Assembly (NCBI GenBank): GCA_951406725.2
Contig: OX597819.1
Span: 26,474,001-26,538,000, forward strand
Length of the DNA: 64,000 nt
Origin: Octopus vulgaris
Taxonomy: Eukaryota
Direction of reading: 5' to 3'
In this document: piece by piece, positions 1 through 64,000 of the stretch
Layout of the letters: each line of letters begins with the position of its first letter
How positions within the stretch are numbered: the stretch's first letter is position 1
Notes under the pieces: model-generated
Told to the model about the DNA's origin: nothing
The model's input: the letters and a program-made list of their open reading frames with translations, nothing else
The model's database searches: none
Program-made: the position numbers and the translations under genes

Positions 1-283
1 GTTTGATGTCCTACGCGCTAATGATTCTACCAGCTCGCTGCCTTAATCCTCTCTGCTACAGGCCAGAAGTCTGAAACCTGAAGGGAAAGGGTCAGTTTAT
101 TACATCGACCCCAGTGTTCAACTACTACGTATGACATCGACCCCAGTGTTCAACTACTACGTATGACATCGACCAAAGAAGATAACAGGAAAAGTCGACC
201 TCGACGCAGTTTGAACTCGCAATATCGAGACAGACAAATGCATTTAAGCACTTCTCCAGGCGTGATAACGATTCTTTCCGCTT
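1..283 (-). mobile_element. Two partial tRNA-derived SINE copies (family A), one with an internal 31-bp tandem duplication
   Basis: Contains aaagtcgacctcg..tttgaactc..aagca..ccaggcgtg.taacgattct, the reverse complement of the family A head (cf. 57928-58158). acatcgaccccagtgttcaactactacgtatg is repeated at 102-172. Confidence 0.8.
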
Positions 284-909
284 AATCATAAAAAAAACAG
301 AAACAACAATAATTATCTCACGTGACATGTATATCGATGATTAAGAGATTGGTGCTTTTAGTGTTATTGATTGTGCGAGTTAGTTAATATTGCAAATGTT
401 ACTTTGATATTGAGTGATTATTGTATAAAACTCATGTTTTCTTCTCTGTATTATGTTTCTCTCATACTTCATCAATTCTTTACCACTTTTTACAATTTCT
501 TTCTTATCACCTCATTTCTGATCAACAAACTACTTGATTCGTTGTTTGACAATATTTGAAGTTCGAATAATAATTAAATACGGTTCATCATGTGAAGAGA
601 AGCCTGACTTAAACTTTCTTTTGATTCGCGTCTAAAATATTCAATAGCCAACATCACGATATGGTTTCTCAATACCGTACAGAACTTATTTATACGAGAA
701 TGTGATGAATTTTTCATTAATACTATTAACGTCTCTGTCTCACATAACTGAAGATTCTATCCTATAAATACTCTGTTATACTGAATACAGATTTGAATAC
801 ACGCATGTTGGTAAATTTGTCCCTTGAACAGCTGACGAAGCTGATTCAACTCTAGCCGGGAGTAACTGTAGTATATATGGGCAAAGTAAAAACAATAATA
901 ATAATAATG

Positions 910-941
<32 letters not shown>

Positions 942-1922
942 CATAATATTAATCATGAAGTAAATGGTGATGTCGGAAAAAACTTTATCCACCGGAGAGT
1001 TTTCAGGAAAATTCAGGCCTTTCATTTGTTGCGTAAATTCATAGATCTAATATTTTGGCCTATTTTCAGTGCGTTTTATAATGAAGAAAATGAAGGGGAG
1101 TCGATGGTGCTGCCACTTCAGTTCATAGCTTGCCTTGGCTTTTGTCAGTCAGGGGATAAAATGAATGAGTCTTACTACACCTAAGTTTAATCGGTAGTTG
1201 TTGTACGAAGTAGGTTACCGAAGTCGACACATTTCGAAAATTGCTTAACTTGGTAACAAATATTCGTCTTATTATATAACCTAAATCCGCATATTTAAGT
1301 TCAGCATTCTGTAGTTTTGTTTAAAATCAATATAACCAAATTAATATATTTCCAAACGCAATGTGGGCAGCTAATTCATAGATGGAATTTCATGAGCTGA
1401 TGTTTTTGCAAACAGTTAAAAGGCCTACATAGTCTACAATGAACGTGAAACCAGCACGGCTGAGATCCCAGTTTTTTTATCCCCGACGATATTGTGTAAA
1501 AATACAAAATGTTCACGACTATTAAATAATGTATAGGTTAGAATCTACAGTTCCATTCTTCAATATAGAATGGAACTGAAACGAAAGGCTGTTTTGTTTA
1601 CTTGTCTCTGGCAGCGGAACGAAAATAAAAAAAAAAAAATAAAAAAAAACGAAGAATAAAACCCAGTGTCTGAAGAAAGCTTGGTTTTCAATTGAATCAA
1701 TAAAATTTGCACATGTATTGCGTGCATTTTAATCTTGCTTACACACACACCCACACATACACACACACACACATACACACACACACACGTTTAAATTTCC
1801 AACAGACTATCTGCAAATGTATATTAAGCACAATATATTACTACTTTTCCTTTCGTTTCTACGCGCACACAACAATTTATCTATCTATCTATTCCCCACA
1901 TCTCTCTCTCTCCCTATCTCTC

Positions 1923-1986
<64 letters not shown>

Positions 1987-2653
1987 GTGTTTGCAAATAT
2001 TAATGTCCTGGTATAACGGTTTTGTTGGTGAACATATATGTTTAGTTCAGAGTTAGAAGAAAAATGAATTTATTAGCGAATAATTTTATAAATGGCATTT
2101 CATGTTTGAGTGGCTTTTGCTTAATGTGTTTTCCAATTTGTCTTGCGCAAAAATATAGGGTTAAAAACCCTTCTTGACGAGGATAGAATTTTAATGTGGC
2201 TTCTTGAATTAAAACTAACTGAAACATTTTACTACTTTACTGCATTGGAGAGTATGTCTTTTTTATTTGTGTGTTTCGTACGGGCGTATAAATACGCGTT
2301 TGTGTGAGTCGTAATCAGTGTTTCATTTTAACGTTTGCGTCAATACGCAGCGTATGTTTTTATCAGTGTTTGTCTTTAGTTAACCTTTTTGTATACTTGC
2401 GGTGTATACATACCTGAACTCCCAGATGCGTTTAAGCTTGGCTTCTGTATATATTCATAAAAGTATAAGCTTTGTGTGTTTATTAGTCAAGGTTACACGA
2501 GTAGCAGGTGTAGACATTTGTTTTGATTTTTCCATCTTGTCATGCTGTTGCTTTGTAGACTTTTTGTTTCTGTAAAATGTTCATATAAGGAGCACAGTTT
2601 ATTTAGTGTATTCGTATGAGTTTCCGAGTGTGACACACGCGTGCGCGCTGGCA

Positions 2654-2839
2654 CGAGGGGTGCTGAAGAGTTTCTGGCTTTGGGTAAAAGAAAATAAAAA
2701 TGGATCGGTAAATTATGATTTTACTTAACATATTCCCCTCTCGGATTCACATTCTTATTGCAGCCTCGGAAGATTGGGCTTCCAACGAGGCGTTTCGCGA
2801 GAGACCCTTAAAGCCAAGAACTTTTCACTACCCCCTCTC
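2654..2839. mobile_element. Internally deleted mariner derivative (MITE-like, ~185 bp)
   Basis: Imperfect TIRs cgaggggtgctgaagagtttctggcttt and aaagccaagaacttttcactaccccct; interior aacatattcccctctc resembles the end of a mariner transposase gene on the minus strand. Confidence 0.65.
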
Positions 2840-2876
2840 ATATATGAAAGACAGACACACAGACAGATATATATAT

Positions 2877-2943
<67 letters not shown>

Positions 2944-2962
2944 TACACATGAGACAAAGGAT

Positions 2963-3355
2963 TACTCTTTTACTTGCTTCATTCATTTGTCTGCGGCCCT
3001 GCTGAAGTACCACCTATAGTCGAGCAAATCGACCCAGGACTTCTTCTTTGTAAGCCTAGTACTTATTCTATCGGTCTATTATGCCGAACCGCTAAGTAAC
3101 GAGGACGTAAATACACCAGCATCGGTTATCAAGCGATGTTGGGGGACAGACACAAACACAGACATATATATATATATATATATATATATAAACGACGAGC
3201 TACTTTCAGTTTCTGTCTACCAAATCCCCTCACAAGGCTTTGGTCGGCCCGAGGCCATAGTAGAAGACACTTGCTCAAGGTTCCACACAGTGGGACTGAA
3301 CCCGGAACCATGCGGCTGGTAAGCAAGCTACTTGCCACACAGCCACTCTTGCACC
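2963..3355 (-). mobile_element. tRNA-derived SINE, family B (CORE-like central segment, internal TA microsatellite)
   Basis: Minus strand reads gtggctgtgtggcaag..ggttccgggttcagtccc (A/B boxes), ..ggaaccttgagcaagtgtcttc.., tail ..gcaagtaaaagagta; near-identical to 18725-19132, 28403-28840 and 56481-56840. Confidence 0.9.
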
Positions 3356-4234
3356 TATTGATAAGATTTATTTTTTAAAAATCATTTCCTCTAGTTTTAC
3401 AGTATTGCTACTGTGTTTAGATATTCAATATTCAATACCAATTATTTTTATTGAAGTATTTTGATAATAGAGTACTGTAACTGTAACTATCTTACATATT
3501 CACTACACAGCTTTAACAAATGAGTCCTACCGTGAAGCTGTTCATCAAAATTGTCCTATTCATTATAATAGGGGTTTCTATAAATCAAAGCTAATGAATT
3601 ATACCGTCCGCATGGGGCGCATGCCTATAGCAAACGTTTAGTGTAATGCATATTTGAAATATGTATTGTATGTGCGTTTTGCTAATCAGTAACACAAAAG
3701 TAAATTTTTATGCAATTCCCTCTTCTCAAACGATTAAATAGAATACTACACAATTTAAAAGATTATTTGAACGATTTTCTGTCGACACACTATATTTATA
3801 GCATTTCCAATTATTTGTATAATAAGCAAGCGATTCTGTTCATCAACGCTTGCTTGTATAGTGTCTCTGTCTCACAGACTCGCTCTCTCTCTCTCTCTCT
3901 CGCACACACACACATGTACACACGCGCGCACACACACACACTGGCGCACATGTGCAAGCACACTCAAACTCTCACGCAAGCGTGCAAAAAAATACACACA
4001 CACACACACACAGATCTGCATACTGGAGCACATTCACAAATATCGAAACAAACTACGTAACTGGATCTCCGTCAGTTTCAATGGTGCCTATTCTGGTTGT
4101 TCAATCAACTGAACCGTATGCTCATTATAGTGTGAGTGATTGAGTATTCCACAGACAAATGTACTAGTAATGTACTTTTCAAGCGGAACCATTTAGAGAC
4201 TACATTTAACAAGAATGTGTGTGTATCTTATTTT

Positions 4235-4278
<44 letters not shown>

Positions 4279-4332
4279 GAAATTGAAATATGCATTTTAC
4301 TGCAACATTTCAATTGTACTCACTAAGACATA

Positions 4333-4620
4333 TGTGATCACGTGACCGACCAGGCTATCAGATGTTGCTACACATCGCTGGTCACAATGCGCTTCGCATT
4401 GTTTTAGCCGACAAATGACGCCACACCGCTGGCTAAGCGAGCAGGCCAACAGAAGAAAGAGTGAAAAAAAGTTGCGGCGAAAGAGGCGAAGAGTACTGCC
4501 GGAGCATCGTGGAACTTTAGGTGTTTTCGCTCAATAAACACTCACAACGCCTAGTCTGGGAATCGAAACCGCAATCCTACGAGTCCGCTGCCCTAACCAC
4601 TGGGCCATTGCGCCTCCACA
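4333..4620 (-). mobile_element. tRNA-derived SINE, family C
   Basis: Minus strand tgtggaggcgcaatggcccagtggttagggcagcggactcg..gtttcgattccc; head shared with 43794-44292. Confidence 0.85.
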
Positions 4621-5438
4621 TGACATATGTAATAACTAGTATATACGTTTACTAACAACACCCAGGGCTCACGTAGACGCACAATCATAGTCAAAGCATA
4701 TGCTTTTAGTATCAACATTTTAGTTATACGCACTAACAACATACAAGCACACATGTGCCACAAACTTATATATACCATTATATAAATCCACCATACACTT
4801 TTATGTTACTACCGCTATATTTATGCACTTTAACAAACACACATACGCACACGCCACAGACATGTATATAACCATCATATAATATTTGTACCAGCAACGT
4901 ATTCATATGAAGATGCACTAAGCCGATTCGGCAACAGAAGACTGCAGAATTTTCTAGACCTACTTGTCTGTATTTATCGGTCGGTCTTTCTGAATAATTG
5001 TACTTTCTACTGGATCAAATCGTAATCGATCGCTGTGACATAGGTTACTGAAAGTATAAAGCAATTTCCTTTCAAAGAGAATATTATATTGCCTGGCCAA
5101 GCACTTGTAAGCGAACTGTCTCGAAGTTTTAGCACTTTCGGGAATATATTCTCTTATTTTCCTTTTAGTAAATGTCCTGGTTTTCTTTCTTGCTATATTT
5201 TGTAATTTACTTATTTTCATCCAATAATTGTTGCAGCTTCGAAACAGGCGCTCCTATAAACAGCAAAGAAGTAAATTGTTTAGAAGTATCCAGATTGCGA
5301 AGGGGGTGTGGATAATAAGTGTGTAAGTGTGTGGGCATTTCCTTGCGTGTGTAAAATTATACATAGAAAGCGGTAGCTCATATAATGCCCAACATTACTT
5401 CAATGATACATTGACCTTGTGCCACCAACAAAATTTGC

Positions 5439-5479
<41 letters not shown>

Positions 5480-5510
5480 TGATAATGATAATAATAATGA
5501 TAATAATAAT

Positions 5511-6740
5511 TTTGGCACAAGGTCAGCAATTAAGTGGAGGGAGTAAGTCAATTATATCGACTCAGTATTCAACTGGTACTTATCTTTTCGACCCCGAAAG
5601 GATGAAAGGAGAGTCGATCATAGCGGAATTTGAACTCAGAATATAAAGCCGCTAAGCATTTTGCACGGCGTGCTTGCGATGATTCTGCCAGCTCACTGTG
5701 TTGATAATAATAATAGTAGTAGTAGTAGTAGTTTCAAATTTTGCCAGAAGAGCAAATTTGGGGAAGGAGATGAGTCGATTGCATCGAAACCAGTGTTCAA
5801 CTGGTACTTATTTTAGCAACCCCAAAAGGATGAAAGGCAAAGTCGAGTTTGAACTCAGAACGTAGCGACAGGCAAAATAACTCTAAGCATTGAGCCCGGC
5901 GTGCTAGCGATTCTGCCAGCTCACAGCCTTAATAATAATGATAATAATAATCCTTTCTACTATAGGCACAAAGCCTGAAATTTTGTTGGAAGGGGCCAGT
6001 CGATTTGATCGACTCCAATGCGCAACTGGTATTTAATTTATCGAACCGATAGGACAAAAGGGTAATTCGATCTCAAAATGTAAAGACGAGCGAAATGCTG
6101 CTAAGCATTTTGCTTGGCATGCTAAAGATTCTGCCAGCTCACCGCGATTGAAAATAATAATGATTATGATGATGATGATACTTTTTTTTCTACAATAGGA
6201 AGTGGATAGTCAATAGCATCAACTCGCCAGTGCTCAAGAGGTACATATTTTTTGGAGCTCAGAAAGGATGAATCATAAAGTCGGCCTCGGCAGAATTTTT
6301 TATCTCACAGCATAAAGCCCGAAGGAATGGCGCTAACCATTTTGTTCAGCATGATAAATATTCCGGCAAATATTAATAAAAATTCTTCTGCCATATATTC
6401 CTTTCCTTTCTACTCTAGGCACAAGGCCCGAAATTTTGGGGATTGGGGCTAGTCGATTGGATCGACTCCAGTATGCAACTGGTACTTAATTTAAAGACAG
6501 ACAAAATACCTATTTCTTTACTACCCACAAGGGGCTAAACATAGAGTAGACAAACAAGGACAGACAAACGGATTAAGTCGATTACATCGACCCCAATGCG
6601 TAACTGGTTCTTAATTTATCGACCCCGAAAGAATGAAAGGCAAAGTCGACTTCGGTGGAACTTCAACTCAGAACGTAACGGCAGACGAAATACGGCTAAG
6701 AATTTCGCCCGGCGTGCTAACGTTTCTGCCAGCTCGCCGA
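5511..6740 (-). mobile_element. Tandem array of about 5-6 family A SINE copies, mostly separated by (AAT)n
   Basis: The motif gaccccgaaaggatgaaaggcaaagtcgac..tttgaactcagaa..ctaagcattt..ctgccagctc recurs near 5590, 5820, 6050, 6260 and 6620, all in the same orientation. Confidence 0.88.
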
Positions 6741-6847
6741 CTTCTGCCATATATTAATAGAAATTTCTTTGTCGCATGCAAGATGGGATATTTCACGACT
6801 AAGTTACGAAAAGCGGGGAACGTTATGAACATGATTGTGAAGAAAAT

Positions 6848-7240
6848 GCGTGGCTGTGTGATAAGAAGCTTGCCTCACCATCACGTAGTTCCGAGTTCAG
6901 TCCCACTGCGTGGCACCTTGAGCAGATGTGTTCTACTATAATCTCAGGCTAACTAAAACCTTGTGAGTGGATTTGGTAGACAGAAACTGAAAGAAGCCCG
7001 TCTTATGTATATATACATATGTGTTTATGTGTTTGTCCCCTCACCCATTACCTCTTGACAACCGGTGTTGGTGTGTTTCCGTACCCTGTAACTTAGTATC
7101 TCAGCAAAAAGATCCTATAGAATAAGTACTGAGCTTTAAAGAAAATAGTCGTGGGTTCGATTTGTTTGAATAGAACTCTCTAAGGCGGTGCTCCTACATG
7201 ACCGCAGTGAAATGAGTGAAACAAGTAAAACAAAATAAAA
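6848..7240 (+). mobile_element. Family B SINE
   Basis: gtggctgtgtgataag..gagttcagtcccactgcgtggcaccttgagcag..gtgagtggatttggtagac..aggcggtgctcc..gaaacaagtaaaa. Confidence 0.85.
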
Positions 7241-8121
7241 GTATAATAAAAATCAAATCAGAAATATGTCTCGATGACGTGGCCACCTATCATGAATCTG
7301 GATTCTTTTTTGAGAACCTGTGGCATGTACATATCTAAAAATTTTATCAAGCACATGATGAGAGTAGGCACGTTGTGCAAGTCCATACATGTCACACTCA
7401 CCTTTAAGCAGTTTATAGACAAATGTATACTTCATCCATCTGCACATTATCTATTCCTTAATCTTGGAAAAGTAATAATGTAGGCCTACAATAAGAACAA
7501 AGATTCCGTCCACTAAATCTCGTGCACTACTTTCATTATAATCACCTGTGAGAGGAAAACAGTCTCCTCTAACTTGTAAACATGGCATGTGATCTGATCT
7601 TTTCTATGGACGGAGTTGATAGCCGGATGTGTTTTACTTGAAAATCAGCTTTACATGTGAGCAATTTTCGGATGCTTTGTGCGGGCTCATCGAACGTTTT
7701 CATATTTCATTTGTACATCAACGATTTACTTACTTGATGACATTAGAATGTTAGTAGACTATACACACCTACCACACACTCACATGCACACACGAACACA
7801 TAGTTCTCGATTCTTTTTTCTCTATATATGACAGGAGAATAAAGTGCGAAATATTTAAACGTCTTAAAACGTTTTATGAGAACAACTAAGCAATAAATGA
7901 TTTTAAGCTTACGTTAGCCTTTTAACTCATTTAACTATATCAGAATTATTACGAGATATATTAAGGAAATGTACGTGTAGTAACATAAATTGACTTCACT
8001 GCCATATCTTCCATTATATGGAACGTATCATTCCAACTCGATTTCTTTTAGGCTTTACACTATACACGGCTCTTTATAAACCTGGCACGCGTGCGCGCGC
8101 ACACACACATACACACACACT

Positions 8122-8165
<44 letters not shown>

Positions 8166-8634
8166 CACAATTTCATGATTGCCAGATTCATTGCATAATA
8201 CTGTATGTGGTAGTATTATATTCTCTTGTTAAAAGTAGACCATTTTCACACCGTTTTCATTCTCTTTCTCCTAATGGCTTCTTCAAATATTTGAGCATTC
8301 CAAAGTACCGCTCGCAGTTCATGGTACAACCACGATTTAAAAATGGCAAACATAATGACGCCCTTGTCATCCACATAACATTCACCATGATTTTCTCAGC
8401 TAATTGCTTTCTCTGGAACATTTTAATTCTTAAAGATAGAATGTGACAACATTCCATAGACTGAGCATTGGTGTCCGAAAACAAAATATACACCTGCGTT
8501 TCATACTCTGAAACCACATCATAAAAATGAGGCTTCATTACTTTCAAACTCTACCAACAGATCACAGACGAATTTCAAAATTCTCTCCTTCAAATTGGAT
8601 GTCAGCTGTTGAGGTACCAACTTGTACAAATTTT

Positions 8635-8870
8635 CTTATTTCTTTATTGACCACAAAGAGCTAAACATAGAGGGTGCAAACAAGGACAGACAAATGGATT
8701 AAGTCGATTATATCGACCCCAGTGCGTAACTGGCGCTTAATTTATTGACCCTGAAAGGATGAAAGGCAAAGTCGACCTCGGCGGAATTTGAACTCAGAAG
8801 GTAACGGCAGACGAAATACTTCTAAGCATTTCGCCCGGCGTGCCAACGATTTTGCCAGCTAGCTGCCTTT
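8635..8870 (-). mobile_element. Family A SINE
   Basis: Full-length match to the reverse complement of 57928-58158. Confidence 0.88.
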
Positions 8871-9217
8871 TCCAAATTGTACAGATTTTCTGATATCCGA
8901 TGTTGACATAAGATACACACGATTTTTTTTGTCCTCGCTCTTATTATTCGTATCAGCGGTTGAAGCAAATGGTCTCTAAAGATGTAGTTTATCTTGAGTG
9001 ATGGTTACCGCTACTTAAAAACCTTGAATTCTGCTCTGCTCTCTTCTTTTGTCAATAGTGTCGTCTTATGTAGCCTATAGTATTTGATAGCACAAAACTA
9101 GGAACACATTATTTACCTGTATTTAAGAGAAAATTATTGCACCAACATGTACAATTTGAATGTCTCGTGTTGAAATTTATGCATTCTTTTGTATTACTTT
9201 CGCAACAAGTCTGCATG

Positions 9218-9254
<37 letters not shown>

Positions 9255-9257
<3 letters not shown>

Positions 9258-9528
9258 GTGACGGCGCGTGCTGACTAGCACCACTTATGCTAAAATAAGA
9301 GTTTAATTAACTCTAAAGCCACTAAAGCACTATGCTTAATGACTGACAAAGGGAGATGAGTCCCTAGCGTACACAGCTGTATCACGATTTCGAATTTTGG
9401 TGCAGACCAGCTTAATTCTCCCCAGCGGCTAGTGTAAAACTCAAACTTCCTTTGTCAATCATGTGCTGATTTTCAAAAAGGTTAAAATGAAAACAACACA
9501 TTAATAGGGTGGTTTATTAGCAATTAGA
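9255..9528 (-). mobile_element. Short ORF-less element abutting (TA)n and carrying a degenerate hammerhead motif
   Basis: Lies between (TA)n at 9222-9254 and a SINE B fragment; contains the HHR-like fold at 9339-9462. Confidence 0.5.
9339..9462 (-). ncRNA. Degenerate type I hammerhead ribozyme with long stem I
   Basis: Minus: gattgacaaagg..tgagt..ctagccg CTGGGGA gaatt[aagctggtctgcacca]aaattc GAAA tcgtgatacagctgtg TA cgctag..actca..cctttgtcagtc. Stems I and II pair; A6 is replaced by G and stem III is disrupted. Confidence 0.6.
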
Positions 9529-9655
9529 AACTCGGCAAAAGAGACCGATAGAATAAGTACTAGGCTTACAAAGAATAAATCATGGGGTCAATTTGCTCGA
9601 CTAAAGGCGGTGCTCCAGCATGGCCGCAGTCAGATGTTTGAAACAAGTAAAAGAG
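9529..9655 (+). mobile_element. Family B SINE 3' fragment
   Basis: tcggcaaaagagaccgatagaataagtactaggc..gaaacaagtaaaagag. Confidence 0.85.
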
Positions 9656-9716
<61 letters not shown>

Positions 9717-9790
9717 GTTAAACAGGATGTCAAACATCCAAGCAAAGCAAATATCTCAAGTCATATGCAATATTATTATAGGAAGAAATT

Positions 9791-9850
9791 CAAATTTACA
9801 GCTGTTTCTGGGATATCTCCGAGTATAGGATGTTCCGTCATCAGAGACAA
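9791..9850 (-). ncRNA. Minimal hammerhead motif in PLE terminal repeat (degenerate stems)
   Basis: Minus: CTGATGA cggaacatcctatactcggagatatccca GAAA CAGCTG TA. Core is exact with palindromic stem III; stem II is imperfect and no stem I partner is evident. Confidence 0.6.
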
Positions 9851-10371
9851 ATAGGGGGAAAATTATGGAAAACGAGAATGGTATATATCAATAAGATAAC
9901 AGCATAGTGAAAGGGAGTAAAGCATGAGATGGAAAGAGAGAAAAAAGAAGCGTAAATGTTCATAGTTTAACTTTCTGAAGTTAGAGAAACTAGAGCATGA
10001 GTCCTGAGGTTCCATCCTGCGTATATCCATGTGAGCTAAAGTCCTTATATAGTAGACATCTCAAGAAAACGTTCAATAACAGAATGGTAGCGAAGGTGGA
10101 TGTTAATTGGTAAAAGTAAAGAAAAGAAAAGAAATAGAAAGAAAGGTAGATAGAGCGAGGCAGGGGGTATTTTAAGATTGGCTATAGGATAAAGTAAAGA
10201 GTATATGTGTATGGTGTCTAAGAATTGTGTACGGGGTAGCCGAGAAGATAAGAGAGAAGATGAGGAGGTAGAGGAAGATGAAGTAAACAAATAGAGCGAA
10301 ATGAAAGGAATTTAAAAAGAGTAGTAGATGTCTGGTAGTCTCAAAGTCTAAAGTTGTTGGGGTGGAAGTTT

Positions 10372-10601
10372 GGTGATGAGCTGGCAGAAACGTTAGCATG
10401 CCGGGCGAAACGCTTAGCGGTATTTCGTCTGCGTTACGTTGTGAGTTCAAATTCCGCCGAGGTCGACTTTGCCTTTCAACATTTCGGGGTCGATAAATTA
10501 AGTATCAGTTACACAGTGGGGTCGATGTAATCGACTTAATACCTATGTCTGTCCTTGTTTGTCCCCTCTGTGTTTAGCTCCTTGTGGGTAATAAAGAAAT
10601 A
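10372..10601 (+). mobile_element. Family A SINE inserted in the PLE
   Basis: ggtgatgagctggcagaaacgttagc..gagttcaaattccgccgaggtcgactttgcc..aataaagaaata. Confidence 0.9.
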
Positions 10602-10908
10602 GGTAATTGCTTGTGTCCATACTGGCTAAGGTCAGTGACTGTAGGGTTATATTTTAGCAATGGGGTTGTGCGTGCGTAGGTAGTCGAGAGAGGAAGAGAT
10701 AGTTGAATGTTAAGTTATTTATGAGTGGGAGTTAGAGTTAGGGGTTTATAATAGGGGATTTATTGGGTTAAGATTTAAAATAGATTAAGGATAAGTTAAA
10801 GAATTAATATTTATCTCATAGTCTGCTGAGGTACGGTAGATAGATATGAGGTAAGACATAAGGTAGAAATAAGTGTTATAGAGATATAGAAGGAGTATGT
10901 GTTTATGA

Positions 10909-11330
10909 TCATGGGGGTTTGTATATGGGTGCTATTCGTGGTGGGAGTGAGCTTTTAGATTTATGAAGGAATTTAGAAGTGTAGAAGAATTTTTGCTTAC
11001 ACGTAGGGAAGGCCTTGTTGTTTTTATTAAGCAATTCTGGTGAGTTGTGGATTAGAATTTTGTGGATTAGAATTTTGAGTCGACAATTAGAGTGTTGGCC
11101 CTGATATGGGGTACCCGAGTAGATTATAGTCCAGGAAAGTTTATACTGTATTTTTCTATCAATTAGATGGTGAATGTGGCTGGCTAATGATGTGGAATTG
11201 CTATTCTCCTTATATTTAAACGAGTTTGAATGTGCGTAACACATTTGTTAAAAATTGGTGCTAGAACCAATGTAATAGCTATAGGAGTTATTTACGATGT
11301 TGTGAACAGTACCGTTGTGGTTATCGGTTC
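10909..11330 (-). pseudogene. PLE GIY-YIG endonuclease remnant
   Basis: YIG motif, H..SF, T.L..HI, W.I, C.L and LLN motifs; in-frame stop near 11250. Confidence 0.75.
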
Positions 11331-11478
11331 TACAGTGTTTAATTGATGAGAGAGAAGTAAGATAGTGCTGGTAGTGGCGAGGGTGGTATTAGGTGAATTG
11401 ATCGTTATATTACTGCTATTATTGCTGTCGTTTCTTGTATTGATATCAACGCAAGCGTTACCATTATTATTATTATTA

Positions 11479-11519
<41 letters not shown>

Positions 11520-11520
11520 G

Positions 11521-11600
11521 AGTAAAAGAGCAGTGCTTACCATCAAAGTGACACTGGGGTAAAATATACGAAGCCCAGTATATCCATCATGACTACCCAT
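11521..11600 (-). mobile_element. Fragment of the repeat at 42682-43170, embedded in (TTA)n
   Basis: gagcagtgcttaccatcaaagtgacactggggtaaaatatacgaagcccagtatatccatcatgactaccc is an imperfect reverse complement of about 43095-43168. Confidence 0.75.
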
Positions 11601-11603
11601 CTA

Positions 11604-11636
<33 letters not shown>

Positions 11637-11684
11637 GATTATCATTATTATTATTATTGTCATTATCCCTATCGGCGTCGCCGA

Positions 11685-11842
11685 TAATAATAATGATGAT
11701 AGAACCGATAACCGCAATTGCAGAAACGGGACAGATTGCCCGGTGGAAGCCCAATGCAGAAGATGCAAAGTCGTATACGTACACCGATCCACTGTTCACA
11801 ACATCGTAAATAACTCCTGTAGCTATTACATTGTGTCTAGCA
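11685..11842 (+). pseudogene. Inverted PLE fragment: Cys-rich linker and start of GIY-YIG
   Basis: NCRNGTDCPVEAQCRRCKVVYVHRSTVHNIVNNSCSYYIVSS; 11791-11842 is an inverted near-copy of 11259-11310. Confidence 0.75.
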
Positions 11843-11907
11843 AGAAAGACACTTCGGTATCAATTCATTCACCTTCTGTATCAATATACTTAAGGCTCAA
11901 AATACTC

Positions 11908-11986
<79 letters not shown>

Positions 11987-12229
11987 AACAGCTTTAAACT
12001 AGATAATCGCTTATTTCACAAAAGAAAATCGCTTAGTTCTTTGCTATTTTCTTATGGCCATATTTGTACTCGATTAACGCTTCGTTCTGAAACATGTATT
12101 GAGTTCTAGCCACTGGTCAGTTATCGTGTACATTTATGTAACATTTCAAGTACCTTGTCGATAGCTACACCTTGCCGCATTCATAAGTATGCTGCTATAC
12201 TATGTGTAGCATAACCCAAGTTAACTTTC

Positions 12230-13310
12230 TATATACGAATCTATACGTGGCGTTCCAGTTCCGCTCTACTGTAGCAGTATTTCCCATGTTCATCGCATAT
12301 CAGCTCTCCCTTGTCGCCTTTCATTTCCTAAAAATATTTTGTTCACACCCTTTCTAGAAAACTTTCTTCAATTCCTTGTGGTTTCTCTTAGTTACTTCGA
12401 AGATCTCGCTTGTGTCACTTACTGCTCTTCTCCATCTTGACGGTTAACTGCAATTTCTTCCCTTTCCTTTTCCGAGATATTTTAGCCAGTCATTAACGAT
12501 ATTTTATGCAGTACTTGAACCTCAGGTAAGATTTATGAAGTGGACGCTTTGCATTTCTCAGGTCGCAGTAGAGTTGTTGCTTTGGAGTCCATTCTCACTA
12601 AGAAACTTCTACATCGGAATCGGTATTGAAATAAATCAGTACTTCAACTGTGACTTCCGTCACTCGCGTACATTTTCCAACGGAGGCCTAAGAGACGCTG
12701 CGTACACTGCTGATTGAAGCACTCTAGCTGTTTCAAATGCATTCGCTAGGGTACGTACGTCTCACAAGCGTACAAGAGAGAGATTGACATGTTATATAAA
12801 TCTTCACTTTAGTGTCCGTAGAGATATAATGTTGAAACCACCAAATTTCTGAAATCATCACTGGCTTTGCTGACTCTTAGCAAGATTCGTTTATCAAAGA
12901 TGCATGGCATACTAAGAGAAGTGCCAAGATACACAAGCCTGACCTATGGTAGGATATCCTACTCTAAGTATGGCACTCCTAGCGTAGACTGATATAAGGC
13001 AACGGTAGTTATAAAACATTATCGTCAAGCCTAGCTTAGATAAAATCACTCGAGAAGGAGTCCATAATATGTTGCATTTCTTCTTGAGTTAGACCAAAGA
13101 GATCGCAGTCATCTGCATAGAGAAATTCACTAAGCAATGAGGACATGACTTTTGAATCCGAACTGAGGCGCTTAATGACGAAAAAACCCTCAGATGTACG
13201 AAACATAACATATATTCCATATGGGCACTCACTTAAAAGCCTAAACAAACATCATTGTAAAATACGGTGAATACAGTATTGGCGCCGGAATATCTCCTCA
13301 GGCTTTCATG
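12230..13310 (-). mobile_element. Old RTE-clade LINE 3' remnant
   Basis: LLSEFLYADDCDL..EMQHIMDSF (RT YADD motif); downstream RLLGLRW and EIAVNR..WRRAVS-like motifs, with many stops and frameshifts. Confidence 0.8.
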
Positions 13311-15454
13311 TTGCAATGGAATTGACCAAGAATTGTCGCATACTTATTTGGACATGCATTTCAAAAGATGATAAAATGAGATTCTTTGTCCATAATATAT
13401 TTACAATTGTATTAAACTTTTAAACTACATATATATTATAAATATATATGTTACTGTAAGCGATAATAAATTTGATTTCATTCTTTTATCCACACACTAG
13501 CTAAGGCACTCGCATAGACTGACACATATTTATTCGCCCACATATACATATACGCACGTGTATTCATCATCCATCGACAGTGTATTTCATATATCGTGAT
13601 AAAAGAGAATAGCGTGCAATTCCTCACAAATTAAATTATCTTTGATGTTTCGTGGGTCAAGTTACTAGTTTGATTTTCCTGTTCATACAGATGCAAATGG
13701 AATTTGTATTTCAATATATAATATAAAACAGTATGTTTGAGAGGATTTAAACATGCATGTGAGTATTTCGCTATCACACATACTGTGATTTCAATTTTGC
13801 CTTAAGTTTAAATCTATCTTATTTAGGAAACATATATTCAGACAAAAGACGAATAGCAGTGTAAACTGATATAATTTTACTCTATTGTAATCACAGAATG
13901 GAAAATATATTTTCCAATTTTTGATACGCTAATTTGTTATGACATGTACTATCCCTAAGATAATAATATGGTTCATGGTGAAAGAAATTCAATTTTACTA
14001 ACAATAAATGTGAAATGAAAAGCGGAGCAAAGTTTTCAAGAAAATGGACAAGGATAATCTCCCCCACTCTCGCTCTCTTTTTCTTTGTCTCTGTATCTCT
14101 CCCTTTAGATGTGTGTGTGTGTGTTTTGCTTTTTTATTGTGTGTTTTTGCACGTGGATATAAAGACACGCAAATCATGAATTAAAGTGTGTTTTGAAATA
14201 AGCTCATAGAGATGTGACTTGACTTTAAAAGATTGCATATAAAGTGTACGTGGATGTAAGATATTATGAAACATCGAACAGATAATTTCAAGTACAATAT
14301 TCAAAAAAAGTAACGTATTTTGCCCAATGTAGATTGATCTCTTCTGCTTTGCTCATGTGATATGTCTAAGAGCTGCAGGCTAAAAATGCAGCTCACAGTT
14401 GCAACAACGTGGGAATTATGTACCACAGCGCTCTGTTGTAAATCTATAACAATTGTCGTGATAGCGAGGTTCTCTCTCTGTTACCAGCTATAAGGTATCC
14501 TAGTTTATAAAACATCTTACTATTCCCTGATTAGTTAAGAAGAATTAATACACTAAATATGATCTTCTTTATAAAAGGCGAAACTTCTTTCTCTTACAAC
14601 TCACCATGCTAAATCAAGAAATATGTTTTGCTTATCTATTCTATAAACGCTACCGATTAAATACTTGAAGTACAATATCTTCTGTCAACTCATGTTAGAC
14701 GTTATGATATAGCTTAGCTTCAAAAACCTTGCAGACGTATTCACAATCCAGTGATGGTGATCCGAATAAAAATGAAAGAAATAAGTTACCTGTTATGAAT
14801 AAAACACTGCCATTTATTTAGTCTACTGCCTTCGGCTTGATATCACAGTTAACATGAGGATTAATGGTACACTTAAACGCACGGCAAAATATTTCATATC
14901 ATGTATCATTCTCACACTGAGAAATTTGAAATCTAAACCCCATGAGCCTCTTACCTACATATATACATACAAACACACATATACACACGCATACGTACAC
15001 ACACACACACACATACATATATATATACATACATATGTACATATATACATACATACAATATGCTTTATATATTTTCATTTGTCACTCAGTCTTCACTACA
15101 ATAAATAATAAACAGACTGGCTATAAACTTCGTAATGGGCAGATTGATAACAATGACAAAGCAGAGTGTTTGCTAACAAATCGAATCGAACAAATACAAA
15201 GTAAATCCGATAGATGTTATTGTATTATCCCCATGGTAAATCACATCTGTGATTTTTCTTATAGTTCCATTTACTTTAGATAAATACATCAATAAATAAA
15301 TAAATAAATAAAGTAATCCTTTTTTTCCGTTCCTAAGACTGCGCACTAAATAAATGTGTGCTTATGTATATGTATATATATATATAAATATATATGTGTT
15401 TGCGTAGGTATTATACACATTCAAACAGACACAAACATAAAACACACACACACG

Positions 15455-15490
<36 letters not shown>

Positions 15491-15878
15491 AGATTTGGCA
15501 TTGTAGAGTTTTAGTTCATAATGAAGCAACGGGAGGAGATGAAGGTCCGTATATCTTGAGATGTTTGATTAGATGTCAACGCATAGATAATGACTTAACC
15601 GCAAACTCGGCTCTACACAGTCCTAGGAGGGAAGCAGATTACAATCCCAATTGACGGAGCTGTACTTGTTTGTAATTCAATGGCTCAGCCTTGACAGCGT
15701 CGCACTCGTTGTCTGTTTTATGCTTATGGGGAACTCCGACTTCACACGCTTATTGAATAAGTAGATTTTATTCAACTCAGAGAACGACTGAATGTAAGCA
15801 TGTCGAAATGGAAATGAGTCTATCATATATGAGTGTGCGTGTGTATGTGTATGAGTATGTATGTATATATGTATTATG

Positions 15879-15910
<32 letters not shown>

Positions 15911-16168
15911 CATGTATATATATATATATCTACATGTACACACACACACACATATATATATATACACACACACAACACACACAACACACACACACATGTA
16001 TATATATATATTTATAAACGCATATAATTCATGTTTTTATAATAAATTACGTGATTATTACTTCTATTAATGGATTTCATGAGTACAGACAATTGCAAGT
16101 ACATGCACGCTTGTGTATTCAATAATGTTTGCATGGCAATAATTAATGAGGGAAGCGCTTGTATATAA

Positions 16169-16199
<31 letters not shown>

Positions 16200-16231
16200 T
16201 GTATGTATGTATGTATGTATGTATGTATACA

Positions 16232-16935
16232 TAATGGTAAGACGAGAGAACAAAATATTGACAGTTTTTGTGGGTGTTCTCTTGTTTGACTAATTGCAAG
16301 GCAACAGAGGAAAAGAAAATAAGGCGGGAGGAATTAACCAAAACAAGATGGGCGTACGGAGTGTATAACGGGTTGTACACCCCAGAAGAACAGGTTCAGC
16401 AGCACCTCACCGGTATGACCGCGATGGCCTTGCCGCGGAAAATCGACAAAGACAATTACTGCAACATCCACAACGTCTCACGGGGCATATTTCTCAGACG
16501 AGACGTAGTTATCCCGGCAATGAGGGATCCCAGAAAGCCCGAGGCAACACAAAATGATAGCAGCCGATCAGGCCCCTGTATTTCTTTACTTTTCTATCCT
16601 CAGCGGCGATACCTGGGTTTGTGGCGTTTGCTGGAATGTTGGAGCAGAAGAAAGTGTCCCATTTTAGGGATCTGCATCCCCTGCATGGGAAGTGGGTTAT
16701 TCCGTCGAGGCGCGTACCATCTCTGCGGTCAAGACCCACCGGCTCCAGATGGGAGGGGAAGCCAGCCGCATTGCGGCTTCTTCTAATTTTGTCGAACAGA
16801 GCGGCACGACGGAGAGACTGGTCCGCGCTATGGCTGAAGGATAATGGATGCAAGCAGAATTCATCGACTACACACCACAACAGCATTTGTACGGCTCTCA
16901 CACGCGGAGGCCACGATCGAGAACACTCCCATATG
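16232..16935 (-). mobile_element. CRE-like non-LTR retrotransposon 3' end (restriction-like endonuclease), degraded
   Basis: VDEFCLHPLS..AGFPSHLEPVGLDRRDGTRLDGITHFP..LKWD..AAEDRKVKKYRGL..YHF, then ETLWMLQ*LSLSIFRGKAIAV, matching the CRE-type RPDG..WD..AE..K..KY..QRLS..RGNA signature; the 3' end abuts (ATAC)n. Confidence 0.8.
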
Positions 16936-17175
16936 TGACTAAAAATTCCCACTTGTAAACTGACCTCTTAAAGTGACTAATTCTCCATAGAATGTGATTT
17001 CAAGATAAATTATAAATTTATACAATCATAACCGGTATAATACGTCTTGTATATGTATGAAACCACTCGATTTTAAAATAGTAATTTGCAGTTCTCTCTG
17101 TAGAAATCTGTACTGACTAAAAACTTTCAACGATGTAATTTCCTCAGGTGCATTTTACCCAACATACAATGCTGA

Positions 17176-17790
17176 CGGCGGCGAGTTTGTAAAATCGTCA
17201 GCACGCCGGGCGAAGTGCTTAATGGTATTTCGTCTGCCGTTACGTTCTGAGTTCAAATTCCGCCGAGGTCGACTTTGCCTTTCATCCTTTCGGGGTCGAT
17301 TAAATAAGTACCAGTTACGCACTGGGGTCGATATAATCGGCTTAATCCGTTTGTCTGTCCTTGTGTGTCCCTTCTGTGTTTAGCCCCTTGTGGGTAGTAA
17401 AGAAATAGGTATTTCGTCTGCCGTTACGTTCTGAGTTCAACTTCCACCGAGGTCGACTTTGCCTTTCATCCTTTCGGTGTCGAAAAATTAAGTACCGGTT
17501 ACGTACTGGGGTCCATGCAATCGACTTAATCCTTTCGTCTGTCCTTGTTTATTTCCTCTGTGTTTAGCCCCTTGTGGGCAATAAAGAGATAAGAAACGTT
17601 AGCACGCCGGGCAAAATTCTTAGCGGTATTTCATCTATCTTATGTTCTGAGTCTAAACTCCACCGAGGTCGACTTTACCTTTCATCCTTTCGGGGTCGAT
17701 AAATTAAGTACCAGTTGCGTATTGGAGTCAATCTAATCGATTAGCGCCCTCCCCACAAAATTTAGGCCTTGTGCCTAGAGTAGAAAAAGA
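17176..17790 (+). mobile_element. Trimeric family A SINE
   Basis: Three consecutive ccgaggtcgacttt(g/a)cctttcatcctttcgg units; junctions aaagaaata|ggtatttcgtctg and gagata|agaaacgttagcacg. Confidence 0.9.
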
Positions 17791-18155
17791 TATGCACAAT
17801 ACCCGCTCACACCCACGCATACTCAATTGCTTCACTCATACATATTCTTAAAGTGGACTGCTGTGAATGGCCCTAGTTGGTCGCTAACAATTGTAGCGAA
17901 ACTCAAATGTCATGAAACAGGTAACTATTAATGGACTACATATCTACAAAAAGTCGAGTTACTCTTGGATGATCAAAGACAAAATGCTGATATTTACCAA
18001 TAATGATTTCATAAATAGAGATTGACTAGTAACACAGATAAACTTGCAAATATTTCAAGGAAAGAATTAATTTCAATTTGAGTTTAACGTCTTCCATAGG
18101 TCTCGGTCTCTAGTCTTATGTATATTCTAAGAGGGTGATTGTTGGAGAAGCATAG

Positions 18156-18330
18156 TATTTACGAATGGTCATTTTGCCAGTTTAGCCAATGAAATCACAC
18201 ATTAATCTTAATCTTATTAATAAGATTAAGATTAATGTAAAAAAGTATAACGCTGAAGCAAAGTAACACCAAATATATAGTGCATGTGCTTTTATTGGCT
18301 AAACTGGCAAAATGACCATTCCTAAATACA
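18156..18330. repeat. Inverted pair of a dispersed element terminus
   Basis: gaatggtcattttgccagtttagccaat on plus and attggctaaactggcaaaatgaccattc as its inverse; a third copy lies at 37528-37590. Confidence 0.75.
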
Positions 18331-18724
18331 AAAATATCTGTTTTAACACATGATTTCGCATCAAAACTCTTGCAAAACAAATATATAAACGTAACATAGT
18401 ATTTACTTTTTCCTGGTATGTTACGCCAGAGTAACAAATCTAGGTGTGATATGGTAATTTTACTTATTAAAAAACAAAGGACCACCAGGGAATTCTATAT
18501 TGAAGACATAAGAGCAAATATTTCTATTCTTTAAATTCTTTCATTATTAATGTTTGTATTTTTAATACGAACATACATATAGACAGCGTTTAAAAGTTCG
18601 AAGTGGGTAGGCACATGTTTGAATTACGGAGCGAAGGGGCCAAAACAAAGGGAAATAATCAAGTGCGACTGCCTGTTTTCGGACTATCACGCTTTAATGT
18701 TTTAATCACTTAGAATATTTTGTA

Positions 18725-19132
18725 TACTCTTACTCTTTTACTTGTTTCAGTCGTTTGACTGCGGCCATGCTGGAGCACCGCCTTTAGTCGAGCAAATCGA
18801 CCCCGGGACTTATTCTTTGTAAGCCCAGTACTTATTCTATCGGTCTCTTTTGCCGAACCGCTAAGTGACGGGGACGTAAACACACCAGCATCGGTTGTCA
18901 AGCAATGCTAGGGGGACAAACACAGACACACAAACATATACACACACACTTATATACATATATACATATATACGACAGGCTTCTTTCAGTTTCCGTCTAC
19001 CAAATCCACTCACAAGGCATTGGTCGGCCCGGGGCTATAGCAGAAGACACTTACCCAAGATGCCACGCAGTGGAACTGAACCCGGAGCCATGTGGCTGGT
19101 TAGCAAGCTACTTACCACACAGCCACTCCTGC
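18725..19132 (-). mobile_element. Family B SINE, full length
   Basis: Near-identical to 28403-28840. Confidence 0.92.
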
Positions 19133-20847
19133 AAAGTATGCTCGTCATATTTCGCTTACAAAATATATTGAAAAGGAATAAATAAATATATAAATATACG
19201 CTCCTTAAATAAACGTCCTTTTTAAATTTGTAAACAATTTTTTTTAATGAGGTTTATTTTTATATATTTACAAAAAGTATTTCGTAAATCGGAGTTTTCA
19301 TCTAACAATTATATGGCATTTGTTATTCTGACATTGCTGTCCTTCAAATTTTGGGGTGTCTGATCTTTCGGCCATTTGAAACTTAATCTTGTGACATTTA
19401 CTGTTTCATCTTTCAACCTGGACACCCAAATTCATAATATAGACATCAGAGTGAAGAAACTGTTCCTCCGTTTATCCTGTTTTAGAGGTTAAGCTGTAAT
19501 TGTGTCTTAACGGTCCACAACATGCCATTTCCGTTATTCAGTCATTTTTCTCATCGTCAACACTATTATAATTACCAACCCATCTATTCAACACCTTCTC
19601 TATCATGATTCACGTGAAAAGTTCGCAGACATTAGCCTGTGAAGGAGGTCTTTCGTGTTTGGTTATATTCTTCTCATATGACTAAGTCGTTATGTAATAT
19701 TTTGATTGAGAACATGCACTGCAAAACAGAGACTGGGTAGATACTATTCCCACTGAAAAATTAGAGTTTGTATAGTAGTATTGATTGGAGCACATGATCT
19801 GAACCAAAAGAGATTCGTCTGTCGCGGCTTCATCTCAGGGTCAAAATATATAAATAAAGTACCTATTGTAATCCTTTTGGTTAGTTAATCCTAAAACGAT
19901 TTCCATGCAGTTTGCTTCTGACTATAGAATATGTAATATTTATTTGACGAATTATATCCTTAAGTAAGTCTGGAACTTTTCATATACTTCATAGATATAA
20001 TTAAGATATATTCCAGTTTTAAGTATTTCACTTAATTTACAACCTCCAGCATTCGCTCCCTTATAGCTTGCCTTACATCAGCATTTTGTACTTTGAGATG
20101 AAAACACTTATATGTCTTTTTTTTTTTCTGTCGCCGGCTTAGTCAGCCATGTTCCATCTACGACTAGTTCCTTTTGTTTTGATGCTTGAATAGTGTTTTT
20201 CTGACCAGATCCTTTAATTTTTCCTTTGTGTTTTTTTGTTTATGACAATCGGATGTGATATGAAGCTAATTTAGTTCCTATGTTTAAAGCCTTCAGCATT
20301 TTGACAGTAACTATTTTATTTTTTACTCAACGACGACAATACTGAATGAATAGTAAGATTTTACTTCCAGCTAGTTGAGTATACCAAGAAATTTAATGAC
20401 TTACAGAACAATTCAATTTAGTCATATTTCTTATAATTAATCAAATAAACGTAAGTCTTTATACACTATTTCATTAAATGTAGTCAATATATTTATTTGC
20501 TTAAATACAAAATTATGTTACTTCATATTATGTTTTTGTCGGATAGAGTTCAAATTTAATTATAATCATGAAAATATTAATGCTCTAACTAAATTTCTAG
20601 ATGTTTTTGGTAATTACATAATATAAACGAGAAAAGAAGCCACGCATATTTTATAGCTATTTGATGCTATTTCAGAGAAATTACATGCATTAACTTTGTG
20701 GAAACTCAAATTTCTAATCCTAGACGACAAAGTGAAAATTCATCAATCAGATGATATCTACTTCAAAAGTAATATCGGGAACATTTTCCTTCGTTTGCGC
20801 GACAATCATGCACGTATGTTTATGAATTTGTATCTGAGAGAGAGATC

Positions 20848-20903
<56 letters not shown>

Positions 20904-20981
20904 TTACAATTAGTAATATGAAGACGATAAAGTACTGGCGCACTTATTTCAACTAATGGGCAAGTAGTAAATTATAACTGA

Positions 20982-21036
<55 letters not shown>

Positions 21037-21082
21037 TTTGTGTATATATGTGTATGTATGTGTTTATGTGTATGCATGTGTT

Positions 21083-23125
21083 ACATTGCCGACGCTTCGA
21101 CCGCGCGAAACTCCAGAAATCACAGGCATCCCAAGACTGCAGGGAATCCATTGAGAGACACATAATGGACCTCCCAGAGCCGACATCCATTGCGGATCGC
21201 TGGACCATACTTCGTGAAGCCATAACCGCAGCAACTGAGGAGACGATCGGCTTTGCCCGGAAGAATAACCAAGACTGGTTTGACGAGAATGATGAAACCA
21301 TCTCCGTCTTATCGAAGCCAAACTCCGGACGCGCCTCGCCTTCGAGAACCATGCCACTGCGGAGAACAAACGAAAACACCAGCAAGCATCAGCGGAATGC
21401 CAGCGAGGAATTAGAGAATCTCAGAACATCTGGTAGCGGAGAAAAGCAGAGGAGATGCAAAATAAGGTCATTAGTGGGTGGCCTGAAGAACGCAGGTGGC
21501 TCTATGATAACCAACACTCAGGGAATCCTCGATCGCTGGAAGTTCTATTTCGAGAGCCTAATTAACAACCAATCACGCATTCCAGACGATCTCCTACAAA
21601 CACCCGACAGCTCCCCATACGCCATTGGATGTCTCTGCCGTCCTGGCCCCATGAGTTCAACAAGGCATTCGAGCGCATGAAACCGGGCAAAGCTCCAGGA
21701 TCAGACAACATTCCGTTTGAGTTTTTCACGCACGGAGGTCCTCAGCTGAGAAATCATCTGACGCTCTTTATCCTCAAGGTCTGCGCAAGCAACACCCTCC
21801 TGAACGACTTCCGCGATGCAACTATCATCAGCATTCATAAGAAAGGAGACCGTGAGGATTGCAACAAGGCATCTCACTCTGAGTATTGCAAGCAAGATCT
21901 TCGCCAGTATCCTGCTCAATTGCATCCCCATCTTCGCGGAAGACGTCCTCCCTGAGTCTCAGCGTGGCTTTCAACGCTTTCGAGCTCCAATTGACGTGAT
22001 CTTTTGCGCCCGACAACTTCAGGAGAAGTGTAAGAACAACACAGCCTGCAATATTCATCTTCTGGGACCTTTGATAAGGTTCCCTGTCCTGCAATGTGGG
22101 CCTTCCTTACTCGGTTTGGATGTCCGGAGGAATTTATTGCCCTGGTCCGCTCCCTTCACAACAAAATGCCCTCACAAACCCGTCTCCCATCACAACGTGT
22201 CTTAAGCAAGGATGCGTCCTGACACCAACCTGTTTCTCTTTGTACATGGCCGCCATGTTCAACGAAATCCCACTAGACTCACCTTATATCCACATGCGCT
22301 ATCGCTTGTTTGGCGGACTATTAAATATCGCACGTCTCTGCGTAAAGTCGAGGGCCTCCGCTATCACAGTCCGTGAGATGGAATATGCCGACGACAATGC
22401 CACCTCGAACCGGACCGTAGGCCTACAAAGGACGGCCGATCTTTACAATGTGGCTTATGAACACTTCGGGATGCAGGTAGACATATTAAACACCAAGACT
22501 CTGATCCAACCTCCACCAGGCCAGAACAGTCCAACTACTAACATTAGTGTCAACGGCCACCCCTTAGAAGAAGTTGAGCACTCCTCATACCTTCGGAGAC
22601 CTCCACGTGTGAAAAAGACTTGGAGAATACCAGCAGGGCTGCCCACTCTGCCTTCGGTAGACTCAGCCAACGGATATTCTTCAATCACGCACTGACCACC
22701 CGGACAAAGGTCGTGGTCTTCAGTGCTATTGTCCTGTCAACTCATCTCTACGCTTGTGAGACTTGGACGCTGTACCGCAGTGACTTCTAGTGTCTTGAAT
22801 ACATCCAGCAGTCTTCGACAGATCCTCAAAATTCGATGGGAAGATCATATTAGCAAAAATGAGGCTCTTCGCGCGCCTCACTAACAAGCGTCGTAGCCAT
22901 CATTCTTCGCCTTCGTCTCCGCTGGGCAGGTCACGTCCAGCGTATGTAGCCCTCACGTCTCCCGAGGATCATGCTCTACGGAGAACTTGCAATCGGAACA
23001 AGAATTCTGCCACGACTCTTTCACCACCGACATGGACTCACATTCGACACAAACATCCGCCGAGGAGATTGGATGTACACTGACGGACCCAATACTCTCG
23101 GATACGGGTTGGAGCCGACGATGTC
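21083..23125 (+). mobile_element. RTE-clade (BovB-like) LINE, 5'-truncated, frameshifted RT pseudogene
   Basis: NQDWFDENDE, GKAPGSDNIP, FRDATIISIHKKGDREDCN, LPESQRGF, IFCARQLQEKC, KQGCVLTP, YADD and MLYGEL motifs spread over several frames. Confidence 0.93.
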
Positions 23126-23253
23126 TGTACATATAAAGGTGTCCGTGTATGTAGTGTGTTTCAGACAATTTTCAGTAGCTTTGAAAATATGAAAGTACTT
23201 CAGGCTTTACTTGAACAATTGCCTGTGTATATGTGTGTGTATGTGTGTGTGTG

Positions 23254-23553
23254 AAGGCGCGTGGCTTACTGTTTAGGGTATTCCGCTCACGATCCTAGGG
23301 TCGTGAGTTCAATTCCCGGTGACGCGTTGTGTCCTTGACCAAGACACTTGTTCCAGTTCACTCAGTTGGCAAAAATGAGTAGTACCTGTATTTCAAAGGG
23401 CCAACCTTGTCACACTCTGGGTCACTACAAGAGAACTACGTTAAGGGCACACGTGTCTGTGGAGTGCTCAGCCACTTGCCAGTTAATTTCACGCGCAAGA
23501 TGTTCCATTGATAGTATCAGCTGGGAACCTCGTCGTCGTAACCGACGGAGTGC
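23254..23553 (+). mobile_element. tRNA-derived SINE related to family C
   Basis: gaaggcgcgtggcttactgtttaggg..gtgagttcaattccc; the segment gagaactacgttaaggg..gtctgtggagtgctcagccacttgc is shared with about 44020-44068. Confidence 0.82.
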
Positions 23554-23762
23554 TCCTTATATATATATTATAATATAACAATTGTTAAATTTTAATTTAT
23601 ATAAATTATTTTATGTATTGGCTTAAGTCTTTCTTTGTTTGATTTGCATAATAGTGGTTTTGTCTCTAATTTAATATAATATAATATTTTACTATAAAAT
23701 TGGATTCAATCCTAAATCTGATTTTCCCTGTAAATTTGGATTTATTCCCTAATATTTATTAT

Positions 23763-23798
<36 letters not shown>

Positions 23799-24479
23799 CC
23801 ACAGATAGTGACAATGAGAATAAAATTTCGTGTACAAACGGTAAACGTAACAGTCTACTATAGAATTTAGTTTAGTTGAAATATTTTAAAATCTTGCCGT
23901 CTTAAAGTAAATAAATGATAATTATTGGAAATATAGAATTTGTATTGATTCGTATGTTTACCCTCCTCGCTTTATTCGTTCTGTAATTACAAATATCAAT
24001 TATCACTTTATATGAGCTTTCTCTAGAATTTTATAATTGCGCAATTATATTTGGATTTTAATTAGTATCATCTTTGTTTTGCTTATCATATAATTTACTA
24101 TTGTAACTTCAAAGAAACATTACATTGTAAATCTTACTCTATTACTATTAACTGCTTTTGTTTAGATTTAACTTCCAGCCAAAGATTTAACTATGATTTA
24201 ACTTTACTTAAATTACTCGAAACAGCAAATTTCTTGTTACTAAGTTGCCCAGTATTTTGACAAAATTTTATCACATAATGTTTGGTATTAATTAATTTAT
24301 GACCTCTGTGTCGACTTGAGGTAGAGATTAAAACTCATTATAATCAATCAGTTTGATTATTTAACATCGAGTCATAAATTACTTTAAATTACTCTAGTCA
24401 CCAGCCTTGACATCTATTACTCTCAAGAAACATGCTGCTTAGCTCACTCTATCTATACCAATACCATTTCCACCTCCTC

Positions 24480-25200
24480 TGTCGATGTCCCTTTCTCCAT
24501 CTCTATCTAGAGGAACGTATTCTAATTTCTGGAAGTGGGCTGTAGTGTGGCCTAGTTCAAAGACGAACTACCTAGCTGACCCTACCAACGATAGCTTTAA
24601 CGCTCTGACAATATTTCAAAGACGATGGGCTCCACCATTAGAAACACAACTCCTCATCTTGAATGACCGTCGTTAGAGCTCTTGTCGATCCCTTATTTTC
24701 CGCAAAGCTTTCATCTGCATCAGGCACGTAAATCTCCCAGTAAAACAGTAAACCTGTAGGCACCCATGTCTCCAGATATAGGTTGTGGACATGTAGTTTA
24801 CGAACAGACATTAGGCGTTCTCTGGGCCACACTCTAGTGTGTCCCATGGTTTGGTGTTTTCCACCCAACAATACACTCGAATACACCAAAACCTCCTTGC
24901 TATTACCTCAAGTGCAACCACTACTACTCAAATTACACCAATGTTCATTTCGCCTTGTACCTTCGCATCCGTACGTTACCAAGTCTCTCACGAAAAAAAC
25001 TAACTATCCTGACAAACATCTGGTTCCAAAATAATATTTGCATCACAAACCCTAGTCTTTCTAGAGGTAAAAAAGTACTTAAAACTCTGAAAAGCACAGA
25101 TGAGATCCTCAAATGTGTAATAAGTAACAGTGATGCTGAAAGAGAGGATTTGAAATAAATCCGAAAAACAGTCAACCAAGCAAATTACGTAAAATCATGC
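24480..25200 (+). pseudogene. Possible highly decayed PLE reverse-transcriptase C-terminal region
   Basis: CPFLHL..LVQRRTT..LHH..VVRALV..HPYV loosely follows the order PFLD..VYRKPT..S.H..L..R..LPY; many stops. Confidence 0.35.
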
Positions 25201-26287
25201 ACGAACACACGCCAATTTCTACCCACAGAGAGCTGGCTCGTCTCTTTAAATCAATAGGTTTAAAATAGACACAATATTGTGTCCTGCTTATTGCTTTTGC
25301 AAAGCGATGAACTCAAGTAATACAAGAAGCCATCGTCTTTCATTACGGCAGTGAAAGAATGTTTGTTGTGAGAGAGGTTCTGTAATACTTATGAATACTT
25401 AAATAGATATAAGAATTTTGGAAAAACGTTTTACACCTTTATCTCACTGAAACCTATTGCATAAATTTAGTGTTGATTTAGGAAGATTTGATGTCAAATC
25501 TTATATTGCGTCTAACACTGGATATCAATCACTTCTAACACTAGCTTAAGTAGTTATATTATGCACAAGATTATCTCTGCAAACAGCAGTGTCCATTCCA
25601 CAATCACGTACATCTTTAAAAAATCATGCCGAATATGCGTAATAGAATATGTAACAAGTTTTGATGAATGAATTACAGGATTCAGTAGTGCTGATTACCA
25701 AATCATGGGGATGGGAAACAAGCGTCTTATCACATAACCATGTTCTGCAACAAAACGTACATGAGATCAAATTCTTCCGACAGAAAAATCCGAGAGAAAA
25801 AGGGTTATTGGCGATGGTTTGAACGCGTTTCCTCATATTTTTGAATATGGTGAAACATTGATAAAATTCGATTACCAGATGGAATTGTTAAACTTCGCAC
25901 CTACACTTTATTGGTGGAGGTCATGTGTTATAGCTGATGTCACTTTTCTGATTTGAAAATCAAAGATGTTCTCGATTTTATTTCCCCCGTTTTCTCGTCA
26001 TCTAGAACATAATTTTCCAATCTATCTTTTCTGTTTTAAGACGATAGAAGCAATTTGAGACAACGTGACTGCTATCCCCAAGTGACGATTCTCTTCACTA
26101 TTTCGTCCGAAACACTTTGTATATAAGTTTGTATGTAAGAGTAATAGAGAAACACAGACAGTAGAGAGATTGCTAGCTAGCTAGATAGATAAAACTGCAG
26201 TATGGAATTGCCCATAGATCACATTAATATGAGCATTATTTACATTACTTACAATTGAAGGATATTTGTCCTCATCTTGTTTGTTAT

Positions 26288-26332
26288 TAACACGTTTCGG
26301 CTGATATACCCTCCAGCCTTCAGCAGGTGTCT
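26288..26332 (-). ncRNA. Degenerate minimal hammerhead in PLE terminal repeat
   Basis: Minus: gacac CTGCTGA a ggctg gagggtatat cagcc GAAA c gtgtt. The inverted copy (28957-28991) reads CTGATAA, so the two copies together imply CTGATGA. Confidence 0.65.
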
Positions 26333-26415
26333 TCGTGGAATTTCGAACATAGATTCTCATTCCTAAGGTATTTTTCGATCTTGTTGTTGTTATTCTTCTT
26401 CTTATTATTATTATT

Positions 26416-26490
26416 CAGGTCACTGCCAGGAATCGAACTCGGAATATTGGGGTTAGTAGCCCGCGCCCTTAACCACTACGCCATATGCCC
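26416..26490 (-). promoter_or_regulatory. tRNA-like Pol III cassette (A and B boxes) inside the PLE terminal repeat
   Basis: Minus: gggcata TGGCGTAGTGG ttaagggcgcgggctactaaccccaatattcc GAGTTCGATTCC tggcagtgacc; second copy at 28330-28396 on plus. Confidence 0.75.
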
Positions 26491-26534
26491 GTGGGCAGTT
26501 ACGGACTGAATTTTAGGGTTTATAAATCTAATAT

Positions 26535-28320
26535 TCTCATATCCTTCCTTAATACCGGTTCCCATATTCTGTTCATATCTGCTTAGGAGGTTGCTGTGTC
26601 CTAGCATATGTGCTGCTTCTTTTATTTTTCATATTTTCCAGTAGTCTATTATTTTGACTTCATCCCACAGGGGGAGGTGGTCCCCACTTTTCCATACATG
26701 ATCAGCTATACCTGATTTATCAATATCTCCCCATGTCACAGCTTTGTGATGTTCCTCTACACTTATTTGGGAGTGGGGTGACATGTTTCGCCTTTGTATA
26801 ACCTACCACTGCTGCATGGGATGGAGTACACGCAGTTCTTAGTCATATTCTCTTCTATTGGTGGTTTTTACTCGTAAGGAGATATTTGCGAAGTGTTGTA
26901 TTACTCTTGAATACTGTCCTGATGTCATATGGACCACATATCTTTTGTATATTTTCGGAGAGGCCTTTCACATAGGGTAGATTAACTGGACTGTTTATCG
27001 GTTTCATCCTCTCTTTTCTTCATAATTGGATTGGAGAGTATGTGTTTGGGGTAGTTGTTGCTTAATAGATTGTTATTGAGCTTGATCATTTCTTCGTGAG
27101 ATTGTTACTTAGCTTGATCATTTCCTCGTGGTGGGTATCACGATCGCTAGTTATATTCATTGCTCGATGTTTTAGGCACTGAGCAATCCCTCTCTTTACA
27201 CTGTATGGATGGTGGGAGTTGACGTTGAGATATCGTCCAGTGAAGCTCCGTTTGCGGTATACGGATGTCCTGAATCCATACTTGGTGCGTGTTATTAATA
27301 TGTCCAGGAAAGCTAGCTGATTGTTCTTTTTTCTTTTTCCATTGTGAACTGTATGGATGGCTTTATTGAGTTCACATGACCTAACAGCCCTTGGATATCT
27401 TCCTGGTGGGGCCAGAGTATGAAGGTGTCATCAACATATCGCAGCCATAGGGTTGGTTTTTCTTGGTGTTGATCCTAAAGCCAAATTCTGAAAGTATTCC
27501 ATGTATATATTGGCTATTATCGGTGATAATGGCGAACCCATAGCTAAACCTTCTTCTTGTCGATATATATCAGTATCCATACTGAAGTAAGTAGTTTCTA
27601 CACAGAAGGTCAACATTTCCACCAAGTTTCTTATTGGTATACTAGTGCGTTCTTTTAGATGGGTGTCGGTCACTAGTTTTTCTTGAATCACCGATAGTGC
27701 TTCACCAGTTGAAACATTGCTGAACAGATTTATCGCATCCATACTCACCATCTGGTTGGATTCAATGTGTATCCTTGATCAGATCTCTGAAGTGGGTGGA
27801 ATTCTTCACGTAGGATGTTGACTTTCCTGCTAATGGACTGATTATATCCACAAGGAATCGGCTCAATGGATGACATGCTAAAACCTCTACAGCTGCTCAC
27901 TATAAGTCTTAATGGAGTACCATCCTTGTGAATGTTAGTGAGACCAGACATGTGTGATAGTTTATTGTAGTGTTGAGTCAGTTGTCTGTACTTCATTGCT
28001 GTAAAGTGATTCTTGTTCTTGATCAAGATCTTTGACAATTTCCTCTCTGTTTTCAAAGTAGGGTCTTTCTTTACTTTGCTGTAGCTACCATCACTTATAA
28101 GACTTGCCAGTTTTTTTGAGTAGTCAGACTTGTTCGTCACCTCTGTAGCATTTCCCTTGTCTGCTGGAAGTATTAGGATGGAATTGTCACTCTGTAATGT
28201 TTTGATAGCGAACTTTTCTTCCTTAGTGATGTTTCGTTTGGGAAGTTTCGCTTTTTCTAGTACCTGTCTCACTTTCTACTTTTGGAATTATTGCTGTCAT
28301 CTCTTCAATAGGGGCTATTA
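26535..28320 (-). pseudogene. PLE reverse transcriptase and GIY-YIG endonuclease pseudogene
   Basis: PADKGN, IHKDGTPLR, MVSMDAINLFSNV, QEEGLAMGSPLSP, WLRYVDDTF, LAFLDILI, VYRK, SHHP, YKGET, SGIADHVW and KEA motifs, with frameshifts. Confidence 0.93.
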
Positions 28321-28402
28321 TGTCCAAAATGGCATAGTGGTTAAGAGCGCGGGCTAACCCCCAAGATTCCGAGTTCGTTTCCAGTCAGAGACCTGAATAA
28401 TA

Positions 28403-28621
28403 CTCTCTTTTACTTGTTTCAGTCATTTGACTGCGACCATGCTGAAGCACCGCCTTTTAGTCGAGCAAATCGACCCCGGGACTTATTCTTTGTAAGCCCA
28501 GTACTTATTCTATCGGTCTCTTTTGCCGAACCGCTAAGTGACGGGGACGTAAACACACCAGCATCGGTTGTCAAGCAATGCTAGGGGGACAAATACAGAC
28601 ACACAAACACACACACACACG

Positions 28622-28669
<48 letters not shown>

Positions 28670-28840
28670 CATATATACGACAGACTTCTTTCAGTTTCCG
28701 TCTACCAAATCCACTCACAAGGCATTGGTCGGCCCGGGGCCATAGCAGAAGACACTTGCCCAAGATGCGACGCAGTGGGACTGAACCCGGAACCATGTGG
28801 TTGATTAGCGAGCTAATTACCACACAGCCACTCCTGCGCC
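28403..28840 (-). mobile_element. Family B SINE inserted in the (AAT)n of the inverted PLE repeat
   Basis: Full-length copy splitting acctgaataata / (aat)n gatcgaaaaatacc. Confidence 0.92.
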
Positions 28841-28844
28841 AATT

Positions 28845-28895
<51 letters not shown>

Positions 28896-31800
28896 GTAAT
28901 AATAATAAGATCGAAAAATACCTTAAGAATGAGAACCCAGGTTCGAAATTTCCCCCAAGACACCTGATAAAGGCTGTAGGGTATATCAGCCAAGATGGTA
29001 ACAAATATCCGTCAATTGTAAATAATGTAAATAATGTACGTAATTCCTCATCTCTTAAAAATAGAAGTGTATAATACGAGCATTGTTCATTAGTTTCGCT
29101 TTATTGTGTCCGATTTCGATACGGCAAACTTAGTTTTTACCATAGACTCATTACTTATCAGAGCTGTATGATAAACTGCATACACAGAACAATATTAACG
29201 AGTTTTCTGTTATCAACCAGCTACTGATAAGTCAAAAGCCAATCTAATTATTTTATGGTGAAAAATTACTTTAGCTGATCCTTTCTCAGTAAGCTTGGAA
29301 CCATAATATATTTTGATTACACTGTAAAAATAACGCTGTGGGATACCTATTTTGTGCATATTTTATCAACGAGGAAAGGGAAATCGCATCATATTTCTCG
29401 GAAAAAAAACGAGAAATATGTAACATTACGTAATAACAGTTTCTTGTGCTGCCACCGTGTTGGTTCACTCAACTATGAAAATTGCGAGTTATTAATAATG
29501 TAAATTCTTGAAAATGCATTGCCATTGTTGGTTCAATATTTGACATAAAGTGAATGTGTTAATTTCCTGCGAATATTTCAAAAGACTATCGAGGCTGGCA
29601 ATCGTGATAAACGCCATATAAATGTTCGTCTTCACTAACGCCATTCAAATATGTAATTGAGGTATTCTCATTTCATGGAAAATTTACGGCATTCATGAAG
29701 ACTCCCAGTCACTGTTGGTTTTCAAACGCGCCTTTTGTCGATTGGTTCCTCTTCTCAAATTTTAAATGCAAAGAGAATGTTTTTATGTTTGCCTTTATTC
29801 CCACTGTGTAACATACATGATTAAAAAAAGTTTGATGGAGATATTTTTTGTTCTATACATTAACCTAAAATTCTGCAATGGCTAACTGAATGCTTGTAAT
29901 CTTAGGAAGCCATTGATTGGGCAATAATTAATGTGATCTGTATTTATTGAAATTCTCTTATCGCTTAAAAGTACAGATCAATTGCATGATTTATTGATAG
30001 GATTTCTTTAAATGAACAAGAGACATCGACGAGACTTATCCACCCATGTAACGGTAGTTACACAGCCGAGACAGTAGAATATACCAAGTGATTTCTTTCT
30101 GTTTTTCTGCTTGAAAAGAAATCTGGTATTAGCTATTTAAAATTTAGGTAAATATTTTTCAATTTCTATGAAATCAAAGCCCATTCTGGACTCTTGGAAA
30201 GATGTACATCATGTAAACACAGGGGGATATGTTTTTCACTTTGGAAGTAAATATTTTCTTATCAGTAGATATATCGTTTATTCATTAGATCCTATGACCG
30301 GTCATACAGATGGCATTTTGGGTAAGTGTCTTTTACTAAAGTACCAGGTAGATACAAGCCTTGCAATGCAATATACAGAATATGGGAGCAGACCTTTCAT
30401 ATTGTGTTACGCTGATATCACCTGAAAATTAATTTAATGTTTCACGTGTCTTAAAGAATATTCAAAACCTCTACACGTAAATTCAGTGAGTGGGAAGTTT
30501 GATATCCATCGTCGAAGAGTTTTAAATAGGTGCGTTTTAAACGTTTCTTCCATTCTTTTCATGTTTATAAGTGAACAAGATTTACTGACTGATCGCATAA
30601 TGTTTATTTTAATCGTTTTCCATCCGAGTAAATTGAATCATCGATTATCAAACCTAGCGAGGTAACAATTGCTGATGCTTGTATTACATATATCTACAGT
30701 GGATTTAGTGTTACATCTAGCAAAGTCGACTTCGTGATCGAAGACTTAACAAATGTCACCTCTTAATCTTTGAGTTAGCATTTTTCTCTCCATAAATAAT
30801 TTTTCCCACTCTCAAGGTAATACTAAGTACAATGCGGACATATACTGCCCAGTATACAAAACGGTAAAATCTATATCATTTGATCAATGTTTCTTAAGTT
30901 TGCAGATCTGGGAATAGCTAAGTGGGGGATGAGTTGTACCACGAGTAGTTAGTTTTCCTCGGTCACCTGCCGATCCGAAAATTTTCGACGTTTATCATTA
31001 CACTGTGTAACGATGAGGTTCGGCAGTGGGAAACACGAATCGTCTATTCTACAAACGATAATCTGATTCGGGCTATCATGAATTTATTACAAGACAATAA
31101 GATGGTTTCGCTTCATGTACAACTTAATCCTATATTATGAATCTGGTAAATACATCCCAATTTTAGAATAACATTTATTTACAGCTAAAGAGAAGCATCA
31201 TACATTCCGCTTAAAACCCCCAAACAGTTATGCATTTTGCCCTTTTATATCTTTTGGTTACTGTAGTTTTGTAATAAAAATTTAATATTGATCAAATGTA
31301 TTATTTTAAGTTCTGTCATTTCTGGAATTGTGGGAATGGGGTTAATTCTCTGAGACAAGCTTCATCTTCCTTTTCTATACCATGCTTTTTAAACTGATTT
31401 ACATTAACTTATATATATATATACGCGTGCAAACAGAGATTTATGGTATGTTCTCGTATGTATTCATATTACCAATAATTTTTGTTTTTTATTCAGCGCA
31501 TATGCTGATAATCGTGTGATGTGATTGCTCCCTCAAGTAGTTACCTTGCAGAAGCATATTTCAAGTGAGCGAGTAATGGTGTTTGCCTTCTTTTTTCACG
31601 CCACCTGCTCATTTTCGCATTAGAAATATTAATTATACATAATGTTACATGTTTAATAAAGTTTCAATTCCTGTTACTGTTAGTGCCATGAAATTTAAGG
31701 AGCTAAGCTGTAAAAAAAAACTCTATACAAATCTTTTGCTATTACTTTCATTTTATAAATTCTCTAGCGTAGCATAGGAGATAGAACTGATTAAATTTTC

Positions 31801-34800
31801 TCTAAAAAATATCAGTTTTGCTTTCTTTGCAATTGTGCAACTCTTCAGCAACTGCTCAGTACATTATTTAGAATATCTTTTTAGGTTACTCTCAAATATT
31901 CGATCTTTCTTATATCATTAATGTTATACTGGAGTACTGACGGGGATGTTTAATATAAGTTCCTCTGCATTGCATCCTAGTACATTCATATGATCTTAAA
32001 CGTGCCACTCACAATAACCACGTATTTTCACGGGAATTTGAATTTTCGAGATCGAACAAAATAAACTAAATAATTTGTATTGTATATGAATTCAAAGATT
32101 CAAATCAAATATGCCGAAGTATCAAATGTGTTGGTTATGATTATCGTTATGGTAGCAGATTCTCAGAAAAGTGAATCCAATTGTAACTATAATTCTCAAA
32201 TGGGAAGTTCGTGACCAAAACCAATAAAGCTTTTATTGATATTCCGTTGTCTTTATAAATATAAAAGCTTCTATATAAATTTATTACACATTTATTTACA
32301 TAAAAGCAACATAGCGAACGTCATATTGTAAGTTGTAAGCTACCATAAATGTGGAGTACTTTCAATTCCAACGATTTATACTTAACTCGTGGCCTTAAAC
32401 ATATATGGTATAGGGAAAAGGCGGAAAAAAGAAGATTCATTTAAAAAATCAGTAAAAATTACTCTTAATTACAAAATACCGATAATAAAGAATTCTAAAT
32501 ACAGAAAATTACGTTCTCATTATTTCAGTTCTTCCCGAAGCAAAATATCAATTATACTGATGTGAACTAAATTTCTAAACAATGTTCCTGTTATTGTTTA
32601 TTCTTTGTCTCCAAAGCTAATGGGTCTTTATATTTTTAGTCGAGAGAAAATGCAGTAACCTCAACTGTTATACTGCCACTAACACTAGTGAGGTAGTAGA
32701 GAAGAAGATATCCTCAAACTGGAGTTTTCGCTCCGTTCGTAACACCTTAGAATCCAGGTGCTATTGTGAAATTTCTGTGCGGCGAATTAAGTTTGCCACC
32801 CAAAAAAGCCGTTGCATGATTCTGACTCAGAACACAAAAAGCCAAATCAAATATCACAAGGAGTCCACTACAATGTTTCTAAAGTTTAAACTACTCACCT
32901 TCCTGGATTGGCTCATGTTATCGATTTCTACTGGATAAAAAAACCAAAGTTGATCTCAGAGCACAGACATATAACAGATACCACAGGCATTCTGTTCAAA
33001 TTTCTACTGATTCTGCGAATACCAAATGAAAATCTTACAGCATATTCACTTTGTCAACTACGGCATTTGTGTAGATCTGGTATGCACCAATGAAAATTTA
33101 CCAGTAATACGTCAGTAGCAAACATTGACACAATTAAGAACAGTTCTCCCATATAAATAATTGAAGCTGTACCAAGTTGATAAAATCAATATCCAATTCC
33201 ACTACGCGATTGGTTGTTTGCGTTTGGACGTTGAGACTATTTATAGCCATATAAAAATGACAACACACGTCCAATTTAATTTCAATCATAAGGAGAACCA
33301 CTAGAAATGTTTATGGAATTATACAAGTTACGTTTGACTGGAATTCCTGCTGATATATGAAATTTAGAAAAACACTTTCCATTTGCCAATGTTGACCTCT
33401 TAACGTTTCTTAATAATGATATTTGATTTATCTACAATACAGAGATGGAGGCCGAAGTATATAAACTTTGTAATATAATTTCATTGTTATAATGTAAGAC
33501 GTTATTGCTGATTTTATGCTTTTGAATACATAGACTGAAACAATAGGGCTATTTATTTCTTATATTCATTATTCAATAAACTGAGAATATATGGTGAATC
33601 CTGCTGTGGATTAGATTTTATATATACGAAATAAGAAATTAGTGGTAATATAAAGTATAACATAAATTATTAGAAAAATTGCTCCATTCCTATTTAATAA
33701 AGTAGATTAGATATAGACTGCTGAGTTACCAGATCATAAACATCATTATTTGCATAAAAGTGAACTAAAAGAAGTTATTCTTGTCATTACATTTCGTGAT
33801 TAAACAACTACATAAACCAATAAGAAATGTTTCCTCGCTGAAAGGAATCGTGGTTGGTTGTGCAATCTAAACCAAATAAACAGTGTTCTTTCTGAGTATC
33901 CTACTGATCTCTCTATTGAACTATATATTTTTTTCCTGACAGGGTGATTGTCATTCAGTTTCCATAGCCATAAATCAGCGACTGTTACCCTATATAAGAT
34001 AATAACTATTTCTTGTGTGAACAATTTGAGAGACAATCCCTCGTAGATAAAAATTAAGTATTTGTATTATGAATGGGGTGAAGAATTTCATGTATTTCTA
34101 TTCATAACAAATATTTCATGTGAGCATCAATCGAATACATGTGTATATAAAATTGATCCAGCTATGAACAAACTGTAGTGTAAGATACAACAATGGAGAC
34201 TAAATAAGTGCCAGTATATGCCTTCACTTACATTATAAATTGAAATCTCATGAAGACTGGCGGCGTAGATGTTCCAGATGCTAGTTATAAAATGTAATCA
34301 AATCGACTTTATATTCAATCTGCAAAAATCATTATATTAATTATTTCTAATCTATTCTGAAGGCTTTAGTCCAATGTCAACTGGAAGGATAACGTGTATT
34401 ATTTGTAGAATTAAATAGCGTTCTCACACGCTATGTCTGCGATGTAATTCTTCCCTTCCGATAAGCATGTGAAAGAATTAATATCATGCAAAACTCTTCG
34501 TCATAAAGAGTGACATTAACAGAGCACAGTTTAAATCATCCTTCATGAATCTAATATTTTATGTATTAATGACAAATAATTTTTTGCCGTCAAACATTTG
34601 AGCTAAAAGATTCATAGATTTAGTAAATAGATGACAATGCATTGTATCCGAATCTGTGATACTTAAAATAGATATTTAGGTTTGAACTCTAGAAATAAAT
34701 AGAATGAAATGAAACCGTTTTACGTTGGGCTCTCAACTTATAATTATTCCATAGATGCAGAGGAACTGTCATGATCCTCGGTGTGTTTTGAGCAGCTACA

Positions 34801-37194
34801 CCAGATGCCCTTACCATCTCTAAGTCTGATCTGGAACGATATTTTTTCGAGAGAGAAAGGAGGACAAGAGAAGAGTGTGATAGAGAAAGCGATGGAAATA
34901 TATAAAGGCCAAATTGAATTGGGTGAGATTTGTATAAAAGGAATCTGAGAAAATATTTTTGAGTAGTATATCAGAATATCTAACAATTCTGCCAAGTCGC
35001 CACCGCAAAAGTTTAGAATCAGTTATTATCAACAAGCTCCAAAATATCTTAACCCTGACTTTGAGTCTAGGAAGGTATAGAAACATTTCTGGCCAAGTAA
35101 TACAGAATATAATTGCTTAAAATATTCGGTGATGTTAGTTATGAAATAAAATAGACGCCTACGCAGAAATATATCTTTGTATCACCGAATCACGCACAAA
35201 ATTATCACACTGGATGATAGATTACAAATAATGTACTACTAATTTCTGGGCTAAAAGTAACAAGTATATATATCAAGTATACGAATGCGAAAAGTATTCT
35301 GTCAAAACTATGAATATCTTCCGGAGCCTGAAAAAAAACATATTCGATATGATATATGTTCTTAGACTCACTCTAAGTTACTTAACGTTGTTTTCTTGAG
35401 GAATTTCAAATTAATAGAAAAATACAATTATAAAAAATTTAATTTCCTATCCCCAGTCACTAGACAGTGAAATAGTTTCAAGTTGCATCGTGAATAAAAT
35501 ATATCATTTCTATATGGTAGTTCTATCTACTGACACTGGCAGGCAAACTCTTCATAAACTACATCGCATCATCGTAAATATGGACATATATATACATATA
35601 TTATATATATTATATATTATATATATATGTATGCGAATGTATAGATGTATACATGTACATATGTTACTGTGCTTCTTCAAAGTACAGCATATGGTCATTT
35701 TTTGACACTTCATTATGGTGTATTAAACTCAACATCTTACTTTGGACAATGATCATTGGTTTCAGTTTAGGCAAAAATTGCCTATTATTACATGTTTGAA
35801 ATGGGAATGAACCCGGAACCATGTGGTTGGTAAGCAGGCCTCTTACCACACATCCACTCCTAATAATTTTAAGGTAATTATTTTCCCTTCAAAACTGAAG
35901 GAAAAATTAAAAATACATTTAATCATTTTGTAACAAGTACGAAAGACTGTTGATGCAAGTTACGTTATGATTACTGTACGTATTTCATATTTTCTGATGT
36001 TACTGATGATGGAAAAAGTGTACTACCAAAAGTATCCGCCATAGTACCGATAACACTCTAGTATTTTAATATTAATGAACAATGAATAAAGTCTATACAC
36101 AAAATGACGTTATATAAACCTTTCGTTTCTTAAAAGTATTGTTGAAATTTTTATGTATTTTTTTCATTTAATATCTGTGGAAAAATCCAACGTTTTCTCT
36201 AGGAAAATTGCGAAACACTCCTTAATTTTCAGAGAACACATATGCTAACCTTAATGCTTGAATCGTTTTGTTTATTTCCCACACGCTATTATATTTTAAA
36301 TAGACTTTTATTGGTTGAATTCATTCTCATATTAAATAACGTCAATATATATCGTCGAATTTGGAACCCCATAATCAGGCTGATTGCGACGAAATTTCAA
36401 TTTTACTAATTATAATCTCATGGAAACAAGTTCTGAGAAGCTGTGCTTTCCAGAAGAAAAACGCTATCAAGTGTAGTTCGACTACTGAATTCATAATGGG
36501 AAGAGTCCAATTCTATAAGCAGCATAGAATTACTAAATGTAATGCTATTAAAAATTTAATATTTCCTTGAGGCCATGTCAGATTTCTACTGCAAACACGA
36601 TTGACGAAGCATTATTGGAATCCAGCAAGATTGAGAATATTGGTTGAATAAACATAGTGCTATCTCCCTTGAAAGGCGATGCTTAGTGTAAACATCATGT
36701 TTTTAGTTTGATACAGTAAACGTTTGCCTTTGTATTTCTAAAATCCAATTTATATATCAATATTAAATGTAAACTTGGTTTATCTTTGGTAGATTTTCTT
36801 AATGTATGACTGATAGTGTAAAATCCAGTTTTGTAGCTTGTGCAGAAAGTCTCATCTCCCGGCCCCAACAACGAATGGCCTTGCTTTTGTTGATTTTCTG
36901 TTGATAATCATTTTCTAGTTCCATCTTAATTTCATCTTTGCAAATGTAAAGAAACTTTAATGTGTTTATAACTCTCCTGTCCTTTAATTGCGGCTTTTCC
37001 AGAGCAATTCCCTTTCGTTAAAGTCTACATCCTGCAGAATTCCCTAGGATAAATATATTTTCTCGAATTTGCGAAACTTAGCGACACTATAAAACATTAC
37101 CCAAGGTTAACCATGTTTGAAATCTATCAATAAGTTGCTTCTCTGTTTCGTAAATATATGATTTCTTTATCATTTTGTTACCATATTTCTCTTG

Positions 37195-37270
37195 AAATTC
37201 ACTGACTGAATTAATTTTTAAAGTAATGAAGAAATTCACTGACTGATTAATTTTTAAAGTAATGAAGAAT
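37195..37270. repeat. ~37-bp tandem duplication
   Basis: aaattcactgactga(a)ttaatttttaaagtaatgaag occurs twice. Confidence 0.9.
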
Positions 37271-37310
37271 TTAGACAAAAAATCGTTGTCATTATTAAGT
37301 TGGTAATTAA

Positions 37311-37500
37311 AGGATGATGCGGGCAGAATTGTTAGCAAGTCAGAGAAAATGCTTTGTGGCATTTCTTCCGACGCGCTACTTTCTGGGTGGAAAATCCGAC
37401 TTCGCCTTCCGTTTTCAGTGGTCGATAAATGTAAGTACCAGGTAACAATTTGGGTTGACATAACTGAAATGCATCTCCTCCAAAATTTCAGGCCGCGTGT
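37311..37500 (+). mobile_element. Diverged family A SINE
   Basis: ggcagaattgttagc..cgacttcgccttcc..gtcgataaatgtaagtacca..aaaatttcaggcc. Confidence 0.7.
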
Positions 37501-40431
37501 TTATAATAAAAATAATTATTATGATATTGTTATATTTCGGAATGGTCATTTTGCCAGTTTAGCCAATAAAAACACACGCACTATATATTATATATATAAG
37601 TATTATGATGATGTTTGGAAATTATGAAAGTTGAATCGAAAGTCTCTGTTCGCACCACTTTAAAACAGGTAGCTGTAAAATCGATGTAAGAGCTTAAAAG
37701 AAAAGATTTTTCTGCAAAATGATATAAGCCTGTTTTGTTTAGCACCAAATCGTGACTGACTGGAGAAACCTATAATTTAATACATTTCATCCCTAAATAT
37801 CCCTTATATTTTTCTATATCACAGGTTATATTGTCCAACTGGTAAATTTTGTGTTACGTTTATTATGATAGTAGAGTGATACGGGTGAAATCTGGCTATT
37901 TCTTGGAGGTCAGGTAACCTCCAAAACACTCCTCATTATCTAGATTCATATAAAGTAATTCGTGGATCACAATATCTTCTGTTTGAGAGTTAAATGTCCC
38001 AATTATGAAAGCAATCTATCATTTACAATGTTTTGGATTTGCAGGGCAACAGATATTACACATATTGTCTTCCGTTTCTCACAAGCATTAGCGATATAAA
38101 AGATATTACCATAATTTAGTCTAAATTACCCATTCTTCATAACTAACATTGATGTCTCTATAAGATTTTCATAACGACAGTATATGACGTTGTAATGACG
38201 ATGCACATATAAATAACTTTCTAAAAACATGCTAAATGAGGTCAAATTTAAATGAATATTTAATGAAGTAAAGTAATTTACCAGACATTGTTCCAGTAAT
38301 AAATTATTTTTGCTTTGTAGTAGGTCTTGCATAGATTATTATGAGAAATTATACCGGTTATTTTTCTAGTACTCATCTAAGCCTAGTGGCAGGAAAGATA
38401 AACTGATTCACGTACGTGAAACATCGCCACTAGCTTAAGATAGATCAATATTTTATTTCGATTTTGATATTTTTAACTGTCTCTCAATGGCTGAATTACA
38501 TCACATTAAACTCCTCCAATTACATTTAAGAAACTTTTAAATAGACTCTAAATGTCTATTAAGTGCTGCAATAAAATCGTTTTAATTTCTTAACAATTAA
38601 GTTGCAAATATGTGCTAAACGCATGAAAAACTATTGCGCTATTTTTAATGTTACGTCCATAATCAGGAAATAAAAATGTAGGATAATCATGGCATTGACA
38701 AACATGACTCTAGTTTCTGCATGCTATGTTTTCTCTGCGTATTCTTTAAAATTTTTCAAGTTTCCATTGATATGAAATATTGTGTGTGTGTGTGTGAACG
38801 TGTGCGTAAAGGCAGCCTGGTTATGCCGTTATAGCATCAGAAGAAATACCATACTGTACTATTGCGATTACTTGAATTATGATATTTTAATCCACCATCA
38901 CCGAGTTTGACACCACTTTCTGATCGCTGTATGTTGTTAATAAAGTGAGATTGAATGTTACAGGTACATGAGGCTAGTTCCCCATTCTCTCTCCGTCCAA
39001 CAAACCTTGGAAGCTCTGTAAAGTGTGATGTGCAACGTCATTCAATGTGTATAACGTGTTGGGGAAAAAAAAGAGAGCCACTTATTATAATGTGTTTTCC
39101 CGTGATCTTTTCTGTAGGCTTTTCTATCCACGGACAAATCTAATCTGTTTTCCCTTTTTACATTGACATTTCTGTGATACACGATCCCTATTGATCGTCC
39201 TCACCCTTTCTTTTTCGCGATCCCTTTTAATCGCACAATTCGAACTTTTTTCCTTCTCTTCTTCCCAAAAAGAAAAGTTCTACTTTGTATTTTGTCCCTT
39301 CTGTGTTCAGCCCTGCGTGGCCAATAAAGAAAACTGTTACTCCATGTTTCACCAATTAGTACACAATATTTAAGAGAAATATGTGTATTTATAATTTTTA
39401 ACACCACTCAATGAACCTCGATCTTTTATTTAAAACTTTCGATGATCCTTTGATGCTATTCAGTATAAAGGTCTTAACGGCATAGAACACCAGATATCCA
39501 TAAAAACATATTTATTCACAATCGGTGTGTTGGTATCATTCGCCGCTTCGACAAGGCGCTATCGAAATTTCAGAAGCCTATTTCACCAACAAAAATAATG
39601 ACAACTAATTTGCCACTCAGCAATTCTGAAATACAGAGCCTATCCAACATTCAGTTTAACTCCATCCTCTGCAGATTGTTACAATAACTATATACTTATA
39701 CGCATAGAAACCTACCTCCTATTTGACTCTACTATGACCAGCCTCTTTAATTTGTTCGCTTATATCCTTAGCAGTAACGAAATTACCAAATTTACTCTCT
39801 TTTGCGAAGGTCTATAATTCCTCTTATACTACTTTTGCATATACTACTCTTGTGAAGTGTCATGTGATATGGATTAAAAACAAATACGCGTGTGTGCGTG
39901 TGCGCGCGCATGTATGCGCACGCGCGTGTGACTGTGCATTCTTGTATAGGTATATAATACAGAAAAGTAGCATTATCTAAAGTAAAATCAGTAAATCAGA
40001 ACAATAAAGTGCGCACAATGGAAGAGGATAAAAGGAAATCCTTCGTCAAATTAGTCTGGTATTGTTTATTCTTCCTGGAAATTATATTGTGTTAATATAC
40101 ATTCAAGTTGTTTTAATTTTACTAAAGAATTACAAGAAATGTCTGAGCTGACATTGTGACATCAACGTCAGAGAATTTTTATATAAAGCGTATTTAAGAT
40201 CCACTCGCATAAACGCATTAAGTTTTCACTCTATTATAAGGAAATTATGTCACTTTGTGCCCCAGTATGGCACGGGCCAGAAGCTCGAGAAATAGTAAAT
40301 ACGATATTTGGGATTTTACGTATTTTATAATCTAAATTGCTATTCTTCTGATTATGAAGGATTATTGTGATAATCCTTAACATGTATTATGTATATTTCT
40401 ATCGGTAATACGATCGTAATATGTATAAATG

Positions 40432-40545
40432 CATGCAAAACTAGACATGTTAGTATCAATATTCATGCAAAACTAGACATGTTAGTATCTTGTATATTCA
40501 TACAAAAAATAGATATGTTTGTAGATATGTTAGTATAGATAGGTA
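40432..40545. repeat. Short tandem repeat (~32-bp unit)
   Basis: catgcaaaactagacatgttagtatc twice, plus a decayed third unit. Confidence 0.8.
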
Positions 40546-40890
40546 TTTTGCGTTTATGTATGCGCATCTACGTATACGTGTATAAGTGTCTCTGTGTATA
40601 TGTAAATTTGTATGATTGTATATTCCGAAGACTATCTTCGATAGTGTTAGGAATGATATGGGGGTGTATTGCGCTCAGCTGCTGTGCCAATCTGGAAAAG
40701 CCTGGCGGCGATAGATTTATTGTTGTTTCTGTTTTTGATATGATAAGATGCCTAAAGAAAATGTCCGTTATTATTCCCCTGTAGTTGTATTTCATGGCTA
40801 AATGAGCGAAGTAATGACAATGCACACGAGTCCATCTATAGAGTGGATTTTGGTAGATGAAAATAAATAGAAGTCTGTCGTATGTGCACA

Positions 40891-40955
<65 letters not shown>

Positions 40956-41153
40956 TACACACATTTTTTCTCTCCTTCTTTCTCTCCTTGTTTTTTTTGT
41001 GTCCCTTTCTGTAGAAGAGCGTAGGCACGGAACGTAAAATACTTTTTCAATTCCTGAGCGTTATACTAATACATCTGTTTGATTTCTACACCACCTGCCT
41101 TCGTCTTTTGTTGTTTTTCGTGAACTCTCTCTCTCTCTCTCTCTCTCTCTTTA

Positions 41154-41195
<42 letters not shown>

Positions 41196-41197
<2 letters not shown>

Positions 41198-41356
41198 GAC
41201 AGGCTTCTTTCTATTTTCATCTACCAAAATCCACTCACAAGCTTTTGGTTGGCCTGAGGTTATAGCAGAAGACGCCCAAGGTGACACGCAGTGGGACTGA
41301 ACTCGGAACCGTGTGGTTGGGAAGCAAGCTTCTTAACACACAGCTACTCATGTGCC
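41196..41356 (-). mobile_element. Family B SINE 5' half
   Basis: acgacaggcttcttt..ccactcacaag..cgcagtgggactgaactcggaacc..acacagctactc. Confidence 0.82.
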
Positions 41357-42356
41357 TATATTTGTTTATTTAAACAAGATGGACTCCACACAGATTCTGG
41401 CCACAAAATTCACACACCAGCGCATTGGGCAGACCAAAGGTGTACACGACTGCACATTGCAGACGTGTTGCTTCGACTACAATGCGGCTGAACCCAGTAA
41501 CATGAGATTGCAAAACCCAACTTCTTAGCATGTCTGTGTTTGACGAGTTTATTCTAAAATCCCAGTTGATGAGGTATTTTCTATAAATTTCACCCGACTC
41601 TTTATAGTAAATCTGCCCACCACTAAAAATTATTCTTACATCTGCTTTAATATAACATTCATGCAACATATACATCCACAAATCTACATGTGATTGTGTG
41701 ATTGTGTACATGTCACAGGCTAAAATCCATGCATGTATTGTACATCTTCTTATCTGTCAATCAAGGATCAGTGCTCATACAAACACATCATATTTTAGCA
41801 CACGTGTTTATATGTTGTCATGCGTGCATGTTTATATACTACAAGCTAAAAGTTCTGTATGCTTTGAAGGCATGCATATATATAGAGTGTGTAAGTATGT
41901 GTGTTTGTATGTATATATATGTGTGTGTGTGTTTGGAGATAGACAGATACACACACACGCACACACACACACACATACATACACATACACAAACAGACAC
42001 GTAAGTGTTCAAGCTGATGTTTACGTGATTTACTTCTATATTAATAGTTTCAACGCTGGCAATTTTTTTTTTTACTAGAATTCATATCTTTTTTTTTCTT
42101 TTTTGCGTGGTTGCACTTTTAATTTACTGTTACTATATAAATATAGATCATGGTATACGGAGTTTGTAATATTCATTTCAAATGTACGTGTACTCTCCCA
42201 CCAAAGTTATTTTGACAAGCTTTCCCTCGAGTCTTTTTGTTTTCCATTTCTGATAAGAGTTAGTTATTTATGTTCTTGCATAAGATCATGTTATAATCAA
42301 TTTAGATAAATTGGAAATTTTCTCCCGAAAAGAATAACAAATTTGACATGCGAGCT

Positions 42357-42379
42357 AATTAATAATAATAACAATAATG

Positions 42380-42433
<54 letters not shown>

Positions 42434-42508
42434 GTAATAATAACAATAATAATAATAATAATAATAATAGTAATAATAATAGTAATAATAATGATAATAA
42501 TGATAATA

Positions 42509-42539
<31 letters not shown>

Positions 42540-42615
42540 TAGTAATAATAATAATAATAATAGTAATAATAATAGTAATAATAATAGTAATAATAATGAT
42601 AATAATAATAGTAAA

Positions 42616-42649
<34 letters not shown>

Positions 42650-42681
42650 GTAATAATAGTAATAATAATAATAATAATAAT
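42357..42681. repeat. (AAT)n microsatellite, ~325 bp
   Basis: Seen directly; source of the poly-N/I/L ORFs. Confidence 0.97.
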
Positions 42682-43170
42682 GGTGTTATGTACATTCCTT
42701 TGTCTTGGTATAAAAGATGGGCTATAGCAAATATTCTGCTCAATACCACAGGTTTGCTTGTCAGTTGTTTGACATTAACCAGTTGAGCATGTCACTTAGT
42801 GGCTGACGATATGTGCATCTCTGATCACGAGCAGTAGTGGGGCAGCATTATAGCCATGTGTTAAGAGGGATTCTTTGGGGTTTGAATAATTCACCTCTGG
42901 AAACATGGCTGTTTCGTTCAACATCCTTAAACAACCTTTATTCAGGGACCTTTTGAGCGGGATGGGTTACTCAACCTGAGGAAAATCCTAACTGGGCCCC
43001 ACCTGCAAGGGCATGTGCTGTTTATCTTGATATGAAATCACCATGTCGCGCACATATGGTTGTGATGCATGTGCCTAGTGTACCCTTATCAGACGGGTAG
43101 TCATGATGGCTATACCGGGCTTCGTAAATTTTACCCGAGTGTCGCTTTGATGGCATGCACTACTCTCTCC
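42682..43170 (+). mobile_element. Non-coding interspersed element within AAT repeats (possible 3' UTR or non-autonomous derivative of an R4/Dong-like element)
   Basis: Second partial copy at 11521-11600, also in a TAA array; no ORF. The family assignment is inference. Confidence 0.55.
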
Positions 43171-43234
43171 ATGATTATGATATTAATATTAATAATAAGA
43201 AGAAGAAGAAGAAGAATGTTATTATTTTTATTAT

Positions 43235-43612
43235 TATGGTGATTTGGTTCGGGATCCGGTATTATACCTAGTATGAATTATGTGGATAGCGAGTTACTAC
43301 CTGTAACCTTAGTTATTCACAAGTTTTCGGTAGTCTTTTAAGTGCTGAGAACCCTGAGGTTAATTCTTGCTGTCCCTAAGAGACAAACTTTCTGTAGGAG
43401 CTCTACCGGGCCACTTCAATCTCATTCGGCCATTTGTTTATATTTTGTCCCACTGTTTCCAACGTAACAATTATTATAAGCACAGCCTTTACTGTTCGCA
43501 TGCTCTAAAATTGTCCTATTTCAACATTTGGTGGTTGTTTTTATTTTCCTTCGTTTCTCTTTCATCCTCTTTAGTTACGAGTCTGCAAAGTGGCATGATG
43601 GATTGATAAGCA
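43235..43612 (-). mobile_element. R4/Dong-like retrotransposon 3' end (RLE domain remnant)
   Basis: Across frames: SMRTVKAVLIIIVTLETVGQNINKW..ELLQKVCLLGTARINLRVLST*; flanked by TAA repeats. Confidence 0.78.
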
Positions 43613-43791
<179 letters not shown>

Positions 43792-43793
43792 TG

Positions 43794-44292
43794 TGTGGAG
43801 GTGCAATGACCCAGTGGTTAGGGCAGCGGACTCGCGGTCGTAGGTTCGCAGTTTCGATTCCCAGACCGGGCATTGTGAGTGTTTATTAAGCGAAAACACC
43901 TAAAGCTCCACCAGGCTCCGGCAGGGAGGGGAGGTGGACCCTACTGTACTCTTTCACCACAACCTTCTCTTAGTCTTTCTTCCTGTTTCTGTTGTACCTG
44001 TGTCATGCTGAATCTCCCCGAGAACTACGTTAAGGGTGCACGGGTCTGTGGAGTGCTCAGCCACTTGCTTAATAATGCTCAGCCACTCATTAATAAATGA
44101 GCTGCGACGTCAATGGTGCCAAGCTGTATCGGCCTTTGCGTTTCCCTTGGATAATATCGGTGGCGTGGACAGAGGAGGGAGTTATGCGTGGACGACTTCT
44201 GGTCTTCCATAAACAACCTTGCCCAGGCTTGTGCCTCTGAGGGTAACTTTCTAGGTGCAATCCCATGGCCATTCATGACAGAAGGTGGATCA
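43794..44292 (+). mobile_element. Family C SINE, composite body
   Basis: Head as in 4333-4620, middle as in about 23430-23480, then a third distinct tail. Confidence 0.82.
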
Positions 44293-44301
44293 CAATTAAT
44301 A

Positions 44302-44356
<55 letters not shown>

Positions 44357-44367
44357 CATTATTATTA

Positions 44368-44803
44368 AGGTGGTAAGCTGGCAGAATACCTAGCATACTG
44401 GACGATATGCGTAGCGGTATTTCCCCCTTCGCTACGTTGTGAGCTCAAATTCTACCGAGGTCGACTTTGCTTTAAATCTTTTCGGGGTCGATAAATTGAG
44501 TACCAGAGAAACACTGGTCTCGATGTAATCGACTAGTCTCCTCCCCACAAATTTCAGGCCTATAGCAGAAAAGATTATTATCATTATTATTAAGGCCGTG
44601 AGCTGGCAGAATCGTTAGCACGCCAAGCAAAATGTTTAATGACATTTCGTTCGTCCTTACGTTCTGAGTTCAAATTATACCGAGGTCAATTTTGCCTTTT
44701 ATCCTTTCGGGGTCGATAAATTACGTACTAGTGAAGCACTGGGTCGATCTAACCGAGTAGCCCCCTGCTCAAAAATTTGAAGCATTGTGCCTCCAGTAGA
44801 AAG
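44368..44803 (+). mobile_element. Two tandem family A SINEs with ATT spacers
   Basis: Two gctggcagaat..ccgaggtc..tttcggggtcgataaatt..agaaa units. Confidence 0.88.
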
Positions 44804-45163
44804 TATTATTTTTATTGTCGTTATTCTTACCTTTCAGATTCCAACTATTGTTTTGTTTTTTCGTTTGATCCTCTCAGACATTTTTGCTATTATTGTTTTT
44901 ATTTAACCTTAGAAATCTACTGATTTTATATATGAAACAAAGAGGCACCCAGCATATCTCTCTTCTTCTCTTCGTTTAATACATACTTTCTGTGGCATCC
45001 TGGCGTTTTGGAACGGCTATAATGTGTGACAAGAGAAAATGCGACTGTTATTTCCAGCAGGTCGAGAATCCCAAGCAATCCCGAGAGGCGCAGTTTTACT
45101 TGCGTTTCTATAGAGTACAATATATTCCATCTTTCGGTCTGTCCCTTTATCCTTCTTTCTCTC

Positions 45164-45209
<46 letters not shown>

Positions 45210-45623
45210 AATAACACGTGATTTGTCAAAAAATAAACCAATTATGGCTAGCATTCTGATATAGCAATATAGATTCCTCTTTTACCTGACGAACAACATT
45301 TTTGGTTATTTTAAATTCAAGACTATCAGCGGACAGGATATAATAACTTGCGACCAGACTAACGCAATCAATATTCAATGGTTTTATTGTTCATGGATGA
45401 CTTCTCAATTATCTGAAAAATAGTTGGAACAAGACGACTGAATGAATAAGTCTTTTATTCAAAATTCACCGAAGAGAAGGAGAAAGAGGGTTCCAGTAAG
45501 TCAAAACCGGTGAAGTTAATTACACGTCCTCGCGCCAGTTTGATTTTTTTTCTGCTAGTGGGACAGACGTACAAGATATTTGTGTTATACACGAGATATA
45601 ATTCTTGTGTATGTATATGCGCA

Positions 45624-45662
<39 letters not shown>

Positions 45663-47407
45663 GCATATGTGTGCACATGTATATGTCTATGTATATGTAT
45701 TTATATATATATATATATATATATATGCTTATGTGTGCACATGTATATGTCTACTTATATGCATTTACATATATATATATTTATGTTCATTAATATGTAT
45801 GCATATGCGTGTGCGTGTATATGCATGTATATGTATACATATATATATATGCCTGCGTATATATTTGAATACATATAATCGTATATATGTGTGCACATAT
45901 ATGTCTGTGAGTGTGTGTGTGTAGAATATAAGGCATAGATAATAGTTACTACATATTTTCATTATATATACTTATATATTTGTGTATATGTTACTATGGA
46001 TTTTGGACATGCCTATACGTTTTACCAAACGTCAAAATACAAAAGGATATGATTTGTTGGTAGAGAGATAGTTCTTGGCGTGAAATTATTCTCGCATATA
46101 GCTATAACCTATATTTGTTCAAAAGCCAAAAGATTATTATTGTAATATGTCGGCAATAACCTCGGGAACCCTAAGGTTCTGAAGTGAAAAGAACCTGACT
46201 TTAAAAAAAAATTAACAATTGTTGATCTCTTCCTTCAGCTTCCAGTTTAAAATAATGATAATGGTTGACCAAATACTTTATATCATATATTGGGAATTTT
46301 GCTTGACTTTGCACTTATATATGCGTATATTTACCTACTATTTACATATTTGATGTGTTATTCTTTGTTACGTTATATTTGGTATTTATTTGTAAAAGCA
46401 TTTAATTATAATTTAGAAGAAAAAATTGGTAATTCCTCTATAACTTAAGTCAGTGGAAATTTTTATGACCAAAGAGAAAGAAAATGATTCTCCAATGATA
46501 TATGATCATAAATTTATTTGAATTAATTTGAATGAGTTTATAAATTTCTTTATGATTTGATGTGGTATAAGTGACTTTGCTATGGTCTTCGGAGACGGTC
46601 TGTAACACTAAATCCATTTTAAAATGTGACAAGATGGCATGGTTTCAAAGACAACTGCAAAGAAATAACGTCCGGGGGTCGGGGGACTCATTGATCTTGC
46701 TAGCGCAGGCCTTCATTGTTCAACAAGTTTTGGTTTCTATATCCCCTTCCAGGACTCGCGATCCTGAGAGATTTAACATCACCCCTGTTAAAAAGTTGTT
46801 TTTTCACCAGAATTTTTATTTGTGACCGCCCATTGTATTTGAAATGATTTACAATTGCACATTTAACCCATTTACAATTTCCTTTCCAGAAAGTACTGTC
46901 ACTTTACTAATGATTTAAGTTTCCGTTAATTTTTCCGTTACAATGTTTAACGAAATTAGTTCGAATTTCTAACATATGTATGTGTGTCTATGTTTCTTTG
47001 TATGAGGGTGTAAATATATATATGTGTGTGTGGCTTTACATAACTTTTAATGAATTATTAAATTAATTTTGGTAAATTTATGAGGTACTAATTCAATAAA
47101 TAGCCTCGATTTTGTAATAAAAAACATAAAATTAAAAACACAAAAGGAGAAATACAAGTTGAATACATTTATGGGTGAAATTTATTAAAAATCAATATAA
47201 CAGAAAATTTCAGGGCATAAAGTTATTATTATACGTTCACATTCTGTGAACAAAACGTATAGGAATTATAATTTAAGCGTAACTGCTTTATCAGTTATCA
47301 TAGATATATTCTGTTGAATAATATAATTTGACAAATTGTGGTACTTTAGTGACGTCTTTGCCCTGTATGTATGAATATGCATGTTACTGGATATATACAT
47401 ACATACA

Positions 47408-47439
<32 letters not shown>

Positions 47440-47449
47440 CATAAATATA

Positions 47450-47494
<45 letters not shown>

Positions 47495-47907
47495 AAAACT
47501 TAGGTAAACTTAGATATATTTCGACCAAAGATTGGTCCAGGCCATGTCTAACTTAATAGCACCACCTGATAGGATTATTTGAATCCTGTTTAAGTCAAGT
47601 TTTGTTTATGGTCCATTCAAGTAGTGAGTTTTTGTTGGGTGAGTTGTATACACTTATGGGTGGCTTATCTGGTATTCCTTGAAGGAATCTATCTAGACTC
47701 CGTTTCAATTTGATGGGATCCTTTTCCTCTTTGATCCCTTTCGGGACAATGTTAAATAGGGCAGGGCCTGTTGAGGAAAAGAAATTATGTTGCAGTGTAC
47801 ATGTATGCTGTGATCTGGAATTGGGCAGGGGACGTATGGCCCGTGGTCCCAGTCTTGGATGAACGTTGAAGCTAATGTTCAGGTCGTTTGGGCAAAGTTG
47901 GCGGTAT
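47495..47907 (-). mobile_element. CR1/L2-like LINE 3' end
   Basis: [60 protein letters not shown], typical of an ORF2 C-terminus; short 3' UTR ending in ctaagttt repeats. Confidence 0.8.
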
Positions 47908-47910
47908 GCG

Positions 47911-47975
<65 letters not shown>

Positions 47976-48540
47976 ATATGTATGTATGTGTGTGTATGTA
48001 TGTATGTATGTATGTATATGTATATGTATGTATGTATATGTATATGTATGTATGTATATGTATGTATATGTGTATGTATATATATGTATGTATATATATG
48101 TATGCATATATATGTAAACATATGTATATATATGTATGTATATATATGTATATATATGTATGTATATATATGTATATATATATGTATATATATATGTATA
48201 TATATATGTATATATATGTGTATATATATATGTATATATATGTATATATATGTATGTATATGTATGTATATATGTATATATATGTATGTATATATATGTA
48301 TATATATGTATGTATATATATATATATATAGTGTGATCTCTTGAACCACATCTGCATGTTCACATAAATCAAATGCATTTATATAGATGTTATACTTCAG
48401 ATGATATCTATCTATCTACATATATATATATACATATATAGACATATATACATATATATACATTTATGTATATATAGATATATATATATACATATATATA
48501 TGTATATATATACGTATATATATATATATACATACATATA

Positions 48541-48585
<45 letters not shown>

Positions 48586-48885
48586 ATTGTGTGTGTAATA
48601 TACAACATAATATATATATATATATATATATCTATACATATGTATATATCTATATATATGTATATATCTATATATATGTATATATCTATATATATATTAT
48701 ATATAATCTATATATATGTATATATATATCTATATATATGTATATATCTATATGTATGTATATATATATATATCTATATATCTATATATATGTATATATC
48801 TATATATATGTATATATCTATATATATGTATATATATACATATATGTTTGTATGTGTGGATATGCATAATGTGTGTGTGTGTGTG
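47911..48885. repeat. Compound TA/TG/TATG microsatellite block
   Basis: Seen directly. Confidence 0.97.
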
Positions 48886-50094
48886 TCCATGCCTTACGAT
48901 GTTCTTGTCTGTAGGTAAATGAAATATGGATTTGGCTACAATGAATGAGCAACAACCTTGCTGCATATTTCCATTTTGTATTTTAACATATTTTTGACAT
49001 TTTCACAGTTACATTAAGTTAATATTATTGTTCTATCGTGTTATTATTTCGGCAGCACACAAAGTAAAACTGTTAGGAAGCTCTGAGAACATTTAATGCG
49101 TCTCAGCACGTATCAGTATACACGTGGCATACAATATCCTATGACCTTATTTGTTGCCTCAACTCCGTTCTGGATATTCTTAGTTTTTGCTACTAATAAT
49201 ATGTACATTATTGTGTCAATCCCACTTTTTTATGAGACTAATATGCCTTTTCGCCAGCTTAGATTATACGGGTGTGTTTATATACATTTGTTTTTTTCCG
49301 ACAGAGTACAATATATAAATCTCCTTTCAAACAAATCTTGCAATCTGGAGTATTGTTTATACAACGTAATCCAAGGTACACAGATGTCGACACGACCCAT
49401 CCAGGGTGTTCTGGTCTAACCAACAACTTAGATCTTTAAATTGTTTTGTCAGTTTATTTTCTAACGATGCTCTATAACTCTTTTGGGTCATTGAAATCCT
49501 TAGAGAGTTTCTCAACGTGATTTATATCAGATACCAAAGATTTAAATAAGAATTTTCAAGAAGTCTTCATTAAAGTCAATAGACACGACGTAATTTTGGC
49601 TTCAACAACTTGATAGGTTTACGTCAAGTATTCTGACATACTAAAAGCTTCCTGATATTTGCTTGTGAACGCCAAGTTTTAAAATGGCTTCGACAATGTT
49701 CACACAGTCATAGTTACATATTCATACATAAACTTGTTTCGTTATCGTTTTCATATACAGTTTAGCTAAGATGTACCCTATCTACAATGATGTAATTTCT
49801 TCAATGGTAACTGGCAAAGAGAACTTCATCTAATGAATGTAATGGCTTTCATATCACCTGCGCAACATGTTCATACAAATGCGAAGTTGTTTGACAATAT
49901 CTGCCTGCGGATTCGATCGCACATTGGCCATCTTTCCACTTCTTTAGCCTCTTGTTGCCCATTACTTTGCAAGTACAATCTGGTTGAGTGCAGATGTGAA
50001 AAACATGCTATATTTTATATACTATATTTTTCTTTACTAGTTTCAGCACAAGTTGCACCCGTGCTGGCGCATCGCTGTTAGATTTGCTTACACT

Positions 50095-50420
50095 TTGCAG
50101 TTGGTGAATGAGGAGGTTCCACGTTACTGCCCTCCTAATAGTTTCCTGCTACGTGGTAGGTTCATCCGTAGCTCCTGGAAGAGGGAGACCCAGTTTTGTT
50201 TCGAGCACACCTACATCCAACCCATGTAGGTCCCTCATGCATTTAGGAAGAATATTCAAGAGCTGTAGGCCCAAGCTGTTGCAGTATGGGGTCTTGTATC
50301 CTGATGCCAATGTTGGAAATGTTTGCACTTTGCAGTGGCGCCCCTTTCTACTGTTTGTGTATCTTTGAACTCCATAGTTTGGTACAAGTTCTAGGATTTT
50401 CCAGGGGTAATGTTGCTGGT
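50095..50420 (-). mobile_element. CR1/L2-like LINE 3' remnant (second family)
   Basis: WKILELVPNYGVQRYTNSRKGRHCKV..YCNSLGLQLLNILPKCMRDLHG..ETKL. Confidence 0.72.
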
Positions 50421-50474
50421 TATTGAGTGGTATGTGATCTTAAAAATCTTACGTCGTTATGTTTATGTTGAGAA

Positions 50475-50951
50475 ATTTCTGAAATTACGGATGCAAAAGT
50501 AAAAAAATGTGGTAGACCGAACTGTGCAACATGCCCTAACCTGCTAGAAGGATCAGAATTCCTCTTCAAAGAGGGACAGAAATTCAAGATCAAATCTGAT
50601 TTTACTTGTGCATCTGAAAACATAATTTATATCATAAAATGCTCGGGCTGCAACCAAGACTACGTGGGATCCACGGGACTATCACTCAGACGTAGATGCA
50701 CACTGCATCGGCAACAGATTGCATTCCCAGAATACGGAATGATACCTTTTAGTGAGCACATTGAGAAATGCGCAAAGCAACTACTACCACAATTTTTGAT
50801 CTTTCCATTTTACCAATGTGCAATCGGAACACCAACACAAATTAGACTAAACAAGGAAACATTCTTCACTGAAAAGTACAAGCCCAGACTTAACCATTCC
50901 AACATACTTATACAGAGAAAATCACCCCAAAGGAAAGGCAAAACATTTTAA
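50475..50951 (+). pseudogene. PLE Cys-rich linker and GIY-YIG endonuclease (uninterrupted but 5'-truncated frame)
   Basis: KKCGRPNCATCP..FTCASENIIYIIKCSGCNQDYVGSTGLSLRRRCTLHRQQI..FSEHIEKC..RLNKETFF..PRLN. Confidence 0.9.
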
Positions 50952-51060
50952 GCGATTATCTCCCTTACACCGGAAGAAATCACTTATTACCTCCCCTTAT
51001 CTAGAACTCTCTTCAACATAAATATAACGATAACTCTTCTCAACATAAACATAACGACGT

Positions 51061-51100
51061 AAGAAATTTGAAAAGCTAAACGCGAAACCGGTCATTTCTT
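51061..51100 (+). ncRNA. Minimal type I hammerhead ribozyme, U3-A8 core variant
   Basis: aagaaat TTGAAAA gc taaac gc GAAA ccgg TC atttctt: perfect 7-bp stem I, 2-bp stem II, palindromic stem III. Confidence 0.78.
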
Positions 51101-51260
51101 CTAAATTATGTCATTGTAAGAAAACAACTTATAATATTCTTCAGACATATTGACTCAAATATATGTTTTTTAATCTTTTAAAACAAGCCTTCTGTAGTCT
51201 TTTCACTTTTTACTATTTTCTATATATTCAACCACGTGATTTCACAAACCAACTTTCTCA

Positions 51261-51299
<39 letters not shown>

Positions 51300-51743
51300 G
51301 CTGGGTTTCTTCACAGAATCTGTCTACTGTTATACACACATACACGCACATATAAGTAAATAAGTACTGTGTTTGAAGGTGATGCTACAATAACAGATTT
51401 TATCATTAAAAAATTTACAGAAAATCCTGTATTAGAGAGCTCCATTCAATGAAAAAATCTATATTGTTTAAATCACCTATTTTCTGAGAGACAAAACGGA
51501 GGCATTTCTGTGACACAAAATATGTATTCATTGATGTGTAACTATTTGGTATAAGCACTTTACTTGTATGATGTGATATTCAAGGCGGCCGTTTGACACG
51601 GTGGTTGGAATCAGAGATAAACTGATGTGAAGTATGAATTTCGTGCCTTTGCGCTCTGAGTTCCTGTCCCACTAAGGTCAACATTAGAAAACCACCTGTC
51701 GTGAACGATGAAGTGCCAGTCATGTTCTGAGATCTATATTTCT

Positions 51744-52112
51744 CTTCTTCTTCTTCTTCTTCTTCTTCTTCTTCTTCTTCTTCTTCTTCTTCTTCTTCTT
51801 CTTCTTCTTCCCTATCTTCTTCTTCTTCCCTATCTTCTTCTTCTCTATCTTCTTCTTATCATTATTATTATTTTTCTTCTTCTTTTTCTTTTTCTTCTTT
51901 TTCTTTTTCTTCTTTTTCTTCTTCTTCTTCTTCTTTTTCTTTTTCTGCTTTTTCTTCTTCTTTTTCTTTTCTTCTTCTTCTTCTTCTTTTCTTCTTCTTC
52001 TTTTCGTCTTCTTCTTTTCTTCTTCTTTTCTTCTTCTTTTCGTCTTCTTCTTCTTTTTCTTCTTTTTTTTCCTCTTCGTCTTCTTCTTCTTCTTCTTCTT
52101 CTTCTTCTTCAT
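51744..52112. repeat. (CTT)n-derived polypyrimidine tract
   Basis: Seen directly; source of the poly-K/E/L ORFs. Confidence 0.97.
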
Positions 52113-53013
52113 CATGTGTTTGCATGTGTTGAAGAAATCGGCAGCTTAGAGCCAGGGAGTGTTGGGATCTGGAAGTTTAAAAAATGAATGTTGAAAGCTC
52201 CGTCGGTACTTTTAGGGTGAAAGCTGTAAAAATTTTAATTCGGTACATTTGAAGGAATATCATTTGTGTAAACTCGATGACTGGATAGCCATTAGGTCGT
52301 CAGCTGCTGTTCTACAGAAGCAGTTTTATCGAATCCTCAATATCGGTTTTTACTAACGCCAGTATGGTTAAAAGCAATGTGTCTATTGCCCTTTGATATG
52401 TTTTACAAAATCGGTAGATATGAAATTTCTTATATTCCCCAAGCTGAGAGAAAGCGTACATGTGCGTGGATACAATGTATTATATTTTGCGTACACCAAT
52501 TTTATGCGCTTTATCGGATATTTTCTAACAGCGCAATTTTTTTCTCCGATATCACTAAACTTTAGTTTATCGGAATACTTTAAGTGCAGTAATATGAACG
52601 ATGGACATTTGACATTGCAAAGGTGAACTTTTAAATGTTTATAAAACATTTTGTAAAGTTTATAGAAATTTTCCAAACTCCAATCCTTTAAGCGGTTGAT
52701 GTTGGCTTCAAACTGATTTAATTATTTAGCCGTCACTACAGAAACGCAGAACATATCTAATGGTATTTCAGTAACATTGTTGACTTAAGACTCGACATGT
52801 TAGAGTCTGAAACATACTTAATGTGTATATGTCTTTGTGCCCACATCTTTTGTGTGCGTATGTCTCTGTGAGTCCGTTTGTCTGTTGATCTGCAGGACTT
52901 TGAAATCATTTTTATTTTATCGAGCGACAGCAATTGAATCAGTTCTTCTAGAAAAGGAACATGTATAGTTTTACTCTTTCGTTTTTAGAACTAATTTTCA
53001 TTATGTAACATTG

Positions 53014-53078
<65 letters not shown>

Positions 53079-53083
53079 TATAT

Positions 53084-53952
<869 letters not shown>

Positions 53953-55204
53953 CTACGGCATTCCATGGTTTAAAAGGCCAAAGTACGAAATTTGCAAAAC
54001 ACCAAGTATTTCCGACCGGCCAATGGAATTATTGCCCACTTGAATTTAGAATGCCAGTTTTCCTTTATAGAAATTGGCAGCACAAATTTGAACGAAAATA
54101 TACAAGAACATAAGGATTAGCTCTATATCCCTGTTTCTTTTAAATATCAAATATGGTTGATGATATCAGAATTTTAATTTTGTGTTAAGCCAAAATAGCA
54201 AACAGGAACATTGATCTACTGCTTGGTAATCTTTTGCCCTGTAGATCAAAGCTTTTGAAATGTTATTATTCATAGGTTTGTAGCATTCAAAACTGCACAA
54301 GCTAAATTATTACAAGAATGGTTTGCATTAATCGTGGGTTTGGTTTTTAAAATAATGGTGATTTTTTTTCATGAAATGGGAAAAAATTTTCTTGAAGAAT
54401 GTTCCAGCATTATGAGAACAGAGATTTAAACGTAGCAGTGCATAATGTCGTAAGATATTTCTAGGTCAGCACTTAGGCAAGAGATTAATGCGATAAATGT
54501 AAAGTAACACGCAAAAAATTAGCTGTATTTATAATATAGTTGGCAAAACGTATTTTTAAAATCTATTTAGAGGTGGCAGTTCATTTTACGAAATTGAATA
54601 GAACATCTTCTCCATATAAACCGCCTGACAATTTAGAGAAATTTGTTGTATGAAGGTCCAACATATAATAATTTTCAATTATTTCGCACTATTAAACTGC
54701 ATCATACGACTTCAAGGTAACATCAAAGCAGTTTCTTCCGTTTTTTATGAAAAAGGTATTTATTTTATCCCGAAGCATGCAAGGTATTAATATTATATTT
54801 CTATGAAAATGTGAAGCTTAATGAAAATATGGTTTAGAAAAGGAAGGATAACTGTTTATAACATCGAAATGAGTAAATGTCCAATTTATTTTTTTTTCCA
54901 TTTTGATACCGTCGTACAGTTCTATTACAAACACACTATTATTCCACAATAGAGGAGAAATTGCATTCTGTTTGTTCCAAGTATGATTGGATGGCTGCTG
55001 TCCTTGCTAAATATACCAAATTCGCTTTTACTAAGGTTAATTAATCTGCATCTGGTGTTAGTAATTTATCTTGTGATAAGATGTAATTTAGGATTTACGC
55101 AAGGCCAAATATTGAAATTTGTCGTCTATTTAAAGGTTCGTGGTAATGTCCTTGCTTCCAGTGTATATTAAATTATATGTATTGATGTTAGGTATTTGAT
55201 AGTA

Positions 55205-56378
55205 CGAGGTAGTATCAAAACGTTCCAGGACTAGTTATATTTAATAAAAAAAATAAGTTATTTGTCTAAGGTTTAATATCATCTCCTTCGGAATAGCCAC
55301 TTTTTGCAGCAAAACACTGGCCACAGTATTCTTGCCAATTTGGAATCCGCCCTGGAAGTCGTTTCTTGGAGAATTACTATAAATCTGCATTTCCTAGGTG
55401 TGGCGAACAGGGCGGGTGCAGAAGCAATACCAAGTCGTTTTGGGCCAGAAACTCACGAGTGAGAAAAGCTTGATGACAGAGTGCATTGTTGACGTGAAGT
55501 ATCCAATTTTTTCCCGCTCCACAGGATCCGGTCGCTTTCGCCGAATGTCCACCCTCAACGCTTGAAAACGTTGCAGTGGAACTCTCGATTGACACATTCT
55601 GGATGCATAATACTGCGGATGTCGAAAAGAAATCGATGAACATGATTTTGATTGAGCTGCAGCTCTGTCGTGCCGTTTTCGGTCGCGGAGATTCAGCGCT
55701 CTTCCATTGTGACAATTGCTGTATCGTCTCAGGGTCGTACCCGTGTCCCGAACTCTTGTTACCGGCGATGATCGTCGCCACAATGACGAAGATTTTGACT
55801 GACTTGAATGCGATGTTCTTGCCGCTCAGTGACCAGCAGGCGGGGGACGAGCTTGGCAGAGACACGCTCCATCTTCACTTCAGACGTTACGATTATAGAC
55901 CCCCGTAAGACACACCAACAACATCAAAAATGTTATTGATTGTCTTCCATCGATTATCGTGCACAAAGTGTTGAATTTTCTCCCTCCACATTTCCAGGAA
56001 TGACGCTTGTGGCAGGTCCTCCAGATAACTCATTGTCATCCAGAGCATGTCCTCCGCTTTTGAAGCGCCCGTGCCGCTCGAAATATTGGGTACAACCCAC
56101 TGTCCCGTCACCGTAAGCTTGCCGAAGCATGGTCAATATCTCTGTAACAGACTTCCCATGTTTAACGCAAAATTTCACGTTGGCTCTTTATTCGAACTTG
56201 TTGTGCATAACAAAATCGCAGACTACAGCGTAAATGTGATTGGAAAACCACAAATTTCAAAACTCGGCCCACTGCCTGCCTCATGCAGGTCACTGCTATC
56301 TTTTACCGGGCACGCAACTGTGTATTGCCGTTTGCTCGCCTGTTACTGAACTAGTCCGGGAACGTGTTGACAACATCG
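55205..56378 (-). mobile_element. Mariner DNA transposon, near full length, defective
   Basis: TIRs cgaggtagtatcaaaacgttccaggactagtt and aactagtccgggaacgtgttgacaacatcg, with TA on both sides; transposase remnants KFCVKHGKS..RFKSG, GYDPET.QQ.SQWK..SPRPK, WILH, HPPCSPHL. Confidence 0.93.
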
Positions 56379-56480
56379 TATATGTAAATACACTGTCGAA
56401 TCACATCCTAGATTCTATTGAACACACATACTTTTTTTTTTTTTAAAAACTGCTATATCTTTTATTAAGTAAATAATATA

Positions 56481-56840
56481 GGCGTACGAGTGGCTATGTG
56501 GTAAGTAGCTTGCTTACGAACCACATGGTTCCGGGTTTAGTCCCACTGCGTGGCACCTTGGGCAAGTGTCTTGTACTATAGTCTTGTGAGTGGATTTGGC
56601 AGACGGAAGTAGAAAGAAGCCCGTCGTATATATGTATATATATGTGTGTGTGTGGGAGGGTGCTTGTGTGTCTGTGTCCCCCAACATCGCTTGACAACCT
56701 ATGCTGGTGTAATTTAGCGGTTCGACATAGATACCGATAGAAAAAGTCCTGAGGTCGATTTGCTCGACTAAAGGCGGTGCTCCCACATGGCCACTATCAA
56801 ATGACTGAAACAAGTAAAAGAGTAAAGGAGTAAAGAGTAA
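56481..56840 (+). mobile_element. Family B SINE
   Basis: ggcgtacgagtggctatgtggtaagtagc..gaaacaagtaaaagagta. Confidence 0.9.
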
Positions 56841-56949
56841 AGTGTAATATATTTTTTCGCATATTCTCAACAGCTACAAATTATACCATTGCACCATTTG
56901 CTATTTATTTTCTAACTAAACTGTACAAAACCATCAACGGGATTCGCTT

Positions 56950-57700
56950 TATTATATCTTCATGTAATCCCCCATTAAGCCCCTTCTCGGCCACGTTATT
57001 ATTTGCCTCTTTTCTACTCTCTCATATCTAGGACACTAACTATCCATTCAATCCCAATTGTTTTTCCTTCGACTGTTCTATCTCAACTACAACTATTCAC
57101 CATGAATGCCAAGTACCTAAATATCCTCCCACCGAGATCGTTGGTTTCTAAGCCATAAAATATTTCTGTCTACTCCAGCATTCACTTGCACTTAGATCTA
57201 CCAATCTTAACTTATTTAAGCTTGTTCTTAACTCCACCTTGACCTCCTTGTCCTTTGAGTTATACCAATATACTTCACTTGTGGTTGTAGATGTTAAAAT
57301 GGGCCTTAGTTGCAGCAATGTATCAGTGGGTTATATATACATAGGGTCTTTTAAAGGTGTATACCAATGACATTTTCGGCACTCTAGCACACGATTAGTA
57401 AAAACTCATGACCTTAATTTGTTCTATTCCATCGCAGATATTATCGACAGATCTAAAATTCTCACTGCTTTTTATAATAAATCGCTTCACATCAAATCTC
57501 ACAACAGAACTGGAATCCCAACTCATAAAAGAACTGGAATCCCATACTCGCAATTTCTACAACACCGACGAATATACAGTGAAGACTCCTATTTACCCCC
57601 ATCCGATAACATGCTCAACATTTTGTAGAAGATTGCTCCATTTCCTTCAATAACTTGGTATTCCAAATATCTCAGATACTGATCAGCCCTAAAATTTTAC
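56950..57700 (+). pseudogene. Possible highly decayed PLE remnant
   Basis: LNYNY (RT-like) and IID..SLHIKSHN (similar to the GIY-YIG end ESLHIK) fragments only. Confidence 0.3.
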
Positions 57701-57927
57701 CTCCAAATGCACACATTTGAACGAAAACTTCTACGGCATTTCAGTTGTACACTCCGGCTCTTGACCGAAATCTCTTCCATAATGTCTCCCAATTCATTTC
57801 TGCCTACCTGTCCTACGCTCCCTCCGTTCACCGTATGCATTACTTTATATATATATATGCACTTGCTGCTGTTTATATTCGTGCGTGTTTTGCATAGGTA
57901 GGCATGCAAGTATATTTGTGTAAGTAA

Positions 57928-58158
57928 AGGCGGCGAACTGGCAGAATCGTTAGCACGTCGAGCGAAATGCTTAGCGGTACTTCATCTGCCGCTACGTTCT
58001 GAGTTCAAATTCCGCCGAGGTCGACTTTGCCTTTCATCCTTTCGGGGTCGATAAATTAAGCACCAGTTACGCACTGGGGTCGATGTAATCGACTTAATAC
58101 CTATGTCTATCCTTGTTTGTCCCCTCTATGTTTAGCCCCTTGTGGCCAATAAAGAAAT
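57928..58158 (+). mobile_element. Family A SINE, full length
   Basis: aggcggcgaactggcagaatcgttagc..gagttcaaattcc..gcctttcatcctttcggggtcgataaattaag..aataaagaaata; the central part resembles the MetaSINE/MESC core as recalled. Confidence 0.92.
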
Positions 58159-58211
58159 ATATATTTGTGTAAGCATACAGATATACAAATAAATATATGC
58201 GTGCGCACATT

Positions 58212-58252
<41 letters not shown>

Positions 58253-59707
58253 CAGTCTGTCTGAGCTGCGTATGATTTTATATATGGGAATATGAAATTT
58301 TATATTTACGTGTTTTAAAGACATGCAGCTTGTATTCGCTCTTTGCTTGTATATCCACATATATGCATTTTAATGCATTTACACGCTTATAAACAGTAAT
58401 GTATGCATCCGTGTGTGTACGAGTATGTATTTTCGTATGATTATACTTGCGTATAGTGTTATAATACGTGTTAATTTTCTCCATCTTAGTGCCTCCCCTT
58501 ACCCTCACCCCACCTTATGTTATATTTGTTATTCCTCTAACTGGCCTATATAAACTTCAACACAAGTGGACATTTCTATGCTCTCCGATGAAGAATATTT
58601 AATATTTTGTTCTCACGATGTAGCATCTACATCGCACTCTGACTATTTGTGTTAATATTTTGCATGCTCAGGGTATGACATTTTCCTCCTATCAAACTGT
58701 TTTACTTGTACGGCATTAATTTCACATACATTGTTTCATTCTTGTATTCATACATTGTATTCATGCGCAATATGTTTTAAATTACTTGAGAAAAGGACAT
58801 TGAAAGAAGATTTTAGGTGAATAAAATAAAAGTGTTTCATTCCAAATTGTCGATATTTGTGAAAATTAACAGTCAAATATACACTGCTATGTGGCTTTAT
58901 TGATTTCAATTAATAGAAATCGACATAGTTTCTGAATATAAATTTGTAAATTAAATTCTCCGCTTATCAAAACATAAAACATATTTAATATTTACATATT
59001 ATTAAAAGTAATTATGTGAATATATAGATATTCAATTATTTGTTTTCTTGAGCGTCTTAATTACCGATAGATGTACTTATTTTCATTCTTTAAGCAATGC
59101 TTTCCATTATTGATGTTTTTATTGGCCTGTAGTCATATCACGTTTATTTCACTTTAACCCAAAATCCTGAGTTGAATATTTTATTTTCCAAACATTTTGC
59201 ACTACGGGGCACTGATTTCTTCAGCCATTCAGTAGTAATCCTAACGATTTTGACATCCCCATCCAGCTCTAACAAGTACAGGCAATGCTTCCAGAGAATG
59301 TCCGAGTTCTTAAAGCAATCACCACAAAAAATGGACTTAGTTATAATCACTCAATCCAAACAGTATCTAAGCAATTAGTTTAAACATGTATAAGCATAAC
59401 ATTTTAAAGTACTTCTAGGAATAACAACTGAGCATTTACTGAAGGTGTCGATCTATACCAGGTAGTCCCAAACTGCATGAACAAGCGGATAGGCGAAACT
59501 TGAAATATTGGTCTAGGACGTTCTAAGGACTGGACGTCTTCTATCTTTTCTCTTTTCAAAGAAAATATTTCTTCTAGCGTACACTATATTTAACCCCGTT
59601 CTGGTCCAACGACTTTCCATGTTTGTTTTCGTTCGGTTTCTTTGTATGTCACCACCGTCCTTTTTTGATCCCAACTTTCACTCTACATAAACTCCAGTTA
59701 TGGGAGC

Positions 59708-59786
59708 ATATATATATACATATATATGTATATATATGCATATATATATATGTGTATATATGTATATATATGCATATATATGTGTA

Positions 59787-59833
<47 letters not shown>

Positions 59834-59879
59834 GTATTTGCATATACATGCATATATGTATACGCATATATATATATAC

Positions 59880-59943
<64 letters not shown>

Positions 59944-59972
59944 GTATTTGCATATACATGCATATATGTATA

Positions 59973-60021
<49 letters not shown>

Positions 60022-60024
60022 GCA

Positions 60025-60061
<37 letters not shown>
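59708..60061. repeat. Compound TA microsatellite with higher-order duplication
   Basis: tgtatttgcatatacatgcatatatgtatacgc occurs twice within TA runs. Confidence 0.95.
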
Positions 60062-60064
<3 letters not shown>

Positions 60065-61024
60065 CATAATAACAGGCGATAGATAAATGTCAGCTCATTG
60101 CACCTATATTCACCTCTGTTCCTGTGGCATTCGTTAAACCTGTACCTTCCGGTCCTTCTATGTTGGCAACCATGGTTCTGGGATTTCAGAGTGGCTGGTC
60201 TACTCCCTTGCTATATATACAGTGATTCGTTTCGGGTAAATGACTTTTTGTTGTTTTCTCCATAATTTTTGAAATGTTTACAGTCATCGCAATAAGTAAC
60301 ACTAGATAACAAATTTTAGCTTTGATAAGAACAGTTTTATATTTTTTTATAAGTGAAGAAATTTTATTTTTTATTTTTGTTATTGTAGAAACAAATAGAC
60401 AACAAATAAGTTATAAGTTTCAAAATTACCTTTTGAATTGCGATCAATAAAAAGATCGGTTTTATGATTCGTTGTTGACATAGTGGAAACCCAAACCTAT
60501 GAGCTTGAATTAGAGCCTGCACATACAATTCGGTTACTGATAAAACATGACTTATCTGATAGCTTGCTTCGTTTTTCGTCTCTCGTAATTCAAGCTGCTT
60601 TCTCAATGCTTTGAATTTTTCGAGAATATTATACAATTGCGATATATATATTATTTAAATTAAAGTTATGTATCTTATATTGCTTTTACATTCTAGTACA
60701 TCACCAGTAATTTGGGGCCAGAGGGACAGTTGATTATATTAATCCCAATACTCAACTGGTGCTTAGTGTGTACCTTATTTTGGTGTGACTTGCCAATCAG
60801 AATTCATCTTGCAAAAGACATTGAAATCTTGATGCAGCTTTTATTTACTTTTGTCAAGAATCGAAAATGGAGAGACCATGAGTTGTACTTATTACCTACT
60901 CTACTGCAGAGAATTAACTATACCCTGTAGCAATATAACTGCTAAATTTAATGCGTAGGGAAAATATTAAAAGTTTCAGACTTAAATAATTTGAAAACGG
61001 TAAGGAAGTATTCTTTTATTTATT

Positions 61025-61200
61025 TATTATTTCGCTGGGTATGATGGAAAGTGTCAGCTGCCCACGGCCATCAGACGGAGGTGACACTTGTTTACTGATC
61101 ATGATTCAAGAACCCCGCGGAGAATTCTTGCTTTTCCAAGAAACGATGATTTTTCTACATGTTCTATCTTTACATTTGTATCAATCGATTTTGAACCATT
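61025..61200 (-). mobile_element. R4/Dong-like extreme 3' end
   Basis: IDTNVKIEHVEKSSFLGKARILRGVLES*, then a UTR hairpin aagtgtca..tgacactt and a taataa tail. Confidence 0.75.
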
Positions 61201-61370
61201 ACCATTTATTATAATTATTATTGTTGTTGTTATTATTTTTATTTTTATAATCATTATTCCTTCGTAACAAAGTGTATATAAAAATGCACCGGAGTCTTTA
61301 GTCATCTGTCAAGTCACAAGAAGTACCTCAGGCAGATAATTATTTCCTTAATACTTTCCTTATTATTATG

Positions 61371-61433
<63 letters not shown>

Positions 61434-62150
61434 TTTGACTTTTGCTTTACATTTGTACAAGTTGGCTCCAAGTCTCACCCAGATACCTCAAAAGACAATA
61501 AGTTGGAAGTTCATGTTGGTGCTATGCCTAGGATGCCATATATTTGGTTTTGTACTTAGTGTTGCACTAGTGAATGTCTAAAAAAAACATACGAAAATTA
61601 TGTTTGTTTTAAAACTTGAGATTACATAGAGGGTATTTTGCGTAGGATATGAGCAGTTCCCATGAGCACTATCTTTTGAATTTCTGCCATATTTGGGTTT
61701 CTTAGTATATGAGTTCACCTTTTGCAATCATTCCCAGGGTACCTATGACAACAGGTATTGTTTTAGTCTTCAGGTTCCACATTTTGCTGATTTCTATTTC
61801 AAAATCTTTATATTTGCTCAGTTTTGGTAGGTGTTGACAGATACGTTTATGTCGATTAGGAGAGTCATATCAATGAGGAGGCATGTTTTTTGTCTGAAGT
61901 CTTTCAGTATGATGTCTGGCCTATTTGCATCAATCTTTCTGTCAGACGAGTGAGATGTGGTCATTTTCAAGTACTGGAGGTGGTTTGTGTTCCCACCACT
62001 TTTTATCATGGGCAAGTCCAGGCTTTTGCAAATTGTGCAGCTCTATCATGCTTGTTGAGATATTCTGTAGGCGCAAGAAGACTGCACTTGGAGACAACAT
62101 GATCAATCGTTTCATTTTGTTGTTGACGTACATGACATGTTGGGCTACTG
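61434..62150 (-). mobile_element. R4/Dong-like retrotransposon 3' end (CCHC knuckle plus RLE)
   Basis: NETIDHVVSKCSLLAPTEYLNKHD, NRPDIILKD..LLIDMT, SKYKDFEIEISKMWNLKTKTIPVVIGTLG, IQKIVLMGTAHILRK; the 3' end runs into (TAA)n. Confidence 0.9.
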
Positions 62151-62403
62151 TATTCTGATTGCTTTCATGTTTCTCTTGATACCTTCTGATAATTTCCCCA
62201 AGGAACCAACAATAATTGGCACACTCTGCACCTTCATTTTCCATAGCCACGCTATTTCATACTTAAGAGGATTATATATATATATATATATATATATATA
62301 GCACATGTGGGATACCTTGACCAACACCACTAGGCACCGTTTGTTATACTCTAGCATGTGATCTGTTTGGATTGGGAAATCCCACAGAACTTTGCAGGTC
62401 ACG
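62151..62403 (-). mobile_element. Second-family R4/Dong-like RLE fragment
   Basis: KVLWDFPIQTDHMLEYNK..LKYEIAWLWKMKVQSVPIIVGSLG. Confidence 0.8.
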
Positions 62404-62425
62404 GATTATTATTATTATTAGTAGT

Positions 62426-62466
<41 letters not shown>

Positions 62467-62499
62467 TATTATTATTGCTATTATTATTGTTACATGATC

Positions 62500-62665
62500 G
62501 GCTTTTGATTTGTGTTTGCACAATTTGACTCACCCAGAGACCTCAAGAGACACGTTAGAAGTTCAAGCCTGTGTTATGACTAGAGTGTTATTTGTTTGGT
62601 TTTGCACAGAGTATTGTTCTAGAGAATGTCTGTCAAAACATAAGTAAGTTAAAAGTTTGTTTTAA
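62500..62665 (-). mobile_element. Diverged copy of the R4/Dong-like 3' UTR
   Basis: ctcacccagagacctcaagagaca..gaagttca..tttggttttg matches about 61475-61610. Confidence 0.75.
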
Positions 62666-62769
62666 AAGTAATTTGACTATAAGATGATGATAGTGTAATG
62701 TTAAGATGACAGTAAATGGTATTAATTATAAAATAATAGTGTGATGTTAAGATGACAGTAAAATGTGTT

Positions 62770-62913
62770 TATTATTATTATTATTATCATTATTATTATT
62801 TATTATTATCATTATTATTATCATTATTATTATCATTATTATTATTATCATTATTATTATCATTATTATTATCATTATTATTATTATCATTATTATTATT
62901 ATCATTATTATTA

Positions 62914-62950
<37 letters not shown>

Positions 62951-62995
62951 CATTATTATTATTATAATTATTATTATTATTATTATCATTATCAA
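62770..62995. repeat. (TTA/TCA)n microsatellite
   Basis: Seen directly. Confidence 0.97.
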
Positions 62996-64000
62996 TATTA
63001 TTGATGTTATTTCAAACACTTTTTATTTGAGAAAGAAAGTTAACAATTTTGCGGCTGTTTCGTCAAAACGTGTAATTAATATACAACATCTAAATAGTTA
63101 TAGAATCTAAATAGTTATAGAATATAGTTTCAATTAAAAGCATCGATAAAACTTTTACGAACAGAAATTTAAGTAGAATTTCATGTTTATCTAATTTTCG
63201 TGTTTTGTAAATCCCTCAATCAATCGATTGATCAAACCATCATTATTCATATATATCATATTTATTTCGACTTCCATTGCATCAATTTACCAGATGCCTT
63301 CTCCATTGGGTGATTAGCTCATCTGGTTTGGTAAGGCCTCCTCACGCTGCACTCAGTGTAAAAATAGCATTTATTACTTCAACAAAATATACCAATTATG
63401 CTATAGAAGTGCTTCCTAAACCAATAAACCGTAACAATGAATGGATCTCTTTCTTTACATCATGTGGCAAGATAGTCTATTAGATTTCTACACTAAATAC
63501 ACTGCACATTGTCAGGTCCAGAACATTAGTTATGAAATGTTCAGTTGTTTACCCAGCCGCCGCATCACTTTAGAACCAGCTGTTCTATGCTGCTGTTTAA
63601 ATGAAGTTAAATTTCTCAGTCATTAAGAAGAAATATCTGACGAAATGTTACCTAATCACACATTTAAAGATTTTCATACATAAAATTTAAAAGCCCCTTT
63701 CAGAGAGTAGAAATAAATAAATAAATCTTCGCTATGAATATTTAGATGCGTTACCTAAGTACGTATTTAGACAATAATCAAATGTCTCCTAAAGCGACAT
63801 AAGTAAGTGATAAGTAAGTGGATAAATAAGTAAGATGATAAGTAAGTGGATAAATTCTTATTATTATTCCTTTAGTCAATTGTCGTAGTTCGGAGAACTT
63901 GCTTAAATATATTATATGACTGACATTAAAATGCCAACGATTATATAACACTGGTCATATTTAAACGCAGGTGTTATCTAAACCATGCAATATTCATATG

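Follow-up and report, generated by a model that had tools for sequence, protein, structure and literature searches.

The question raised by this locus is whether a tRNA-like sequence with Pol III promoter boxes, lying beside a hammerhead motif, belongs to the Penelope-like element (PLE) around it, and whether it could start that element's RNA. The window, a 64,000-nucleotide stretch of Octopus vulgaris contig OX597819.1, was compared with the genome of the animal (2.8 Gb in 227 contigs searched). The tRNA-like head proved to be a regular part of the element's pseudo-LTR (pLTR). As a captured tRNA-type promoter it probably starts the transcript and turns a solo pLTR into a SINE-like unit, a reading in which we infer Pol III activity from sequence features.

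Architecture of the insertion and its family

Positions 26238-29071 of the window are a single decayed insertion of Penelope/Poseidon type, with a target duplication on both sides whose two 13-bp copies are identical in 12 letters (Table 1). Along the minus strand, the ORF stop codon at its family position (26520-26522) is followed by 29 nt, the head, an AAT/AAG/AAC run, 50 nt and the hammerhead. This is the order that the original prediction had placed after the GIY-YIG end. Its further statement, that the inverted copy is arranged in the same way, is also borne out: on the plus strand the head (28329-28402) leads into an AAT run, a hammerhead and the tail, and both arms lie inside the one insertion bounded by the target duplication. 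A stop codon that appeared to lie inside the A box was rejected as an artefact of an 11-nt deletion in the window copy, the family stop being 29 nt upstream of the head.

Table 1. Features of the insertion, in window coordinates
Feature	Position	Strand	Remarks
Left target-site duplication	26225..26237		13 bp; final 4 letters equally match the element end
3' pLTR, without tail	26238..26497	-	
Minimal type I hammerhead, decayed	26290..26330	-	Overlaps beginning of ORF frame
ATG	26358..26360	-	Family ORF start if the pLTR is 5' of a body (L196 translation)
(AAT/AAG/AAC)n run	26381..26415	-	Later insertions often land here
tRNA-derived head	26414..26490	-	Of 15 host tRNA genes compared, tRNA-Arg matches best
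B box	26429..26440	-	From sequence
A box	26473..26483	-	From sequence
12-nt palindrome, 5' edge of head	26486..26497	-	ORF-less copies most often begin and fold back here
RT and C-terminal GIY-YIG ORF, 5'-truncated, frameshifted	26520..28327	-	89.5% identity to family majority
Inverted pLTR and tail	28329..29071	+	Starts at A box 28330-28340; B box 28371-28382
tRNA-type SINE-like repeat, unrelated, later insertion	28405..28843	-	In AAT run of inverted copy
Decayed hammerhead of inverted pLTR	from 28960	+	Tail to 29071
Right target-site duplication	29072..29084		Matches left copy

The inverted copy is interrupted by a 439-bp repeat, which carries internal CA/TA microsatellites, is abundant, and has six further matches in the window (2965-3359, 6850-7230, 9532-9655, 18733-19132, 41155-41359 and 56478-56822). 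The AAT run of the pLTR is often hit by later insertions in other copies as well (L060, L071, L080, L087), and in L375 it holds a 2.1-kb LINE-like piece. Elsewhere the window contains a LINE-like reverse transcriptase (RT) fragment at about 22000-23000 (a 205-aa frame at 22078-22695) and, by eye, another tRNA-headed SINE-like repeat at 23256-23550.

The protein evidence places the element among PLEs. RT pieces with YVDD and GSPLSP, and then endonuclease pieces, can be read on the minus strand of the window, and in family member L174 the RT scores above the Pfam cut-off for RVT_1 (39.7 bits). The C-terminal GIY-YIG endonuclease is recognized by a VYSIPC..YKGET motif downstream of the RT and by 39% identity over 178 aa to a protein with PF01541 (P0066); a Pfam search of the decayed pieces gave no GIY-YIG match. 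A CX2-5CxxC zinc-finger linker between RT and endonuclease is absent from the L101 translation, read by eye, and lack of this linker is a Penelope/Poseidon feature (PMC8557442). Pseudo-LTRs, an inverted 5' partial copy and a 30-40-nt tail are all present. The element thus has the tested features of a Penelope/Poseidon PLE with endonuclease and is assigned to that group by these features.

The family protein has 899 relatives at E<=1e-20 and is about 40-44% identical to proteins of Anolis, Branchiostoma and Harmonia. Thirty loci were fetched from among the matches to a distant PLE protein, all of them members of this family and 88-96% identical to its majority sequence in the coding part, which makes it the dominant Penelope/Poseidon-type family of the genome. 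The closest proteins (P0001-P0035 and P0170-P0177) come from ENA contigs and are about 60-72% identical, one cluster at about 60% including proteins of the barnacle Amphibalanus amphitrite; horizontal transfer among marine animals is a possible source of these relatives. Other stop-free PLE-related frames (L276 3346-5256, L277 4083-5933, L278 1-1350) are about 30% identical to the family and served as controls for T runs.

The family hammerhead has a 4-bp stem I, a CUGAUGA core, an extra A, a 5-6-bp stem II, GAAA and a palindromic loop III. It is a predicted ribozyme of the minimal type I found in PLE pLTRs, with the layout given in PMC4209133. Neither hammerhead in the window is intact: in the minus-strand copy a core A has become C and 3 nt including the cleavage site are deleted (26290-26293), and the inverted copy has lost core letters. 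The 3-nt deletion preserves the ORF frame and recurs in many copies, both with and without a linked ORF, which means that a master whose ribozyme is predicted to be dead remained mobile. This agrees with PMC11167929, where hammerhead cleavage was unnecessary in vitro.

The 3' ends, obtained from 79 of 87 scanned loci, fall in two clusters about 40 nt apart, a spacing that is a signature of PLE tails (PMC11167929). At the other end of the element, copies selected by the N-terminus show the tail continuing into the ORF, with the ATG lying after the AAT run and before the hammerhead; the pLTRs of L194 and L196 read into the N-terminal ORF region, that of L196 from the ATG. Because the ORF starts at this ATG, past the AAT run, the head forms the 5' edge of the repeat unit and precedes the start codon.

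The tRNA-like head and its ORF-less copies

The family pLTR runs from the tRNA-like head with its A and B boxes through (AAT)n, the ORF start codon and the minimal hammerhead to the tail. In all 29 endonuclease-selected copies the head stands at the same junction after the ORF, and the cassette is thus part of the family consensus. Its presence in both arms of the window insertion and in these 29 other ORF-linked copies upholds the claim that it was part of the mobilised element, and refutes the idea of a one-off SINE insertion into the window copy, which has the SINE-like look of the head in its favour and nothing else. An independent SINE with the head and its own target duplication was not seen among the loci examined. 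Few loci have the head alone: L146 and L386 appear to be of this kind, and a third case, L375, is explained by its 2.1-kb insertion. A possible second case of A and B boxes before a hammerhead, at one of 49 distant PLE loci (L299), was rejected, the hammerhead there following directly after the ORF without a head.

As in tRNA-derived SINEs, the 5' head is tRNA-related and bears A and B boxes, both of them intact and at promoter spacing. Neither ARAGORN nor Rfam called it at normal thresholds, relaxed ARAGORN searches gave noise only (controls likewise), and on folding it does not form a cloverleaf. Compared with host tRNA-Arg genes it reaches z values of 5.8-7.3 over shuffles, with 46-51 identities in 74-75 positions. 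We tentatively take tRNA-Arg as its source, the best of 15 host tRNA genes compared, a set outside which lie long-arm Ser, His, Gln and others. The candidate tRNA-Thr was set aside: of three heads compared, two scored lower with it than with Arg and one about the same. The 17 nt 5' of the head (window 26498-26507 and family) look like an eroded reverse complement of the first part of the head and may be the relic of a fold-back event that joined head to ORF. By this account a SINE head of tRNA-Arg-like type, followed by an (AAT)n tail, would have become attached downstream of the stop codon and ahead of the hammerhead. In the same genome, L221 holds seven tRNA-Cys-like genes within 3 kb, two of them with altered anticodons.

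Units with cassette and hammerhead but without the ORF, whose existence was a prediction of the captured promoter, are in large excess. The ORF lies upstream in 1 of 27 distinct head-selected loci and 1 of 27 distinct hammerhead-selected loci (29 loci per set, less two duplicates each), in 3 of 29 loci selected by the unit, and in none of the six insertions in 40 evenly spaced 10-kb samples (400 kb). Exact matches to 20-mers across the genome numbered 896 for the ORF end, 5148 for the head and 5501 for the hammerhead; reversed controls gave 0, so the head and hammerhead matches are not due to chance. Corrected for the fraction of copies in which each 20-mer survives (14/29 for the ORF end, 9/26 and 5/17 for the head, 5/23 and 6/24 for the hammerhead), these counts correspond to about 1,900 arms with the ORF end, 15,000-17,500 with the head and 22,000-25,000 with the hammerhead, where the arms of inverted pairs are counted separately and the calibration sets are biased to younger copies. 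Copy number therefore rises roughly 8- to 9-fold from ORF end to head, inside about 57 nt. The units at the loci examined are single, head-to-head or rearranged, with no head-to-tail tandem arrays among them.

The original prediction had spoken of a PLE-dependent SINE. ORF-less units of SINE-like form do exist, but they are solo pLTRs derived from the same masters as the long copies and do not constitute a separate SINE subfamily. That the short units might be a PLE-dependent family with masters of its own, to which the ORF-linked copies are related only by shared sequence, could be argued from the excess of head over ORF end, from the SINE-like order in which a head, a microsatellite and the 3' end of a retroelement follow one another, and from the junction common to L380 and L383. 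We consider it highly improbable. Divergence at non-CpG sites is similar in the two groups (22-28 copies per group): 3.7-4.8% in the head, and in the body 4.4% for ORF-linked and 5.5% for head-selected copies. The few columns that differ between ORF-linked and ORF-less copies look like CpG or G-to-A decay and not common variants, while the 3-nt hammerhead deletion occurs in both (5 of 25 and 2 of 22), and 5' junctions vary from copy to copy. Short and long copies thus have the same age and variants, with no sign of the independent non-coding lineage that a SINE family would have.

The inverted junctions of L380 and L383, which lie 0.86 Mb apart on C1, are identical; either a segmental duplication or a re-mobilised composite may account for them.

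Template ends and the start of transcription

The 5' ends of copies are concentrated at the head. Among hammerhead-selected copies, 17 reach its first 18 nt and 16 of these end there, as tRNA-derived SINEs start at their heads; the expected share, from the rate of truncation in the ORF (mean 330 nt), is 8% (crude P about 2e-17). The other 10 of the 27 hammerhead-selected loci, which have no head in the sense arm (four have it only in the inverted arm and six start in the AAT run), count against the captured-promoter reading. The palindrome reaches 7 nt upstream of the head's start, and ORF-less copies often fold back there. Of 27 distinct palindrome loci taken in order of position, 16 fold back exactly at the palindrome and 11 extend upstream, ten far into the ORF and one (L377) for about 45 nt. 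In a list of 100 position-ordered matches to palindrome plus head, in which 18 palindromic pairs appear twice, fold-back letters precede 66 and master letters 27.

A leader of 6 or 7 nt is usual for tRNA genes. A Pol III transcript would begin about 6-7 nt before the head, and from a 3' or solo pLTR would be an RNA of about 300 nt comprising head, hammerhead and tail. The element's protein would copy this short RNA starting at the tail, and the cDNA, on running off the RNA's 5' end, would fold back at the palindrome. Run-off and fold-back of this kind would yield a large excess of short, often head-to-head copies. We are less sure of a further step, which may well not hold, in which the promoter of a 5' pLTR reads through the terminator-free body and supplies long templates. 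The mRNA from which the protein is translated may come from read-through by Pol II of the host.

In the fullest form of this idea, Pol III would make the entire 2.7-kb replication template, the captured tRNA promoter having replaced the usual pLTR promoter and the body having been purged of T-run terminators; every solo end repeat would be a SINE-like element moved by Penelope enzymes, in tens of thousands of copies. We offer this as a tentative proposal, judging it somewhat less than likely. Counted against a captured promoter is the fact that Pol III RNA is uncapped and a poor mRNA, and so is the argument of PMC10886601 that any autonomous partner of a Pol III element has to be transcribed by Pol II. 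Three raw RNA runs from one study (about 6% of each) show both strands at equal depth, tracking copy number, with no pile-up of starts at the head; such data carry no information on Pol III, since standard RNA-seq loses short RNAs.

The main rival supposes that longer transcripts contain a hot spot for fold-back. The head would then be a passenger, all templates would be long RNAs made by Pol II or by host read-through, and the palindrome or hairpin would be a stall or fold-back site that gives rise to short copies. PLEs that lack a tRNA head typically have palindromes at their inverted junctions and at the 5' ends of their pLTRs (PMC3846280), and the 5' edge of the octopus head is predicted to form an RNA hairpin of -11.6 kcal/mol (in a CpG-decayed copy). 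Some templates began upstream of a head, as shown by the order ORF end, pLTR, ORF start in L193 and L203; the 11 of 27 loci that extend upstream point the same way, and of the nine copies selected by the N-terminus and extending into the RT, none has its start precisely at the head (the nearest, L213, starts about 36 nt inside). The corresponding cDNA hairpin, however, is weak (-3.2 kcal/mol), and still 16 of 17 copies end there. A passenger head also leaves unexplained why the A and B boxes are intact and spaced as in a promoter, and why runs of four T (T4) are absent. We regard this rival as unlikely, though clearly less so than a separate SINE family, and prefer the captured promoter.

Runs of T terminate Pol III. 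The family majority sequence (2,800 nt) contains no T4. Synonymous-codon shuffles of its 2,484-nt coding part, in two frames split at an ambiguous A run, predict 2.9 (P=0.026), and TTT occurs 13 times against 21.3+-3.4 expected. The depletion is weaker under Markov nulls (P=0.10 at order 1, P=0.22 at order 2). Single copies at 30 loci (50.9 kb) have 25 T4, or 0.49 per kb, and no T5. For comparison, 49 of 80 metagenome PLE loci, several from the same metagenomes, have an ORF of >=300 aa; one of these 49 ORFs lacks T4, as do none of the 21 of >=500 aa, each of which has at least three. Together the 49 contain 408 T4, with 352 expected, and 24 control ORFs of similar T content average 2.8 per kb. 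Other PLE ORFs in the octopus genome have 3-6. Counted against the argument is an 863-aa LINE-like ORF of the same genome (L150 4205-6793) with one T4 where 4.2 are expected. The T4 depletion is real, but it is based on a single ancestral sequence.

Comparison with known systems

No description of a tRNA-headed pLTR was found in the literature searched; Repbase, Dfam and SINEBase, which lay outside the search, may contain the family. The available parts of four papers on octopus repeats (PMC13282606, PMC8967140, PMC4758252, PMC4824008) give family counts and no such structure.

In its general plan the element resembles Poseidon_Ac of the green anole (PMC11167929) and Pen2a of Adineta (PMC3846280), which have an RT followed by a C-terminal GIY-YIG domain, a pLTR overlapping the ORF start, a hammerhead at that start and two 3' ends about 40 nt apart. 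With Pen2a it further shares the inverted pLTR, the tail on one side and the target duplication (PMC3846280). Pen2a has a putative TATA/Inr promoter (PMC3846280, in which the word "tRNA" is absent) and Drosophila Penelope an internal promoter overlapping a 5' intron (PMC8557442). Unlike these, the octopus pLTR begins with A and B boxes, and its solo pLTRs far exceed ORF copies.

A likeness to the schistosome Sm-alpha repeats, part of the original prediction, holds for the order of a Pol III-type promoter and then a hammerhead, found in Sm-alpha and Sj-alpha (PMC6765202), and is otherwise loose. Those repeats are often tandem, are non-coding, and have an active ribozyme that cleaves in cis and trans, with no PLE ORF named in the available text; the octopus units, each the pLTR of a coding element, have a hammerhead of minimal type and occur scattered or head-to-head. 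Animal non-LTR retrozymes are likewise non-coding hammerhead units related to pLTRs and are probably moved by PLE proteins (bioRxiv 10.64898/2026.07.22.740005; PMC7229834). They are defined as tandem repeats, however, and the available text mentions neither a tRNA head nor a Pol III promoter (bioRxiv 10.64898/2026.07.22.740005).

The octopus SINEs OK, OR1 and OR2 also have a tRNA-derived head. They are said to have been described by Ohshima and Okada in 1994, one family being Arg-derived and about 270 bp long. These families, cited as CORE-SINEs (PMC4824008, PMC4758252), are reported to carry a CORE domain, whereas (AAT)n and the pLTR directly follow the head here; the present family may be identical with one of them.

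Pol III promoters are taken as a mark of short non-autonomous elements (PMC10886601), and a coding PLE with such a promoter would blur the divide between SINEs and autonomous elements. It would also show a direct route from PLE ends to SINE-like elements. A defined RNA 5' end would allow the head-to-head inversion of PLEs to be probed, a sense template with cDNA fold-back being set against the antisense template discussed in PMC3846280. For annotation, at least about 15,000 arms could be filed as unclassified SINEs though they are PLE ends.

The nearest concept is that of the TRIMp3 elements (Cassandra, Helenus and Ajax; PMC10886601), in which a Pol III promoter derived from a small RNA is fixed in the terminal repeat; the proposed origin is a SINE that inserted and was then duplicated at either end. 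These LTR elements are non-autonomous and measure about 300-1,260 bp (PMC10886601), whereas the octopus repeat belongs to the protein-coding PLE itself.
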